From an uncultured virus (IMG/VR IMGVR_UViG_3300046520_000318) (lineage: Duplodnaviria > Heunggongvirae > Uroviricota > Caudoviricetes): a stretch of DNA of 64,000 bases. Position numbers and translations under genes: made by a program. Below, piece after piece: positions 1 to 64,000 of the stretch. The DNA lies in the IMG/VR virus record IMGVR_UViG_3300046520_000318; one strand, given 5' to 3'. The notes under the pieces were generated by a model. It had not been told where the DNA came from. It saw nothing but the letters and a program-made list of their open reading frames with translations, and ran no database searches. Positions within the stretch are counted from its first letter, which is position 1, and each line of letters starts with the position of its first letter.

Positions 1-1185
1 TCATGCATTCCTCCTCTTCAAAATCGTCAGCGCTGGTGCGCGCGAGTCGGTTACTGATACCTTATTTGCCGCTGCAATCAACTGATCCAGCTCTGCTGCT
101 GAATAGTGGCTGGTGATGCTTCCGTTCTTGTGGCCCAGTAAAGCTTTTCGATCTTCCTCGCTCACGCCTGCTGCACGTAGCCTTCTGCCAAAGGTGTGCT
201 TCAAGTCGTGAACGCGGATGCGCAAATACCCATCGTGGGCCTTGCGCAGGAACTTCTCTCCCCACTTCGTCGCCGCCCTGACTCGCGCCTTCTTCCAGGC
301 CGAGTCATTCATGCGGTGAACGGTCGTTTCATTCCCTTCACTATCTGGCTTGCCAAACGGAAACACGTACAGCGGATGCTTGCCGCGCTGCTGCTCGATA
401 ACCGATTTGGCGACGTCATTCAAAATCACCAAGCGCTCATCCCGGTTTTTCACGCCGGCCTTCGCGCTTCGGCCGCCAAATCCGGCAGGGATTAGAAAGA
501 CGCTGGTCTTCAGCTCCGGTACCGGAATCTCCCAATCCCACTGCAATTTGCACACCTCTTGCTCGCGACAACCCGTGTTCACCTTGAACATGGCCATCGT
601 CTGCAGATGAGCTGGCAATTCAGCGAACAGAATCGATTGCTCATCCCAGGACAAAGGGTAGGGCTTTCGTGAGTTCGTCTTTTCATCCAACAGTGAAATC
701 ATCGGCACCACGTCCAGCCATGGGCGCCGCTCCTCGTCACGCCACTTCCTCGCGCAAAGATTTAGAACCCTGATGACGCGTTGCAGCGCGATATTCACGG
801 TTCGGTTTGTCACAGGCTTTCCCTTTTCCGGCTGAAGCTTGGACTGGATGTAGGGAGCCAGTGAGTCGTCATCTATATGGGTGATCGGCAGGTGTCCGAT
901 AAACGGGTCGAGCTGTTCCATGTAAGTAGCTGAAATATGGATTGATGCCTGATTCTTCACCTCGAGCAGGAAGCGAATCGACGCCTCCCGCCACGTCCGG
1001 ACCTGGCGCACGCCGTACACCTTGCGCTGGCGCAACTTCTCCAGCATGTGAATCAGGTACTGCTCGGCTTCCGCCCGGTCACTAGTTCCAGTACTTTCCT
1101 GAATTCGTTCTCCTCGGTATTTTTTGTCAATCTTCCAGATGCCGTTCGGCATTTTCTGGAGCCCGGTGATTGCTTTTTGGGCCAT
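1..1185 (-). CDS. int: Tyrosine recombinase / phage integrase
   Basis: Catalytic motifs TGCR, HDLKH, LLGH and HY in a 394-aa ORF at the prophage end. Confidence 0.93.
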   Translation of the reverse strand: MAQKAITGLQKMPNGIWKIDKKYRGERIQESTGTSDRAEAEQYLIHMLEKLRQRKVYGVRQVRTWREASIRFLLEVKNQASIHISATYMEQLDPFIGHLPITHIDDDSLAPYIQSKLQPEKGKPVTNRTVNIALQRVIRVLNLCARKWRDEERRPWLDVVPMISLLDEKTNSRKPYPLSWDEQSILFAELPAHLQTMAMFKVNTGCREQEVCKLQWDWEIPVPELKTSVFLIPAGFGGRSAKAGVKNRDERLVILNDVAKSVIEQQRGKHPLYVFPFGKPDSEGNETTVHRMNDSAWKKARVRAATKWGEKFLRKAHDGYLRIRVHDLKHTFGRRLRAAGVSEEDRKALLGHKNGSITSHYSAAELDQLIAAANKVSVTDSRAPALTILKRRNA

Positions 1186-1469
1186 GTAGCTGCTCCTTTG
1201 GCCCCGGTCTGACGTTCGCTGCGGGGTTGATTGTTGTCTTGATTGGATGCCTTTTCAATCGCCATGGCCTGAATGTAGGCGTCGGCCCACTCGTCAATCT
1301 CATGCCGGTCGAACGCGATCCCTTGTTTTCCGATGGGAAATTCACGGACGTGCGGCCTTACCGTCTTATCGAACTCGGTCCGGCACATCCCCAAATAGCC
1401 GTACACATCGCGCGCTCGAATGAACCTGGGTGCGATGGTGGACGGCTGCGCCGCTGTTGCGTTTGCCAT
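1053..1469 (-). CDS. Excisionase / AlpA-like HTH recombination directionality factor
   Basis: APRFIRARDVYGYLGM...FDRHEIDEWAD is a winged-HTH Xis pattern; overlaps the int start. Confidence 0.7.
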   Translation of the reverse strand: MANATAAQPSTIAPRFIRARDVYGYLGMCRTEFDKTVRPHVREFPIGKQGIAFDRHEIDEWADAYIQAMAIEKASNQDNNQPRSERQTGAKGAATWPKKQSPGSRKCRTASGRLTKNTEENEFRKVLELVTGRKPSST

Positions 1470-1491
1470 GGTGGCTACCTCCGTCCGGGGT

Positions 1492-2208
1492 CTATGCGGG
1501 GTTGAGTGGTTGCAGGGTGGCGATATCCAGCAGCGTGAAATGGCCGCTGCCGTCCTTGAGCCATCCGCCGGTGTCGATGTGATGGACGTTGCCCAGCACC
1601 GCAGGGCGCTCGATTGGCGTATGGCCGACGACTACGGCGCGCACGTCTGGGATTGGTCGGCAGTCATGCTGTTCGTACCGGGAGCGGGACCACATGCAAG
1701 TGTTTTGGGTTAGGCGCAGCCGTTTGTTGCTCTCCGGCGACTCCAGTTCGTCTTTCATCTGCGCCCAGGTATCGAATACGCAGTCCGCGTGCACGATCCC
1801 CACGATGCCGCCGGCGGTCTCGACCTCAATGGCTATCGGCAGCTCCTCGAACATCACCTGATAGTTCTGCTGTTCGGTCAGCGGCAGGCCGATGAACCAG
1901 ACGCCGCCGTTCTGCATCCAGTTTCCGATATCGCAGGTGTCGAAGCGGGCAACGTAGTCGTCGTGGTTGCCGCGCACCGGGTGGAACCATGGCTTGTTCA
2001 GCCACTTGATCACGTCCTCGCATTCGGGGCCGCGGTCGACCAGATCGCCGACGCTGAAAAGCCGGTCTACGGTAGGGTCGAAGCCGATGGCATCCAGCGC
2101 GGCTTGCAACCGGCTGAAGTGGCCATGGATGTCGCCGACAGCAATGTCCCGCCCAGCAGTGTTCGCAGCGAAGCGTTTCACACGCGTCACCTCAATTGTT
2201 TCGAGCAT
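1492..2208 (-). CDS. Metallophosphoesterase, lambda NinI/PphA-like Ser/Thr protein phosphatase
   Basis: GDIHG, GDLVDRG, RGNH, HAD, GHT and IDTG motifs. Confidence 0.92.
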   Translation of the reverse strand: MLETIEVTRVKRFAANTAGRDIAVGDIHGHFSRLQAALDAIGFDPTVDRLFSVGDLVDRGPECEDVIKWLNKPWFHPVRGNHDDYVARFDTCDIGNWMQNGGVWFIGLPLTEQQNYQVMFEELPIAIEVETAGGIVGIVHADCVFDTWAQMKDELESPESNKRLRLTQNTCMWSRSRYEQHDCRPIPDVRAVVVGHTPIERPAVLGNVHHIDTGGWLKDGSGHFTLLDIATLQPLNPA

Positions 2209-2265
2209 TATGGCTCCCGCCCGCCGTACACCGGCAGGCATGTGGATAGATGGGGAAGGGGTTGG

Positions 2266-2589
2266 TCAGTCGACCTGGTAGTAGACGTAGCAGTCCACGC
2301 CCTGATCCTTGAGTGATTTGTGCATGGCCTGGACACCGGCGCTGTGCTGGTTGCCTTGGCCTGGCCATGGGGTGTCGAGGTGAATGCCTTGCCGGTGATA
2401 GCCGTGCGCCTTCTGCACATAGCCCGGAACGCCATCAACTGATGTTGCGCGCATACCGGGGATTGGGATCACCACTCGATCAAGGTTCGCACTGCCGCCG
2501 TCGTTTGCGCATGCGGCCGCCGCTGCTTTCCCCGCTTCTATGGCGATGGCAATCTTCGGGCCAAGCGCCGCAAGTTCTGCTTTATTCAT
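2266..2589 (-). CDS. Hypothetical phage protein
   Basis: ORF MNKAELAALG... with GGAGG RBS, coupled to the upstream gene by ATGA overlap. Confidence 0.7.
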   Translation of the reverse strand: MNKAELAALGPKIAIAIEAGKAAAAACANDGGSANLDRVVIPIPGMRATSVDGVPGYVQKAHGYHRQGIHLDTPWPGQGNQHSAGVQAMHKSLKDQGVDCYVYYQVD

Positions 2590-2741
2590 GCCGCCTCCTT
2601 GCCGCGCTGCCACCAGTGCCAGGCTCTGGCCATGTAACGATCCAGATAGCTGCCATTGCTCAGGCGCTGGGATTGGCACCACTCCAGCGCGCAGTTGTGG
2701 TCCTCGGCGTAGGCCTGTTCGAATTGGTCGCGGCTGGTCAT
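2586..2741 (-). CDS. Small hypothetical protein (51 aa, MTSRDQFEQAYA...WWQRGKEAA); not in the ORF track
   Basis: Read by hand; a homologue with the same N- and C-termini lies at 58237..58389. Confidence 0.8.
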   Translation of the reverse strand: MTSRDQFEQAYAEDHNCALEWCQSQRLSNGSYLDRYMARAWHWWQRGKEAA

Positions 2742-3163
2742 CAGCAATCCCCCCACGCCAATTCCTTGATGTAGTCACCGCCTTCGCATACGACTTCGCC
2801 GGTAGAGAATGACTGAGCAGCGATCAATGCTTCGGCCTGAGCTCTCCCGGTCTTTGCACGCTCCAAGGCAAGCTCGGCGTGTTGGGCCTGACGCAATTTG
2901 CGAACCCGGTATGAGTTCATTGCATCCTTCAGTTCTGGATAGCAAAAACGCCGTGACGAATCTTTCAGAATGCGTTTTCGATATTTCTTGAAGCCGTTTT
3001 CGCCGTAAATCATCGGCATTCGGTGCTGGAAGTCCCTCACCACGTAGTAGCAGTGCTCCGTTTCGCCGATTACGATGTAGCGACAACACTCGATGGTGAC
3101 GCCGTCAGGTCCGATTGAGTCCGTATACCTGAAATGGTCCGGGCCAAGCTTTGTGTTTTCCAT
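2741..3163 (-). CDS. Hypothetical phage protein
   Basis: ORF MENTKLG... after a GAGGAG RBS, tightly packed in the operon. Confidence 0.7.
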   Translation of the reverse strand: MENTKLGPDHFRYTDSIGPDGVTIECCRYIVIGETEHCYYVVRDFQHRMPMIYGENGFKKYRKRILKDSSRRFCYPELKDAMNSYRVRKLRQAQHAELALERAKTGRAQAEALIAAQSFSTGEVVCEGGDYIKELAWGDC

Positions 3164-3231
3164 GAGCGCACGACTCCTCGCCGCATACGCAGCAGGCAAT
3201 AGGGATAGGGTGGGGCCGACGGGCGGCGGGG

Positions 3232-3609
3232 TTACTTGTTCTGGCGGAAGGCTTCAGCAGCGCACACAGCGCCGTATTCCTTCATCTGCTCGAGCGTGTA
3301 GCCGGGGACCTCGCGCTCTGGCTGAAGGAAGCCCCAGTGGCGCGGTGGGTGCGGAAGAGCGGTGTGGTTAGCAAGAAGTCTTGATTGTGTCGGCAGTACT
3401 GCCCGGACATCCTCGGGCGGGGCGGCGCGAGTGTTCCATTTCTCGATCATTCTCGCTGCCAGCCAATCGCGTCCCTTGTGGAGCCATCGTTGCTGCCTGC
3501 CTGAGTGGCAGGATTCGCACTTAATCTCAAGCCCGTCAGCCCGGTACTGCTTCAGCAGCGGCTCCCCACCGCAAAACGGGCAGGGTAGAAGTCTGGTTTC
3601 GCGGGTCAT
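3232..3609 (-). CDS. Lar-family restriction alleviation protein
   Basis: LLPCPFCGG...CESC...WNTRA zinc-ribbon signature. Confidence 0.78.
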   Translation of the reverse strand: MTRETRLLPCPFCGGEPLLKQYRADGLEIKCESCHSGRQQRWLHKGRDWLAARMIEKWNTRAAPPEDVRAVLPTQSRLLANHTALPHPPRHWGFLQPEREVPGYTLEQMKEYGAVCAAEAFRQNK

Positions 3610-4511
3610 TGTTTTACCTGCCTTGCCTTGCGGCGCGCGTCATGGAATGCAAAAACCTCGGCAAGCCCGGCATCAATCGCCTCTACCTCACGGTCGAAGT
3701 ACGCTTGAGCATCGATCTCGTCTTCAGGGGGTAACTCGCCCGGCCCAGCCAGACCGTTGAAGATCCATTCCATACCATTGCCACCTGACTCGTCCGCGAT
3801 CACAGCAGACTTCATGCCGAGCAGGTAGCGTCCGAATGTCAGATCAAGTTCGCGGATGCGCATCGACGCGACCGTTGCCGCATCCTCGAGCTCATCAACC
3901 CGCTGATCCGCCACGTTCAAGCGCTGCTGGAGTGCGGCGTTCTCGGCCTGCAGGCGGGTGACGTGGGCGCCGATAGCATCAATAACCACGCACTGAATCC
4001 TTGCCTTGATCTGCGAGGAGCCTGCATTCCTGCCGTTAATAATCTCTACGATCTTGCTTGCACAGTCTAAAGCGGAGGCGTCCGCATCGGTCGAACGACC
4101 AATTCTGAAGCCATTGGCTGAAAGCATCATGCAGAAGTTTGCAACGTCTACCGGGTCGCCCTTTTCAACATGTTCGCGCAGCATTCGAGTTAGATCATGC
4201 TGGCTACACGTTTGCCAACCGCTGCGACCTTCCTTTGATTTCTGCGCCAGCTTGTGCGCCATCAGTTTAGGGAAGATTTCCAGGGCATTTGCATCTGACT
4301 TGAAATCCACCTCCGCGCCAGCAGGCGGCTGAGTGCTGTTGCGCTGGTGTTCGTCAAACCGACGCTGGGCTTCGGCGTCACCTTTTAGGCAACCGCATTG
4401 ATGGGGGTGCGCGGTGTAGTCGATGTGACAAAGACGGTCGGGGTACTGCGTTTTCTGTTCGCACCCGCAACGCGCTGGATGTGCTTGTGGTTGTTGGCAT
4501 TCCTGACTCAT
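3606..4511 (-). CDS. Mosaic accessory protein (Ea22/ead-like, coiled coil)
   Basis: KGDPVDVANFCMM segment plus coiled coil VTRLQAEN; operon coupling. Confidence 0.6.
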   Translation of the reverse strand: MSQECQQPQAHPARCGCEQKTQYPDRLCHIDYTAHPHQCGCLKGDAEAQRRFDEHQRNSTQPPAGAEVDFKSDANALEIFPKLMAHKLAQKSKEGRSGWQTCSQHDLTRMLREHVEKGDPVDVANFCMMLSANGFRIGRSTDADASALDCASKIVEIINGRNAGSSQIKARIQCVVIDAIGAHVTRLQAENAALQQRLNVADQRVDELEDAATVASMRIRELDLTFGRYLLGMKSAVIADESGGNGMEWIFNGLAGPGELPPEDEIDAQAYFDREVEAIDAGLAEVFAFHDARRKARQVKQ

Positions 4512-4828
4512 AACGCCTCCTGCGGATACGTGCCCACTTCGCCCTGGTCGGCGGCGTTGGCGGCTTGGATGATTGCCTCGCGGCGAGACTTGATCAGCGC
4601 GACCAGTTCGTGTCGGTCGATTTCCTTGGCGCCCAGCTGTACGGCGCGATCGCGCTTGGTCAGGCAGATGTCATAGTGGCTCTTCACCGAGCCGGGGAAC
4701 TGATGCCAGCGCCGCGCTATGCCGATCTTGTCGGCCATGGCGTGCAGCTCTTCCTCGGTGTCGGCGAGCATGTGGCACATCTTCATGCGCCGGTAGGGGA
4801 TCTGTTCGTTGTCGACATAGACGGTCAT
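4508..4828 (-). CDS. DUF4031-family protein
   Basis: MTVYVD...CHMLADTEEELHAMA..IG...WHQ...HYDI...AVQLGA pattern. Confidence 0.8.
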   Translation of the reverse strand: MTVYVDNEQIPYRRMKMCHMLADTEEELHAMADKIGIARRWHQFPGSVKSHYDICLTKRDRAVQLGAKEIDRHELVALIKSRREAIIQAANAADQGEVGTYPQEAL

Positions 4829-5352
4829 GGCTTCTCACCTGTGTAGATGCGCCAATCAACCTTCTTGCCGTTCACCATGAAGCCCCAGTCACCTTTCCAG
4901 CGGCTGGTGATGAATAGAGTCCACACTCCATTCGGCGACACCTCGTCGATGCGGTGGAATTCGCCATGTTGCAACTCGGCTGTGTCACCAGGTTCTCGCC
5001 ATACCGGGATGTCGGTATATCCGCCAACCACCCAGAACCTTCGGCGCTCTTCTTTGTAGAAGCCCCGCAATATCACGGTACGGGCGTTCCATGGGTGATC
5101 ATGAAGATCGCGATCAGCGTCCGGCCGCTTGATGTGGTGAATCCGAATCGACCACGGGAACCACACCAGCTTCCCTTTGTGAGTCACGCGGTCGTACGGG
5201 TTGAACAGCCACCAGCGGCCCATGTACATCTCGGTGCCGTCGGCGGACATGATGTGCTGGTAAGGCGTGCGCTGGGTGCGGGCAATCAACCAGTCGGCAA
5301 CCGAAGGGCGCGCCAGCAGCTTGGCAAGCAGGCGCCAGATCAGATCTTTCAT
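4825..5352 (-). CDS. Cupin-like (HDH motif) phage protein
   Basis: IHHI...DLHDHPW...GFYKE...FHRI cupin metal-binding pattern. Confidence 0.6.
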   Translation of the reverse strand: MKDLIWRLLAKLLARPSVADWLIARTQRTPYQHIMSADGTEMYMGRWWLFNPYDRVTHKGKLVWFPWSIRIHHIKRPDADRDLHDHPWNARTVILRGFYKEERRRFWVVGGYTDIPVWREPGDTAELQHGEFHRIDEVSPNGVWTLFITSRWKGDWGFMVNGKKVDWRIYTGEKP

Positions 5353-5436
5353 TTGAGTGTCCCTGTAACCCATTGAGGTTACTTTTGGAGATGTAACCTC
5401 TGGAGGTTACGTTGGGGTTGGTCAGGCGGATCGGGG

Positions 5437-6204
5437 TCAGCCCCCGCAATAGCCGGAATCACATTTGTTGATTGGGAATAACTGCATTTGGTCTCGCGCC
5501 CTGGGCGCCTCGGCCCACTTAAGAACCGCGCGGATACCGACAGCATTCTTTCTGCGCCCAGGTCTGAACATCACCCGTGCTTTACCTTTCTGGGTGAATC
5601 CAAGCTCCTGCTCGGTGATGTCGATGATCTGTATGCGGTCCTCGGTCAGCACCCGAAGTTCGTCAATGTTTGCATTGATGCACGGATAGCACTCGTTGGA
5701 CCGGTGCGGCAGTGGCTCGAATCCAGCCCTGGACAACAGTTGATTACGCATCACGTCGTCGTGGCGAACCAGCGGCTGCCACAGCTCTCGACCACCATGC
5801 CGCTCCGACTCGATAACGTGTTCAGGCGCATCTGCTCGATGGGCGCTTTCCGATCTGCGAACGCCTGTCATCGCTGTCGCCAGCTTTTCCGAGTCATGTT
5901 CATCCAGCCATGACAGGGCAGGCTGTACTTTCAATTCGGCAGTGCAGAACTGGCCTTGGCCGCCAGCGCCAGGCCAGCCGCGTTTTCGCTTCACCAGCGC
6001 GACCATCCCCTCTGACTTGGTCTGTACCGTCTTGAAGCCGTAGCTCTGAGCAAGCGCCTCACCTCGAGCTACTCGTTCCGGCCATTCCTTTGAAGCCCAT
6101 CCAGTATCGGAGTAGAGGCATGTAACATCCGGCAGCCTATTTTCGTGAGCCCACTGGATCAGCGCGATTGAGTCGTTCCCATAACTGCAGAACAGAACGT
6201 GCAT
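5437..6204 (-). CDS. PAPS-reductase-family (PP-loop) protein, possible DNA/nucleotide modification enzyme
   Basis: SYGNDS PP-loop, SDTGW, FCTAELK, GVRRSES..R, ECYPC and C-terminal CDSGYCG. Confidence 0.8.
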   Translation of the reverse strand: MHVLFCSYGNDSIALIQWAHENRLPDVTCLYSDTGWASKEWPERVARGEALAQSYGFKTVQTKSEGMVALVKRKRGWPGAGGQGQFCTAELKVQPALSWLDEHDSEKLATAMTGVRRSESAHRADAPEHVIESERHGGRELWQPLVRHDDVMRNQLLSRAGFEPLPHRSNECYPCINANIDELRVLTEDRIQIIDITEQELGFTQKGKARVMFRPGRRKNAVGIRAVLKWAEAPRARDQMQLFPINKCDSGYCGG

Positions 6205-6283
6205 GGTTCCTCCGTTTCGCCAGTGGCGTGATTCAAATTCTGGAATGGCCTACGCTTACCTCTCCACAGGAAGGGAGATGGTC

Positions 6284-6478
6284 ATGAGCGAAGACAGGGT
6301 TAAGGCATTGACGTTGGCGCTTAAAGCGGTGCTCAACGTTGCTCAAAAGCAGGGATTGAGCCTGGAAGAACTGACGGAGGCTGCAGCCGACGAGCTCCTG
6401 CAATACAGGGCTTACGACGCCGAGCATGTCCCGATGGCTATCACCGAGATTGAGATAGCGGCTGATGCGCTAATGTGA
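6284..6478 (+). CDS. Small moron protein (paralogue of next gene)
   Basis: GGGAG RBS; opposite strand to the operon. Confidence 0.7.
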   Translation: MSEDRVKALTLALKAVLNVAQKQGLSLEELTEAAADELLQYRAYDAEHVPMAITEIEIAADALM

Positions 6479-6531
6479 TCAGCCCTCATCTTTTTCGCCT
6501 ACGCTCATTGCTTCACCGGAGGGGGCTTGCG

Positions 6532-6750
6532 ATGAGCGAAAGTAGGGAAAGAGCACTTGAGATTGCATTGGTAGCCATGCTGATTTCAGCGAAGGAGCAG
6601 GGCATTCATGTTGAAGCTTTATGCGATGGCGCTGCGGAACTGATCGCCCAGCTCCCGGGCAAAGAGCAATATCGCGACGTGGCTTACCATACGGTGAAAA
6701 ATTTATCTCGCCATGTAGCCGTGCTTCACCCAGTGAGTAAGCGGTACTGA
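6532..6750 (+). CDS. Small moron protein (paralogue of previous gene)
   Basis: GGAGG RBS; MSESRERALEIAL resembles MSEDRVKALTLAL. Confidence 0.7.
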   Translation: MSESRERALEIALVAMLISAKEQGIHVEALCDGAAELIAQLPGKEQYRDVAYHTVKNLSRHVAVLHPVSKRY

Positions 6751-6774
6751 GGTGCGGATGATGCGCTGGTGTGA

Positions 6775-7491
6775 TCAGGCTGCCTCAGAAGCGGTCTCGA
6801 CCTCGGCCCAGGCTGGCAAGAAGGCTTTCATCTCTTCGCCCCTCATAGGCATGAGTATCCCTACGAAGCGGTCAACCAGATCATGACTGTTGAACCGTAC
6901 AACCACGGAGCCCTTATCTGAGCCGGTTTCAAGGTGCATCCCACCGCCGCCGAAGTGCTTCTGCCCGGAGAGCATCACGCCGATCTTGTTGAAGGCTTCC
7001 AGGTATTCACCGTTCAGGCAGGGGTATGCCCCTTCAAACTGCGCCCGCTGCTTCGGCATAACGCGGCGCCAGTCCGGGAATTTCCCGTCGACCAATTCCG
7101 TTTTCTCAGTGAGGTGAGAAAACTGGCCGAACAGCTCTGGCTCTTCGGTGGTATCAGGAAAGCTGCTTACTAGCGAAAACTTCTCAGAAATCCAAAGCAC
7201 GGCCGGCGGCTCTCCGTCCGGACCTTTGCGGGACATGCACGCTGACTGCATCCGCTTTGAAACTGTACCGATCAAGACTGACTTATGATCGGGATGAATC
7301 CAGCCATCCGGATCGTGCATAGCTCCCATGAAGTGGCCGTTCGTTGCGACGATGACTACACCGCCAGCGACGTGCGGCTCGATGTGCACGGCGTTCAGGT
7401 AATAGCGGACGTCACCTTTGGCGGCGCACTGGTGGATGGCTGCGAAGTACTTCGGGTTGACGCGGGCGAGGTATTTCATGGGTTTCTCCAT
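6775..7491 (-). CDS. DNA polymerase III beta-clamp-like phage protein
   Basis: DVRYYLNAVHIE...IVATNGH...DGKFPDWRRVMP...ILMPMR resembles DnaN domains II-III. Confidence 0.7.
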   Translation of the reverse strand: MEKPMKYLARVNPKYFAAIHQCAAKGDVRYYLNAVHIEPHVAGGVVIVATNGHFMGAMHDPDGWIHPDHKSVLIGTVSKRMQSACMSRKGPDGEPPAVLWISEKFSLVSSFPDTTEEPELFGQFSHLTEKTELVDGKFPDWRRVMPKQRAQFEGAYPCLNGEYLEAFNKIGVMLSGQKHFGGGGMHLETGSDKGSVVVRFNSHDLVDRFVGILMPMRGEEMKAFLPAWAEVETASEAA

Positions 7492-7590
7492 TGCATGCGC
7501 CGTCCTCCGATACGGGACGGTGGCGAATAGGTTGGTGGTGGGCTATACGTGGTGACCGGCATTGGGCCGGGATAGCACAGGGACAGTTTT

Positions 7591-8088
7591 ATGAAGATCC
7601 GGACGCAGCATATGACGCTCGGCGCCGCACTTATGCAGATCGCCGAACATGAACGCTTCACCGCCATCAACCCGCTTTACGTACGCGGTAACAAGGTCAC
7701 CAATGCTTTTCTAATCAACGACAACACTTGCATATTCCTTAAGTACGGCAGCGAGCCGAAGCCGACAGGTGAATACCAGTTCACATTCACGAATGAACAG
7801 ATCAGTTCGCTTGAAGATGCGGAAGAGCATTACCGCAATGTGTTCGTTTGCCTCGTCTGCGTTGAAGAGCAGGACATTTGCGGGCTTACAGCGGATGAGC
7901 TGCATCGAATGATCACCGCGAGACAGGACACAGCTGAAGGAGACGAGGAGTCTTATCAAGTCCTCATTACCGCGCCGGAGGGTGGACGTCTGCGCGTATA
8001 TACAAACACAGCTGGGCGTAGAGGGCTTCCTGCTCTTGAGCCGCTGCTCATCCCAAGAAACAGATTTCCTGGGTTTCTGTTCGAATAG
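7591..8088 (+). CDS. Moron, hypothetical protein (possible nuclease-like fold)
   Basis: 165-aa ORF on the opposite strand filling the gap between phage genes. Confidence 0.6.
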   Translation: MKIRTQHMTLGAALMQIAEHERFTAINPLYVRGNKVTNAFLINDNTCIFLKYGSEPKPTGEYQFTFTNEQISSLEDAEEHYRNVFVCLVCVEEQDICGLTADELHRMITARQDTAEGDEESYQVLITAPEGGRLRVYTNTAGRRGLPALEPLLIPRNRFPGFLFE

Positions 8089-8400
8089 TCAGTCTTCCCG
8101 GCCGATCCGCAACGCCTCACGCTGAAAAGCCAGCTCCAGTTTCCGCGCCACAATTGGCGACACCGTAATTTCGTGGCGCGGGATCGATAGAAGCGGCAAG
8201 GCCCGATCAGGCCCTAATCCGTGAAGATGGTGAATCATCAGCGTCAGCGCTTCACCTTGCTCTTCAATCTCCGCCCAGGCCATCAGTTCGGCGAGAGCCT
8301 GTTTCGTTCCGGCGCGAACCCGAAACCGCAATTCCTCCTCGCCAGCCTTGCGCCTCTTTTCCGTCATGCGCTCGTCGCGCTGCTTCTGATTCAAAGCCAT
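8089..8400 (-). CDS. Conserved hypothetical phage protein
   Basis: ORF coupled to the upstream gene; EEELRFRV..GTKQAL..LM.W pattern. Confidence 0.7.
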   Translation of the reverse strand: MALNQKQRDERMTEKRRKAGEEELRFRVRAGTKQALAELMAWAEIEEQGEALTLMIHHLHGLGPDRALPLLSIPRHEITVSPIVARKLELAFQREALRIGRED

Positions 8401-8816
8401 TACGCCGCCCTCTGTGCTGCCACAAACGCCTCGGCCTCATACTCTTGTACCGACAACCTGACTATCTGATGCGGCGCCTTTGAGGTGGCGCACATATACA
8501 GGATCTTCTTTAGTCCGGCGTGCTTGGCTCGACTGCCTACCTCGGCCAGCACCTCCTTGAGCTTGGCCGGCGAGTCGTGAATTTCTGCGGCTAGCGCCAT
8601 GATCAGCAGCACGTCCAGCCCATCCAGCGGGCGGCGTTCGGCACGCCACCAGACATGAGAGGCGCCTATTGCACCACGCTCACGAGCAACCTTGCCTTGG
8701 GTTTCAAGCTCAACCAGGTCAGCGCGAACTGCCTGAATGGTCATCCCGGATGATTCGGCCAGCATCTTCGCTGTCATGCCTTCGGGGCGGGTGAGATATC
8801 GCCAGATTGGAGTCAT
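8400..8816 (-). CDS. Winged-HTH domain protein
   Basis: GMTAKMLAESSGMTIQAVRADLVELETQGKV HTH. Confidence 0.65.
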   Translation of the reverse strand: MTPIWRYLTRPEGMTAKMLAESSGMTIQAVRADLVELETQGKVARERGAIGASHVWWRAERRPLDGLDVLLIMALAAEIHDSPAKLKEVLAEVGSRAKHAGLKKILYMCATSKAPHQIVRLSVQEYEAEAFVAAQRAA

Positions 8817-8894
8817 GTTGAATACCGCTTGGAAGTAGGTGTATGTGTTCGGCCCTTCGCCGCGTTCTGGCGGCGAAGTTCGGCTTCATTCGTT

Positions 8895-9353
8895 TCATGC
8901 TGCCCGCGCCTGCTGCCAGACGCCCATCGCTGTAAAAACGGCGTTGGCCTCGGCCTCCGACAAGCTCACGTCGTCCGGTATGGCTATCCACCCTGAGCCG
9001 ATAACGTGTTTCTGGTTGGCTGACGCACAGATCTCGGCGTGCCTCTCGATCATCATCTGCTCGAGCTGCTCCAGGCGGTGCACACCTTCGGTGGTGAACT
9101 CGGTGGCCTTGCTGTACTGCGCGCCGCTGGGCTCTTGGCAGAAAACCGCGATATGCACAGTCCAACGGTGTGCGATGTCGCACAGGGCATCGACAACTGG
9201 CAGGCTGCGGATCTGCTTGCAGTTCTTCCAGTTGAGCATCACCTGCCGGTCTGGCGGTTCAACATCAACCACGGCGGCGTGATTGGTCCGCACCAGGGCG
9301 CGGCGGGCGCGGTCGATTTGAGCTCGTCGGTTGCAGGGCTTGCGCTTGCTCAT
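8895..9353 (-). CDS. Hypothetical phage protein
   Basis: 152-aa ORF in the operon with ATGA coupling. Confidence 0.7.
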   Translation of the reverse strand: MSKRKPCNRRAQIDRARRALVRTNHAAVVDVEPPDRQVMLNWKNCKQIRSLPVVDALCDIAHRWTVHIAVFCQEPSGAQYSKATEFTTEGVHRLEQLEQMMIERHAEICASANQKHVIGSGWIAIPDDVSLSEAEANAVFTAMGVWQQARAA

Positions 9354-9931
9354 GCTGGCATCACCCAGATGTTGCCGCCATTCTTGGGAAAGTCGATTTC
9401 ATACTTGGCGATCAGGCGGTAGAACTTGCCGGTGCCGATCCCCATCCGCTTGATCGTCTGGTGACGGCAGATGCCAAGGTCTCTATAGGCCCTGATTCTT
9501 TCCGCGCAAATCAAATCCTGCGATTCGTCAACCACCTTTGAAGGTGTTTTCGGCTGCGAATCCCTCGGCCTGCCGTGCATGCCTGCGAGAAATCTGAACC
9601 CATGCCGGTACGCGATGCAGTGAAGCTGGTTGGTGGACAGTCGGATTTCCTCCGCCACCTGAACGCAGGTCATTGTTTCAGCCATCACGACGATACGATC
9701 GATCAGTTCCTGAGGATGGCTGCGCGGAGGGCGGCCAAGCTTCTTCTCTTCCTTCGGCCTGGTGACCTTCTGAGGAGCCTCGATGTATTTGGCGACCGGG
9801 CGTGGCTTGCATTCCAAGGGCGGCGCGCTTTCGATCACTCCGCCATGACGCAGGAACTCATCTACCTGTGCATTGAGGATTGCGGATTGGAGGCTGTTGT
9901 ACTGGACCATGCTGATCTCAAGACTGATCAT
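9350..9931 (-). CDS. Hypothetical protein with HTH-like segments
   Basis: GGAG RBS before MISLEIS; MTCVQVAEEIRLS HTH-like. Confidence 0.6.
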   Translation of the reverse strand: MISLEISMVQYNSLQSAILNAQVDEFLRHGGVIESAPPLECKPRPVAKYIEAPQKVTRPKEEKKLGRPPRSHPQELIDRIVVMAETMTCVQVAEEIRLSTNQLHCIAYRHGFRFLAGMHGRPRDSQPKTPSKVVDESQDLICAERIRAYRDLGICRHQTIKRMGIGTGKFYRLIAKYEIDFPKNGGNIWVMPA

Positions 9932-9991
9932 TTCAGGCTCCCGAAATAAAGAGGCCCCAGTTACTGGGGCCATGCCGAAATCGCGGATTGA

Positions 9992-10645
9992 TTAATCGAA
10001 TGGGATGTCGTCCCAGTCGTCAGGCGGTGTTGATTGGTCATGCGCATGGCCGCCATAGCCCGAAGTCTGACCGCCTTTAGGCCGACGATCGATCAGGGGT
10101 TTTGCCATCACTGCCTGAACCATCTTTTCGAGCTTCGCTGGCGTTGTGACCTTCGCCAGGATCTCGCTGGCCGTCTTCTCGCTTTCGGCGGAGAACGGAG
10201 CGTAGATGGTCGGGCGCGGCAGTCCTTTTTCGCTGTTCTTCTCGATCTCCATCTGAATCAGCAGGCCGATAGGTTTGTTCATCAGCAAAGGAAATCCGGA
10301 AACCTGCACCTTTTCGCGCTGCTTGGATTCGTTGTTCCACTTCTCCACGGTGACCTGCGCCGGATCACCCGAACTGTTCAGCTTGAAGCAAGCCAAAATC
10401 GCGCTGACAGTCTGCACGCCGCCGTTGTTGGCCTGCTGTTGTCCATCTTTCAGGTAGCTGGTGTTGATATAGAACTGCGCTTCGCTACCTCCTTCGGTCT
10501 TGAACGTCAGCCCAAGACCTATCGACCCGGTCTGACCATTCACAAGCTCTGCGCGGGTGAATGCCCCGATGTATTTGCCAGCCTCGTCGATAAAGGCCGA
10601 TTTATTGTCAGCAGCGCACGCGGCGTTGCGATCGAGATTGAACAT
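9992..10645 (-). CDS. Putative single-stranded DNA-binding protein (DUF669-like)
   Basis: Acidic C-terminal DDWDDIPFD tail; follows the Sak4-like ATPase. Confidence 0.7.
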   Translation of the reverse strand: MFNLDRNAACAADNKSAFIDEAGKYIGAFTRAELVNGQTGSIGLGLTFKTEGGSEAQFYINTSYLKDGQQQANNGGVQTVSAILACFKLNSSGDPAQVTVEKWNNESKQREKVQVSGFPLLMNKPIGLLIQMEIEKNSEKGLPRPTIYAPFSAESEKTASEILAKVTTPAKLEKMVQAVMAKPLIDRRPKGGQTSGYGGHAHDQSTPPDDWDDIPFD

Positions 10646-10656
10646 TCGTGGGTTCC

Positions 10657-11295
10657 TTATGCAGCCTTGAGGGTGGGGATTTCGTAGTAGGAGCAGATCG
10701 CGGCATCAACTGCAGCCAGGTCGTTGTCGACGAAGGGATCGTCGAACATGCCCATTGGGGCCTTGGTTGTGTCTGAGCCGTTGTTGCGGGTGCTGAAGAG
10801 GTGCTGGCCGTCCTGAACCACAGCCCGAAGCACAATGGTAACCATGCCTTCGAGGGTGATCTTCTCGTCCAGCATCTTGCCGATCGTCTTCATCTTCACC
10901 TGGCCGGAATCGGTTTCCTCGGTATGGCTGAGGATGTAGACGCGAACGTCTTCGGGCAGCCGAAGGAGGGCCTCGAAAATGTTCCAGGTGTGCCGGCCGA
11001 TTTCGGTGAATTTATCGAACCCCTTTTCCTCACTACGACGCATGAACTCGTTGGCGAGGATGTACTGGAAGTCGTCGATGACGATGACCTTGCGTCCGGC
11101 CTTGTCTGCCGCTTGGGCGCGGGCGATGACGTGCTGCCAGTTGTCGGTGACGTAGGGCTTCCACGCCTTCGCCTCGCGAAATGGCAGAGGCTTGGGGATC
11201 ACTTGGATGAGCGCGGAAAGGGAAGGGCTCAGGCTGCGCAGTGAAGAGCTTTTGCCACTGCCTGATTTGCCCAGGATTAGCGTTACGGTTGCCAT
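10657..11295 (-). CDS. AAA ATPase, Sak4-like recombinase
   Basis: Walker A GKSGSGKS, Walker B IVIDD, ILSH; adjacent to SSB-like gene. Confidence 0.82.
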   Translation of the reverse strand: MATVTLILGKSGSGKSSSLRSLSPSLSALIQVIPKPLPFREAKAWKPYVTDNWQHVIARAQAADKAGRKVIVIDDFQYILANEFMRRSEEKGFDKFTEIGRHTWNIFEALLRLPEDVRVYILSHTEETDSGQVKMKTIGKMLDEKITLEGMVTIVLRAVVQDGQHLFSTRNNGSDTTKAPMGMFDDPFVDNDLAAVDAAICSYYEIPTLKAA

Positions 11296-11305
11296 GTCGT
11301 TGGCC

Positions 11306-11446
11306 TCAGTGGTGACTGTCAAATTCCCGCTCAATCTTGCGGGCTTCATCTTCGTATTCTTTGCGGTCGCCGCCGGTGAACTGCTCAGGCGTGAACGAGC
11401 CGACCGTTGCCCAGTCAAGGTGGGCGGCCATGCGTGGCGTACTCAT
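11306..11446 (-). CDS. Small hypothetical protein (46 aa, MSTPRMAAHLDW...)
   Basis: Read by hand; fills the gap with ATGA coupling. Confidence 0.55.
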   Translation of the reverse strand: MSTPRMAAHLDWATVGSFTPEQFTGGDRKEYEDEARKIEREFDSHH

Positions 11447-12630
11447 AGTGGCTCGCCGGTAAGTTGCTCCCCCATCGAAACCAAGGCATCGAAAAGAAAG
11501 TTCTGCATGGCGTAGGATTCATCACGCAGCTTGTGGCGCAGATGAATGAATTCTTCAATCAGCGTTCCGCAAAGCATCTTTGTTCCCATCATCAGCGTGC
11601 GTTTGCTGATGAAGATTCGCTCGTTATGGGCACGACCAAGCACTTCCTCTCCGAGGAACTCGGTGACGATGATCGGGAACTCGTCGACGTTGTAGCCAAT
11701 CCGGCGACAAAAGCTGATCGCCTTGTCCATGCGCATCTGGTCAACACTGTTCAGCGGCATTTGCTCAACATCAGCAAGCGAATCGAGCAGGTTCCCGCGA
11801 CAGGCAGTGACGGCGGTATGGTTCAGGTCTTTGGTAAAGGTCTTCGCCAGAACCCGAACCACTGTTGCGAACTCTTCACTTGGCGAGGTGCTGGAAAAGT
11901 CGATAGAGCGCTCGTATAGCCCGTCACCAGCCGTCACCACCTTGGATATGGCGTGCTTGTCAGTTAGGCGACTCAGTCCCTGACGAACGTAATGATCGGC
12001 GTAGAACGAATGCTTGATCGTCCGATCTTCCGTCAGGTCCAGCGATGACTTGATGTTGTAGGTGTACATCGACGGGCTGGAAAGCCTGAGCGCTCTAATC
12101 CCCTTGTAGAACACGTACTCGGATGCTCCGGCGTGCATGTCCAGGCCGTCTAGGCTATGTAGCGGCTCAGAGCCGAGGATGATCTCGTTCCGGTTCACCC
12201 ATGCGTCGTGAAATTCTTTGCTGTTGACGATGATTAGCGTCTCGTTTTCGGACGGCTCAGGGGTTTCAGATGCCTGGAAGCATTCGCCGCTCTCGTCGAG
12301 GGTGTTGCAGTAGATCTCGCGGAAGGCCTGCCACATTTCCCAGGTTTTGCCGACTTCGGTTGTAAACCCCAGTGGTTGATCATTCATCGTTACGAAGGTG
12401 AATTCGTCGACGCGAATCTTCTCCTTGCGGGTGCCAAAGACCATTTTGTCGAAGCCGGCGTAGATCGTGATCGACCCACCGTGACGCAGAATGATTGAAA
12501 TTGCGTATTTCAAACCGGTCCCGAAAAAGCCGATTGCGCCGTCACCTTCCTTGGAGGAAACGCCGAATGTGGTGATGCTTTTCGGGTCGATAACGCCTTT
12601 GTTGCGGAAGGCGATCATATTTTTCGACAT
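11443..12630 (-). CDS. GHKL/HATPase-like N-terminal domain protein with C-terminal zincin-like segment
   Basis: FGVSSK...IGFFGTGLKYA GHKL lid motif; AFREIYCNTLDE; C-terminal TLIEEFIH. Confidence 0.62.
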   Translation of the reverse strand: MSKNMIAFRNKGVIDPKSITTFGVSSKEGDGAIGFFGTGLKYAISIILRHGGSITIYAGFDKMVFGTRKEKIRVDEFTFVTMNDQPLGFTTEVGKTWEMWQAFREIYCNTLDESGECFQASETPEPSENETLIIVNSKEFHDAWVNRNEIILGSEPLHSLDGLDMHAGASEYVFYKGIRALRLSSPSMYTYNIKSSLDLTEDRTIKHSFYADHYVRQGLSRLTDKHAISKVVTAGDGLYERSIDFSSTSPSEEFATVVRVLAKTFTKDLNHTAVTACRGNLLDSLADVEQMPLNSVDQMRMDKAISFCRRIGYNVDEFPIIVTEFLGEEVLGRAHNERIFISKRTLMMGTKMLCGTLIEEFIHLRHKLRDESYAMQNFLFDALVSMGEQLTGEPL

Positions 12631-12998
12631 GCGAATGTCTCCCGCGCCGTCCGTGTGCCGGGGCGCTGCTATTGAATGGGGTAGGGGTCTCTTAGCTTTG
12701 CTAAGAAGCTGATAAGCAGCTATTGGGTTATGCGGTCAGCGAGGCGCTGAGCAGCATCAGGCAGGTACAGAAGAGAAGAGTAACGGCAGATCCGCGCCAG
12801 TACGCGGCTCGGCGGGCTTGCTGACGGGTTATGGACATGGCTTCGGCCTTGCAATTGGGCGGCGCTTTAGCCAGTCCGCCTTCATGGGAAATGGCAGGTC
12901 GGCTACACGCATGCCTGGCGGGAAGCTGAACGTTCCGCGAACACGGGCTGTCGCCTCTTCAACTTGCTCATCCACAATCGATTTAACTGGTGAAGTCG

Positions 12999-13226
12999 TC
13001 ATACCGAACCTCCTTGCTTGGCGAGTACTGCTTCCATCTGACCCATGGCGATGCGGAGTCGGCCGGGCAGCGCAGCCAGACGCCGCGCTTCTGCCGCCTT
13101 GCGCCTCTCTTGAAGCGGGTCAGGCCCATAGTCGAACCAGTTGTCCACCGGCCCGCTTTCCGCTGCACCCGACATCCGCTCATCGAGCGCCCTGGCCTGC
13201 GCACTGTCCGCATAACTGGTGTTCAC
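12999..13226 (-). CDS. Small early-left hypothetical protein
   Basis: ORF coupled with neighbours in the pL operon. Confidence 0.5.
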   Translation of the reverse strand: MNTSYADSAQARALDERMSGAAESGPVDNWFDYGPDPLQERRKAAEARRLAALPGRLRIAMGQMEAVLAKQGGSV

Positions 13227-13453
13227 GATGCGATGCTCAGGCGGCCGTGAGTGCGGGTGCGAACCTCGTGTTCCACCTGGGCAATCTGCCTGAACAGTTC
13301 GGAGTAGCGCTCGGGGCTGATGACGTTGCCTTCCAGCAAGCCTTCAATCCAGCCGCGCGCTTGGGCAATGAGCTCACGGGCGATCACCTCGAAGTCAGGG
13401 TTCAACGCCCGGGCGATCAGGTTTTCAAAGCGTTTACGTTGAAATGCGTCCAT
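13223..13453 (-). CDS. Small early-left hypothetical protein
   Basis: GGAGG RBS before MDAFQRK. Confidence 0.6.
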   Translation of the reverse strand: MDAFQRKRFENLIARALNPDFEVIARELIAQARGWIEGLLEGNVISPERYSELFRQIAQVEHEVRTRTHGRLSIAS

Positions 13454-13646
13454 GTCGCCTCCGTAGGCGCTGTTCAACCGCATCGATCAGATGCCCGCGC
13501 AGGTGACCAAGCCCGTGCCGTGAAGCACGCGGGCACCTGTCGATGCGGTCGTTGTGGGGTAGGGGGTGATGCAGGGGGCCGCGTTGCGCGGTGCAGAAGT
13601 CTTCCGCATCCCACTGCGCACTCTGTGAATGCGCAGGAGTGATGGT

Positions 13647-13856
13647 TCAGTGACGAAGCGTGCCGCGCCCGAATGGCTTGAAGCAGCAGGCGCATACCGC
13701 AACGCCAGTTTCCTGTTCAATCTCCAGGCTCCGAGCAGCGCGACGATAGGCATTCCCGGAAATACCTGCTCGCTCTGCTTCCTCGGCAACCTTATGCCAC
13801 TGCTCGATTGCTGGATTAGGTGTCGCGGTAGATTTCAGTTCGATCTCCATCTGCAT
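13647..13856 (-). CDS. Small early-left protein with C-terminal CxxC
   Basis: GGAGG RBS before MQMEIELK. Confidence 0.55.
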   Translation of the reverse strand: MQMEIELKSTATPNPAIEQWHKVAEEAERAGISGNAYRRAARSLEIEQETGVAVCACCFKPFGRGTLRH

Positions 13857-14174
13857 ACTTTTGCCTCCGTTGATTTCCAATGCCGCCTCATAGAAGCGGC
13901 ATCAGTAAATCTGTGGCGCCGCGACCCGCTACTGGCGTCGGTCGCTGGCTTGAATCTGATGTCGTGTCTCACCATCGCGACGGCATGCCGGGCACAACAG
14001 CTCAACAGGTATTCCAGGCCGGTGTTACTCGCCACCTCCGGCTGGGCGAACTTCTTTCCATACGTTTTCGGTTTGGGCTTCCAGTGCTCATCAGATACGG
14101 CGCATCAAGGTGGGAATCGCCCACGCCCGGTGCGTCAGTCCTTTTGCTGGCTGGAAGCCTTTCAACGGTTTGGT

Positions 14175-14186
14175 TGTTAAAGAGCG
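14175..14186 (-). promoter_or_regulatory. boxA antitermination element (nutL-like)
   Basis: CGCTCTTTAACA on the minus strand, ~50 nt downstream of the predicted pL. Confidence 0.8.
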
Positions 14187-14238
14187 GCGGGTCTCTTGAG
14201 GCCCTGTCGCACCGTTGGTTTGTCGCTGCGATGGGTGA

Positions 14239-14280
14239 ACAATAAGCCAATGCCTAATTCGTGTAAATAGGTAATGCCTA
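14239..14280 (-). promoter_or_regulatory. pL promoter with two repressor operators (OL)
   Basis: Minus strand TTTACA-N17-TATTGT; operators AAGCCAATGCCTA (14244-14256) and TAGGTAATGCCTA (14268-14280) match the palindrome TAGGCAnTGCCTA. Confidence 0.8.
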
Positions 14281-14363
14281 ACTATTTTCAAATTTCTTTC
14301 TCACCGTGGAATCGGTCGGGGAGGGATTGCATTTCCAAATTCAGACGTTAAGCTTCGCCTAAC

Positions 14364-14379
14364 CTGTATGGATATACAG
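14364..14379. promoter_or_regulatory. LexA (SOS) box
   Basis: CTGTATGGATATACAG = CTGT-N8-ACAG, 21 nt upstream of the DUF1654 gene. Confidence 0.85.
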
Positions 14380-14400
14380 CATTCGCTAAGGAGGTGTTTT

Positions 14401-14718
14401 ATGGCGCAGCAGGGCAATAAGAAGAGTTCGGGACAGGCGACAATCAGCCCAATGGAGCGGCTTACCATGCGCGTGTCGTCGATGATCAATCACCCGATCG
14501 CCCAGGAAAGGCGGGAGGTCAGGATTCATCGGCTGGATACGGACGGGGAGAGGGAGTGGAACGAGATCGTGAATGCGATCTCAGAAGCAGACGGGATCAA
14601 CCTTACGCACAATCACGAAGATGCATCGATCACGTTAAGGTGGGAGCCGTCAGAAGATGACGAAAAGCCCGTCCAGGCAGCTGACCCATTTGAATCAGAG
14701 GAGCCGGCGCCTTTCTAA
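14401..14718 (+). CDS. DUF1654-family SOS-controlled protein
   Basis: ERLTMRVSSMINHPIAQ...IHRLDTD...W pattern; AAGGAGG RBS. Confidence 0.75.
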   Translation: MAQQGNKKSSGQATISPMERLTMRVSSMINHPIAQERREVRIHRLDTDGEREWNEIVNAISEADGINLTHNHEDASITLRWEPSEDDEKPVQAADPFESEEPAPF

Positions 14719-14724
14719 CAGGCA

Positions 14725-14752
14725 CAAAAAAGCCCGCTCGTAGGGCGGGCAT
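14725..14752. terminator. Intrinsic terminator between convergent genes
   Basis: AAAAAA-GCCCGC-loop-GCGGGC hairpin. Confidence 0.7.
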
Positions 14753-14770
14753 TCTGATACTCGAAACAGG

Positions 14771-15034
14771 TTAGGGCTTATAGTGCGGGCCGCGCTTCAA
14801 TTTGGCTACAAACTCAGTTAGTCGAGGGTTATGTTCCGCATAGCCACCGAAGTCGCCGGGCGCGAATGACCACTGATTGCCATCCCAGATGACGTCACTG
14901 TTGGTAGGCTTATCCGGGTGAGAAACGACCATGCAGTCGCAGATCGTAGAGTCTTGATGCACCATTGCTACCACGCAAGCTGTGTGACCCACATATATCC
15001 AGTCACCAACCTTAATTTCCGGGCGGTCCGTCAT
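14771..15034 (-). CDS. Hypothetical immunity-region protein downstream of cI
   Basis: 87-aa ORF with AGGAG RBS. Confidence 0.6.
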   Translation of the reverse strand: MTDRPEIKVGDWIYVGHTACVVAMVHQDSTICDCMVVSHPDKPTNSDVIWDGNQWSFAPGDFGGYAEHNPRLTEFVAKLKRGPHYKP

Positions 15035-15216
15035 GATCGAGTTAACTCCTAAAGAACGCGTTTTTTCAAGCTTGAGATTTGTTCAGGAGATTCTCGAATC
15101 GGGCGAAAACCTTGAGGCGCGCCGGTACGAAATCACCCGCAGCATAAGAAATTGCATCTCCTGGGAATCCGAACTGACGGACAAGCCAGGTCTGGATGAG
15201 CCGATAGAGAAATGAA

Positions 15217-16074
15217 TCAAACCAGATTGCCATTCCACACGAACAACACGCGCGCCTGGATGTAGGTCTCGTCAATGAAAATGTCCTCGGCCTTGTGCTT
15301 CCGGTTGTCCGAGATCATCTTGAATTTGTCCTTTCCCTTCATCTGCAGGCGCTTGATGTACTGAAAGCCGCCGTACGAAAAGTAGTAGATCCCATCACCT
15401 ACGAATTCCTTGATGCTGATGTCAACCAGGCAGGGGTCGCCATGCTTGATCGTCGGCGTCATTGATTGACCCCAGCCAGTGACCATTTTTAAGTGGTAGT
15501 GCTCTCTGAACTCGACGCCCATTGAGCGGAGTTGAGAGGGGCTGATGCGGACGTCCTGCAGCAATTCGGGGTAGTCGTGGACCACCTCGCCGCCGCCCAG
15601 GGCGCCGCGCACGTCATAGTGCGCAATCCATACCTCGTCGCCAACCTTGCCCATCCCAGGCTTGTAGGCGTCATTCACCAGCACTTCGATAGTGCCTTCC
15701 TGCTCATTGCCTTCAGCAACCGCCAGTATTTTCTGAAGCCGGTCATCACCTAATGCCTTGCCAGCCAGCATTTCCCGGATCTTGTCGGCAGCCGTCGTAA
15801 CAGCCTCGCTCTTTGTTGGAGAGGGCTTTGCTTCGGCGGCGCTGTGATGTTCATAAGTGAAGCCAGGGGGCATCCCCCAGTGGTCGGGGCCAACAACGTC
15901 TGAAAAATAGGCGATGACGTCCATAAGTTTGGACTTGTCGATCCTGCCGTTTTTCACCCAGCCCTGTATCGACGGAGGCTTCACTGAGAAGTCGTCTGCG
16001 AGTTGTTTCTTTGATACGCCCTTGGCGATCCGCGCTGCCTCGATGGCAGCACCTAAATCCGGTCCGGTAAGCAT
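15217..16074 (-). CDS. cI: CI-like repressor (HTH + S24 peptidase)
   Basis: N-terminal HTH; SMTPTI catalytic Ser and IKRLQ Lys; divergent from cro. Confidence 0.92.
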   Translation of the reverse strand: MLTGPDLGAAIEAARIAKGVSKKQLADDFSVKPPSIQGWVKNGRIDKSKLMDVIAYFSDVVGPDHWGMPPGFTYEHHSAAEAKPSPTKSEAVTTAADKIREMLAGKALGDDRLQKILAVAEGNEQEGTIEVLVNDAYKPGMGKVGDEVWIAHYDVRGALGGGEVVHDYPELLQDVRISPSQLRSMGVEFREHYHLKMVTGWGQSMTPTIKHGDPCLVDISIKEFVGDGIYYFSYGGFQYIKRLQMKGKDKFKMISDNRKHKAEDIFIDETYIQARVLFVWNGNLV

Positions 16075-16141
16075 TGCCTAATTTAGCCTTTTCACGAGTT
16101 GGTTAGGCAATGGCTTGTGTTTCGATAAGGTAATGCCTTAT
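16068..16141. promoter_or_regulatory. OR operators (three) and pR region
   Basis: TAAGCATTGCCTA (16068-80, overlaps the cI start codon), TAGGCAATGGCTT (16104-16) and AAGGTAATGCCTT (16127-39); same consensus as OL. Confidence 0.8.
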
Positions 16142-16171
16142 ATTCATCTCGAAATCTCCAGGAGAGAACTC

Positions 16172-16420
16172 ATGAAATCAGCAGAAGCAGCCAAAGAAGC
16201 ATCCCGCTTGCTCGGCAGCCAAGCGGAAATGGCGCGCCGCCTGCGGGTTAAGGCGCCCACCGTCAACCAGTGGTGTTCCGGAGAGCGCGCTGTTCCTGCC
16301 AAGCGCGCGATCGAAATCGAGGCATTGACCGGAGGCGCAGTTGACCGCGCCGACCTCTGCCCATCGTTCCCCTGGTCGCAGATCCAGTCTGCGGCCACCC
16401 AAACACTTTCTGCCGCCTAA
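16172..16420 (+). CDS. cro: Cro/YdaS-like transcriptional regulator
   Basis: GSQAEMARRLRVKAPTVNQW...IEALTGGAV...LCP; AGGAG RBS. Confidence 0.88.
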   Translation: MKSAEAAKEASRLLGSQAEMARRLRVKAPTVNQWCSGERAVPAKRAIEIEALTGGAVDRADLCPSFPWSQIQSAATQTLSAA

Positions 16421-16449
16421 CCAATTTCCAATCACACAAGGAAACACAG

Positions 16450-16641
16450 ATGTCGTACTTCGCCCCTGACCACCTGCATGACAAACCAACGAAGGTTCGC
16501 CTCGACGAGGTGGCCGACGATCTGCTGACCGCAATGGCCAGATATCAACGCACGCAAAAAGCCGTTTTGGCCCGCGAGATTCTTGAGCGTGGACTGAACC
16601 AGATGATGGAAGAGCTTAACGCAAAGACTGATGTGGCCTGA
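16450..16641 (+). CDS. Small ribbon-helix-helix-like regulator
   Basis: TKVRLDE...KAVLAREILE; cII position. Confidence 0.6.
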   Translation: MSYFAPDHLHDKPTKVRLDEVADDLLTAMARYQRTQKAVLAREILERGLNQMMEELNAKTDVA

Positions 16642-16659
16642 AGTCGCCGAGGAGGCCCT

Positions 16660-16851
16660 GTGCCTGAAAGAAAAGAGCTGGAAGTCCAGCTTGACGGGAT
16701 CGGAGTCAGCCACCTGGAGCTGCTCGCCGAGCGTGAGGGAATCACCCCCGAAGAGTTGGCCGCAAAAATCATAAACAAGCATTTGGACCGAATGTCCCGA
16801 CCGCCTCCCAGCCGGAGCAACGTCAGGTCGCTAGGGAGAAGGGCTGATTAG
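16660..16851 (+). CDS. Small regulator-like hypothetical protein
   Basis: GAGGAGG RBS, GTG start. Confidence 0.55.
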   Translation: MPERKELEVQLDGIGVSHLELLAEREGITPEELAAKIINKHLDRMSRPPPSRSNVRSLGRRAD

Positions 16852-16973
16852 CCCCTCAGGGACTATTGAGGAACTGCCAATGAAAAACCCAACCACCAAA
16901 TCGCAGACACAAAAAAACCACCGGCCAGGGTGGTTTTCAGTGCAGCAATTTCAAATCAGTTCTGGAGCGAATA

Positions 16974-17777
16974 ATGCGCACTCAGCACAGTAATGTCAAT
17001 CCCGCATCAATTCACGCCGCGCCACGTTTTGTCATCTCGGAAAACGTGGCGCTCACGGATGTTGTACATGTTGGTGGCGTGACTATCCGTCGTGACGAGG
17101 AGGGGCGCTACTCACTGAACGACCTTCATCGTTCAGCGATGGAAAATCGCAAAGCCACCGAAAGCCAGCGGCCGGGCAACTTCCTGAAAGCTGATTCCAT
17201 ATCAGCCTTTATCAAGGCGCTGGAAACTGCTACGAAAATAGCAGTTTGCGTAAAGCTCCCTGGACGCTCTGGCGGCACTTTCGCTGATGAGCTGATCGCC
17301 ATTCGCTACGCCGCTTGGATCGATCCAGCTTTCGAGGTCGATGTCTACCGTACCTTCCAGTCGGCCAAGCGCTCTGCCGCCGAAAGCGTGCGCGATGGCG
17401 TTGACCGAGCCATGTCGCGCGAGCGTGCGCGTCTCGAAGCACCAGCGCTTACCGACGCCATCAAGCACGGTCGCCTTGCTGCTGGAAAAGAGATCAAGCA
17501 TTACCACTTCAGCAACGAGTTCGACCTGATCAACCGCATTGCCCTGGGCATGCCGTCGAAGGCGTATCGCGCTGCGCACTGCATCGGTCCGACCGAGGCT
17601 ATCCGTGACCATCTGACTCCTTGCGAGATTCGCTGCATTGAGCACCTGCAGCGAGTCAATGCATCACTGATCGACGTGGGCATGGACTACGAGTCACGCA
17701 AGGAAAAGCTCAGCCAGATCTACATCCAGCGTCACAGCCGGGCTCTTCTTTCCGAAATCAAGCGCCTGGAGTTCTGA
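16974..17777 (+). CDS. KilA-N domain DNA-binding / antirepressor-like protein
   Basis: IRRDEEGRYSLNDLH...GGTF...YAAWIDPAFEV.VY KilA-N signature. Confidence 0.85.
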   Translation: MRTQHSNVNPASIHAAPRFVISENVALTDVVHVGGVTIRRDEEGRYSLNDLHRSAMENRKATESQRPGNFLKADSISAFIKALETATKIAVCVKLPGRSGGTFADELIAIRYAAWIDPAFEVDVYRTFQSAKRSAAESVRDGVDRAMSRERARLEAPALTDAIKHGRLAAGKEIKHYHFSNEFDLINRIALGMPSKAYRAAHCIGPTEAIRDHLTPCEIRCIEHLQRVNASLIDVGMDYESRKEKLSQIYIQRHSRALLSEIKRLEF

Positions 17778-17779
17778 CC

Positions 17780-18100
17780 ATGGCCAAGCTTACCTATCAG
17801 CAGTTGATCGAGCGCGCAGCGTTGACTGCGCTGGATCAGTTCAAGGCGCTCAGCGCTTATAAGGCGCTAAAAGCCGAACTGAGCGAAATGTACGCAACCT
17901 TTTTTGAGGAGCACGGCCGCCCTGCAGGGAAATTTCATCAGGACAACGACGATTTCCTGCCGGTGATGCTTTTCACCGATCACCAATATCAACGCGTACA
18001 GGCAGCAAAGAAAGCCGAGTACAACGCGCGTCGTCGCCATCTCAGCGCTGTCCGTGCTCTTGCTGATTACCGGCCGGCCCATATACAGGAGGCGGCGTAA
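17780..18100 (+). CDS. Hypothetical protein
   Basis: ORF coupled to the replication gene. Confidence 0.65.
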   Translation: MAKLTYQQLIERAALTALDQFKALSAYKALKAELSEMYATFFEEHGRPAGKFHQDNDDFLPVMLFTDHQYQRVQAAKKAEYNARRRHLSAVRALADYRPAHIQEAA

Positions 18101-19014
18101 TGGCTCGCGCACGCAATATCAAGCCCGCACTGTTCACCAACGAGATTCTCGGCGTTGGTCATCCACTGTGCACTTTGCTATTCCAAGGGCTCTGGTTGCT
18201 GGCCGACAAAGAGGGTCGCCTTGAAGATCGTCCGCTGCGCATTAAGGCAGAGATCTTTCCCTACCGCGAAGCTGACGTTGACTCGATGCTGCACTGGTTG
18301 GCGCACAAAGGCTTCATCGTTCGCTACACGGCCAGTGGCAAGTCGTATATCGAGGTCGTGAACTTCACCAAACATCAGAACCCGCACAAGAACGAGAAGG
18401 ACTCAGAAATCCCTTCCGTAACAGATGGTTGTATCACTTCCGATTTTCTCGGTACTCGTTCCGAATTAATCGGTACGGCTCGGGCTGATTCCCTCTCTTC
18501 TGATTCTGATCTTCTGATTCCTGATTCTCTGATTCCTGATGTTCTGATCCCGGAACAAAAACCCTTGCCGAGCGCTGTCGCTCCGGCGCCGTCGAACATC
18601 GAAGTGCTGAAGCCACGGCCCAAGCAAAAGACCGAAGCCCAGCAGGCCAACGCCGCGACATGGGACGCCTACACGATCGCCTATCTCGAACGCTACGGCG
18701 TCGAGCCTGTTCGTAACGCCAAGGTCAACGCCCAGGTTGCCCAACTCGTTCAACGCCTTGGGGCTGATGAGGCCCCGCTGGTCGCGATGTTCTACGTGAC
18801 CATCAACGACTCGTTCTTCATCCGCGCCTCGCACGACCTTGGGTTGCTGGTGGCTCGCGCTGAAGGCATCCGCACGCAATGGCTGACTGGTCGCCAGGTC
18901 AACGCCGTGACCGCCCGCCAGATGGAGAACACGCAGGCCAACATCAACGCTGCGCAACAGGCAGCGTCCGCTATCCGCAACGGGGGAGGGCGTGGCAATG
19001 CTTTCATTCGATGA
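18100..19014 (+). CDS. Phage replication initiator (O-like)
   Basis: MARARNIKP.LF...LLFQGLW..AD.EGRL N-terminus; internal iteron-like repeats. Confidence 0.85.
   Translation: MARARNIKPALFTNEILGVGHPLCTLLFQGLWLLADKEGRLEDRPLRIKAEIFPYREADVDSMLHWLAHKGFIVRYTASGKSYIEVVNFTKHQNPHKNEKDSEIPSVTDGCITSDFLGTRSELIGTARADSLSSDSDLLIPDSLIPDVLIPEQKPLPSAVAPAPSNIEVLKPRPKQKTEAQQANAATWDAYTIAYLERYGVEPVRNAKVNAQVAQLVQRLGADEAPLVAMFYVTINDSFFIRASHDLGLLVARAEGIRTQWLTGRQVNAVTARQMENTQANINAAQQAASAIRNGGGRGNAFIR
18438..18556. repeat. Probable replication origin iterons inside the initiator gene
   Basis: TTCCGA-N5-TCGGTAC twice (18438, 18459) followed by tandem CTGATT(C) units with ~15-bp period. Confidence 0.65.
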
Positions 19015-19783
19015 TCAAGCAGAACTCGCCATGGCGATCTGCGCTACTGCTGAAACCCTTGGGCAGACCATCAGTTCCAACGCTGCCCAGATGATGGCCG
19101 AGGATCTTGCGGAGTACACCATTGAGGTGATCGCCAGCGCCTTGCGTAGCTGCCGCCGCGAACTGACTGGACGCCTGACCCTCGGAGCGATCCTGCAGCG
19201 CATCCAGGCCGCGGACGGTCGCCCGGGAAAGGATGAGGCCTGGTCGATCGCCATGGCAGCCAGCGATGAGTTTGACACCGTCGTGCTGACTCACGAGATC
19301 AGGCAAGCCATGAGCGCGTCTGGGCCGATTCTCGACGCAGGCGATAAGGTTGGCGCCCGTATGGCGTTCCTCAGCGCCTATGAGCGCCTGGTTAGCTCTG
19401 CGCGCGCCGAAGGTCTTCCACTCAAGTGGGAGGTTTCTCTCGGCTATGACTCTGCTCGTCGCGTACAGGCCATTGAATCGGCAGTCCGCTCGCAACTGAT
19501 CAGTCAGGACGCTGGCACGAAGTATCTGGCCGACTTGCGAATTGCTCCGGTTACAGAAGACGGCCGCGCCGTTGCTGGATTGCTTACCGGGTCGGTCGCC
19601 CGGCCAAGTGCCGACGTCCGCGCCAAGCTGAAGGTCATCAAAGACAACATGGCCGAGATGCAGGCGGCGTCAGAAGAGCGTCGTGTCGAAATGAAGATCG
19701 AGGCTGCAAACGAGCTCGCTGAGCGCCGCGCGCTGCTCAACCGTCAAGCCGAAGAGCTGGCCGCACAGAGGGCAGCGAAATGA
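18998..19783 (+). CDS. Replication protein downstream of initiator (putative helicase loader, P-like)
   Basis: Position overlapping the O-like gene; DGRPGKDEAW motif. Confidence 0.6.
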   Translation: MLSFDDQAELAMAICATAETLGQTISSNAAQMMAEDLAEYTIEVIASALRSCRRELTGRLTLGAILQRIQAADGRPGKDEAWSIAMAASDEFDTVVLTHEIRQAMSASGPILDAGDKVGARMAFLSAYERLVSSARAEGLPLKWEVSLGYDSARRVQAIESAVRSQLISQDAGTKYLADLRIAPVTEDGRAVAGLLTGSVARPSADVRAKLKVIKDNMAEMQAASEERRVEMKIEAANELAERRALLNRQAEELAAQRAAK

Positions 19784-20049
19784 CCGAACAGAAGCTTTAT
19801 TGCTCGTTCTGCGGCGAAAGCCAGGACGACGTAGTCGCACTTGTTCAGGGGCCGAGTGTGAACATTTGCGAAAAGTGCGTTGGGTTGTGCATCGAGACGC
19901 TGACAGGCGCAGGCCAGTGGCCGACAGCCAACAACGCCGCACTGCTACGCGGCCTGATGGCTCTGGCTGCCGAGATCGGTCCGAAATGCACCTCGTCAGT
20001 GCGAGCGGCCATGGGCATGGGCTCTCAGCAGTCGGAGGCCCACCCATGA
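19780..20049 (+). CDS. ClpX C4-type zinc finger protein
   Basis: LYCSFCGESQDDVVALVQGPSVNICEKCVGLC closely resembles the ClpX N-terminal ZBD. Confidence 0.85.
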   Translation: MTEQKLYCSFCGESQDDVVALVQGPSVNICEKCVGLCIETLTGAGQWPTANNAALLRGLMALAAEIGPKCTSSVRAAMGMGSQQSEAHP

Positions 20050-20216
20050 CTCCCAACCAGCAGAAAACAATCGACGCGCTCAAGTCTGAGGGCTTCCAGG
20101 TTTCCCGCAACTACCACGACATGACGCTCATGACCAAGGGTGCGGATAACCGTCTTGTGCGCCATGACGGCAGCCAGCGTCGGGCGCAGCCGCATTTCGA
20201 GAGGGTGAAGCCATGA
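20046..20216 (+). CDS. Small nin-region protein
   Basis: GGAGG RBS, ATGA coupling. Confidence 0.55.
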   Translation: MTPNQQKTIDALKSEGFQVSRNYHDMTLMTKGADNRLVRHDGSQRRAQPHFERVKP

Positions 20217-20440
20217 TCGGTCGTAAATCCTTGGGGTTCATGTATCTGGCCCGCCGCGCGTGCGGGAAGGTTTCTGCCGCTTGCTGGGATGACGCAGGTG
20301 ACAAAAAGGGGACCGCTAAGTGCGTGGCCGGTTACATCAAGCGTGGCGATACCGTCGAGCGTGTTGAGCGTTACGAAGGTGACGGGATGCCTGAATGGAT
20401 CTGCCGTCCTGGCTGCAACGATTGTGGGGCGAAGCCATGA
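20213..20440 (+). CDS. Small nin-region protein
   Basis: ATGA coupling on both sides. Confidence 0.55.
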   Translation: MIGRKSLGFMYLARRACGKVSAACWDDAGDKKGTAKCVAGYIKRGDTVERVERYEGDGMPEWICRPGCNDCGAKP

Positions 20441-20549
20441 CCAACCGAATCTGGATCGTCCTGACCATCATCGTCGTGGTAGCCGGTTATGGCTTTCACC
20501 ACAAAATTCAGCGGGTGACTGCGCCTGCTCAGCAGGGAGCGTTGTTCAG

Positions 20550-20801
20550 ATGAGTAGCCCACTTTCCGCTTTCGAGAAGTTCTCCGGGCTTCAGGAATGG
20601 CCTGAAGAGATTGCACACCTGAAAGGCAAAAAACTGTTCCGTAAAAAGGACAACGGCCAGTACATCATTCGCCATCCGAGTGGCCAAGCAATCGGCGGCA
20701 AGCCTGCCGCATACCTTGAGCCAGCCGGATGCGATTGGACTGCGCGAAGTCACTGGAAGAGCCACGCCAAAATCCTTACCGATTTCGTGGTGAAGCCATG
20801 A
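20550..20801 (+). CDS. Small nin-region protein
   Basis: ORF MSSPLSAFEK..., coupled to neighbours. Confidence 0.55.
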   Translation: MSSPLSAFEKFSGLQEWPEEIAHLKGKKLFRKKDNGQYIIRHPSGQAIGGKPAAYLEPAGCDWTARSHWKSHAKILTDFVVKP

Positions 20802-21535
20802 CCGACATTCAGAAGCTGAAGGCGCTGGCTGAGGCGGCGCATGTTGGCGACAAGCCTGCGACCATGCCCATCGTCGAGCTGATTGGCGCAATGGATTCAT
20901 TCAAGGCGGCTGCCAACCCTGCCGCAGTTCTTGAGCTGATCGCGGAGATTGAGCGGCTGAAGACGTTGCGCAGCAAAACAGAGCGAGATCTTGAGCAAGA
21001 ACTTGAGGTTTGGCGTCATGGCCCATTTTGTTGGAATTGCGGAGACACTGGCGACGTTCATAACCCTGTCGGCGAATGGCTGGGCGAATGCGATTGTCTT
21101 TCCGCTCAGTTGATCGGGGCGAATCACCAGCGCGACCAGCTCAAGGCCGAGAACACCGACCTACACGCCACCCTTCACGCTGCTAAGGGGGAGATTGAAA
21201 GGCTCAAGGCCGAGAACGAAGCGCTGCGCAAACACGCTCCAAGTACCGAAATCATCTGGTGCGAATGCGGTGACGGATACCCGGCGAACAGCTATGGCGC
21301 TGGCTTCATGGATGCTAATGGCGGAGTTTGCGAAAACTGCGATGCGGCTCATCCCAAGATTTCATGCCCGCTTGAGCTGTTCGAGGGGCTGCGGGACGCC
21401 GCTGCCGAAGAGGCCGAGCAGCACCGCCAGTGCATGGGCAGTTATCGGCCTGGCCGCCAGGAAGTCTTGGACGCTGTAGTTCGCCAGTGTGATGAGCTGA
21501 TCGCAGGCGCAAGCAAGGAGGCATCCAATGGCTGA
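20798..21535 (+). CDS. Ead/Ea22-like mosaic protein with CxxC motifs
   Basis: DIQKLKALAEAA...AANPAAVLELIAEIERL signature. Confidence 0.7.
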   Translation: MTDIQKLKALAEAAHVGDKPATMPIVELIGAMDSFKAAANPAAVLELIAEIERLKTLRSKTERDLEQELEVWRHGPFCWNCGDTGDVHNPVGEWLGECDCLSAQLIGANHQRDQLKAENTDLHATLHAAKGEIERLKAENEALRKHAPSTEIIWCECGDGYPANSYGAGFMDANGGVCENCDAAHPKISCPLELFEGLRDAAAEEAEQHRQCMGSYRPGRQEVLDAVVRQCDELIAGASKEASNG

Positions 21536-22115
21536 AGTTGCGCTTATTCGTACCGCTCAAGGTCTGGTCCCGGCCACGGAGGCGGACCGCGAAACCATGC
21601 AGAAGTGGAAGGCCGGTCAGGTCATCCACGGCAAGTTCACCAAGATGAGGAACGCTAAATTTCATGGCAAGTTCTTCTCCATGCTGGATCTTGCGTGGGA
21701 GTACTGGGAGCCGGTCGGGGGGCTTGTGCCTCGGCAGGAGCTGCGCGGCATCCAGGGCCTGGCCAAGTTCTTCGAGAAAGCCAACGGCAAGCCGGGCCAG
21801 CTGTCTGAGGCGGTGGCGGCGTATATCGCCCAGATCGAAGCCGAGCGCGCTGAACGCTTCCCTTCGGTGGACAAGAGCCGCGAGGCGTTCCGCGACTGGA
21901 TCACTATCGAGGCCGGGCATTTCCACCTGGTGCAGACGCCCGACGGCATCCGCAAGGAGCGCAAGTCTATCAGTTGGGCTTCGATGGACGACACCGAATT
22001 CGAGCCTCTTTACCGCGACGTCTTCAACGCTTGCTGGCGACTGGTGCTGTCTGCGCATTTCGAAACCGAGCAGGACGCTCAGGCAGCCGCGGACATGATT
22101 GGGGGCTTCGCATGA
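21528..22115 (+). CDS. DUF1367-family nin-region protein
   Basis: RNAKFHGKFFSML...KSISWASMDDTEFEPLY pattern. Confidence 0.8.
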   Translation: MAEVALIRTAQGLVPATEADRETMQKWKAGQVIHGKFTKMRNAKFHGKFFSMLDLAWEYWEPVGGLVPRQELRGIQGLAKFFEKANGKPGQLSEAVAAYIAQIEAERAERFPSVDKSREAFRDWITIEAGHFHLVQTPDGIRKERKSISWASMDDTEFEPLYRDVFNACWRLVLSAHFETEQDAQAAADMIGGFA

Positions 22116-22215
22116 AGACCATCAAGGCCCTCATCAGCACCATCCGCTGCTTCGTCACGCTCATTGAGGCTGGGTATCAGCACCACCAGGTGGAATTCAA
22201 GTTCGGAGGTGGGTT

Positions 22216-22827
22216 GTGATCGGACAGGCAGTGAAGAAGTCGCCGCCGGCACGCAAGCATAAGACCTGCGCCAATCCGGAATGCGCCACCAAGTTCGTGC
22301 CGGCCAAGCTGGGGCAGAAGGTTTGCGGCTGGGCGTGCGGCCTGGCCATCGCTCCGGCGAATCAGGATAAGGCGCGCAAGGCACTGGCTCAGATCGAGCG
22401 TAAGGAATTGCGTGCGCGCAAGGAGAAGCTGAAGAGCCGCGGCGATCATCTGCGCGAGGCTCAGCAGGCGTTTAACGAGTTCATCCGCTGGCGTGATCAG
22501 TTGGCCGGGCACTTGTGCATCTCCAGCGGCAAGCCATTGGACTGGAACGGGAACGCCGTAGACGCCGGGCATTACCGCAGCGTTGGCTCAGCGCCGCACC
22601 TGCGCTTCGACGAGCGCAACTGTCACGCCCAGAGCAAACAGGACAATCGGTTCTTGTCTGGCAATGCCGTGGATTACCGGATCGGACTCATTGCGCGCAT
22701 TGGTCTCGCCGAGGTTGAGGCGCTGGAGTCCGACCAGACCGTGAAGAAGTACACCGTCGACGATTTGAAAGCCATCAAGGCGCATTACCGCGCGCTGACC
22801 AGAGCCCTGAAGGAGCAAGCAGCATGA
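22216..22827 (+). CDS. ninG: NinG/Rap recombination endonuclease
   Basis: AQQAFNEFIR.RD...CISSG...DAGHYRSVG..PHLRFDERNCHAQ. Confidence 0.92.
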   Translation: MIGQAVKKSPPARKHKTCANPECATKFVPAKLGQKVCGWACGLAIAPANQDKARKALAQIERKELRARKEKLKSRGDHLREAQQAFNEFIRWRDQLAGHLCISSGKPLDWNGNAVDAGHYRSVGSAPHLRFDERNCHAQSKQDNRFLSGNAVDYRIGLIARIGLAEVEALESDQTVKKYTVDDLKAIKAHYRALTRALKEQAA

Positions 22828-23006
22828 CCATTCTGAATTTGAAGTGGAGCAAGGGCGCGCCGGAAGAATTGCTGCCGGGGATGATCGTTCGGTGCCGAGG
22901 CAATCTGATGCTCGTCGGCACCTTCACGCCAGAACCCATCGTCGCAACCATGCTGGCCGACTGCACGGAATACACCCAGGCCATAGCCGATTACGAACTC
23001 GATTAG
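22824..23006 (+). CDS. Small hypothetical protein
   Basis: AAGGAG RBS, ATGA coupling. Confidence 0.5.
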   Translation: MTILNLKWSKGAPEELLPGMIVRCRGNLMLVGTFTPEPIVATMLADCTEYTQAIADYELD

Positions 23007-23044
23007 CTGAGCAGTGCGGGTATTCCCGCCAAGGCGGTGGCGTG

Positions 23045-23215
23045 ATGGATTCGGCCAAGGGCAAGCCTTGCCCAGCCTGCGGTGAGCCTATGTCCAGTCT
23101 CGCTAGCCAGTTCGTTCGCATGTGCACCGGCTGCCCGTACACCGAAGCATGGAATCTGGAAAAGGACCAGAAGCCGTTGCTTACGGATTCGCGCGATCGA
23201 GGCCTGCAGTCGTGA
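23045..23215 (+). CDS. Small zinc-ribbon protein
   Basis: CPAC...CTGC. Confidence 0.55.
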   Translation: MDSAKGKPCPACGEPMSSLASQFVRMCTGCPYTEAWNLEKDQKPLLTDSRDRGLQS

Positions 23216-23261
23216 AAGAGGCTGTGCGCGTTCAAATTCTACCGATGAAGGCGGGTTAACC

Positions 23262-23534
23262 ATGATCCAGCAGTCGCCGCAGCAACTCACCATCGACTTC
23301 ACCGCCCTGGTTATCCAGATCCCACGCAGGCCGATACGCAGCACGATCTGTGCTGGCGCCACACTGGTCACTCTGGATGGCGTAACGATGCCCGCAATGG
23401 AATGGGCAGTGAGAAGGGGATTGAAGTGGCAGACAGTGAAGATGCGGCGACTGCGCGGTGATAACTGGAAGGAGGCGCTGGCCCCAGAGTTGAGGCGCAG
23501 CACCTTCATGTCAGGCTGGAAGATGCACGGTTAG
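23262..23534 (+). CDS. Small basic HTH-like protein at the Q position (candidate late regulator)
   Basis: LVTLDGVTMPAMEWAVRRGLKWQTVKMRRLRG..W.EAL resembles the HTH-like DNA-binding tails of phage HNH proteins. Confidence 0.5.
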   Translation: MIQQSPQQLTIDFTALVIQIPRRPIRSTICAGATLVTLDGVTMPAMEWAVRRGLKWQTVKMRRLRGDNWKEALAPELRRSTFMSGWKMHG

Positions 23535-23797
23535 CGCCAGACATGCAGAACCTTGTCGCCGTCGCCTTCCGCGGCTGCGCGCCACTTCAGTTCGTCGACC
23601 AAGGATTGCAGGCGGGTGATCTTCTCGGAGTCCAGGGTGCCGCCGACGATGGCGTTCTCGTTGGAGCCGGACAGGCTGATTACCAGCAGAGCGTCGGACG
23701 GATTCTGGTCCATGGCATAGGCAGCAATGCCCATCACCTCAGTGATCGCCATGTACGCAGAGTCGCGAGTAGAGCCGATAAAGTTTTTCGCAGTCAT
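23531..23797 (-). CDS. Hypothetical protein, divergent from the holin
   Basis: MTAKNFIGS..., preceded by a minus-strand copy of the CAGTCACA element. Confidence 0.55.
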   Translation of the reverse strand: MTAKNFIGSTRDSAYMAITEVMGIAAYAMDQNPSDALLVISLSGSNENAIVGGTLDSEKITRLQSLVDELKWRAAAEGDGDKVLHVWR

Positions 23798-23825
23798 GTG
23801 AAGTGCCCCGTGTGATTGAGCATTC

Positions 23826-23854
23826 AGTCCATGTGACTGACGGTAGCCGTGCAA
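23826..23854 (-). promoter_or_regulatory. CAGTCACA promoter-like element, leftward copy
   Basis: Minus strand TTGCAC-ggctaccgtCAGTCACA-TGGACT (17-bp spacer). Confidence 0.55.
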
Positions 23855-23857
23855 GCC

Positions 23858-23885
23858 TTGCCCAAAGAATCCAGTCACATAGGCT
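23858..23885 (+). promoter_or_regulatory. CAGTCACA late promoter-like element before the holin
   Basis: TTGCCC-aaagaatcCAGTCACA-TAGGCT. Confidence 0.75.
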
Positions 23886-23958
23886 GATGGCAAGACGCAA
23901 TCAGCCCAAGGGCCGAACATGACCAATGAAATCAGCAGTACCACGGCGGAGGTGAGGA

Positions 23959-24285
23959 ATGGAGTACCTGTCCCGCGTGATTGACAAGGTTGATGTCCTC
24001 ATCGCCGGGTTCATAGGTTCCATTATCGCGAGCTGGTGGCACAAGGGTGAATTGGACAACTGGAAGGGCTGGGCAATCTTCATGCTGACCGGCGTAGCCT
24101 GCGCTTTCTACCTGACTGGCATGGTCAGCAACCATCTGAGCATCACCGACCCTGGGAATGTGGCAGGCGTCGGATTTCTCCTTGGTGCCTTTGGCGGATC
24201 TCTAATGATCGCTGTCTACAGAGCCATCAAGGCGGCCGACATCTGGGCGCTGATTCGCTCCAAGTTTGGAGGAGGCAATCCGTGA
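23959..24285 (+). CDS. Putative holin
   Basis: Three hydrophobic segments, basic C-terminus, first gene of the late region. Confidence 0.72.
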   Translation: MEYLSRVIDKVDVLIAGFIGSIIASWWHKGELDNWKGWAIFMLTGVACAFYLTGMVSNHLSITDPGNVAGVGFLLGAFGGSLMIAVYRAIKAADIWALIRSKFGGGNP

Positions 24286-24605
24286 CCACACAGAACTTCA
24301 GCACATTCTTCATCGCGTTGATCGTCTTATGGGCGATCTGGTCCGTTTTCAGCCGCAGGGTGCGTGATGGGGTGATAGGCAAGGTGATCTACGCCTCTAT
24401 CGCCCTGTCTGGCTACGCCATCGTCACCCGCGCTGAATCGCTCTACATCACCCCTACGGTCGCAGGAGTCACGTTCCATGCATCACTGGCATGCGCAGGT
24501 ATGAGGCACATCTTCATGGTCACCTGGTGGCCGCAGGTCAAGCGCTGGCTGTGCAGGAAGCTCAACTGCGAGCACTGCATCCAGTCGACCGACAAGCACA
24601 ACTGA
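24282..24605 (+). CDS. Membrane protein (second holin/antiholin-like)
   Basis: Three hydrophobic segments, overlaps the holin stop. Confidence 0.6.
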   Translation: MTTQNFSTFFIALIVLWAIWSVFSRRVRDGVIGKVIYASIALSGYAIVTRAESLYITPTVAGVTFHASLACAGMRHIFMVTWWPQVKRWLCRKLNCEHCIQSTDKHN

Positions 24606-24630
24606 TCAATCAAGCACGGGAGCAGTGCGC

Positions 24631-24888
24631 ATGACCGCAGAGCAATTCGCCTATTGGCTTCAAGGATTCGCTGAGCTGACTGAGGGCACCCAGCCTACGC
24701 CCGAGCAGTGGAAGTCCATCAATGACCACCTGAATACGGTGTTCGTGAAGGTGACGCCGAAGATCGGGCTGCCTCCCAGTACCGGACCGGTCTTCGCCGA
24801 GCCAGCGCGGCATCTGACGCCCCTTGAGCGGTTTGAGCGCAGTGTTTGGCCTCATCACACAATCGGGCAGCCGCTGATCACATGCTGA
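24631..24888 (+). CDS. Conserved small phage protein
   Basis: MTAEQFAYWLQGFAEL...PTPEQW..I.DHL..VF.KVTP. Confidence 0.7.
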   Translation: MTAEQFAYWLQGFAELTEGTQPTPEQWKSINDHLNTVFVKVTPKIGLPPSTGPVFAEPARHLTPLERFERSVWPHHTIGQPLITC

Positions 24889-24910
24889 TCGACGAGCAGG
24901 AGCGCTTCTG

Positions 24911-25348
24911 ATGACCACAATCGCCTACAAAGACGGGGTGATCGCGTATGACTCCCGCATTACTCTCGGGGCGATCATTTCTCATGACGACTACGAGAAG
25001 CTGATAGAGACCAAGGGCGTGAAGTTCATCCTGACAGGTGCTACCGGCGATTTCTCCCGCCTGATCGAAGCTTACTTCGGCGCGAGCCACAAAAACCTAG
25101 ATGCAAGCGGTCTGGCTTTCGATGGCGAGACAATTTGGTGTATCGGGCACAACAACTATGGGGGCTTCTGGAAAATCCCAGTATCCCCTCGATCTATCTA
25201 CGCCATGGGCAGCGGTATGCCTCACGCTCTGACTGCCATGGACATGGGCGCCAGTGCAGGAGAGGCGGTGGAAATGGCGAAGAAGCGCGATACAGGCACA
25301 GGTGGGCAGGTTCGGTTGCTGGTTCTTGATGCGGGCTCGCAGCGATGA
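24911..25348 (+). CDS. Ntn-hydrolase, proteasome-beta/HslV-like peptidase
   Basis: N-terminal MTTIAY..G.IAYDSR, Lys near position 30, AMGSG, AVEMA..RD..TGG. Confidence 0.78.
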   Translation: MTTIAYKDGVIAYDSRITLGAIISHDDYEKLIETKGVKFILTGATGDFSRLIEAYFGASHKNLDASGLAFDGETIWCIGHNNYGGFWKIPVSPRSIYAMGSGMPHALTAMDMGASAGEAVEMAKKRDTGTGGQVRLLVLDAGSQR

Positions 25349-25956
25349 AAGCCAAGAAGGTCGACTGGGATGCCGTAGAGCGGGAATACCGGGTAGGTCA
25401 GTTGTCCCTGCGTGCACTGGCATCCAAGCACGACTGTACCGCCGCCGCCATCAGTAAGAAGGCCAAAGAGAAGCGGTGGGCGAAGGATGCTACACAGGAA
25501 GTTCGTGAGCGTACGCGGGCCGCTCTGATCGTTCACGCCGCCGACAATGAGGAATCAGTTAACACTGTTAACTCATCTGTTAACACCCCTACACGGGAAG
25601 ACGTTGCAGTAGCTGTCCAGACCAACCTGGCAGTCATCAAGCGACATCGCAAGGACATCGGCCAAGGGCAGGAGATTGTCAGCCTGCTGATGGGCCAGCT
25701 CATCGACACGGCAGTCAACCGCGAGTCGATCGAAAACGACATCGAGATCGAGACGAAGGACGACGACAACGGCCAGCGCCGGTACCGAATGAATAAGGCC
25801 ATCTCGCTGCCGAGCAATGCTGCCGTGCTGCGTGACCTGTCCACCGCGATGAAGAATCTCGTCGCGCTCGAGCGTCAGGCCTACAACCTTGACGAAGTGA
25901 GTGGTGAAGAGTCAATCGAGGACCGCCTTGCTCGGCTGATGGAGGCGAAGGCATGA
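25345..25956 (+). CDS. terS: Terminase small subunit (putative)
   Basis: DWDAVEREYRVGQLSLRALA HTH; ERQAYNLD C-terminus; upstream of terL. Confidence 0.75.
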   Translation: MKAKKVDWDAVEREYRVGQLSLRALASKHDCTAAAISKKAKEKRWAKDATQEVRERTRAALIVHAADNEESVNTVNSSVNTPTREDVAVAVQTNLAVIKRHRKDIGQGQEIVSLLMGQLIDTAVNRESIENDIEIETKDDDNGQRRYRMNKAISLPSNAAVLRDLSTAMKNLVALERQAYNLDEVSGEESIEDRLARLMEAKA

Positions 25957-26327
25957 AGTTGCGCGACAACGACGCAATTTACGCCGAGGCCAAACGTCGG
26001 ATGGGCTTGCCGCTCAGTATGGATCCGTCGCGGCTCACTACACCGAACTTCGACAGATTCATTGAAGAGGTCGATCTCATCAAAGGATCGGCTGGAGGCT
26101 ATCGCAACGTAGTCATCTGCGTTGACTGCTCGGCAGTGCATCCATGCCCCTTTGGTGCCACTCATGAGAACGCGCACGACCATCTCAAGGTTTGTGGAAG
26201 CTGTGGCACTCGTTCTGGGTTTCGTGATGTGGTCGGCTGCTGGATATCCTTCTCGGTCTGGTGGAATCCTGCATCGTGGGGCCGGGGCTGCTGGTCCTTT
26301 GACTTCTGCACGGATCCGAAGCTATGA
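25953..26327 (+). CDS. Hypothetical Cys-rich protein
   Basis: ATGA coupling; two CxxC motifs. Confidence 0.5.
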   Translation: MKLRDNDAIYAEAKRRMGLPLSMDPSRLTTPNFDRFIEEVDLIKGSAGGYRNVVICVDCSAVHPCPFGATHENAHDHLKVCGSCGTRSGFRDVVGCWISFSVWWNPASWGRGCWSFDFCTDPKL

Positions 26328-26635
26328 AATTAAAGCCGGGGCTCGAAGCTGCATTGCGCATGCTGGTCGAAGGCAGCACGATCTACGTTGGATCGAGCGA
26401 ATGGGAGGCATTGGTTCAGTACGAGAAGATATGCCGGTCCTTCGATATGGAAGTTTTGCCCGGCTACACGATCATCCGCCAAGACTACGACCGAACCGTG
26501 CATGCGAGGCTCAAGCCGGGCGCCATGAAGATTATCTTCGAGTCGCGCCACGAAACGCCATCAAAGCAAATCGTGGCGCTAGGTAATTTTCAGATAACCC
26601 GTGACGGATCACTGGTAGAATCCGATTGCGGCTAG
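26324..26635 (+). CDS. Hypothetical protein
   Basis: ATGA coupling. Confidence 0.5.
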   Translation: MKLKPGLEAALRMLVEGSTIYVGSSEWEALVQYEKICRSFDMEVLPGYTIIRQDYDRTVHARLKPGAMKIIFESRHETPSKQIVALGNFQITRDGSLVESDCG

Positions 26636-26676
26636 GGTAGCTCCCGAACGGTGATCACCTCATCACCTGCCGCATC
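26624..26676 (+). ncRNA. c4-like structured antisense RNA (three-way junction)
   Basis: Stems TGCGGC/GCCGCA, GGG/CCC and GGTGAT/ATCACC; loop CACCTC is complementary to two downstream GAGGT sites. Confidence 0.65.
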
Positions 26677-26707
26677 CCACTGAGGTCATCGGCTAGAGGT
26701 AGTTGAT

Positions 26708-27091
26708 ATGCAGGATTCCCAAACGATTGAGGAGGCTTCCGACCAGCAACTGGTTGAGTTAGCAGGTAAAGCTATCAGTTACGTGATTGTCCCGCACATA
26801 GAAGAGCGAATGCATTCCGATAGTCAGGTGATGTATCGCTTCGCAGTACAGACCCCTTTCGGTCTCAAAGCCTGGAATCCACTGATTGATGATGCTCATG
26901 CATTTCATCTGGCGGTAAAGCTCAAAATTCAGATCACCCCTGGAACCTACAACAATGAGCACGTCACGGCGTTCAGTCCTGATGGTTTCGAATCAGTAGA
27001 GCATCCGAGCTTCAGCATGGATGAGTTTGCATCTACCCGTCGAGCCATCGTTCGCGTTGCTGCTGAGGTGGGTAGGGCGATGCGTAATTAA
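26708..27091 (+). CDS. Hypothetical phage protein (WNPL.DD..AF.LAV family)
   Basis: GAGG RBS; WNPLIDDAHAFHLAVKL...TRRAIVRVAAEVG. Confidence 0.7.
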   Translation: MQDSQTIEEASDQQLVELAGKAISYVIVPHIEERMHSDSQVMYRFAVQTPFGLKAWNPLIDDAHAFHLAVKLKIQITPGTYNNEHVTAFSPDGFESVEHPSFSMDEFASTRRAIVRVAAEVGRAMRN

Positions 27092-27100
27092 TATAGCCGC

Positions 27101-27128
27101 TTGCAATACCAGATCAGTCACAAATCCT
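27101..27128 (+). promoter_or_regulatory. CAGTCACA promoter-like element
   Basis: TTGCAA-taccagatCAGTCACA-AATCCT. Confidence 0.65.
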
Positions 27129-27179
27129 CAAGGCTCCTGTCAACTGAATCTGTTCCACAAACGCACCGGAGCCTTACCC

Positions 27180-27476
27180 ATGATGATCAAACGCTTCCTG
27201 TCCTTCGCCTGCCTCGCGCTCTGCGCCTGTTTCGGTTCCGCCTTCGCGTCCACCATGGACAAGCCCAGTTATGTGCTGTCCAGCCTGAAGTCCATCGGTG
27301 AGTTCCACGGTGCCTCTGTCGCGCGACTCGACATCGCCCTGGTTCACTGGCGCTCCGGTGGCGAACCGACCACAACCAGCCTTGCTTCCAATCTGCGCGC
27401 CGAGGGCAACCACTTCGTGATGAGTTCAGCCAAGTTGCAGCCTGAACCAGCTGACGGCGAATCAATCGCCGCCTAA
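27180..27476 (+). CDS. Small exported protein with signal peptide
   Basis: MMIKRFLSFACLALCACFGSAFA- signal peptide; GGAG RBS. Confidence 0.7.
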   Translation: MMIKRFLSFACLALCACFGSAFASTMDKPSYVLSSLKSIGEFHGASVARLDIALVHWRSGGEPTTTSLASNLRAEGNHFVMSSAKLQPEPADGESIAA

Positions 27477-27496
27477 ATACGAAGCCCGGACCAAAG

Positions 27497-27524
27497 AAAA
27501 AGCCCTGCGTCGACGGGGCTTTTT
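27497..27524. terminator. Bidirectional intrinsic terminator
   Basis: AAAAAGCCCTG...CGGGGCTTTTT. Confidence 0.8.
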
Positions 27525-27532
27525 CATGCCTG

Positions 27533-27560
27533 TTGCAAATCGGGTTGAGTCACATAGCCT
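27533..27560 (+). promoter_or_regulatory. (G)AGTCACA promoter-like element
   Basis: TTGCAA-atcgggttGAGTCACA-TAGCCT. Confidence 0.7.
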
Positions 27561-27582
27561 CGACTCAAACCAAGGGGGCAAC

Positions 27583-27894
27583 ATGACCAGACCGGCGCTG
27601 CAAACTGATTCATTCAGTGACCAATTTTATTACGACGATGTTACGGGCGAGCTGACCTGGAAGACTGTTCGGGCTCAATCACGATCAAAGCCCGGTGATC
27701 GGGCAGGGTACGTTTCCACTATCGGCGGTCGCCGCTACAAACTGGTAGGGATCGGCCGCAAGACGCATGTGGTGGGCCGGGTCGTCGCGGCGATGTTCTT
27801 GGGACTTCGGCCTGAACAGCAGGTGGAATACCTGGACGGAGATGCAACCAACACGCGAATTGAAAATTTAAAGCCAAAGCAGCGCGTTAGTTAA
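27583..27894 (+). CDS. HNH-endonuclease-like protein with degenerate active site
   Basis: FYYDDVTGELTW...GDRAG...VEYLDGDATNTRIENL; the usual VDH is replaced by VEY. Confidence 0.65.
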   Translation: MTRPALQTDSFSDQFYYDDVTGELTWKTVRAQSRSKPGDRAGYVSTIGGRRYKLVGIGRKTHVVGRVVAAMFLGLRPEQQVEYLDGDATNTRIENLKPKQRVS

Positions 27895-27900
27895 CGCCTG

Positions 27901-27928
27901 TTGCACGACAAATCCAGTCACATAGCCT
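27901..27928 (+). promoter_or_regulatory. CAGTCACA promoter-like element before terL
   Basis: TTGCAC-gacaaatcCAGTCACA-TAGCCT. Confidence 0.78.
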
Positions 27929-27951
27929 GCGGTGCATCACCTAACCCGGTT

Positions 27952-29496
27952 ATGCCAATGTCGCTAGACGCCATGTGCACAAAGCTTATCGAGGACGATG
28001 AGCTTTACTGCAAGGTTGCCCTAAAGATCCGCACCAAAGAAGGCGCGGTGCTTCCGTTTGTGTGGAATGACGCCCAGCGCATACTGCACGAAGCTATCGA
28101 AAAGCAGCGCGCCGAGAAGGGCTGGGTTCGGGTAATTGTGCTCAAGGGTAGACAGCAGGGTATCAGCACGTACGTCGCTGCGAGGTTTTTCAAAAAGACC
28201 AGCATGAACAATGGCAAGCGGACGATGATCCTCACCCACCTCGATTCAGCCACGCAGAACCTGTTTGGCATGGCGAGGACCTTCTACGAGCAAATGCCGT
28301 CCTTCATGCGCCCTGTCACCAAGGCAAATTCAAGCCATGAGCTGTCCTTTGCAAAGAGAAATGGCGGCTACAAGGTAGCAACAGCGGGCAGTCCTGCAGC
28401 TGGTCGGTCAGGCACGGTTCAGTATCTGCATGCTTCGGAGATGGCGTTCTATCCCAACGCGCAGGAAATCATGGCTGGCTTGGGGCAAAGTCTGCCGTTG
28501 ATCGAAGGAACCGAGGGCATTATTGAATCTACGGCAAATGGTCTGGGTAATCTTTTCCACGAATATTGGGTGAAGGCCGAGGCTGGTGAATCTGATTACA
28601 TGGCCGTTTTCATTCCATGGTTTGCGGATAGAGGCTACCGCCGTAGCGACTTTTCCTTCGAAATGTCGGATGAGGATTACGAATATCAAGAGGCCTACGG
28701 CCTCGACGAAGAGCAGATGTCGTGGCGCGCCGCCAAGATCGCAACCGACTTCGCTGGCGACCACAACTGGTTCAACCAGGAATACCCGGCCACCGTTGAC
28801 CTCGCATTCCAGCGCATCGGTCATAAGCCGCTGATCAACACGGTAAAGGTATCTCTCGCCCGAAAACGACCGCTCAAGAATGCCCAGCGCATCGGCGCCC
28901 ATGTTGTAGGTCTCGACCCTGGGCGTGGCGGCGACCCTTCAGTGTTCATCCATCGCCAAGGCCGTGTGGCTTGGGGGCTGGAGCGCAACAAATCCGCAGA
29001 CACCATGAACGTAGCGGGCCAAGCCGCCCGGATGCTCCGCGAAGATCCAACCATCCGCATGATGTTCATCGATATCGGCGGAATCGGTGCGGGTGTTTAT
29101 GACCGGCTCGTGGAGCTAGGCTTTGGCGACCGCGTCACCGCCGTGAACTTCGGGTCATCTGCCTCTGACCAGCGCAAGTACTTCAACAAGCGCTCCGAGA
29201 TGTGGGGCGAGATGGCTGAATGGATTCACGACGATATAACCCCTTGCATACCTGACGATGACCGCCTGCATGGCGACCTCACCTCCGCTCGCGGCGACCA
29301 GTACAGCAGCAACGGTCAGCTGAAGCTGGATAAGAAAGAGGAGATCAAGAAGGTGTTGCGCCGCTCCCCAGACGATGGCGATGCACTTGCTCTGACTTTC
29401 GCCGAGCCGGTTTCCGCTGACGATGTATTCACAGAAGACTGGAAAGCAAAGCTGCTGAACCGGAATTCCCGAAACAAATCTGCGATGAGTGCCTGA
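27952..29496 (+). CDS. terL: Terminase large subunit
   Basis: LKGRQQGIST Walker A, LHASE Walker B, ESTANG, GLDP nuclease motif, SPDDGDALALTFA. Confidence 0.93.
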   Translation: MPMSLDAMCTKLIEDDELYCKVALKIRTKEGAVLPFVWNDAQRILHEAIEKQRAEKGWVRVIVLKGRQQGISTYVAARFFKKTSMNNGKRTMILTHLDSATQNLFGMARTFYEQMPSFMRPVTKANSSHELSFAKRNGGYKVATAGSPAAGRSGTVQYLHASEMAFYPNAQEIMAGLGQSLPLIEGTEGIIESTANGLGNLFHEYWVKAEAGESDYMAVFIPWFADRGYRRSDFSFEMSDEDYEYQEAYGLDEEQMSWRAAKIATDFAGDHNWFNQEYPATVDLAFQRIGHKPLINTVKVSLARKRPLKNAQRIGAHVVGLDPGRGGDPSVFIHRQGRVAWGLERNKSADTMNVAGQAARMLREDPTIRMMFIDIGGIGAGVYDRLVELGFGDRVTAVNFGSSASDQRKYFNKRSEMWGEMAEWIHDDITPCIPDDDRLHGDLTSARGDQYSSNGQLKLDKKEEIKKVLRRSPDDGDALALTFAEPVSADDVFTEDWKAKLLNRNSRNKSAMSA

Positions 29497-31675
29497 TATG
29501 GCTGAAGCCTCCGAAAACCAGAAAGCGACGGACAACTGGTCGCGCTACGAGTACGGTCTCAACCGTGGTCATCGCGATTACGTCGAGAAGGCTCGCGAGT
29601 GCGAGAACTATTACCTGGGCGGCGGCTGCCAGTGGAAGGACATCGACCGGCAAATTCTAGCCGAGGCTGGCCGTCCTGCTCTGGAATTCAACCAGATCAA
29701 GAACAAGATCAACGCAGCCGTGGGTTACCAGATAGGCAACCGCATGGATATCGGTTTCCGCCCACGCGCGGGTGCAGCTGATGCCGAGACGGCCAGCACG
29801 CTCTCAAAGCTCGCCATGCAGATCGCTGACAATAACCTGCTGCACTTCAAGGAAACGCAGGTGTTCAGCGATGGTGTGATTCAGCAGCGAGGTTACTTCG
29901 ACATTCGCATGAGCTACGCCGATACGATCCTCGGCGAGATCAAGATTGACATCCTCGACCCAATGGACGTGATTCCGGATCCTGACGCGAACAGCTACGA
30001 CCCTGACGATTGGGCTGACGTAACCATCACTCGAATGCTCACCCAGGTCGAGATTGAGATGCTGATGGGCACCAAGGCGCTCAAGGCGCTGGACGACGAG
30101 GATTACTCCGGCGACACCTTCCTGCCGGTGGCCGATGACGTCGAACGCGCGAAGTTCGGTGATGCCGATGCCTTCTTTCCAGAGTTCTACGGCGAAGACG
30201 AGGATGACAAGTCCACCAAGCGCTACCGGATCATCGATCGGCAGTTCTGGCAGATGGATACGGCTGACGTCGTGATCAGCGCGACGGGCGACATCCGACT
30301 GGTCGAGGACATCAACCCCAATGCCGTTGACGAGATGATCGCCGCCGGCGGGATTCGCCAGAAGCGCAAGGTCCGACGTGTGCGTTGGTTGATCACCACC
30401 AAGGACAAAGTCCTGCACGATGATTGGTCCCCATTCAACCACTTCACCGTGGTTCCGTTCTTTCCGACTTTCCGCCGCGGCAAGACTCGTGGCCTTGTGG
30501 ATGATGCGATCGGCCCGCAGCAGCTGCTCAACAAGTCTATGAGCCAGTTCCTGCACATCATCAATACCACTGCGAACAGCGGCTGGATCACGGTTGCGGG
30601 TACGCTCACCAACATGGCCGATGGCGAATTAGCTGGCCGAGGGGCTGAAACGGGCCTGCACCTGGTCATCAAGAAAGGAACCGATGCACTAGACCGGCCC
30701 CAGAAGATTCAGCCCAACCAGGTGCCCACTGGTTTCGACCGCATCATCGACCGTGCCTCGGTGCTGCTGGAGAGCGCCACCGGCGTCAATCAGGCAATGT
30801 CTGGCAATCAAGGCAACGAAGTCTCAGGTATCGCCATCCAGACCCGTCAATTCGCCGCACAGCAGCAATTGGCCGTACCGCTGGATAATCTGGGGCGTAC
30901 TCGCTCGATGGTTGCCCAGCGAGTCCTTGAGCTGATCCAGATGTATTACGACCAGCCGCGCATCATGCGCATTACTGAGTCCGACCCATCAGGCAGGGAA
31001 TCGACCACTGAAATTCCTCTGAACTGGCCGCAGGCTGACGCGCGCATCCTCAACGATTTAACCATCGGCGAATATGACGTGGTCATCACCGAGGCGCCGG
31101 CGCAGATCACCTTCGAGAACAGCCAGTTCCTGCAAGCCATTGAGCTCAACGAGAAAGGCGCGAATATCCCGTGGCCGTTCATCATCGGTTACTCGAACCT
31201 CGCCAATAAGCAGGAAATCGTCGACGCGATGTCGCAGCAGCCAGCGCCGCCAGTTGATCCTACCTTGCAGGCCAAAGCCGATCTGCTGGCCGCCCAGGCG
31301 CAGAAGACCCAAGCAGAAACCACTCGCTCGCAGGCGGATGCAGCCAAATCAGCCGCGAGTCTGGACCTGCTCAAGGCCCAAGCCGACGACACCCGGGCAG
31401 ATACCGTTTCCAAGTCCGTGACGGCACAGTTCAGCGCCATTCAGACAGCTGCAACCATCGCGCAGACCCCGGCCACAGCCAGCCTCGCGGATGCGCTGCT
31501 GATGTCGGCGGGATATGTCGACCACGACGCAGCTCCAATCGTCCCGGAATACACCGGGACCGTCCTGGCAGCACCTGACCTTCCCAAGAACACCAACCCA
31601 CTCACACCGGCAAGCCCTGCTGTAGGCATGGACACCGGCATCGAAACCCAGCGCATCGAAGGAGTACCCGCATGA
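29489..31675 (+). CDS. Portal protein (P22-like, long C-terminal barrel)
   Basis: 728 aa after terL; GRPALEFNQI...G.Q, RGLVDDAIGPQ..LNK, SGIAIQTRQ. Confidence 0.88.
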   Translation: MPDMAEASENQKATDNWSRYEYGLNRGHRDYVEKARECENYYLGGGCQWKDIDRQILAEAGRPALEFNQIKNKINAAVGYQIGNRMDIGFRPRAGAADAETASTLSKLAMQIADNNLLHFKETQVFSDGVIQQRGYFDIRMSYADTILGEIKIDILDPMDVIPDPDANSYDPDDWADVTITRMLTQVEIEMLMGTKALKALDDEDYSGDTFLPVADDVERAKFGDADAFFPEFYGEDEDDKSTKRYRIIDRQFWQMDTADVVISATGDIRLVEDINPNAVDEMIAAGGIRQKRKVRRVRWLITTKDKVLHDDWSPFNHFTVVPFFPTFRRGKTRGLVDDAIGPQQLLNKSMSQFLHIINTTANSGWITVAGTLTNMADGELAGRGAETGLHLVIKKGTDALDRPQKIQPNQVPTGFDRIIDRASVLLESATGVNQAMSGNQGNEVSGIAIQTRQFAAQQQLAVPLDNLGRTRSMVAQRVLELIQMYYDQPRIMRITESDPSGRESTTEIPLNWPQADARILNDLTIGEYDVVITEAPAQITFENSQFLQAIELNEKGANIPWPFIIGYSNLANKQEIVDAMSQQPAPPVDPTLQAKADLLAAQAQKTQAETTRSQADAAKSAASLDLLKAQADDTRADTVSKSVTAQFSAIQTAATIAQTPATASLADALLMSAGYVDHDAAPIVPEYTGTVLAAPDLPKNTNPLTPASPAVGMDTGIETQRIEGVPA

Positions 31676-31836
31676 GCAAGTCCGACATCGCCGCCGAAGA
31701 CATGAAATGGAAGGTTGAGCAGGACCTTCGTTCGCTGGCTGAGGCCGCCGAGATTCAGAAAGACCCGAAACGACTGAAAGCCGCGCAGGCATTGGCCAAA
31801 GAAAAAATGGCCGAACTGCAGAAGATCGCCAAGTAA
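31672..31836 (+). CDS. Small hypothetical head-region protein (54 aa); not in the ORF track
   Basis: AAGGAG RBS, ATGA overlap with the portal; MSKSDIAAEDMKW... Confidence 0.65.
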   Translation: MSKSDIAAEDMKWKVEQDLRSLAEAAEIQKDPKRLKAAQALAKEKMAELQKIAK

Positions 31837-31859
31837 TTACGAGCACCCAGGGGCAGACC

Positions 31860-32822
31860 ATGAGCAAAGCTGAAGCAGTACAAGAATCGCAGGAAGACAT
31901 CAACGCTCGACTGGCCGAAGAGGCCGCGCTGAGCGGGGAAGACTACGTGCCGCCGCAGGATGACCCTGATGGCGCCGTAGCACAGCAGTCAGTAAAGCCT
32001 GATGACCAGTCCGCGCCGGGCGGCGGTGAGTTGGACAACGACCAGCCACAGTACAGCGCCGACACCTTGGCATCTATCGCCGGCGACGATAAGCCGAAGA
32101 TGATCCCGCACGCCCGTTTCAACGAGGTCAACGAAGAGGCCAAGCTGCACCGTGCGCGCGTCCTTGAACTGGAAGAGGAGCTTGCTCGTGCCAAGGGCTC
32201 GGCCCCGGCTGCCGCACCGAAGAAGGAAGAACCGCCAGCACAATACGACTTCGACGACGCCGAAGATCGCTATCAAGCAGCATTCCTGGACGGCGACAGC
32301 ACCAAAGCAAAGCAGATTCGAGCCGAGATCCGCGCGGAGGAACGCAAGGCCGCCATTGCCGAGGCTGAGCAGGTCGCGGACCGCCGCTATCAAGCCAACA
32401 AAGCCACGGATGACGCGAAGCGCGCCAAGCTTGAATTCGAGCTCGCGTTGAGCAAGGCCTATGCCGCGTATCCTTTCCTCAGCGTGGACAGCGACGACAA
32501 GAATCAGGATGCCATCGACGAAACGCTGGTATGGCACCAGCACTTTGTCGCCAAGGGCAAGAGCCCAGCCGAGGCGTTGGAACTGGCTGCCGCAAAAATC
32601 GGGCCTCGTTATGCCGCAACCAAGGCTGAGCCTGCAGCCAAGACGCCTGACCCGGTTAAGCCTGATATTCAGAAAGGTTTGGATCGTGCCGCCAAGGTGC
32701 CTGGCAAGCCAGCGGGCGTCGGAGCGCGCGCCTCTAGCCTGGACGTGTCGAAGATGACCGGTAAGGAGCTAAAGAGCCTGTCCGCCGAGGATGAGGCCGC
32801 GCTAGCTGGCGATGTTGTCTAG
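31860..32822 (+). CDS. Scaffolding protein (putative)
   Basis: Acidic and helical, IPHARFNEVNEE motif, located between portal and capsid. Confidence 0.75.
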   Translation: MSKAEAVQESQEDINARLAEEAALSGEDYVPPQDDPDGAVAQQSVKPDDQSAPGGGELDNDQPQYSADTLASIAGDDKPKMIPHARFNEVNEEAKLHRARVLELEEELARAKGSAPAAAPKKEEPPAQYDFDDAEDRYQAAFLDGDSTKAKQIRAEIRAEERKAAIAEAEQVADRRYQANKATDDAKRAKLEFELALSKAYAAYPFLSVDSDDKNQDAIDETLVWHQHFVAKGKSPAEALELAAAKIGPRYAATKAEPAAKTPDPVKPDIQKGLDRAAKVPGKPAGVGARASSLDVSKMTGKELKSLSAEDEAALAGDVV

Positions 32823-32850
32823 TTGACGAAGCAATCCAGTCACATAAGTT
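32823..32850 (+). promoter_or_regulatory. CAGTCACA promoter-like element before the capsid gene
   Basis: TTGACG-aagcaatcCAGTCACA-TAAGTT. Confidence 0.8.
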
Positions 32851-32856
32851 CGTAAC

Positions 32857-33024
32857 TGCTGCGCCATCGGGACAAGGACGTCATCCAGCTTTCACAGTGG
32901 ATGGCCGACCCGAGCAGCTCGCTCACCGAGTCACGGTGTCTCTCGCCAGCAGGGCGTAAAGCTGACCTGTTTCAAGCGCATCAGGAGCGCCCAAACCTGT
33001 CCTCGCGAGGGTGGCGACATACCC
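32857..33024 (+). ncRNA. Structured capsid 5' leader (long hairpin plus tandem pseudoknots)
   Basis: Pairings read by hand; see findings. Confidence 0.6.
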
Positions 33025-33058
33025 AGAACCACAAAGCCACCTTTATAGGAATGCCCTC

Positions 33059-34177
33059 ATGGCAACTACCAATTTCGCGGCCCTTCAGCCGCAACAAAAA
33101 GTCTACTGGTCGAAAAAGACCTGGGAATCCGCTCGGGACGACATGTTCCTGAACAAATTCCTGGGCGACGGCGAATCCGCAATCATCCAGCACATCACCG
33201 AGCTGACCAAAACCGAGAAGGGCACTCAGGTCATCATGAACCTGGTTGCTGACCTTGTTGGCGACGGCGTCACCGGTGACAACTGGCGTGAAGGCAACGA
33301 AGAAGAAATGCAGGCGTACTTCCAGGAGATCCAGATTGATCTGATCTCCAACGCAGTGCGCAGCAAAGGCAAGTTGGCCGAGCAGAAGTCCGTGATCGAC
33401 TTCCGCCGCATGGCTCGCGGCCGTCTCTCCAACTGGCTGGCCCAGCGTGTTGATGAATTGGCAATCCTGACGCTGTCGGGTATCGCCTACAACTTCAACA
33501 CCGACGGCTCGGCCCGTGTCGGTTCCGCCTTCCCGGGTCTGGCTTTTGCCGCTGACGTGAGTGCCCCCTCATCGAAACGGTATCTGACCTGGGACGGCTC
33601 TAATCTGATCGCCGGCAGCACCGCCGCGATCGCCGCTACCGGCATCCCGAAATACAAGATGATCGTGGATCTCATCGCTTACGCGAAGTCGCACCACATC
33701 CGTCCTGTCATCTCCGGTGGCAAAGAGTACTACGTGCTGCTTGTACAGCCTGGCACCCTGGCGGCCCTGAAAATGGACCCGCTGTGGCAGAACGGGATCA
33801 CCAATGCAGGGGTTCGCGGCGATAACAACCCATGGTTCACCGGTGCAACCATCACGGTTGACGGCGCAATCATTCACGAGTCGAACAAGGTCTACACCAC
33901 ACTGGGCGCACCTGCGGGCAGCAAATGGGGCGCTGGCGGCAACATCAACGGCACCCGCACTCTGCTGCTGGGTTCGCAGGCTCTGGGCTTCGCTGACATC
34001 GATCAGGGCGGCGCGGGCTGGGTTGAGAAGTTGTTCAACTACGACACCCAGATGGGCGTCTCCCTCGACCGTTTCATCGGCTTCAAAAAACCTCAGTTCT
34101 ACAGCATCTACGACAAGTCGGTTCAAGACTTTGGCGTGGTCGCTGTCGACCACTATCTGCCGAACTCGGGCGCTTAA
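33059..34177 (+). CDS. Major capsid protein (N4-gp56/DUF4043-like)
   Basis: IIQHITELTKTEKG...GVTGDN.REGNEE...DFGVVAVD; AGGA RBS. Confidence 0.88.
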   Translation: MATTNFAALQPQQKVYWSKKTWESARDDMFLNKFLGDGESAIIQHITELTKTEKGTQVIMNLVADLVGDGVTGDNWREGNEEEMQAYFQEIQIDLISNAVRSKGKLAEQKSVIDFRRMARGRLSNWLAQRVDELAILTLSGIAYNFNTDGSARVGSAFPGLAFAADVSAPSSKRYLTWDGSNLIAGSTAAIAATGIPKYKMIVDLIAYAKSHHIRPVISGGKEYYVLLVQPGTLAALKMDPLWQNGITNAGVRGDNNPWFTGATITVDGAIIHESNKVYTTLGAPAGSKWGAGGNINGTRTLLLGSQALGFADIDQGGAGWVEKLFNYDTQMGVSLDRFIGFKKPQFYSIYDKSVQDFGVVAVDHYLPNSGA

Positions 34178-34186
34178 GGAGGCCTC

Positions 34187-34579
34187 ATGAACTACTTCCA
34201 TTACGACCATCAATGGCCAGTGATTGGCTACAACGAAATGCTCTCCGCTGACTTCGCCACCGTTGCGACGCAGAACGTGGTCGTGCTTCCAGAAGGCTCG
34301 ATGGTCATCCGCGCGTTCGTCGTGGTGACCACTCCGTACAACTCGGCTACCACTGCAACCCTGAGCGTGGGTGACGCAGCAACGCCGGCTCGTTACGGCG
34401 CTGGTATTGATCTGAAGACCGCTGGCATCAAAGCGCTGACACCAACCGGTTACATCACCCCAGGGCAAGGCCCTGTAACCGTGACCTTCGCTCAGACAGG
34501 CGCAGCAGCAACTGCCGGTGCCGCCCGCGTGTACATCGAGTACGTCGTGGACCGCAAAGGTGACGAAATCTCCGAGTAA
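34187..34579 (+). CDS. Putative capsid decoration protein
   Basis: Beta-rich 130 aa immediately after the capsid gene, followed by a hairpin. Confidence 0.6.
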   Translation: MNYFHYDHQWPVIGYNEMLSADFATVATQNVVVLPEGSMVIRAFVVVTTPYNSATTATLSVGDAATPARYGAGIDLKTAGIKALTPTGYITPGQGPVTVTFAQTGAAATAGAARVYIEYVVDRKGDEISE

Positions 34580-34633
34580 TACCAAGCCGCCCCGGTCCGC
34601 CGGGGCATTCAAACATTTGAAGGGGCAATAACC

Positions 34634-35029
34634 ATGGCTGAACCACTACGCATCCTCCCGCCGAAAGGCGAAGAATCCTATCCAGTTTTCCTGCCGTCCG
34701 GGCACAGCATTCGCGTCTATCAGACCGATCCTGCCGACGGCGAGCAGGGAAGCGTGATCCCAAGCAAGTTCCACAAACACGCCCTGAAAGCGGGGTGCAT
34801 CTACTTGGGCGCCCAATACGAAGAAGACGAGAGCGACGATCAGTCTGGCTCTGAAAACGGCGCACTGATCATCAAAGCTATTGAAGCCATCATCGAGCGC
34901 GACGAAGCGGACGATCTGGACAACACCGGCAAGCCGACCCTGAAAGCCCTGAAGGCGCAGGCAGGCTTCAACGTGACCCGCGCCCAGGCTAACGACGCTT
35001 GGGACCACTTCCAAGACTCGCTGGCATAA
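34634..35029 (+). CDS. Hypothetical virion-assembly protein
   Basis: ORF with RBS in the structural operon. Confidence 0.6.
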   Translation: MAEPLRILPPKGEESYPVFLPSGHSIRVYQTDPADGEQGSVIPSKFHKHALKAGCIYLGAQYEEDESDDQSGSENGALIIKAIEAIIERDEADDLDNTGKPTLKALKAQAGFNVTRAQANDAWDHFQDSLA

Positions 35030-35032
35030 GTC

Positions 35033-35695
35033 ATGGCTTACGAGACCGTCAGCGCGCTCATAAAAGCCTTTCGTGAAGACGAAAAGGACGCCGTTGAGCC
35101 TTATTTCTGGTCCGATAACCAGTTGGTTCGATGGGCGAATGAGGCGCTGACGGAGTTCGCCGAGCAGTCGAAGAGCTTTTACGACGACGACAGCGACGTC
35201 ACCCTGATTCCGTATGGCGTCGGCGAAGATCGCTTTGAGCTAGACCCCTGCATCATTGATGTTGTCGATGCCTGGATCGAGGGAAGTCCTTCATGCCGCC
35301 TTCAGCGATGCTTGAGTGGCTTCGGGAATGGGTTTCGTGGTGGCTACTGGATGGCCTACAACGGCTGCGGCTCGCATTTCCACTTCAATCCGGTCGGCAC
35401 CCTGAAGCTTTACCCAAAACCGACTGCTGCCGGTGAGGTTCGGCTGCAGGTCATCCGCCGGCCGATCAAGGAGCTCGCGAAGTGTGATCGCATTCCCGAC
35501 ATGCTTCCGTCAGATCGGCGCCATTTGCTCGCGTATATGGCCTACAAGGCCTATCGGGTGAATGAGGGTGAAACCTACAGCATCGAAAGCTCTGACAAGC
35601 ACTTGGCTCGATTTGAGGCAGCCTGCCAGACCGCTCTGGAGAAAGGGATTCTTCGTCGCGGCGATTGCTCTCGCCCAATCCGGAGCAACTGGTAA
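35033..35695 (+). CDS. Head-tail adaptor (putative)
   Basis: WSDNQLVRWANEAL...LKLYPKP...YMAYKAY pattern; position. Confidence 0.65.
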   Translation: MAYETVSALIKAFREDEKDAVEPYFWSDNQLVRWANEALTEFAEQSKSFYDDDSDVTLIPYGVGEDRFELDPCIIDVVDAWIEGSPSCRLQRCLSGFGNGFRGGYWMAYNGCGSHFHFNPVGTLKLYPKPTAAGEVRLQVIRRPIKELAKCDRIPDMLPSDRRHLLAYMAYKAYRVNEGETYSIESSDKHLARFEAACQTALEKGILRRGDCSRPIRSNW

Positions 35696-36906
35696 TGGCA
35701 GAGGCTCCTCCGGTCCTTCGCGGGCCATGGCCTGGCGGAATAAACAACCGCGCCAATGAGTTCGCAATGCCGGCCGGCACGGTCAGGGATGCCTTGAACG
35801 TCGATCCCGGCCCAAACGGCGTGTTCATGATGCGCGCTGGCTACACGAAACAGGTGTCCGGATCCGCCCTGAGGGGAATCCTCAGCGTACAGAGTTATGT
35901 CCTGATGGCCGACGGCGCGACCCTTCGCCTGTTCGACGCGCAAACCGACTCAACCAGCTCTCTGAAAGCCATTGCCAGCTATGGGCGGGTCGCTGGGGCC
36001 GTATTCAACCAGGAACTGTTTTTCTGCACCGAAGACGAATGTCTGCGGTTCCAAGGCGGCACCTTGCGGACTTGGGGAGTGCCATTTGTCAGCAGTCAGC
36101 CAGTCCCCGCCATAACCGATGGCGGTCTGTTAGCTGGGGAATACCAGTGCTCGGTGACATTCGTCGATGCGCACGGCGATGAAGGTGGTACGACACTACC
36201 AATTGTCGTCACGGTGCCCAGTAACGCAGGGCTTAGCTTCACTCTGCCTACGCCGCCAGATGGCGGGAAAGTTCGCCTGTACATTGCTCCAGCGCAAGGC
36301 AGTGAGCTCTACCTGCAATTTGAAGGCGTCGGAAACTTCCTCTGCTCCACGGTCAACACTGATACGCAGAGACTGGAAACGGAAGGCCTCAGAGCCCCGG
36401 TGCCTGGCGACTACATCTGCGAGGCTGGTGGCGTCATCTGCATTGCAGACGGCAAAACGCTTTGGCTGACTGAGCCTCTAAGACCTCACTTGCGCAACCA
36501 GGCAAAGCGATTCTTCCAATATCCGGCCCAAATAGACGGCATCGTCGCGGCTGACAACGGCTTATTCGTCCTTTCTGACAAAACCTACTTCGTTTCCGGG
36601 GTAGAAACCGACGAGCCTCAGCAGCTGGACATTCTTCCCTATGGCGGCGTGCGCGGGTCCATGGTTAAGACGGTCGACAACTTCGCCGCATGGATGACCG
36701 GTTATGGGTTGGCGAAAAGCGATGGTCTGGGCAAGGCGGCTTTGATCAGCGCCGCAAACTTCTTGCCAGGCCTCGCCAGTCACGGAAGCTCCGGGATTAT
36801 CGAGCGCAACGGTAGCCAGTTGGTGGTTACCACGATGCGCAGCGCTTCGGAGGTCAATCCTCTCCGGGCCAACGACTACTCAGAAGCGGAGATCGAGATT
36901 CTATGA
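35695..36906 (+). CDS. Tail structural protein (nozzle/stabilisation-like)
   Basis: GGINN...RDALNVD N-terminus; beta-rich. Confidence 0.55.
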   Translation: MAEAPPVLRGPWPGGINNRANEFAMPAGTVRDALNVDPGPNGVFMMRAGYTKQVSGSALRGILSVQSYVLMADGATLRLFDAQTDSTSSLKAIASYGRVAGAVFNQELFFCTEDECLRFQGGTLRTWGVPFVSSQPVPAITDGGLLAGEYQCSVTFVDAHGDEGGTTLPIVVTVPSNAGLSFTLPTPPDGGKVRLYIAPAQGSELYLQFEGVGNFLCSTVNTDTQRLETEGLRAPVPGDYICEAGGVICIADGKTLWLTEPLRPHLRNQAKRFFQYPAQIDGIVAADNGLFVLSDKTYFVSGVETDEPQQLDILPYGGVRGSMVKTVDNFAAWMTGYGLAKSDGLGKAALISAANFLPGLASHGSSGIIERNGSQLVVTTMRSASEVNPLRANDYSEAEIEIL

Positions 36907-37415
36907 GCACCCATGAAAAAAACGCGCCGCTTGGCAGTGGACTTGTCTTCATTGGCGAGGTGATCGATGCCGACGGCAACGTCCTGCAGCGTGGTGTGGA
37001 TGCGAACCTGAACCCTCAGGTCGGCGTTGATTATGTCGCCGGCCTGTTCCTTGGCACTCAGCCAGTCATCGCGCCGTGGTATGTGGGCGTGTATGAGGGC
37101 AACTACACCCCGGTGAAGGCCGCTAAATCATCCGACCTGCCAAGCGTGATCGGTGAGTCGACGGCGTATAGCCAGACCTCGCGTCCAATCTGGACCGCTG
37201 CCTATGACGGTGTGAGCCTGATCACCAGCATCAATAACCGTGCAGTTTTCACATTCACGGCGGCCAAACGCCTGTACGGCGGGTTCGTGGTTTCTGAGTC
37301 TGCGAAAGGCGGAAACACAGGCGTGCTGCTGTCGATTGCTCGTTTCGCCACGCCGTACGACATTCCTGCTGGGTCGACGTTTCAGCTCTATCAGACACAG
37401 AACGTCCTCGCATAA
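36903..37415 (+). CDS. Virion structural protein
   Basis: WYVGVYEGNYTP...FTFT...YGGF...GVLLSIARF. Confidence 0.6.
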   Translation: MSTHEKNAPLGSGLVFIGEVIDADGNVLQRGVDANLNPQVGVDYVAGLFLGTQPVIAPWYVGVYEGNYTPVKAAKSSDLPSVIGESTAYSQTSRPIWTAAYDGVSLITSINNRAVFTFTAAKRLYGGFVVSESAKGGNTGVLLSIARFATPYDIPAGSTFQLYQTQNVLA

Positions 37416-37430
37416 CGAAGGCGAGACCTC

Positions 37431-38552
37431 ATGGCCAACAAGCTGGTAAAGCTGGCAACAACAAACGCCTGGGATGCGGGTGCGGTCTCGGCCAGCGCTC
37501 GTTCAGCAGATCTGGTAGCAAGCCTCACCTTTGTTGCTGGCAGCGCAGGTGTGATCGCCGGCCTGGCACCCGCGCTAAGCAACCCGTCCTCGACATCAGT
37601 TGAGCATGGTTTCTTGGCGCAGGCGGGCATGCCACTTCGTGTCATTGAAGGCGGAACCGTAGTTGCCTCAAGCGGAATCCAGTTCAGTGGCGATATCACG
37701 GTCTCGATTTATCGGGTTGGTTCAACGGTTTACTACGTCGCCGGTGACTGGAATTACACCAGCGCAATCCCTTCGGTGGGTGCGCGCGCACTCCAGACGG
37801 TTTTGTATTCGCCAGGTGATGCTGTGGATAGCCCGGCAATCAGCGTCTACAGCCAAGACATCGGCAACGCAGGTATGTCGAGCACGCTCACGTTGTCAGA
37901 TGAGTACGGCTATGGAGGCGTCCTCTACGGTGATCTGAGTAGCGACCTCTCCCTCAGCAGCGAGGCTGGCGGCGGGATCTACATCGTAGCGGGCATGGAA
38001 AGCACCATCGTCCTGCTGGATGGCGGCGGGGCGAGTGTCGAAATAGTCGCTGGCATGCAGAGCATTCTCCGCTTATCCAGTGAATCAGGGGTCGACGCGC
38101 TCGCGTTCCTGCAGTACGCCACCAATCTCTTGACCGGAGCCGTTACCCGATACGTTGGCTTCGAGTTCGACGGCTTCTGTCGAGTCGGGATGGAAACCTA
38201 CGCTTTCAGGTCTGACGGGCTTTACCGCATCGGCGGGAGTAGTGACGCGGGCCAGCCAATCAACATGCTGATCGATTTCGCCGAAGAAGATCTCGGGACA
38301 ACTCAGGCTAAGCGGGTCGGAAACGTTTTCTTGGGGCTTGAAACCGATGGTGATGTCGTCGTGCGGATGACGGGTGACGATGAACGAGAAGGCAGCTATC
38401 GAGCGTACAAGCGGCGTTCAGAATTCAGGGCTGATCTGGCCCGAGGTGTTAAATCCAGGCATTGGAACATGCGCCTCGAAGTGACACAGGCGACTGGCGC
38501 TCAGCTGGACAATATCGAATGGGTCGTATCGGCCAATGGTCGGCGAACGTAG
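37431..38552 (+). CDS. Virion structural protein
   Basis: 373-aa ORF in the tail module. Confidence 0.55.
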   Translation: MANKLVKLATTNAWDAGAVSASARSADLVASLTFVAGSAGVIAGLAPALSNPSSTSVEHGFLAQAGMPLRVIEGGTVVASSGIQFSGDITVSIYRVGSTVYYVAGDWNYTSAIPSVGARALQTVLYSPGDAVDSPAISVYSQDIGNAGMSSTLTLSDEYGYGGVLYGDLSSDLSLSSEAGGGIYIVAGMESTIVLLDGGGASVEIVAGMQSILRLSSESGVDALAFLQYATNLLTGAVTRYVGFEFDGFCRVGMETYAFRSDGLYRIGGSSDAGQPINMLIDFAEEDLGTTQAKRVGNVFLGLETDGDVVVRMTGDDEREGSYRAYKRRSEFRADLARGVKSRHWNMRLEVTQATGAQLDNIEWVVSANGRRT

Positions 38553-38564
38553 CAGGGGTGATGC

Positions 38565-39512
38565 ATGGCATCTGATTACAGCAGCACAACCAGTCAGCTC
38601 TTCTCGAGTGCGCAGTCGGCGACCGGGCTTGCCTCGCTCAGCGCGGGTCGAATTGGGGCCGACGTCAAGCCGAACCTGAGCAACCCATCGCTGACCTATA
38701 CGGTAGGGCCGAAAAGCTTTGGGTCTGCGCCTCAGTTCAGCGATCTGTTCACCGGGGCGGATAACACGGCGGCCACTACGGCGGCCCTGAATGATCAGGT
38801 GGATGCGTGGCTGCAGAAATACTTTCCATCGATCAATTCAGGGTTCAAGAATGTGCCCGAGGACTATCTGATCAATGTGATCAGTGGCGTAGTCCCGTTC
38901 GGCGTCGAAAAAACCGTTTTTGATCTGGTCTGGCAGCAGGCGCGCGATCGAGTGTACAAAACGGTTCGTAGTGAGCGCTCAAGCCTTGAAGCGGCATTCT
39001 CCTCCCGTGGGTTCTCCTTGCCACCTGGTGCGCTTGTTGACGCTCTGGCCCAATCGGAGAGGCGCGCTACTGATGCCTCGATTGATGTTGTCAGAGAGCA
39101 GGCGATCAAAGAGGCCGACATCAAGGTCGATATCCTGAAGCATGCGGTGGGCATTGCTGCTCAATTAAAAATGGGCATTCTCTCGACTAGCGCCGATTTC
39201 TTCCGCTCCTATTACAGCGTGTACAACCTCGGCAACGAGACCGCCCGGATTCGCGCCCAGGCTTACCAGTCGTTCTACAACGCCTTGAGCAATTACTATG
39301 GCGCAGAGACAAGTTGGGAGGCGTTGAGGCTTCAGTCAGAGACCGAAAAGGTGGATCTTGCCATCGGCGTCGATCGGAACAAGATCGGCCTTTATTCAGC
39401 AGGTTCTGGTGCGAGTCAGGCCCAAGGGCAGGCAGTCGATGCCTTCGCCAAGATCGCAGGTCAGGCTTACAACGCGGCTGGTTCCCTCACCGCTCAGATC
39501 GAGACGCTATGA
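38565..39512 (+). CDS. Virion structural protein
   Basis: FSSRGFSLPPGAL motif; helical. Confidence 0.55.
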   Translation: MASDYSSTTSQLFSSAQSATGLASLSAGRIGADVKPNLSNPSLTYTVGPKSFGSAPQFSDLFTGADNTAATTAALNDQVDAWLQKYFPSINSGFKNVPEDYLINVISGVVPFGVEKTVFDLVWQQARDRVYKTVRSERSSLEAAFSSRGFSLPPGALVDALAQSERRATDASIDVVREQAIKEADIKVDILKHAVGIAAQLKMGILSTSADFFRSYYSVYNLGNETARIRAQAYQSFYNALSNYYGAETSWEALRLQSETEKVDLAIGVDRNKIGLYSAGSGASQAQGQAVDAFAKIAGQAYNAAGSLTAQIETL

Positions 39513-41737
39513 CCGATTCCCTGCCGGTCACTGTCAAGCCGATCACCCGTACAGGCTCGAAACTGTACGGGCAAGCCCGCCGACTTGGGAAGTCAGCGAG
39601 CGCCTCGGACGTCCAGTCGAAATATGAGATTCAGGACGGCTACATAATCCGTGCGAACCGCGCACTTGAGTCGTACAACGTCTTCATCCTCGATCCTGCT
39701 GCGATGATCATGCACGCCGGTCACACCCTGGGATTGCGCAACGAACTGGGGCCAGTAGGCGCTCGAGATGACTTCTTCGACCCTGACGGAACGAAAACCT
39801 ACAAGCTGCGCAAGGACACAGAGGATCAGACCCTTCTTACCGTGTCGGTGCCCGCAATCCCTGCAGGAGAGGGGGGTAATGCGCCCACGGTTTTCGATCA
39901 GGCATTCGCCCCTGTAGTCCTGGATTCCGGATTGCTGTCCATTGGTTATCGGCGCGTACCGATGGCCCTGATCAGCTCCGAAGTGCAGATGGACACCTAC
40001 GACCACTTCACCTTCGCGCAGAACGTCAGCATCGGCTTGACGCTCACTACAGCAAGAGAGTCGATGGTTTCTCAGGATGCAGCACCAAAACAGAACTACC
40101 TCGCCCTGAACGTGTTCTGGATCAGCGAAAGAGAACTGACTGGCGGCTGGGCTTTCCAGCAGCGCAGGCTGATAAACCGAGCGGTGTACCCCGGCAGCAG
40201 CCCCTATGCCGCGGGCAAGCGGCCACCGCTCTTGCGCGCGCACGGTAGCGTAGTACCTTCCGCTACGGCCGATGGTGAAGACAAGTATCAAATGGTGGCC
40301 GAGGTTGTTCGCCAGTATCGCCAGACGTGGGCTGTGCCTGGTGGCACCTACTACGACATCTTGGGCGAGCACGGCCTCCTCATTGGGCGAGGTACGGTAG
40401 ATCGTCGAGACTTTGATCGCGAAGAGCCGCAGCAACTGCGTGCAGATATCGACAGCATGGTTTACGTCACTGTCGGCGATATCCCTCGCGCCGACATTCG
40501 TCCGCAGCCGGCGACGTTCTACGGATTCCCTTCTACGGACGCAAACGATCTGGACCCGTCCAATCCTCCACCTACTGGCGTGCCGACACTGACCACGTAT
40601 TCGTGGTGGCTCAATCCGATGTCCGCCCGGTACTCAGACCAGTTCGGCACCGAAGGATTTGCAACGTTCTGCGTGTATTGGGCCCCCAACCACACATCAG
40701 GAGCAAACGGTACCTCGCTGAGTTATGGGCAGCGTGATGCAACCATGGCGGCCGCTATCCTTGTCATAGACAACGACAACGAAGTGCACGTACTGAAAGC
40801 GGACTTCAACGACCCGCTTTACACCGAGTCAGGGTGGCGGCCTATCGACGGTGCCGAGGCCGACAAGTTCGTTAATCCATGGCTGATCGGCGTTGAGTCA
40901 GTTAAGCGGACGGATCCGGAAGGCGGCGTCAAGCGAACAGCCTACGCGCTGGTCTGGGAGGAATGGCAGTACAGGGGGGAGGGTGGCACCAGCCCTGATC
41001 CCCGGCCACCGCTTGAGTCAGACACCATGGCATGGGTCGGCAGCGCATCAATTGGCGGGGAGTTCGTGCTTTACATCGTTGGCGATTCAGGGCCCGCTCG
41101 CGTAGTGCTTGGCGGTGAAGTCGCTGCTCTGATGCATCCAAACATGGGCAATCCCGGCAGGTTCGAGTTTCCACTAGACGCCAGCTACTTCGCCGCCGGC
41201 AATACCAGTGAGCCATGGTGGACAGACAAGAACGGTTACGGCGCGTGCCAGTACATGGGAGACAACAAGCTGGTGACGGCCTGCATCCCAAACGAGCTTT
41301 TCTACATGTACACCAAGTATTCGGACAACACACTGAGCGAGGCTTATGGGTTCGGCACCTACATCGATCCGCATATGGTCAGCTGCATGGTGGTCGACAC
41401 GGTCAACGGCACGATAGAAGTCCGCGGCCCCATCAAGCAGCGAGTGTGGTCCGATGAGTTCTGCACCATCACCTGCGCGCAGTGGATGATTCCTGCAACC
41501 GACGACGTAGCCGAGAGGCCGGCCGTGTTGCTGGCCGGATTCCACACGAATATCAAGGGCACTTTCCCAGATGAGCCGTATCCGGTCGACACTGTCTACC
41601 TGTCGGTTGATGGTGGATGGACGTGGCGCCTTTACGTGGAAGATTACACCGGCGAGAACGGTCCGTTCCTCATTGGCAATCAGTTGTGGGTCAATGACCC
41701 GTCAGTACGCATCGACACCGGAGAAATTGCGACGTGA
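39509..41737 (+). CDS. Large virion/tail protein
   Basis: 742 aa; C-terminal Asp-box-like YLSVDGGWTW. Confidence 0.55.
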   Translation: MTDSLPVTVKPITRTGSKLYGQARRLGKSASASDVQSKYEIQDGYIIRANRALESYNVFILDPAAMIMHAGHTLGLRNELGPVGARDDFFDPDGTKTYKLRKDTEDQTLLTVSVPAIPAGEGGNAPTVFDQAFAPVVLDSGLLSIGYRRVPMALISSEVQMDTYDHFTFAQNVSIGLTLTTARESMVSQDAAPKQNYLALNVFWISERELTGGWAFQQRRLINRAVYPGSSPYAAGKRPPLLRAHGSVVPSATADGEDKYQMVAEVVRQYRQTWAVPGGTYYDILGEHGLLIGRGTVDRRDFDREEPQQLRADIDSMVYVTVGDIPRADIRPQPATFYGFPSTDANDLDPSNPPPTGVPTLTTYSWWLNPMSARYSDQFGTEGFATFCVYWAPNHTSGANGTSLSYGQRDATMAAAILVIDNDNEVHVLKADFNDPLYTESGWRPIDGAEADKFVNPWLIGVESVKRTDPEGGVKRTAYALVWEEWQYRGEGGTSPDPRPPLESDTMAWVGSASIGGEFVLYIVGDSGPARVVLGGEVAALMHPNMGNPGRFEFPLDASYFAAGNTSEPWWTDKNGYGACQYMGDNKLVTACIPNELFYMYTKYSDNTLSEAYGFGTYIDPHMVSCMVVDTVNGTIEVRGPIKQRVWSDEFCTITCAQWMIPATDDVAERPAVLLAGFHTNIKGTFPDEPYPVDTVYLSVDGGWTWRLYVEDYTGENGPFLIGNQLWVNDPSVRIDTGEIAT

Positions 41738-42729
41738 GAACCTACCTGACGATTCCGTGCCAAAGCGATGCTGGACTGCTCAAGACGCTGATGGTCGAGC
41801 CGCTGACAGGCGAAGTTGCCAAGACCGTCGACTACTCCCAGCAGCCGCTACAGGACGCGATCGCCCCGTTACAGGCGGCGGCTCAGACCGCGTACGGCGG
41901 CAGCTACCAGTCCATCTCTGAGGTTTACAAACTGATCGGCGTCAGCGCCACAGACGAGCTGATCTTTGCCATAGGGCTGGTACAGTCAGGCGGTGCGCTC
42001 AACTTCATGCAAGACCTGCTGCTGATGGCCGTATCACCCGCTGGCGTATCCCGCACCATCGCTTCCAGCCACGTCCAGATGGATGCACCCTCGTGGCTGG
42101 GTGGCGCCCCCGTGCTGAACTTCGCCGCCGGCGGACAGGAAGAGGCCTACTTTTTTGGTCTTGATCCAGCCCAGGCCGACGCCCCCAGCGGGGTCATCCC
42201 ATTCGCTCTCTATGAGCTGAAAGCCAGCGGCTACTTGAAGTCGACACTGACCATGCCCAGCGGGTTTGCCGCGAACTCGTCTGGACAATTCATCCGTTCT
42301 GATGCGGGCGAATCCATGTTTGTTCTGGATGACAACCAGACCTCAACCAGCACGCTATACCTGATCCGCAAGGTTGGCAGCACCTGGACCAACAAGAGGA
42401 ATGTGCAGGTACCAGGTGTGCTCATCCCTTTGGCATCTGTTGCTGCGCTGGCTGCGGCTGACGGTGTCGGATCCCTGGACTATATAACCGGCGATGCCGA
42501 TCCTGCCCATAGCTCTTCGCAGGGCTACGACGATCTAGGGAACTACAGGCTGATCACCGAGACCCTGACCAGTTCGGGGTTCAGTGGTACTTCCGACGTC
42601 CGCATGATCATGGACGCAGCGCTTGGCGAAAACACCCAATTCGCAGGCCCAGCGGCCTTCGCCTCGCGAATTGCACTGCCACCGCCGGCGTTCTGGGCGA
42701 ACATTGTCGGAGCCGAGGTAGCTGCTTGA
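41734..42729 (+). CDS. Virion/tail-associated protein
   Basis: GTGA overlap; 331 aa. Confidence 0.5.
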   Translation: MRTYLTIPCQSDAGLLKTLMVEPLTGEVAKTVDYSQQPLQDAIAPLQAAAQTAYGGSYQSISEVYKLIGVSATDELIFAIGLVQSGGALNFMQDLLLMAVSPAGVSRTIASSHVQMDAPSWLGGAPVLNFAAGGQEEAYFFGLDPAQADAPSGVIPFALYELKASGYLKSTLTMPSGFAANSSGQFIRSDAGESMFVLDDNQTSTSTLYLIRKVGSTWTNKRNVQVPGVLIPLASVAALAAADGVGSLDYITGDADPAHSSSQGYDDLGNYRLITETLTSSGFSGTSDVRMIMDAALGENTQFAGPAAFASRIALPPPAFWANIVGAEVAA

Positions 42730-42753
42730 TTGAGCGGTACAGTCACATAGCCT
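42726..42753 (+). promoter_or_regulatory. CAGTCACA promoter-like element before the ejection genes
   Basis: TTGATT-gagcggtaCAGTCACA-TAGCCT. Confidence 0.78.
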
Positions 42754-42777
42754 GCGGGTATCAGCATACCTGCGGGA

Positions 42778-44505
42778 GTGACAACAATGGCAGTCGGCAA
42801 CCTCGTCGGTGACCTGGCTACGGCCTACCTGACACCAGCACAGCGCGCCGCTCAGGCAAATGGCGTGCAATCCATTACGGGCGGGCCTATCGCTCGAGCA
42901 TCAAGCCAGCTTCCTGCGGCGACTGGTCTGGCATCTCTGGCGCCCGTAGTTGCCGCGCAGCCGACAGCCTCTGTCCCCCCAGCACAGCCAGTCGGGCTTG
43001 ACTCTCTGTCACCAGGTCAAGCCCCGGCCAGTGCAGCTACCTCAACTGGAACCAGCTCCACCGCAACTCAACCGGGGAGCCTTGCATCGTTGTCTCCAGT
43101 GGGTACGCCGCCATCTGCCAATGCCGTGACAGCGCCAGTCTTCAATCAGCCTTCCACAACTCAGGCCGGTGGTGCCCAGGCTCCTGCCAGTTTGGAAAAC
43201 GCATTCCGGCCTACCGGGATCGGCACCGGTAGCAATGCCATTGTCACTCGCACCGGAGTCGGGGGAGTCCCTGAATTCTCCAACCAGTCAGCAGATCTAG
43301 CCTCGGCGGCCGGGCGCCAACCGACAGCGATTGCTGCACAGCTTCCAAATTCCCTCTCTCAGCTGTCACCCGGCTCCGGTCGCTCTCCAGATCCACAGGC
43401 TTCGCTGGGCTCATTGGGCTCGGCATCGAATCTGGGCGACGGTATTGGCATGTTCAGCCAAGCCCAAACCGGTGATTCGGCTCTGGCCATGTCGCGCTTT
43501 CAAAAGGCTAACGACTTGCGCGATGCGTATCGGGATAAGGATCGTCTGGACAATGCGCTTGCCGCCAATACTCGGGCGAACAACACGACCATCGTGCGAG
43601 ACAGTAGTCGGCCAATCACACGAGCGGACGTGTACCGTGATCAGCAGGACCAAGCGGAAGCAAAGGCCCGGCTGGATACCATCTCATCAGCCCAAAACGC
43701 AATCATTGGACGCCAGCAAAGCCGGGGCACAGAACAGGCTCTTCAGCGCAATGCGCGACTTGAAGACATTCTTTCTGCAGGACAGGCACCGGGAGCAACG
43801 CCGGAACAACAGGCCGCAGCGCAGCGAGTCCTCGATCCTACTGGAAAGAATGCATTCGCTCGGCAGCAGGCTCAGGCTCAGCTCAGCAATACTCAACTAG
43901 AGGGGCAGCTGAAGCAGCAGCAGATCCAGCAGAATGCCCAATCGCAGCAGCAGGCTGCGCAAGACAGAACTCGAAGCCAGGCTGGGCAGGTTGCAACCAT
44001 TGATCAGGCGCTGGCGTCAGTGGATTCTCTCCTTGGCTCGAAAGTTGATCCAAAAAACCCAAGCGGTAAACGTCTTGACGAGGATCCTGGACTAGAGGGT
44101 GCGGTTGGCTTCTCCTCCATATTTCCGACGGTTCCAGGCTCCAAATCAGCAGATTTTGAGGCAAAACTGGATACGCTAAAAGCGCAGAGCTTCTTGCCTC
44201 AGGTGGCTCTCTTGAAGGGTGCTGGCGCGCTATCGGACGCAGAGGGGAAAAAACTCTCCGACTCCATCGGAGCGCTTTCGCCGAAGATGAGTGAAGAGGC
44301 CTTCCGCAAGTCACTCGCAGATATTCGGTCAACCTTTGCTGCGTCTCGCGATCGTTTGGGTACGCCAGCCTCCCAAGCGCAGGCTGGATCGGTACGCGCA
44401 TCGCCACCCGCAGGAATTCCAACGGTGACATCCAAAGCTCAGGCAGATTCGCTCCCACCAGGCGCCATCTTCATTGGCCCCGACGGCAAGCAATATAGGA
44501 AATGA
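42778..44505 (+). CDS. DNA ejection/transfer protein (P22 gp20-like C-terminus)
   Basis: Ala/Gln/Ser-rich; PGSKSADFEAKLDTLKAQSFLP.V..LKG.GALSDAEGKKL. Confidence 0.7.
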   Translation: MTTMAVGNLVGDLATAYLTPAQRAAQANGVQSITGGPIARASSQLPAATGLASLAPVVAAQPTASVPPAQPVGLDSLSPGQAPASAATSTGTSSTATQPGSLASLSPVGTPPSANAVTAPVFNQPSTTQAGGAQAPASLENAFRPTGIGTGSNAIVTRTGVGGVPEFSNQSADLASAAGRQPTAIAAQLPNSLSQLSPGSGRSPDPQASLGSLGSASNLGDGIGMFSQAQTGDSALAMSRFQKANDLRDAYRDKDRLDNALAANTRANNTTIVRDSSRPITRADVYRDQQDQAEAKARLDTISSAQNAIIGRQQSRGTEQALQRNARLEDILSAGQAPGATPEQQAAAQRVLDPTGKNAFARQQAQAQLSNTQLEGQLKQQQIQQNAQSQQQAAQDRTRSQAGQVATIDQALASVDSLLGSKVDPKNPSGKRLDEDPGLEGAVGFSSIFPTVPGSKSADFEAKLDTLKAQSFLPQVALLKGAGALSDAEGKKLSDSIGALSPKMSEEAFRKSLADIRSTFAASRDRLGTPASQAQAGSVRASPPAGIPTVTSKAQADSLPPGAIFIGPDGKQYRK

Positions 44506-46856
44506 CGATGGCTGATCAGGATTGGCTCAAGGATTACACACCTATTGACGCATCCCCTGCACCGCAGACTGCTGGTGTACCAACTCAGCCAACAGCGACT
44601 GCCCCAGCGGGGGGTGCAGCTGACCACTCATGGCTGGATGCGTTTACCCCTGTGGAGCAATCCCAACCCGCTGCCGCCGGCGCATCCAAGCCTGTGACTC
44701 CTGAAGTTGGAGCAGGCGAATCATTCGTTCGCGGGTTAGGGGATGGCGTCACCTTCGGCTTGCAGGATGAGATCATAGCTGGGCTGGACGCGGCGGTTCA
44801 GCCGCTTATACCGGTGGCAGAGAATGGGTCCGCCGCTCCAACGTTTGGTGAAAGGTATGAAGCCAACGTCGCAAACCAGCGCGCATTGCTAAAAGCAGGT
44901 CAAGAACAGAATCCAATAGCTTCCGTTGCGGGCAACCTTGCCGGGGGTGTTATACCAGCGCTAGCAACTGGTGGGGCGTCTGCCTCTGCCAGCTTAGCCG
45001 GGACAGTCGGGAAGGGCGCAGCAATGGGTGCCGGATATGGAGGGCTATACGGCTTCGGATCAGCGGAAGGTGATGTCACGGAACGCCTGCCTGAAGCGGC
45101 TACAGGTGCCGCTATAGGCGGAGCCATTGGAGGCGCGCTGCCGGCGGTTCTGGCGGGAGGTTCGGCGCTGGCACGAAAGGCTGCGGACTCTGGCGCAGCA
45201 CGCATTGGCATTGATGCTGCCGAGGATGCGACGGCCGTCAATGCGCCTGCGCTTGCTCCGGGAGCAGCACAGCCCGCAGCCAACGCTGCCGATGAGGCTA
45301 CTCAGGCAATTGTCAAAGCAGCAAACGCACCTAAATCTGCACAGGAGCTCACCCAAGGAGATCTTGCAGCGGTAATTAAGCCTCAGCAAGATGTCATTGA
45401 TGCCGCTGCGCGGATCGGGGTAGACGGCCTGACACCTGCTCAGGTTTCTGGGAGCCAAGCCTATCGCAACATCGAGGGCGCTCTCTCGGCAATCCCGGGC
45501 AGCGCCCTGAACGAGCAGAAGAAATCCAGTTATCTCCAGCTGGCGCAAAAAGCCGACGATTTCATCAACGAATTCGGCGGAAGTACCGACAAGGCCGCCT
45601 ATTCCGATCAATTCAAACGCAATGCAACTCAGACCATCGACGGGCTCAAAGGTCAAGCTGACGACCTGTATGGCTACATCGGCCAGCAGATTCCCCGTTC
45701 AACCCAGGCGCCAGCGGATAACACCATCGCCTACCTTCAGGGAAAGATGGCTGATCTTGGCGGTGCCCCGCTGCTGAACGGCGACGAACGAAAAGCGCTG
45801 AGCATCCTGTCGCCGAAGGTCAGGACTGAGCCGAATCCGATGATTCCCGGCACGATTCAGACCATCACCACAAATCCGACCTATGCCGCGCTGGATTTGG
45901 TGCGCAAGCAGGTAGGGCAGGGGTACAGCCGGACTGGTCCTTTCAAAGATATGCAGCAAGGACAGCTAGACGCCCTTTACGGCACGCTGACCCGTGATCA
46001 GGAAGCCCTGATTAGCTCGGTTAGCCCGGAGCTCGCCTCCGTGTATCAAGGTGCCAAGTCGATCGTCGCTCAACGCAAAGGATTAGAAGAGGGATTGCAG
46101 TCCGTTCTAGGCAAAGACCTGTCCGGCTCGATCGCGACAAGCCTCGGGGCGTCGGTCAAGCAGCTCAGCCAGGGCAACTTCAAGAACTTCGACAACATCA
46201 TCCAGCACATCCCTGAATCAAGCAGGCAAGACGCGATTGTCACCGCCTTGAATGACGCCTTCACCAACAAGTCTGGCGCTCAGAAGCAGCTCAGCGCTTC
46301 CGGATTCGTGAACTGGTACGGCGATCTGAATAGAAATAATGCTGCGCGCGCAAGGCTGACAAAATACCTGCCAGAAGATGCTCAGAAGCGGTTGGACGAT
46401 ATCTACACCGTGGCGAAGGCAATGAAAGATGCCTCTGATGAGGTAGTGAAAACCGGGGTCTCTCTCGGAGTGCTGAAGGATTATGCTGCCCAGGGCGGAT
46501 TGTTGAGTCGAATCTGGGACGTCGCCAAGCCGGCGGCAGCCGCAGAGGGAGTGACGAGTAGCCTTGGCCTTCCTGGTGTCGGCGCTATCGGCGTCATTGC
46601 CAACGCAGCAGCTAAGCCGCGCACGCCAATCCAGGAAAGCGCGAGCAACCTGCTGGCCTCGCCTCAATTCCAGAACATGGTCAAGGCATATGCCGCCAGC
46701 GGTGGCAACTTGAGGGCCAACGTGCTTGCCCGTGAAAAGCAGCTTGTCCGCACTCAGACCTATCGCAAGTGGGAGAGCAACCTCAGCGATACATCCCGTG
46801 CCAGTGTGCAGGCAGTCGGGCCTCTCGCATACCTGACGGCCGGTCCAGAGCAGTAA
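44502..46856 (+). CDS. DNA ejection/transfer protein (P22 gp16-like)
   Basis: Gly/Ala-rich hydrophobic N-half with helical C-half; follows the gp20-like gene. Confidence 0.65.
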   Translation: MTMADQDWLKDYTPIDASPAPQTAGVPTQPTATAPAGGAADHSWLDAFTPVEQSQPAAAGASKPVTPEVGAGESFVRGLGDGVTFGLQDEIIAGLDAAVQPLIPVAENGSAAPTFGERYEANVANQRALLKAGQEQNPIASVAGNLAGGVIPALATGGASASASLAGTVGKGAAMGAGYGGLYGFGSAEGDVTERLPEAATGAAIGGAIGGALPAVLAGGSALARKAADSGAARIGIDAAEDATAVNAPALAPGAAQPAANAADEATQAIVKAANAPKSAQELTQGDLAAVIKPQQDVIDAAARIGVDGLTPAQVSGSQAYRNIEGALSAIPGSALNEQKKSSYLQLAQKADDFINEFGGSTDKAAYSDQFKRNATQTIDGLKGQADDLYGYIGQQIPRSTQAPADNTIAYLQGKMADLGGAPLLNGDERKALSILSPKVRTEPNPMIPGTIQTITTNPTYAALDLVRKQVGQGYSRTGPFKDMQQGQLDALYGTLTRDQEALISSVSPELASVYQGAKSIVAQRKGLEEGLQSVLGKDLSGSIATSLGASVKQLSQGNFKNFDNIIQHIPESSRQDAIVTALNDAFTNKSGAQKQLSASGFVNWYGDLNRNNAARARLTKYLPEDAQKRLDDIYTVAKAMKDASDEVVKTGVSLGVLKDYAAQGGLLSRIWDVAKPAAAAEGVTSSLGLPGVGAIGVIANAAAKPRTPIQESASNLLASPQFQNMVKAYAASGGNLRANVLAREKQLVRTQTYRKWESNLSDTSRASVQAVGPLAYLTAGPEQ

Positions 46857-46910
46857 CTGGCATGATGATCGGCGGCCGTTTATGATGTTCTACCGTACAG
46901 AGGTAGCGCC

Positions 46911-47135
46911 ATGCGAGATGTAACAGTGAAGTTCGCGTATAAGGCAGGATTCAGGCGTGCATGGGCGATCATCTCGATTATATGGTTGGTGCTGGTCCTT
47001 TTCATGACTACCAGATTTGCCTCGGTCGACTGGCTGGAGGTAGCGATGATAGGCGTTCTGCCTGTGATTGGCCTGTACCTAGTAGGGGCCGCTTTCGTTT
47101 GGATCGTTGAAGGTTTCGCTAAGCCTGACAGATAA
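46911..47135 (+). CDS. Small two-TM membrane protein (moron)
   Basis: Two hydrophobic segments; GAGG RBS. Confidence 0.6.
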   Translation: MRDVTVKFAYKAGFRRAWAIISIIWLVLVLFMTTRFASVDWLEVAMIGVLPVIGLYLVGAAFVWIVEGFAKPDR

Positions 47136-47236
47136 ACTGCCAGCACACTCAAGCTAAACGAATTCATGCCGATGTAACGTTAACCAGTGCTGCCCACCTT
47201 GGCGCAGCAGCGTTACCACTCGACAAGGATCCGGTC

Positions 47237-47521
47237 GTGAAGCTCATCATTCCGCTGTTTCTTGCCCTGGCGTGCGCAGACGCCTTTTCCGGCACGCTTA
47301 CCATCGTCCCAGATAGCACCAGTACAATGGGAATCAAGCAGCAGAGCCGCGATGCTGCTGCATCGGCGCGCGCCGCACGACAGGCGCGAATAGCCGCAGG
47401 GGTTGAGCGGCCCCCTTCTGTAATCATCATCAAGCAGGCACCTCAATATCAGCCGCCGCCAAAAACCAATTTCAACTGCCGATCCTATGGCTATCAGAAC
47501 AGTCAGATATCTTGTTACTAG
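47237..47521 (+). CDS. Small exported protein (moron)
   Basis: Signal-peptide-like N-terminus; C-terminal Cys pair. Confidence 0.55.
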   Translation: MKLIIPLFLALACADAFSGTLTIVPDSTSTMGIKQQSRDAAASARAARQARIAAGVERPPSVIIIKQAPQYQPPPKTNFNCRSYGYQNSQISCY

Positions 47522-47755
47522 GTTTGCGCCTTCCGGAGGCTGGTCGTAAGCTTTCGCCTACAGGAAAAAAGGGATTTTCTGCTACCAGTCGTCGGAACCT
47601 GTCATGCGCCACGTTCTAGAAATCATGTTTTCGTGGCGCAAGCTGATAAATGATATAGGTTGATCCTTGTAGACCGTTAATAACGGTAATGGGAACGCCC
47701 TATCAGAGCCCATGTCCTACCCTATACAGGACCAGCGCCCATCGAGGGCAACGCC

Positions 47756-47935
47756 ATGAAGATTCACGATTACATCCCACCTAAGCACGATACAGGTCCG
47801 GAAGAGGTCAATTTCGACTTGTCCCGGATGAAGACAGCCCTCAATGGCGAACGATTCGCCATGCCTGAGAATTTGCCGCGCGAAGACTTTCGTGCATGGA
47901 TGCGCGAGAACGCCGATAAATGCCGTGCCAAGTAG
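47756..47935 (+). CDS. Putative antitoxin (59 aa); not in the ORF track
   Basis: MKIHDY...VNFDLSRMKTAL...; GAGGG RBS; overlaps the next gene by 16 nt. Confidence 0.6.
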   Translation: MKIHDYIPPKHDTGPEEVNFDLSRMKTALNGERFAMPENLPREDFRAWMRENADKCRAK

Positions 47936-48312
47936 ACTTTAGCGCTCCCTTCCTTCTACTTTTCGATAATCTCTCCCAGGACGAACAGGAGTTGATTGGC
48001 GAATTTGTGTTTCATTTCCACCAAAACGGCCTCAAGGGCTTTCGTGGCAAGTTTGGGCCGACAGACAACGTCCCGCACAACGACCCAGACCGAGCTGCAA
48101 AAATCTACTTCGCCAAGCGCAATGACTTATGGCATGTCCACGTTGGTCATCCTCGCTGGAACCCGTGCAAGAACCCGATGGCGAGTTACCTCACGTCTGA
48201 TTACGTCGTTCACTTTCAACGCTTTTCGGCTACCCATATCGCGCTTGTCGATTACAACTCGCACAATCCAATGAAGCAGCCATCGAGAGCTTCACTGTTT
48301 CGTCAACGTTAG
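47920..48312 (+). CDS. Putative RNase toxin (YafO/RelE-like, LWHVH motif)
   Basis: GK..P.DNVP...LWHVHVG...TSDYVVHF; small bicistron. Confidence 0.55.
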   Translation: MPCQVDFSAPFLLLFDNLSQDEQELIGEFVFHFHQNGLKGFRGKFGPTDNVPHNDPDRAAKIYFAKRNDLWHVHVGHPRWNPCKNPMASYLTSDYVVHFQRFSATHIALVDYNSHNPMKQPSRASLFRQR

Positions 48313-48323
48313 CTCGTAGCCGC

Positions 48324-48351
48324 TTCCCCTCTCAATCCAGTCACATACGCT
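48324..48351 (+). promoter_or_regulatory. CAGTCACA promoter-like element before the fibre module
   Basis: TTCCCC-tctcaatcCAGTCACA-TACGCT. Confidence 0.7.
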
Positions 48352-48375
48352 CACCGGAAATCGCAGGAGATTTCC

Positions 48376-48981
48376 ATGGGCGCCCCCGTCGTCGACATCA
48401 ACATCGTCAAGGGCAAGACTTTCGAGTTCATGTATCGGTACGCCGACCATGACCTGGTCTACAAGCCCATCCTGGCAATGCCAAGCACTGCTCCGGTGCG
48501 CCTCGCCATTTCAGATCATGGTATCCCTGACGGGTGGCCGATCAGGATTGAGGGCGTTCGTCAGCCTTACGAACTGAACAGCGATGACGACGCTTATTAC
48601 ATCGCGACAGCCATAGACCCGAGCACGATCGAGCTGAACACGGTCCGGGCGGATGAGTGGCGACCATATACCTCCGGCGGTTCAGTCATTTTCAACAACC
48701 CCTTCGACCTCACCGGTTGCTCAGCACGGATGCAGATCCGCGATCGTGTCGACGGGACCATTTTGCTGACGCTGAATTCTGACCCTTCAACCGCGCCTGA
48801 CGGCGAAATTGAAGTCGATTTCAATCTGGCCTCGCTGATTGTCCGGCTTTCCCCGGCCGTCACCGCCGGCATCACCTGGTCGCGCGGCGTCTATGACCTC
48901 GAATTGATCACGCCTGACGGAAACGTCTATCCGGTTACTGACGTCAGCAAGGTCACGATCGGCGCCGAGGTAACGCGATGA
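48376..48981 (+). CDS. Tail fibre adaptor/baseplate-like protein
   Basis: PFDLTGCSARMQIR...GVYDLEL BppU-like pattern. Confidence 0.6.
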   Translation: MGAPVVDINIVKGKTFEFMYRYADHDLVYKPILAMPSTAPVRLAISDHGIPDGWPIRIEGVRQPYELNSDDDAYYIATAIDPSTIELNTVRADEWRPYTSGGSVIFNNPFDLTGCSARMQIRDRVDGTILLTLNSDPSTAPDGEIEVDFNLASLIVRLSPAVTAGITWSRGVYDLELITPDGNVYPVTDVSKVTIGAEVTR

Positions 48982-49292
48982 ATTCGGCGTTCGTAGTCCG
49001 CGGGGAGGACGGCTGCCTGATCCGTCGCGAGTACGGCGGCGGCTTCACGGTCATGGCAGGGCAGCGCGGGGCACCAGGAAAATCTGGCGCTGGTGCCAGC
49101 TCAACCTTCGTCTGGCCGCAGAACATACCTCTCACGACCTGGACTATTCCGCACAACCTTGATCGGTTCCCGTCGGTGACCGTGACCGATGGGCAGGGGA
49201 GGCAGGTCGAGCCAGACATCACCTACGTCAGCAGTGACGTTGTTCAAGTAACCCACGGCATCCCGTTCGCGGGCGTGGCGTATCTAAATTGA
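48978..49292 (+). CDS. Small fibre-associated protein
   Basis: Short Gly-X-Y stretch; WTIPHNL.RFPSV.V. Confidence 0.6.
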   Translation: MNSAFVVRGEDGCLIRREYGGGFTVMAGQRGAPGKSGAGASSTFVWPQNIPLTTWTIPHNLDRFPSVTVTDGQGRQVEPDITYVSSDVVQVTHGIPFAGVAYLN

Positions 49293-49302
49293 GGCGGCAC
49301 GC

Positions 49303-50025
49303 ATGAAAATCACAAACCAGTTTGATGCCAGTGGGTTCAAGCTTGTAAATCTGGCTGACGGGACGAACCCTCAAGACGCAGCCACGGTTGCTCAGCTCAA
49401 CGCTGCAGTGCAGGGCTACTCATGGAAGCAGCCTGTAAGAGTTGCCACGACTGCGAATATCACGCTTTCTGGCGCACAGACTATCGACGGCGTCAGCGTC
49501 GTGGCTGGCGATCGGGTGCTGGTCAAAAACCAAACGGCCGGTGCCGCGAACGGCATTTACGTCGCAGCTACTGGCGCTTGGACTCGTTCGACTGACTTCG
49601 ATACCGGCGCAGAGGCCTTGGGGGCAGCAACCTTTGTCAGCGAAGGCACGGCTCAAGGAAACCAGGTCTGGCTGAACGGTACTGATGGCCCGATCACCAT
49701 CGGGACCACTGCGCTGGTATTTGTCCAGGTCGGCGGCGGATCCTCGTATAGCGCCGGCAACGGGATCATCATTTCCGGTGGTGTTATTTCTGCGGATCCC
49801 GCTGTTGTCGCCCGCAAAGCCAGCGCCACCATCGGCGACGGCACCGCCACCACACTTACCATCACTCACGGCCTAAACACTCAGGACGTTGCAGTCAGCG
49901 TGAAAGAGGTGAGCACGAACGCAGGCGTAATCGCCGATTGGGTGGCAAATGGTGTGAATACGGTGCAATTGACCTTCGGCACCGCGCCTACGACCGGGCA
50001 GTACCGCGTAACGGTAGTTGCTTAA
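49303..50025 (+). CDS. Tail fibre protein
   Basis: VRVATTANITLSGAQTIDGV...GDRVLVKNQT..NGIYV; DAAT motif. Confidence 0.75.
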   Translation: MKITNQFDASGFKLVNLADGTNPQDAATVAQLNAAVQGYSWKQPVRVATTANITLSGAQTIDGVSVVAGDRVLVKNQTAGAANGIYVAATGAWTRSTDFDTGAEALGAATFVSEGTAQGNQVWLNGTDGPITIGTTALVFVQVGGGSSYSAGNGIIISGGVISADPAVVARKASATIGDGTATTLTITHGLNTQDVAVSVKEVSTNAGVIADWVANGVNTVQLTFGTAPTTGQYRVTVVA

Positions 50026-51351
50026 ATGAAGCATGTCGGGGTCAGGTCCAGTCCGAAGGACATAGTCAGCCAAGAGCAGCTTTCCGCTGCTGGCGACTTC
50101 CTGAAGAACGGCACCGTGCAGATGACCGGTGCGTTCAACGAGGCAAACCCCGGGAGTGCCTCGGTAAGCGCTGCCGACGGAGTGATCAACGGCACCAGTG
50201 TCGCCGGGTCGAACACGATCACGGTAGTTGGCGATGGGCCGCTGACTGGGATGGCGGCTGCAGCGGTCGGCGCCACACGCCTGTTAAAGTTCGGCGCCGC
50301 GATGCAGATCACTCAGAGCCTGAACTTCCAGTTGCTGACTGGCGCATCCATTCAGGCGCGAGTCAACGACACTGCGGTAATGCAGTCAGTAGGTTCAGCC
50401 CAGTGGCAGATGATCGATTATCAGCGGGGCGACGGCACTCCGTTGGTATCAGTGGCTACCCCAGACAACACCAAGCTTCCCCTTGCTGGCGGCACGATGA
50501 CGGGCGCATTCAACGAGAATTACGGCTCGGCCAACATCGACGGCGGCGGGAAACTGGTCTTCACAGACTGCAACGTGGCGTTCGTAAGCGGCAGCGTCGG
50601 TCAGCAGATCAACGGCATAACCGATGCCAAGGTCACAGCGGCCGGGGCCACCCGCCGGGTTACCTTCGTCAGCCCAGGAATCATCCTCGTACACAGCAAC
50701 AACTTCGTTCTGCCCACGCAGGCGAACATCACCGTGCAGAACGGTGACTCAGTTGTTCTGCAAGCTGACGCAGCTGCAAACGCATGGCGGGTGATCAACT
50801 ATGAACGCGCAGACGGTACCGCGCTGGTAGCGCCGGCAGGGTTCACGCAGGCGCAGGTCCGCTCAACGCCGATGACCGGGCTGAGCACCGCGACAAATTC
50901 GGCGGTGTTAGCGACCGACACTCTTCTGGTGGCGATAGGTAAGCTCCAAGGCCAGCTGAACACCGGCGTATTCCGTGCAGAGACAATCCCCACAACGTCG
51001 GTTGGCCAGACCTCCTACGCGGTACCGAATGGCTACACCGCCGGATCGATAGTCGCATTCTTCAACGGTGTGCTGCTGGCCCCAGCGGATTACACCGCAA
51101 CAGACGGCACCAACATCGTTCTGGCCTCTGGAGCACTGACAACCAGCGACATCATGTCCGTTCTGGTAATCGGATCAGTCCGCGCCCAGGACGATGCCCT
51201 CCTGCAATACACAGTCGCAGCCTTGCCTGCAGCCTCTGCCAATGCATTCAAGCAGCGCTGGTGCACGAACATGGCCGGCGGGGCAGGCGTGGTGGTGAGC
51301 AACGGCACGAACTGGCTACGCGTAGCCGACAACACGGTGGTGACCACGTAA
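50026..51351 (+). CDS. Tail fibre protein with two internal domain repeats
   Basis: MTGAFNE...Y.R.DGT.LV occurs twice; LPLAGGTMTG fibre motif. Confidence 0.72.
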   Translation: MKHVGVRSSPKDIVSQEQLSAAGDFLKNGTVQMTGAFNEANPGSASVSAADGVINGTSVAGSNTITVVGDGPLTGMAAAAVGATRLLKFGAAMQITQSLNFQLLTGASIQARVNDTAVMQSVGSAQWQMIDYQRGDGTPLVSVATPDNTKLPLAGGTMTGAFNENYGSANIDGGGKLVFTDCNVAFVSGSVGQQINGITDAKVTAAGATRRVTFVSPGIILVHSNNFVLPTQANITVQNGDSVVLQADAAANAWRVINYERADGTALVAPAGFTQAQVRSTPMTGLSTATNSAVLATDTLLVAIGKLQGQLNTGVFRAETIPTTSVGQTSYAVPNGYTAGSIVAFFNGVLLAPADYTATDGTNIVLASGALTTSDIMSVLVIGSVRAQDDALLQYTVAALPAASANAFKQRWCTNMAGGAGVVVSNGTNWLRVADNTVVTT

Positions 51352-52061
51352 TGGCCTACAACGTAAACGACGCAAGGATTGTCGGACTCAAGCTGAGCGT
51401 GGCCTCTGATGGAGTGACTGTAGGTCTCAGCCCGGGCGCGGCATACATACCGAACCAAGGCAGAGCTCTGTCGCAGACTGACATGAGCGTTGTGGTGAGC
51501 GGCGTGACCAGCGCTTGGCGCCACTTCTACCTGGCCAACGACAACGGTGTGCTGGCGTTCGAATACTCAGCCACTGCCCCGGCAGATCCCTACCAAGGCA
51601 CGGCCCGGACGAAATCCAACGATCCGACCCGCCGTTATCTCGGATCGCTGTATTTCAACGCCAGCGGGACGACTCTCGCCTTCCTGCACAGCCAGGTCGG
51701 CGATCGGGCCAACCGCATCAGCTTCGTGCCGCCCGGTGGAGCCGCAATTGCGCAATCGCGCTTGCTCAACATCGCGACCGGCACCACGCCGACTTTGGTT
51801 GACGCATCAGCCGTCGTCCCCATGACATGCCGCCTGATGTACACCCTGATCAACAACACATCGACCAGTGACGCGTATATCGGCACACCCGACAACGGAA
51901 CGCTGTCGACCACGAACTACCTGCTTTTCGTGAAGGCGAATCAAGCAGGCCAGTTCGACGTGGAAGTGAACGGCAATCAGCTGCTCAACTACTTCCTCAA
52001 CGGAATTATCACGCTCGGCGGCCTGACCATTCAGGTGCGCGGCTATTTGTTCGACAGGTGA
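51351..52061 (+). CDS. Tail fibre-associated protein
   Basis: 236 aa, beta-rich, coupled to neighbours. Confidence 0.55.
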   Translation: MAYNVNDARIVGLKLSVASDGVTVGLSPGAAYIPNQGRALSQTDMSVVVSGVTSAWRHFYLANDNGVLAFEYSATAPADPYQGTARTKSNDPTRRYLGSLYFNASGTTLAFLHSQVGDRANRISFVPPGGAAIAQSRLLNIATGTTPTLVDASAVVPMTCRLMYTLINNTSTSDAYIGTPDNGTLSTTNYLLFVKANQAGQFDVEVNGNQLLNYFLNGIITLGGLTIQVRGYLFDR

Positions 52062-52064
52062 TTT

Positions 52065-53087
52065 ATGACGGTCAATAGAGACCTCGGGAAGTTGACGCCG
52101 ATCCCGTCGGTAGCGGGGCAGTTCGTCTGGGATCAAGCATCCAGCTCCTGGACCCAAGTGACGAAGTCTATGGTCGGCCTAGGTCAGGCTGAAAATATCA
52201 CCAGCGCTTCTATCCGCAGAAGCTGGAATGGTGGTTTTTCTAGATTTAACACAAGCCAAACCCTGACATCGGCTCAGATAGGTCGGGTTATTTGGTTCAC
52301 TGTCCCAGGGCTCACATGCACCTTGCCTGCTCCCTCCACGCTCACCGCGGGCCAGGGGTTCACGATCCGGAACGGAAACACCGGAAACCTAACAATCACC
52401 ACCCCTTCCGGTTCGCTCTATGCCGACTCAGACGCTGGTGCCGCGAGCTCAATGGTATTAGGGCCTAAAGAGTGGGTGGAATTAGGAACGGATGGTGCGA
52501 ACTGGACATTCAACCAGAGAGGCCGACTCGATCAGTCTGCGCCACTAGATACGCCAGGATTTACCGGGACGGCTTCCTTTGGCGCAGATTCTCCTATGCG
52601 GGTAGTAGGGGGCCTTGGCGCCACGCTTCAGCATGTCAAGGGGGCTACGGGCGGTCAGTTAGACATTGATGATGTGCCGTTCAGCAATACTGATCAGTCA
52701 CTATTTAGATTCAACAGGAACGTTAATACCAGTGGGAACGTACTCATTTCCTACCACAGAGGTAATGGCTCAACGAGTGTCGATCACCAGTTTAAGTGCG
52801 CCGGAAGCAACGCTGCGACAACCTCAGAAGTTCTGCTTTCTGCCGGCGGGGGTAAAGTTGCAGTTGCTGCCACCGCTGTAGATGGCACAGCAACTCTTCT
52901 GGTTGGTGGCGCGGCTCGAATAAATGGGCCCGTCCTCCCTGGGCAATACACTCTAACCACGCTTCCTTCTGCCTCGGTGTATAGCGGTTACGAAATCGAT
53001 GTTACCAACGCCACTGGCGGCCCAAAGCGTTGTCGGTCCAACGGCACCGTATGGCAAATCCTCAACACCACAACCACAGTGAGCTGA
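52065..53087 (+). CDS. Tail fibre / receptor-binding protein
   Basis: TKSMVGLGQAEN fibre motif; TCTLPA; APLDTPGFTG. Confidence 0.68.
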   Translation: MTVNRDLGKLTPIPSVAGQFVWDQASSSWTQVTKSMVGLGQAENITSASIRRSWNGGFSRFNTSQTLTSAQIGRVIWFTVPGLTCTLPAPSTLTAGQGFTIRNGNTGNLTITTPSGSLYADSDAGAASSMVLGPKEWVELGTDGANWTFNQRGRLDQSAPLDTPGFTGTASFGADSPMRVVGGLGATLQHVKGATGGQLDIDDVPFSNTDQSLFRFNRNVNTSGNVLISYHRGNGSTSVDHQFKCAGSNAATTSEVLLSAGGGKVAVAATAVDGTATLLVGGAARINGPVLPGQYTLTTLPSASVYSGYEIDVTNATGGPKRCRSNGTVWQILNTTTTVS

Positions 53088-53089
53088 TC

Positions 53090-53494
53090 ATGCCTGTCTA
53101 CAGCGAAGAAACGTTTTTCTACGAAGTCCTTCTGCGTTTTGGAGAGACTGATCCGAACAAGGGAAAGCTGACCGGCGCGAGCCTGACGCAGATTACTCAG
53201 CTCACAAGAGATGGATCTGTGCTCAATAGCACTATCAACCTGCCTGAGCAGCTGGCCCTTGTCGATGGTGAAAACGGCCAAAAACTTAGCGATGTTCTCG
53301 GCGAGGTCAACGCCAATACGATCATCGAGAACCAGAGTCTGTCGAACGCTCTGGTATCTGAGCAGGCAAGCACGGCAACACTGACCGAGCAACTGACTGC
53401 CGCACAAGCAGAGATAGAGCGGCTTACCGAGGAATTGGCCGATCAGCAATTATCGGCCGGCGCCCAAGACTCGGCCAATCAAGCGGAAATCTAA
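53090..53494 (+). CDS. Fibre assembly/chaperone-like coiled-coil protein
   Basis: Follows the last fibre gene; C-terminal coiled coil. Confidence 0.5.
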   Translation: MPVYSEETFFYEVLLRFGETDPNKGKLTGASLTQITQLTRDGSVLNSTINLPEQLALVDGENGQKLSDVLGEVNANTIIENQSLSNALVSEQASTATLTEQLTAAQAEIERLTEELADQQLSAGAQDSANQAEI

Positions 53495-53549
53495 AGGCTA
53501 GCCGGACTATTAAGTGCGCCAGCTGCAGAGGAATGAAACTCGTCGCCGT

Positions 53550-54134
53550 TTAATAGCGGCGACCATCTTCAACCTCGGCGCAAAACCCTTCAGCATGAAT
53601 GACCATCGCGCCCACATCCGCTACAAGTTGCTCCCTGCTAGTAACAACGATTCCGGTATTTTGAATAACGAACTTCACAACCTCCACCACCAGCGAGCGG
53701 CAGGATTTAGCATCCCTCTCCACTTCGTCATACTTGATTGCCCCGATTATGAATCCGTGAATCGCAGAAACCCGCGATGTGTTGAAAGCAGTTAGTCGCT
53801 GCCCGATGTCCGGTGAAAATCCGTGCTCTTTGACCTGCTCGATTAGGCGGCCAAACTCCCGCTGCCTCTTCGTCTGAGGGCTCTGATTTTCGATAAATAT
53901 CCTCAACCAAAAATCAATAATCTGTAGACGCAAAGACATCAGCTCTATATAGCATTCGCTTTCCTCTGCACGTTTTATTCTCATTCCTATTTCGTCGATA
54001 GCACTTAAGTGCTGACTAATATGCTTCTTCACGCCGGTTTGGTGTCCGTAGAAAAGGCGCCAAGTTCCCGCTTCGTCATTCTCGATCCTATGCCAGAGCT
54101 CAAGATCGGCTTGGGATGGTGATTCATTTGTCAT
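53550..54134 (-). CDS. HEPN-like moron protein (RxxxxH)
   Basis: Helical, FGRLI...RVSAIHG; opposite strand; visibly more AT-rich. Confidence 0.58.
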   Translation of the reverse strand: MTNESPSQADLELWHRIENDEAGTWRLFYGHQTGVKKHISQHLSAIDEIGMRIKRAEESECYIELMSLRLQIIDFWLRIFIENQSPQTKRQREFGRLIEQVKEHGFSPDIGQRLTAFNTSRVSAIHGFIIGAIKYDEVERDAKSCRSLVVEVVKFVIQNTGIVVTSREQLVADVGAMVIHAEGFCAEVEDGRRY

Positions 54135-54198
54135 TTCATGATTCCAGATTATCGGTATGAGTCGGTGACCATGGCTTGCGAGATTAACCGCATAACAC

Positions 54199-54226
54199 TG
54201 GACGCCGCCATCCAGTCACAGAGCCT
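54199..54226 (+). promoter_or_regulatory. Degenerate CAGTCACA element before the endolysin, overlapping a terminator-like hairpin (54222-54246)
   Basis: TGGACG-ccgccatcCAGTCACA-GAGCCT. Confidence 0.5.
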
Positions 54227-54262
54227 GCTTACGAGCGGGCTTTTTTGTGTCTGGAGACAGCA

Positions 54263-54703
54263 ATGCGAACATCTACTAAGGGTTTCGACCTCATCAAGTC
54301 AGCAGAGGGCCTGCGCCTGAATGCCTATCCTGACCCTGCAACCGGCGGAGAACCATGGACCATCGGCTACGGCACTACGCGCGGCGTGAAGCAAGGCATG
54401 CGGATCACCGTAGAGCAGGCCGACCAGTACCTTCAAGGTGACGTTGCGCGGTTCGAGCCTGAGCTCGCCAGATTGGTGAAGGTGCCGCTGACCCAAAACC
54501 AATGGGATGCGCTGATGAGCTTCGTCTACAACCTCGGATCGGCCAATCTCGCATCGTCGACTCTGCTGAAGCAGCTCAACGCTGGCGACTATGCCCGCGC
54601 CGCCGATCAGTTCCCGCGCTGGAACAAGGCCGCTGGAAAGGAAATGCCCGGACTGACCAAGCGCCGCGCCGCCGAACAAGCATTGTTCCTGAGCAAAGCA
54701 TGA
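54263..54703 (+). CDS. Endolysin, GH24 lysozyme
   Basis: EGLRLNAYPD...WTIGYG...ALMSFVYNLG...GLTKRRAAE. Confidence 0.93.
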   Translation: MRTSTKGFDLIKSAEGLRLNAYPDPATGGEPWTIGYGTTRGVKQGMRITVEQADQYLQGDVARFEPELARLVKVPLTQNQWDALMSFVYNLGSANLASSTLLKQLNAGDYARAADQFPRWNKAAGKEMPGLTKRRAAEQALFLSKA

Positions 54704-55203
54704 TCGCCGCCCTGAAGCTGGTCCCGGTCTGGGCGTGGTGCGTGTTCGCGCTGATCAGCGCGCTGGCGGTAGGACTCGGCTACCAAACTCTGACGCTGGC
54801 TCACGTCAGCGCCGAATACGCCGAGTACCGGGCGGACATCGACAAGAAGGCCGTCGAAGCCAGCGAGAAAGCCCGCGAAACCGAAAAGCAACGCCAACGT
54901 GACATTGACCAGGTACGCAACGATGCAGCCGATCAAAAACAGAAAGATGATGCTCTTGCTGCTCAGCAGCGTGCTGATGTTGACAGCCTGCGCGGGCAAA
55001 CCAACAAGTTGCTTGCCGATCGCGGCGCCCTCAGTACCCGCCTTGCCCAGCGAGGCAAGACAATCGCCGACCTTGCCGATCTGCTCGCCCAGTTGCGATC
55101 AGAAGCTGATGGATATGCGGGCGAACTGGCGGCAGCGCTTACAGCAAGTCGTCGGGCCGGACTTGCCTGTGAGCGCTCCTACGACTCCATGATCAAGCAA
55201 TGA
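54700..55203 (+). CDS. Rz-like inner-membrane spanin (DUF2514)
   Basis: N-terminal TM, coiled coil, AGLACERSYD. Confidence 0.85.
   Translation: MIAALKLVPVWAWCVFALISALAVGLGYQTLTLAHVSAEYAEYRADIDKKAVEASEKARETEKQRQRDIDQVRNDAADQKQKDDALAAQQRADVDSLRGQTNKLLADRGALSTRLAQRGKTIADLADLLAQLRSEADGYAGELAAALTASRRAGLACERSYDSMIKQ
54923..55192 (+). CDS. Rz1-like outer-membrane lipoprotein spanin, embedded in Rz
   Basis: Lipobox LTAC, Pro-rich, +1 frame inside Rz. Confidence 0.75.
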   Translation: MQPIKNRKMMLLLLSSVLMLTACAGKPTSCLPIAAPSVPALPSEARQSPTLPICSPSCDQKLMDMRANWRQRLQQVVGPDLPVSAPTTP

Positions 55204-55262
55204 TGTCATCTGTCGGCGGTCATCCCATACAGTATTGACCCATCCCCTGCGAGTCTCGTTAA

Positions 55263-55278
55263 CTGTACGCATGTACAG
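55263..55278. promoter_or_regulatory. LexA (SOS) box
   Basis: CTGTACGCATGTACAG; a degenerate second box CGGT-N8-ACAG lies at 55217-55232. Confidence 0.82.
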
Positions 55279-55294
55279 TATTCGAGCAGCAGCC

Positions 55295-55588
55295 ATGCAT
55301 TTCCTTGTAACCCCGCGACGGCGCCTTGGCGTGGCGCTGACTGCGAAAGAGGTCAGAGAATCCACCCCTATCAAGGGTGACGTCCAGATGAACGAATCGG
55401 GCAGCACCAGCCTTGGCCGTGTGACGGTCGAGGCGTTCATCATGAAGACAGGGGCTGGCCCCGATATTCTTCCGCGATTGCTCGACGCGAAGGTGACCGG
55501 GTTGGGAACGACCGGGTTGAACATCACGGGTGTTGAGGAAGTCGACGGGGCTTTCTATTTTCAGTCCTGGTGGTGCCGTTTTGGTTGA
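55295..55588 (+). CDS. SOS-controlled small protein
   Basis: Directly after the LexA box; ends GVEEVDG..Y.QSWWC. Confidence 0.7.
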   Translation: MHFLVTPRRRLGVALTAKEVRESTPIKGDVQMNESGSTSLGRVTVEAFIMKTGAGPDILPRLLDAKVTGLGTTGLNITGVEEVDGAFYFQSWWCRFG

Positions 55589-55859
55589 GAACCCTCTGGC
55601 GGATTGGCGGGTGGCTATTAAGGCTCGCGACGATCTGGTCACCGATCCGGAGGCCCATCGGCGCAAGCTGGTCGACCTGTCCATGCTCGCGCGCCGCCGG
55701 AACCAGGTCAGCGCTGAAGAGTTGAACGAAATGCTCGATCTTTCGGACGCGGCCAGGCTCTGGGGATTGCTCGAATGGGAGGAGGCCGAACTCATCGGTC
55801 TTTTCGATGGCGGTACGTGCCCGGAGGATGGCATTCAAATAATAAGAGGGAGAGGGTGA
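55581..55859 (+). CDS. Small hypothetical protein co-transcribed with the SOS gene
   Basis: Overlapping ORF; start codon uncertain. Confidence 0.55.
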   Translation: MVENPLADWRVAIKARDDLVTDPEAHRRKLVDLSMLARRRNQVSAEELNEMLDLSDAARLWGLLEWEEAELIGLFDGGTCPEDGIQIIRGRG

Positions 55860-56008
55860 ACGTCGGCAGGACGCCGGGGACATGGCTTAAAATCCACAGT
55901 GACTTTCCGAGTGACATAGTGAATTACGGTAAAACGCGGTTAGGCATCGTTGCAGCGAGCGCCAAGCCAGAGAGCCTTATGTTATGCGGGCTGTAGGCCA
56001 GTCCGCTT

Positions 56009-56055
56009 GCATGGGGTGCTAGGGGTCGAGTGTTCGAATCACTCCGTCCCGACCA
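56009..56055 (+). repeat. att core: 3' half of tRNA-Pro(GGG) at the prophage 1/prophage 2 junction
   Basis: GCATGGGGTGCTAGGGGTCGAGTGTTCGAATCACTCCGTCCCGACCA has anticodon loop, T-arm and CCA end; no D-arm or 5' acceptor strand upstream. Confidence 0.88.
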
Positions 56056-56063
56056 TATTTTGT

Positions 56064-56100
56064 AAAGGGAATCAGCTACTTACAGGCTTGATTCCCTTTT
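56064..56100. terminator. Terminator hairpin between the tRNA fragment and integrase 2
   Basis: AAAGGGAATCA...TGATTCCCTTT followed by a T run. Confidence 0.75.
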
Positions 56101-56113
56101 TCATTTCTGGTCG

Positions 56114-56144
56114 GCGCAAAACCCGCGCAAAACTGGCGCAAAAC
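56114..56144. repeat. Three direct repeats GCGCAAAAC (11-bp period), probable integrase arm-type sites
   Basis: Copies at 56114, 56125 and 56136, between the att core and the int stop. Confidence 0.65.
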
Positions 56145-57259
56145 TATCCGGCGATTTCGCTGATATCCAGGTCAGGAACGGCCTCTGACCAGACCACTTC
56201 AGCGTGATCCTTCTGGTAGTTTTTGGTCATCTCCTCGCTGGCGTGACCAGCAATCTTTTGCCCATCCTTTCCGGCTTTCTTGTACAGGTGCAGTGACAGC
56301 GCTCTGACTTCATGGAAGCCCGGCATCTCTTCTTCTTTCCATCCCTTGTAACAATCCGCTGCCTCCCGCGCCTCCTTGAAAGCCCTGGTCAGATACCGTT
56401 CCTCAATTTTGGTCCAGTGCTCTTTCGTTTCAGCCTGCTTCTGTTTCTTTCGCTCCGGCCGCCGGTGGATGAGAAACGGGGAGACGATGTTGTCTCGGCA
56501 ATGGCTGATGACCCGCTGAAGCTCTGGTGTGACCCTGAACCGGATCCATGCCATGTCCGAAGCTTTGGCGGTCTTCTGCTGGACCACGTAGAGGTACCCA
56601 TCCTTCACGTCTTCAAACTTCATGGACAGAATGTCGGTGCGGCGCTGCGCTGTAATCAGCGCCAGATCGATTGCGTTCTGCAGCCAAGCGGGCGATTTCT
56701 CCCGGATGGATTTCAGGCCTTCGACGGTGTGGCGCTTGCGGGCTTTCTTTTCGATCCGGCTGATCGTGCTCATTGCGGGGTTGTCGGGGCACAGCCCCTT
56801 CGCTGCGGCGTGGTTGAATATGTCGATCAGCAGCGCGCGGCACTGGTTTGCAGTACGAGGCGTTACCGAATCCAGCAGCTCGGCGATCATGCGAATTGTG
56901 ATCTGGTCGATGGCCTTGCCTTCGAACGCCTTCCGAAAACGTCGAAAGTGCACTCCGTACAGGTCGAGCGTCCCTTGGGAGAGCTCGCGAGGAGGCAGCA
57001 CCTTCTTTTCATACTGGGTCAGGAATGCGGTGAACAGCTCGGCAGACTCGCCCATCACTGAATTAACCAGGTCGGCGCCCTGCATGAAGGCGAGGTTCAA
57101 TTGCTTGGCCGCGTCCACCGCCTTGACCCGATCGGCCCCGAACGGAAACCATTTGCCGTCGGTTGGCCTGCGGTAGCGATAGGTGCCGCGCCGATCATCC
57201 AGGTAGAGATTAGGCGGCAAGCCTCTGTTTGACTTGTTGCGCGGCCGTGGGACCATCAT
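56144..57259 (-). CDS. int: Lambda-type tyrosine integrase
   Basis: Arm-binding N-terminus (LPPNLY...YRYRRP); TAQRR, FHEVR, AGH and Y motifs. Confidence 0.93.
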   Translation of the reverse strand: MMVPRPRNKSNRGLPPNLYLDDRRGTYRYRRPTDGKWFPFGADRVKAVDAAKQLNLAFMQGADLVNSVMGESAELFTAFLTQYEKKVLPPRELSQGTLDLYGVHFRRFRKAFEGKAIDQITIRMIAELLDSVTPRTANQCRALLIDIFNHAAAKGLCPDNPAMSTISRIEKKARKRHTVEGLKSIREKSPAWLQNAIDLALITAQRRTDILSMKFEDVKDGYLYVVQQKTAKASDMAWIRFRVTPELQRVISHCRDNIVSPFLIHRRPERKKQKQAETKEHWTKIEERYLTRAFKEAREAADCYKGWKEEEMPGFHEVRALSLHLYKKAGKDGQKIAGHASEEMTKNYQKDHAEVVWSEAVPDLDISEIAG

Positions 57260-57468
57260 GCAGCTCCTTTCAATACCATCGCTACGAGCTCGTTGCCGGC
57301 GGACTTGTTGAAGGCCGCCCAATCGATATACCAGAGTTTCCCGATTTGCTCGCCCGGAAGCTTGCCGTCTCGGATGTAGTTGCGGATCGCCTGGGAGCAG
57401 GGGGGTGTACCGTTCTCCCCCCAGCGCCGGCGGCGGAATTCGCTGATCTTGATCAGTTCGCGCTTCAT
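57256..57468 (-). CDS. Excisionase-like protein
   Basis: IRNYIRDGKLPGEQIGKLWYID winged HTH; coupled to int. Confidence 0.75.
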   Translation of the reverse strand: MKRELIKISEFRRRRWGENGTPPCSQAIRNYIRDGKLPGEQIGKLWYIDWAAFNKSAGNELVAMVLKGAA

Positions 57469-57490
57469 GTTGGCTACCTCCGTCCGGGGT

Positions 57491-57736
57491 CTATGCGGGG
57501 TTGATCGGGTGAGCAATGCCTTCAGCGATGACATTTTCAACTGAGAGCGCCAAGCTCACGGCATCGCCCAGGTACACCTGATTAAGCGCTACGTCCTGAT
57601 GCGCCACGATCGAATCGGTGAGTTCTTCCATATCACTCAAGGTTTGCAGTGCTTGGTGTCGAACCTGTTCGATAGTCAGGCCCTCGGGCACTTCGAAGAC
57701 GGTGGTAACGGTGGTGGTAACGCTGATTTTTGGCAT
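57491..57736 (-). CDS. Hypothetical protein
   Basis: GGGAG RBS; occupies the slot held by the phosphatase in prophage 1. Confidence 0.6.
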   Translation of the reverse strand: MPKISVTTTVTTVFEVPEGLTIEQVRHQALQTLSDMEELTDSIVAHQDVALNQVYLGDAVSLALSVENVIAEGIAHPINPA

Positions 57737-57790
57737 GAGTATCTCCCGCCCGCCGTACACCGGCAGGCATGTGGATAGATGGGGAAGGGG

Positions 57791-58240
57791 TTACTTGTCA
57801 GATGTGCGCTTGCGCGCGGCAAGCACCAGGGCTTTCGAAGCCTTGGCGACACCACCGACAACGTCGTCGGGCAGGATTGCGGTATTACAGTGCGGGCATA
57901 GCGGCGCGGTCTTTGTGCTGCGCCAGGCTTCGTCCATCACCTTCGCCGCCCGGCTGCGCGCCTGGAATTGTTCGGCCTCAGCCAGCTCAGCCTCGCGGCG
58001 CTTGATCCGCCCAGCCGCCGCGCTGAACATGCTCACCAGTCCCTCAAATGCATCGAAGGCCTCAACCTCGGTCTCGCAATCACTGCACCAGATGCGGCGC
58101 TCGTTGTGGTCGTAGACGAGCTTCCGGTGTTGGCATGAAGATGTCGGCCGGCGCGTCAAACCCCGCGCTACCCGCAAGTCTTCGATCTGGACGACCTTCA
58201 CGCCGTATAGGTAGTCCTGCGGTTCAATTGGTGCGCTCAT
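57791..58240 (-). CDS. Hypothetical zinc-binding protein
   Basis: CQH...CSDC...CPHC. Confidence 0.7.
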   Translation of the reverse strand: MSAPIEPQDYLYGVKVVQIEDLRVARGLTRRPTSSCQHRKLVYDHNERRIWCSDCETEVEAFDAFEGLVSMFSAAAGRIKRREAELAEAEQFQARSRAAKVMDEAWRSTKTAPLCPHCNTAILPDDVVGGVAKASKALVLAARKRTSDK

Positions 58241-58389
58241 GCCGCCTCCTTGCCGCGCTGCCACCAGATCCAAGCCGATGCGATCCTCGGCAATGAATAG
58301 CTATCGTGGAGTCGTTGAGCTTTGATGAACTCGACGTTTTCGTCGATGTAATCGGCGTAGGCCTGTTCGAATTGGTCGCGACTTGTCAT
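58237..58389 (-). CDS. Small hypothetical protein (50 aa), homologue of 2586..2741
   Basis: MTSRDQFEQAYA...WWQRGKEAA, read by hand. Confidence 0.8.
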   Translation of the reverse strand: MTSRDQFEQAYADYIDENVEFIKAQRLHDSYSLPRIASAWIWWQRGKEAA

Positions 58390-58790
58390 GGCGATTCCTG
58401 CTGAATTTGTTCATCGACCCATTTGCGCATGCGCTGCCAACGCTGCTCTGGTGTCTCTGCGTTCCAGCAGCCCTCGTCATTCATGAAGACGATTTCTGCA
58501 GCCAGCGCTGGTGCTATGCCGAAAGCTTCGGCGACCTCCTCGCGGTCTGCAGGGTCGAGCTTGTCCATACCGACCCCGCGCTTTGCGCCGAGAACGCCGA
58601 TGGCGCAGAAATCGCCGTCGGCCTCAAGCACATCCGCCACCAGTCGCCGCTCCTGCATGGCATCCAGCGCGTCGCGCAGCTCAGTCAGGAACGCCTGACC
58701 GCGCTTACCCTTGATGGCCGATGTCACCGCACCGCGCCAGCAAATCAGGCTCCAACCGTCACAGTCGTCGCTATATCCGCTGCGACTCAT
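58386..58790 (-). CDS. Conserved hypothetical phage protein
   Basis: MSRSGYSDD...GKRGQAFL.EL...EIVFMNDE. Confidence 0.75.
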   Translation of the reverse strand: MSRSGYSDDCDGWSLICWRGAVTSAIKGKRGQAFLTELRDALDAMQERRLVADVLEADGDFCAIGVLGAKRGVGMDKLDPADREEVAEAFGIAPALAAEIVFMNDEGCWNAETPEQRWQRMRKWVDEQIQQESP

Positions 58791-59353
58791 GATTTCACCC
58801 CCTGGCCGAGCAGCACATCGGTGACTATTTCCCACAGCTTGGCCGGCGACCACTGGAAACGGTCGAAGTCTGTGTCGGGCTGTACGCCGAACCGGCATGT
58901 CGAGTGAGCGCCTGCTGGGAACTCGCTCTGCTTCTGCATGATTGTTGCGACTCGGCCGTCCCCGCCTGGATCTGTTCGATGGTATTCGTAAGCGCGAGTG
59001 CCGTAGTCGTTGCCCGCGCGAACCTCGAAGACCGGGCCGCGCTCCAGAATCGCTCGTCCGTCCGGCGTCCATGGCCGTCCACCGTTAGCCCCGCGCTTGC
59101 CCTCATGCAGGTAAAGGACGAAGTCGCCTTCGTCATGGCGCTGCATGTCGTAGCAGTGATTGATCTGCGTCCCGACCAGCACGCGCGACACGAAGTCGAA
59201 GCGGTGGTCGTGGATTGCTGAATGCTCGAAGCAGCTCCGGCGCGGCAACTCCGGGTGCCAGACGTGCAGCCTCTGGTTACCTTCCAGCTGCACCTGGACA
59301 AAGCCAAGGCCGTGCAGGGTGATTCTGTCGGTCATGATGTCGTCGATGATCAT
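58787..59353 (-). CDS. Cupin-like (HDH motif) phage protein
   Basis: HGLGFVQ...LHVWH...IHDHRF...EYH. Confidence 0.6.
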   Translation of the reverse strand: MIIDDIMTDRITLHGLGFVQVQLEGNQRLHVWHPELPRRSCFEHSAIHDHRFDFVSRVLVGTQINHCYDMQRHDEGDFVLYLHEGKRGANGGRPWTPDGRAILERGPVFEVRAGNDYGTRAYEYHRTDPGGDGRVATIMQKQSEFPAGAHSTCRFGVQPDTDFDRFQWSPAKLWEIVTDVLLGQGVKS

Positions 59354-59679
59354 GGCGTCACCACTCGCCGAGCCCACCAGCAGACCGGGCCGTCATCCGT
59401 GTCGTGGATGGACAAGCAGAACCACTCTTCGCCTTCTGGGCGGTCAGGCTCCCAGTAGTCGAAGGCACCATCGCCGGACTCGAAGTAACGCTCCGATACC
59501 TCTTCGTCGCTGTGGTACTCGAGGCTCACCATTTTCACTTCCAAGCCCTGCTCGGCGATCCAGGCTTTGCACTTGGCTTCGTCGCCTTCATCGAAGTCGG
59601 GCATATCTGGGTGGTAGAAGGCGCCATATTCGTCGCGCACGACCGGTGTTGGTTGAATCAATATGATTTCTTCAGGCAT
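59350..59679 (-). CDS. Conserved hypothetical phage protein
   Basis: RDEYG.FYHPD...WEP..PEGEEWF.LSIHDTDDGP. Confidence 0.75.
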   Translation of the reverse strand: MPEEIILIQPTPVVRDEYGAFYHPDMPDFDEGDEAKCKAWIAEQGLEVKMVSLEYHSDEEVSERYFESGDGAFDYWEPDRPEGEEWFCLSIHDTDDGPVCWWARRVVTP

Positions 59680-59824
59680 GACTTCGTCCTCGCCGCATAC
59701 GCAGCAGGCAATTGGAATGAGATTTATGAGCCGTCGATCCGGTTGAATTGAATTAGCTGATCAAACACGACTCACAGATAGATGGAATCGATAACCGATT
59801 GCTTTTAGTAAGTAGGTTTTCCGC

Positions 59825-60043
59825 ATGCAGACCGCAGACGATTTCCGTTTCACAGCCCATTCGCTCCTACTTGCCTTGGATGAGTCGACCATCAATATGA
59901 TGAAGATTGTGGTGCTCTCTTCCATGGGAAGTCCTGCCTGGAAGTCTGCCGTCATCGTTCAGCAGGCGTCGTTCGCCGCTCTGCATCTGCATCTCGGGCA
60001 TGTAGACGCTCCAGCTTTAATGCTGCAGGGGTCGGTCAGATAG
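59825..60043 (+). CDS. Small moron protein
   Basis: Opposite strand, AT-rich leader, flanked by a 13-bp direct repeat. Confidence 0.55.
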   Translation: MQTADDFRFTAHSLLLALDESTINMMKIVVLSSMGSPAWKSAVIVQQASFAALHLHLGHVDAPALMLQGSVR

Positions 60044-60149
60044 CCGCGCAGCAGGCAATGGGGATATGGTTGGGCCGAACGGGCGTAGGGGTTACTTGTT
60101 CTGGCGTGAGGCTTCAGCAGCGCACAAGGCGCCGAATTCCTTCAAGGTT

Positions 60150-60875
60150 TCATCCCTCGTCGCCGCAGCAATCGGGGCAATCGCGCACAAGATCCCCTGC
60201 TTTTGGACCGGTAACTGTCTTCTCGTCCAGGCAGAGCAGGCACAAAGGCTCTTCACCCTTCGCGGCTGGCGCGGATTGGAACTCGACAGCAGGGCAGAAC
60301 TTGCGGGCCTCGTCGAGAAGTGGCGCAGACCATTCGCGGCCAACTCCGTCATCGAAGGCGAACAACATACCGCCAAGCAACTCCCGCGCCTTGGTCAGTT
60401 CGGATTGAAACATACGCCGAGACTTCAGTAATTCTTCACGCTCGCGCAGCAACGCAAGACGGGTCTGCTCTTGCCGCTCCACCTCAGCCTTGAGGGCGTC
60501 ACGCTCACCTGCAAGGCTCCCGATTTGGCCAGCTCTTGCGCATAGCTCAGCTTGCAACCGGGTGACGTCGGCGCGGTCTACCAGTTCGGTTACTTCGTAC
60601 CCGGCCGCCCAATGCGGGAATGCCTTGTGGTACGACTTTGCCGTGCCGTCGTCGATCATGTGGCCCAGCACTTCCACTTCCACTTCCACTTCCACATCCA
60701 CACCAGCAGGCGGCACAGGTACGCCGGCGAGCATGTCCCGCGCCAGTGCCTTCAGGGTCGTGCTCGCGATGTTTTTCACGTCAACGCTGGCGGCATAACC
60801 ACACTCACCGTGCTTCTGTACGACGATCACGCCGTTGTCGTGCTGATCGATTTGCCACCCATTTGGAATGTTCAT
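60150..60875 (-). CDS. Mosaic coiled-coil accessory protein with (EV)n repeat
   Basis: Shares PPAG and VTRLQAE motifs with 3606..4511. Confidence 0.65.
   Translation of the reverse strand: MNIPNGWQIDQHDNGVIVVQKHGECGYAASVDVKNIASTTLKALARDMLAGVPVPPAGVDVEVEVEVEVLGHMIDDGTAKSYHKAFPHWAAGYEVTELVDRADVTRLQAELCARAGQIGSLAGERDALKAEVERQEQTRLALLREREELLKSRRMFQSELTKARELLGGMLFAFDDGVGREWSAPLLDEARKFCPAVEFQSAPAAKGEEPLCLLCLDEKTVTGPKAGDLVRDCPDCCGDEG
60669..60704. repeat. Hexanucleotide tandem repeat (CACTTC)4 plus 2 degenerate units
   Basis: Directly visible; encodes GVDVEVEVEVEV on the minus strand. Confidence 0.9.
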
Positions 60876-61075
60876 AACCCCTCCTGCGAGTACGTGCCTA
60901 CTTCGCCCTGGTCGGCGGCGTTGGCGGCTTGGATGATTTGGCGTCCGATTTCTCGGGCCTGCTTTGGCGTAATCGGTCCGAACGGAAGAAGTCTCAGGGC
61001 GATCACCGGCCCGTCGTCATCGAGGTTGAAAATCGTCGCCTCGACCTTGTGCTGAAAACTTGTCGCGAATGGCAT
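60872..61075 (-). CDS. Small hypothetical protein
   Basis: C-terminus IIQAANAADQGEVGTY is shared with 4508..4828. Confidence 0.6.
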   Translation of the reverse strand: MPFATSFQHKVEATIFNLDDDGPVIALRLLPFGPITPKQAREIGRQIIQAANAADQGEVGTYSQEGL

Positions 61076-61144
61076 GGCGATATCCCTGTAGCCCAATCAG
61101 GTTACTTTTCGAGATGTAACCTCTGGAGGTTACTTTGGGGTTGG

Positions 61145-63226
61145 TCAGGCGGCGACGGCTTGGCGTTCAGCGGCGCGCCATGGGTCGTTGGCGCGGGCGA
61201 GGGCGGCCATCGGCGGCGGGCTTACGCTGTTGCCGCACATGTGGACCTGCTCGGTCTTCGTGAACGGCTTGCCGTCGGCGCCGTGCGTGATGATGTAGTC
61301 CGGTGGGAATCCCTGCGCCCGGTACAGCTCAGCCGGTTGCAGCATCCGCAGCCTGATATCGACGATCACATAGGGCGTGCCCTTTACCATGACGATGACC
61401 AGGCCCAGCCGATCCTTGGTCGTGATCGTGGGCGCCGGCTGATCGCAGGTGCTCATGTTCTCTGTGCCGTAGTAGCTGATCAGGAATGCAGCAACCCGCA
61501 GCGCGCCTTCTTCATGCTCGGGCGAAAGCTCAAAGCTGACTAGCGAACTCTTTCCGTCACCACCGGCAGTGATCGTCGGCGATGGGTCGGTCAGTGCCTG
61601 GCCAACGCTGGTGCCGAACTGACGTTCCATGAAGGCAGTCATCAGGCCGTGGTGGGTGCCGCCGGCACTGACAGTATGCAAGGGTTCATCCGCCGCCCTG
61701 GCATCACAATTACCTCGCAGGTGCAGGAGACTTGCCGTCACCAGTTGCTGCTGACTGCCGGTATTCGTCACCGTGGTCATCGGGTCATTGAGGCTTTTCG
61801 CGTCGGTGGTGTTGAAACCGCCATTCATTTGCGCCATGAATGCGGTGGCGATGCCCATGGCGTGGGCGGCGCCTGCTGGGCGCTGGTAGTTGCCGCCGCT
61901 GGTTATCGTGGGAAGTGGATCGTCCAGCGCTTTGCCTTCATCGTCGAACCGGAATTTGACCAGGTGCGCTGAAGCGATGGCGGTGTCTGCCTTTGCCGTC
62001 ACGGTATACATCGGATCAGCGGCTGAGCGTGGCTCGGTTTGTCCAGCTCTGCCGCCGACCCCGGCCAGAATCGGGCTGATCAATGTCAGTTCGCCCCGGT
62101 TGGCGCAGGTCACGGTCGGCAGAGGTTCGAGCGGGTCGTTGATGCGGTCGCTGCCCTGGTGGGTTGCTGGCGCGATCACCGGGCTGACTACAGAGAACGA
62201 ACCGCCTTTAGGGTATGAAGTCACAGCGCGCAGCGGCTCATCCATCGACTGCACCGCCTCAGTTGACCAGTTCGCGATCGGTACGATGAAGGGGATAGGG
62301 TTGTCGATAACGAACTTCTTCATGCCTTTGGCTATGCGCCGCTTGGTGGCATCGGCCAACTCATCCTTTCGTCCGAAGATGCTTTTGCCCAGATCGCTGA
62401 AATCGATGCACTCGGCGGCGGTGCGGTATTTCTGCTGACCTTTCGCGGGCTTCTTGGCGTGTGTCGGCTCTGGCCACACAATCGGCTGACCGTCGGAACG
62501 GGCGATCATAAATAGACGCTCCCGGCTGGTCGGCGCGCCAAAGTCGCAGGCCTTGATAACACGCCACTCGACGGCGTAGCCCATGCCTTCCAATAGCTGT
62601 ACGAACCGGCGCCAGGTGGTGCCGCGCCGCTTTGGATCAGGAACCAGAAATTGCTGGCCGACCGGGACAACCTCGGCAGGTGCCGCAACAACCTTCTCGA
62701 TGACTTCCTTCCCTTTGGCGTTCAGCACGGTCACAAGCTTGATGGCCCGTCCGCTTTCCTTGTCGCGTTTGGCGATCAGCGGACCCCACTGCAGGATCTG
62801 CTTCACGTTTTCCAGGCTGATGACGCGGGGCTTTTTCTTGCCAGCCCACTTCAGGCCAATCCACGACAGGTTGCGAATCTCGCGCTTACGTGGCTGGCCG
62901 CCTGCCGCCTGGCTGTGGTGCGTGCAATCCGGCGACATGTGGAACCAGCCAACCGCCTTGCCGCTGCACTCCGTATCCGGATCACCCTCGAACACGTCGG
63001 TGGTGAAGTGTTTTGCACCCGGGTGATTGATGGTGTGCATGCTGATTGCTTTGGCGCTGTGGTTCTTCGCCACGCTGACTTTGCGGCCCAGCCCCATTTC
63101 CAGCCCGGTACCGGCGCCGCCACCGCCGCAGAAGAAGTCCACGACGATCTCATCGTCTTGCGGGTCGAAGCCAAGGCCGTACTGCGTTTTGAAATCGAAG
63201 GGGTGTTTTTTCTGATGCGCGGACAT
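61145..63226 (-). CDS. Orphan DNA (cytosine-5) methyltransferase
   Basis: DFFCGGGG (motif I), SPDC (IV), ENV (VI), RERLF (VIII), CGNSV (X). Confidence 0.93.
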   Translation of the reverse strand: MSAHQKKHPFDFKTQYGLGFDPQDDEIVVDFFCGGGGAGTGLEMGLGRKVSVAKNHSAKAISMHTINHPGAKHFTTDVFEGDPDTECSGKAVGWFHMSPDCTHHSQAAGGQPRKREIRNLSWIGLKWAGKKKPRVISLENVKQILQWGPLIAKRDKESGRAIKLVTVLNAKGKEVIEKVVAAPAEVVPVGQQFLVPDPKRRGTTWRRFVQLLEGMGYAVEWRVIKACDFGAPTSRERLFMIARSDGQPIVWPEPTHAKKPAKGQQKYRTAAECIDFSDLGKSIFGRKDELADATKRRIAKGMKKFVIDNPIPFIVPIANWSTEAVQSMDEPLRAVTSYPKGGSFSVVSPVIAPATHQGSDRINDPLEPLPTVTCANRGELTLISPILAGVGGRAGQTEPRSAADPMYTVTAKADTAIASAHLVKFRFDDEGKALDDPLPTITSGGNYQRPAGAAHAMGIATAFMAQMNGGFNTTDAKSLNDPMTTVTNTGSQQQLVTASLLHLRGNCDARAADEPLHTVSAGGTHHGLMTAFMERQFGTSVGQALTDPSPTITAGGDGKSSLVSFELSPEHEEGALRVAAFLISYYGTENMSTCDQPAPTITTKDRLGLVIVMVKGTPYVIVDIRLRMLQPAELYRAQGFPPDYIITHGADGKPFTKTEQVHMCGNSVSPPPMAALARANDPWRAAERQAVAA

Positions 63227-63272
63227 GTAAGCTCCTCGCCATACGGCGATAACAAATCAATAGGTGAGATGG

Positions 63273-63803
63273 ATGGCAAAAAGGAAGATTTACTCGCAGG
63301 GCGAATTCGACGGGTCTTGCTTTCTCTACAGCGTCGCCAATGCGATTCGCGCCGTTACAGGGAAGGGTATTTCACGGGCTGATTGGCAACGCGCCATCGA
63401 AGGGATGCCGTTTCGAACCACGGAGTTTCTTGGCGGTTACGGCACAGGAGCGCTTGATCGCTTTCCTGATGCACTTTCGGTCTTTGCAAAGTCCTTTGCT
63501 CGCAGCCTGCGATCTACCGTGGCCGTCGAGACCTTGCCGAAGCTGACTTCGGTGGATCTTGAGACTGGGTTAGGCGAAGGGCACGTGGTAATTGCTTCGA
63601 TTGATGCTGGCGATCACTGGGTCGTTGTACTGGATGTGTTTGACGGGGTGGCGTTCTGCGCGTGTTCTTGGGAGGCTAACGCGGGCAACGCAGAGTACAA
63701 GGAGCTCCCGACACGACACGGTCATATCTACAACATGACCCGTCCTGTCGCAGACCTAAAGCTGTGGAAGGGCCCGGGTTTCTACCTCAGTCGCATACAG
63801 TGA
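63273..63803 (+). CDS. Papain-fold/C39-like cysteine peptidase domain protein (moron)
   Basis: Q.EFDGSC.LYSVAN...DHWVVV: oxyanion Gln, Cys and His pattern. Confidence 0.6.
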   Translation: MAKRKIYSQGEFDGSCFLYSVANAIRAVTGKGISRADWQRAIEGMPFRTTEFLGGYGTGALDRFPDALSVFAKSFARSLRSTVAVETLPKLTSVDLETGLGEGHVVIASIDAGDHWVVVLDVFDGVAFCACSWEANAGNAEYKELPTRHGHIYNMTRPVADLKLWKGPGFYLSRIQ

Positions 63804-64000
63804 GATCGGAGCGCTAACTATATTTCCAGACATCCTGTACCTATACATCCGCTTGAGGGGCGCTAAGCTATTGAACGGCTTCTTACGGGACGTCCTGTTC
63901 GTCCTGCCATGAGCCCGGCCAATTTACCCTGCTCTGCGGCGCCTTTGCGGTGTGACTAATGATTCAAACAGAGGTTTAAGTATTAATGCCTGCACTCAAC

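Follow-up and report, generated by a model that had tools for sequence, protein, structure and literature searches.

Judged from comparative sequence analysis, the major capsid gene described here is headed by a real, well-supported and uncatalogued four-unit leader pseudoknot, built from a module like that of the Rfam motif GP20-b. Tailed phages need hundreds of capsid subunits for every dozen portal subunits, all from one late operon, and to our knowledge the setting of this ratio is mostly unexplained. The four units had been proposed in an original prediction; new beyond it are an alternative helix against the Shine-Dalgarno (SD) sequence, a hairpin with an ANGGA loop, and a link to the leaders of scaffold genes through GP20-b.

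The locus and its late promoter

The window, by which we mean the whole stretch of 64,000 nucleotides that was analysed, holds a temperate podovirus-type prophage in which integrase, repressor, replication, lysis and head genes are all present. Its nearest capsid relatives among named genomes are from Pseudomonas in 5 of 5 loci. Two integrase genes (56147-57322 and 4-1185, both on the minus strand) lie about 56 kb apart and a DNA methyltransferase region follows the second, possibly indicating a second element beside the prophage, or circular permutation. The features discussed below are as follows.

29489..31675, + strand: portal gene, P22-like (PF16510, E 2e-100)
31860..32822, + strand: putative scaffolding protein gene, by its position between portal and capsid
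32823..32850, + strand: putative late promoter (TTGACG 32823-28, CCAGTCACATA box 32836-46, TAAGTT 32845-50)
32856..32917, + strand: variable 5' stem domain (minimum free energy fold; clade-specific)
32871..32882, + strand: GAC-AAGGAC-GTC hairpin with RsmA/CsrA-type ANGGA loop on a covarying stem
32918..32938, + strand: pseudoknot PK1 (S1 CTC/GAG, L1 GCT, S2 CACC/GGTG, L3 TCAC)
32944..32964, + strand: pseudoknot PK2 (S1 CGCC/GGCG, S2 CAG/CTG, L3 TAAAG)
32976..32999, + strand: pseudoknot PK3 (S1 GCGC/GCGC, S2 CAGG/CCTG, L3 CCAAA)
33000..33050, + strand: predicted anti-SD fold, GGGTGGC (33009-15) with GCCACCT (33036-42) and TCCT (33000-03) with the SD AGGA (33047-50)
33003..33024, + strand: pseudoknot PK4, the module nearest the ribosome-binding site (S1 TCGC/GCGA, S2 GGGTG/TACCC)
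33025..33046, + strand: G-poor, A/C/U-rich spacer before the SD (11.6% G at -30..-12, n=112 leaders)
33059..34177, + strand: major capsid gene, N4-gp56/DUF4043 family (PF13252, E 2.5e-48; phrog_334)

We infer that the ORF at 31860..32822 encodes the scaffold; a Pfam and PHROG search with it returned no match. The protein is acidic and ends in ...AALAGDVV, against ...KRRLRGD in most relatives, and it has BLASTP matches in 67 of the 95 ORFs upstream of capsid genes, a set called automatically in which some calls are wrong. The gap between this ORF and the capsid AUG at 33059 is 236 nt and contains the pseudoknot array. Because 44 of the 95 regions between scaffold and capsid are 185 nt or less and have little room for a promoter, the array there is intercistronic.

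A strict sigma-70 scan reported no promoter before the capsid leader, and the transcription start assumed in the original prediction stands instead on a promoter-like site, TTGACG-16-TAAGTT, and on the repeated late-promoter motif within it. This motif, the CCAGTCACATA box, occurs in the window in four exact copies and in seven with one mismatch, all on the + strand (1.1 expected), and in 4-8 copies per genome in 5 of 5 related phages; the site is most likely a late promoter. Boxes at 23831-23881, 27914, 32836, 42739, 48337 and 54212 precede holin, terminase, capsid and later genes, usually with a TTG about 13 nt upstream. An inverted copy some 30-40 nt before the first box, present in the window and in 4 of 5 relatives, would be a divergent promoter towards the minus-strand ORF 23531-23944. 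Among the Pfam and PHROG matches there was no Q-like or Mor-like regulator.

Four pseudoknots in the capsid leader

The four H-type pseudoknots are conserved RNA structures in cis to the capsid ribosome-binding site (RBS), and each was found where the original prediction had placed it. A chain scan of 32911-33030 returned four non-overlapping H-type pseudoknots with a score of 89, and none of 300 dinucleotide shuffles reached either four knots or that score (shuffle means 1.5 and 30.9). Nested folding of the leader is unremarkable (z -0.69), as is expected for pseudoknots. The check proposed with the prediction, covariation among aligned homologous leaders, came out in its favour: in a MAFFT alignment (A2) of 39 homologous leader cores the 33 proposed pairs are 95.7% paired, and 13 of the 33 carry double compensatory changes, in 63 cells. 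None of 500 column shuffles reaches the observed pairing, and slid controls reach 28-46%, a lenient comparison because the window and its relatives were themselves the source of the structure.

Comparison also corrected the registers of two units. Unit 1 is a knot, for which the chain scan chose a shifted fold; the register originally drawn, CTCG/CGAG with CAC/GTG, is compatible but poorer than CTC/GAG with CACC/GGTG. At the disputed base the original register has a one-sided change alone, whereas CACC/GGTG is 100% paired and changes from C-G to U-A at columns 13-21 in 7 sequences and from A-U to G-C at columns 11-23 in 10. The two helices of PK1 are 99% and 100% paired, with double changes in 2 pairs of the 39-sequence alignment. 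Unit 2 is likewise a knot, but its second stem as first drawn, AGC/GCT, failed (81% paired) and is replaced by CAG/CTG, which pairs in 38/39, 38/39 and 37/37. PK2 has the layout of the 5' half of the GP20-b consensus, and its stem 2 takes many sequences in distant leaders. PK3 is the most variable unit, with double changes in 7 of 9 pairs, and the helices of PK4 are 99% and 96% paired. The sequences of units 1, 2 and 4 are near-invariant, loops included, across 60-100% capsid identity.

A module shared by distant capsid leaders

The leaders compared come from loci picked by similarity of the capsid, with redundancy cut to less than 80% identity. In a set of 75, mostly at 54-100% capsid identity but with five distant references, there were on average 3.5 knots against 1.8 in shuffles, and 52 of the 75 beat all 20 of their shuffles. 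The 42 KPP25-like leaders, at 40-50% capsid identity, had 2.8 knots against 1.4, with 26 of 42 beating shuffles; for two groups from alphaproteobacterial phages, with reference capsids 26% and 31% identical to that of the window, the figures were 16 of 21 and 13 of 29. The generic chain score hardly differs between the two strands (81.6 vs 73.2) and does not discriminate between them.

An independent test took stem 1 alone (YCGN...N'CG) as the definition of the module. Across 112 leaders (the 75 and the 42 minus three Bcep22-like, one without a leader and one duplicate), a strong stem 2 is present at 165 of 439 anchors. Swapping loops and downstream segments between leaders gives 53 (maximum 70), and shuffles give 16. 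The 165 modules use 123 different stem 2 sequences, and in 124 of them an A stands three bases after the CG, in an A-rich loop 3. With this A required, the last 150 nt before the AUG hold 116 modules on the + strand and 8 on the - strand, against 0-14 per bin elsewhere. The last knot ends at a median of -37 (5-95%: -56 to -29) in 89 of the 112 leaders; after it come the G-poor spacer (11.6% G) and then a strong SD. The number of knots varies from 1 to 4. The module is a + strand RNA signal before capsid genes of the N4-gp56 family, down to 26-31% capsid identity. A role in single-stranded DNA or on the minus strand is disfavoured by the 116 to 8 asymmetry and by the tolerance of G-U on the + strand.

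The signal does not extend to all such phages. No array stands in front of the capsid genes of F116 (12-nt gap), N4 (11-nt gap), P22, D79, CF418P1, Itty13, SopranoGao, Gervaise and Mwe-JY25, nor in most of the L486-L533 group; the chain score of the Pam5 leader is reached by 2 of 50 shuffles, but the leader lacks the module. In a first pattern scan, 56 of 120 matches had a capsid gene within 200 nt; around the remaining 64, inspection revealed no neighbouring units, and these were set down to chance. One leader (L184) carries a recent direct duplication of a two-knot block of about 45 nt, which suggests a way in which copy number changes.

A helix against the SD and a hairpin in the 5' domain

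The minimum free energy fold of the window contains the anti-SD helix and excludes PK4. In 20 of 22 leaders with capsids at least 70% identical, this pairing beats 95% of spacer shuffles (p<=0.05); GCCAC sits in an otherwise variable spacer, and UCCU is invariant. The helix is paired in 97% of cells across 24 leaders with one-sided changes only, since its 5' strand is invariant, and one flanking pair swaps A-U and U-A in 4 sequences. Stacking energies before loop terms are -17.8 for the helix against -17.0 for both PK4 stems. The predicted helix is clade-specific: none of 14 leaders of a sister group sharing PK4 has it, and a family-wide anti-SD switch was rejected, with 7 of 89 leaders positive and 18 of 112 when the spacer was compared with the whole array. 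In the 60-65% group (L076, L088, L140, L028) a conserved GACA...GACGA replaces GCCAC between PK4 and the SD.

The long 5' stem of the original prediction holds in part. It starts at 32856 and has compensatory changes in the closest relatives; further out, other folds replace it, and the distance from box to PK1 ranges over 51-105 nt. Competing with the stem is the ANGGA hairpin at 32871..32882. In 23 of 25 leaders with capsids at least 69% identical, an ANGGAN loop closes a stem of 3 bp or more, such as GAC/GTC, GCGC/GCGC and GCAC/GTGC; the same holds for 5 of 14 leaders of the 60-65% capsid-identity group. ANGGA in a hairpin loop is described as the preferred CsrA/RsmA target (PMC7366521), and the predicted exposure of this sequence in the loop of a short leader hairpin is like such a site. 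No phage csrA was found in 5 related records or among the 90 ORFs of the window, so any RsmA-family regulator would be the host's. In the Bcep22-like phages Itty13 (L050), Gervaise (L051) and SopranoGao (L052), a CsrA-like gene lies between scaffold and capsid, and the capsid leaders have a small hairpin with an AGGA or AAGAC loop whose 3' side can pair beside or over the SD; a switch operated by phage CsrA is possible there.

Scaffold-gene leaders and GP20-b

A capsid-independent pattern scan gave at least 116 loci. Among the matches listed (at least 116), 22 have a PF13252-type capsid gene downstream and 29 others have a stem 2 that pairs. Twelve of the matches listed lie before scaffold or scaffold-position genes: 2 precede PF06810 (GP20) scaffolds of Firmicute phages, 1 precedes a phrog_2303 scaffold, and 9 are single modules just after a -10-like box, with some 1-15 nt to the AUG of an acidic ORF that lacks an SD; in 4 of 5 such loci fetched further, the next gene encodes a phrog_1328 major head protein. 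The other 17 of the 29 are unexplained or chance, and no convincing module before another named gene class was seen among the matches listed. The same module is found before three unrelated head-gene sets, namely PF13252 capsids, PF06810 scaffolds, and acidic ORFs with phrog_1328 capsids.

Locus L568 matches Rfam GP20-b (RF03003) at 56.8 bits. There the first GP20-b hairpin is stem 2 of the module, its loop GGCG can pair with an upstream CGCC, and the second half folds as a PK3-type knot. The printed GP20-b consensus runs from a hairpin with a GGCGUAAAA loop through a second hairpin to UAAAAAA-GCG. Other GP20 leaders have tandem knots in which stem 1 varies as paired sets, and only 3 of 9 GP20 leaders beat 95% of shuffles on chain score. 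The module looks like the pseudoknotted core of GP20-b.

The likeness to the window was seen by eye and not by model score: PK2 (CAG-GGCGTAAAG-CTG) and PK3 share the GP20-b layout of a hairpin with a GGCG-UAAA loop, a second stem and an A-rich run. Searches with the GP20-b model at E<=1 found nothing in the nearest record (G001) or in G008, G009 and AP1, the window has no match to this model either, and GP20-a (RF02991) was above its gathering threshold in 0 of 5 records. GP20-b precedes scaffold genes (PF06810) of Firmicute phages, whereas in the window four units stand before a capsid gene of PF13252; pseudoknot pairs are missing from the printed model, though the Weinberg 2017 supplement may draw them. 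The array appears to be made of the same building block as GP20-b, yet it is no member by model score or position.

Two named phages show comparable folds upstream of head genes. Vibrio phage D79 (L671) is a PF13252 phage whose capsid gene follows without a gap; one perfect module, TCGC-aa-GTCAT-a-GCGA-aac-ATGAC, lies at about -43 to -20 of its scaffold-position gene. In P22 (L670:353-373), at the end of the portal gene and -41 to -21 of gene 8, there is a module-like fold, CGGC-a-GTGT-a-GCCG-ag-ACAC. IME10 retains this stem 1, as does a Proteus phage by way of a compensatory change, but neither retains stem 2; the chain score of this leader is reached by 18 of 200 shuffles.

Relation to known elements

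At gathering thresholds no Rfam family matched the window or 20 related loci, and an E-value scan of the leader gave chance miRNA and lncRNA matches only. No description of the element was found in the openly accessible literature that was searched. The comparison with the T4 gene 32 leader made in the original prediction is fair geometrically, with pseudoknot, unstructured U/A-rich stretch and RBS in the same order. The T4, T2 and RB69 operators have an H-type pseudoknot 5' of an A/U-rich stretch and RBS, in a message that is stable in T4 (PMC3014915); according to PMC10690425, no Rfam model exists for this operator. It is a single knot, however, and its product binds nucleic acid, which the capsid protein is not known to do.

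Further parallels are the S1-dependent standby site of tisB and the pseudoknot obstacles to RNase E scanning, both reported to work in cis by way of the host's S1/30S or its RNase E (PMC7708055, PMC9943677). Unlike the four-unit array, tisB is described with a single knot and a sequestered RBS 100 nt away (PMC7708055), and the RNase E obstacles as single knots, viral or synthetic inserts (PMC9943677). STAXI (RF01728) shares a simple pseudoknot repeated two or three times (PMC2864571) but is described near DNA-handling genes of Enterobacteriales and with UUCG loops; the leader has no Rfam match, no UUCG loops and no DNA-handling genes next to it. Two motifs of Fremin et al. 2023, DNAVirus_3698 (85 nt) and DNAVirus_865 (62 nt), are reported from aquatic or soil viruses within 25 nt upstream of capsid_maj_N4 in 37 and 4 cases (PMC10690425). 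Compared by description only, they may overlap the window array.

Proposed function of the array

We hypothesize that the array is a self-folding cassette facing the host machinery, which would block RNase E decay and present a landing pad for S1 and the 30S subunit. This is the best explanation that we can offer, and we give it slightly less than an even chance. Four compact knots would lie just clear of the stretch that the ribosome covers, ahead of the phage gene translated most heavily. The CG/CG pairs of stem 1 and the A of loop 3 would form tertiary contacts, and each knot would be stable without a partner; compact pseudoknots in general are the basis for expecting minor-groove contacts of fixed CG pairs and loop adenines. 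Coaxial knots would halt RNase E as it scans from the 5' end or from cleavage sites in the portal-scaffold message upstream, and the capsid segment would outlive that message. The knots would also shield and present a U/A-rich pad for S1/30S loading, and the outcome would be high capsid output relative to scaffold and portal. In the window's clade a further layer of control may have been added, an exchange between PK4 (ribosome site open) and the anti-SD helix (closed) that is probably a kinetic timer or a ligand-set switch, together with a host RsmA-type hairpin.

This cassette is weighted most because only fold-type positions are fixed, the module is common to unrelated head proteins, and the window's scaffold has lost its basic tail. 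That unrelated phage proteins have this motif in common suggests that it folds by itself or has a partner in the host. The steady position of the last knot ahead of a G-poor spacer and a strong SD, and the intercistronic setting of many arrays, fit as well. The KRRLRGD tail would be the obvious RNA-binding candidate in the scaffold, and the array persists where that tail has turned acidic, as in the window's clade. There are precedents for both activities. H-type pseudoknots with 8-15 coaxial pairs are reported to impede RNase E scanning in proportion to their length, which stem-loops do not (PMC9943677); on tisB, standby binding of S1/30S is reported to need a 5' pseudoknot (PMC7708055); and the T4 gene 32 mRNA, described as the most stable T4 message, has an RNase E cut at -71 and its pseudoknot at -67 (PMC3014915).

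Several observations sit badly with the cassette. The near-invariance of units 1, 2 and 4, loops included, exceeds the strict needs of a barrier, and the conserved anti-SD helix implies a trigger outside the model. Firmicutes, the hosts of GP20 phages, differ in decay enzymes and S1. F116, N4, the Bcep22-like phages and several other PF13252 phages build heads without the array, and the nine single knots about 1-15 nt before an SD-less AUG fit an operator better than an enhancer. The 7-9 coaxial pairs of each knot are also at the weak end of the published ranking (PMC9943677).

Doubtful, but the strongest competitor, is an operator of head assembly in which free scaffold (or capsid) protein binds and stabilises the module. 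A knot over the scaffold RBS would repress scaffold, a knot opposing the anti-SD helix would turn capsid translation on, and both products would be balanced. The 22 PF13252-type capsids and 12 scaffold or scaffold-position genes among the matches listed (at least 116) argue for it, as does the fact that every identified module in the listed sample heads a head-assembly gene, some covering the start codon region; in D79, where nothing separates the capsid gene from its neighbour, the module stands ahead of that preceding gene. PK4 and the anti-SD helix are mutually exclusive and both conserved in the clade (20 of 22 leaders), T4 gp32 is reported to nucleate on its leader pseudoknot (PMC3014915), and the P22 scaffold is reported to regulate its own synthesis. 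The three head-gene groups nevertheless belong to different families, the window's scaffold is without a basic C-terminal helix, and stem 2 of the module-like fold before P22 gene 8 is lost in two relatives. The anti-SD helix, moreover, is missing in 14 of 14 sister-group leaders with the same PK4 and occurs in 7 of 89 family-wide. More specific and correspondingly improbable is the claim that a portable YCGN...N'CG mini-pseudoknot with an A-rich loop lies hidden at the core of GP20-b and serves head assembly across phyla as an operator stabilised by free scaffold, repressing scaffold where it covers the start and turning capsid on against the anti-SD helix. We rate just as low the idea of repeated docking sites for another conserved factor (a non-S1 host RNA-binding protein or a small ligand), the exchange of PK4 with the anti-SD helix serving as expression platform. 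Its appeal lies in the tandem fixed core, YCGN...N'CG-N-N-A (A in 124 of 165), in the switch-like alternative fold of the window's clade, in the covarying ANGGA hairpin, taken as a possible sign of host post-transcriptional input, and in the CsrA-like gene at the same position in Bcep22-like relatives; loop 1 and stem 2, however, are free in sequence and length and leave little of a pocket, Rfam gave no riboswitch match, and the switch is clade-specific.

Two further roles would place the array outside translation initiation. Its place immediately behind the late promoter, with some 14 kb of structural genes to follow, would suit a nascent-RNA antiterminator (put-like) modifying RNA polymerase for the long late operon. 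Such a role is very unlikely: the array keeps its spacing to the AUG and not to the promoter box, from which its distance ranges over 51-105 nt, many arrays stand without a promoter ahead of them, and none follows the other late promoters of the window. Hardly credible, finally, is a free structural RNA (packaging-RNA-like) or a recoding signal fusing scaffold to capsid. In compact leaders PK1 begins about 6-13 nt after the scaffold stop, a readthrough-like spacing, but none of 95 intergenic regions offers an open path in the same frame, and a pseudoknot for stop-codon readthrough or fusion was rejected on that count. Neither a terminator nor another 3' boundary lies between array and AUG, and the spacing to the RBS is fixed. 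The original prediction of a multivalent cis-acting RNA for capsid expression is supported, and mRNA stabilisation with translation support fits best of the four functions that it offered, with feedback by scaffold or capsid a further candidate; antitermination and the packaging-RNA role find no support.

The array is a small, strongly conserved and easily mutated RNA target in cultured phages, among them Acidovorax AP1, Pseudomonas KPP25 and phiR18, Aeromonas phiA008, Paracoccus KLEP18-1, Rhizobium RHph_Y1_10 and Clostridium phiCD38-2, and it joins proteobacterial capsid leaders to the orphan GP20-b motif. If the cassette is as we propose, it would be a natural tandem RNase E barrier and ribosome-loading element, useful as a synthetic 5' stabiliser. 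If head proteins bind it, it would be a new feedback operator of head proteins, and in the cross-phylum form a position-dependent RNA switch setting the coat-to-scaffold ratio, which would give the old question of P22 scaffold autoregulation a concrete RNA target.
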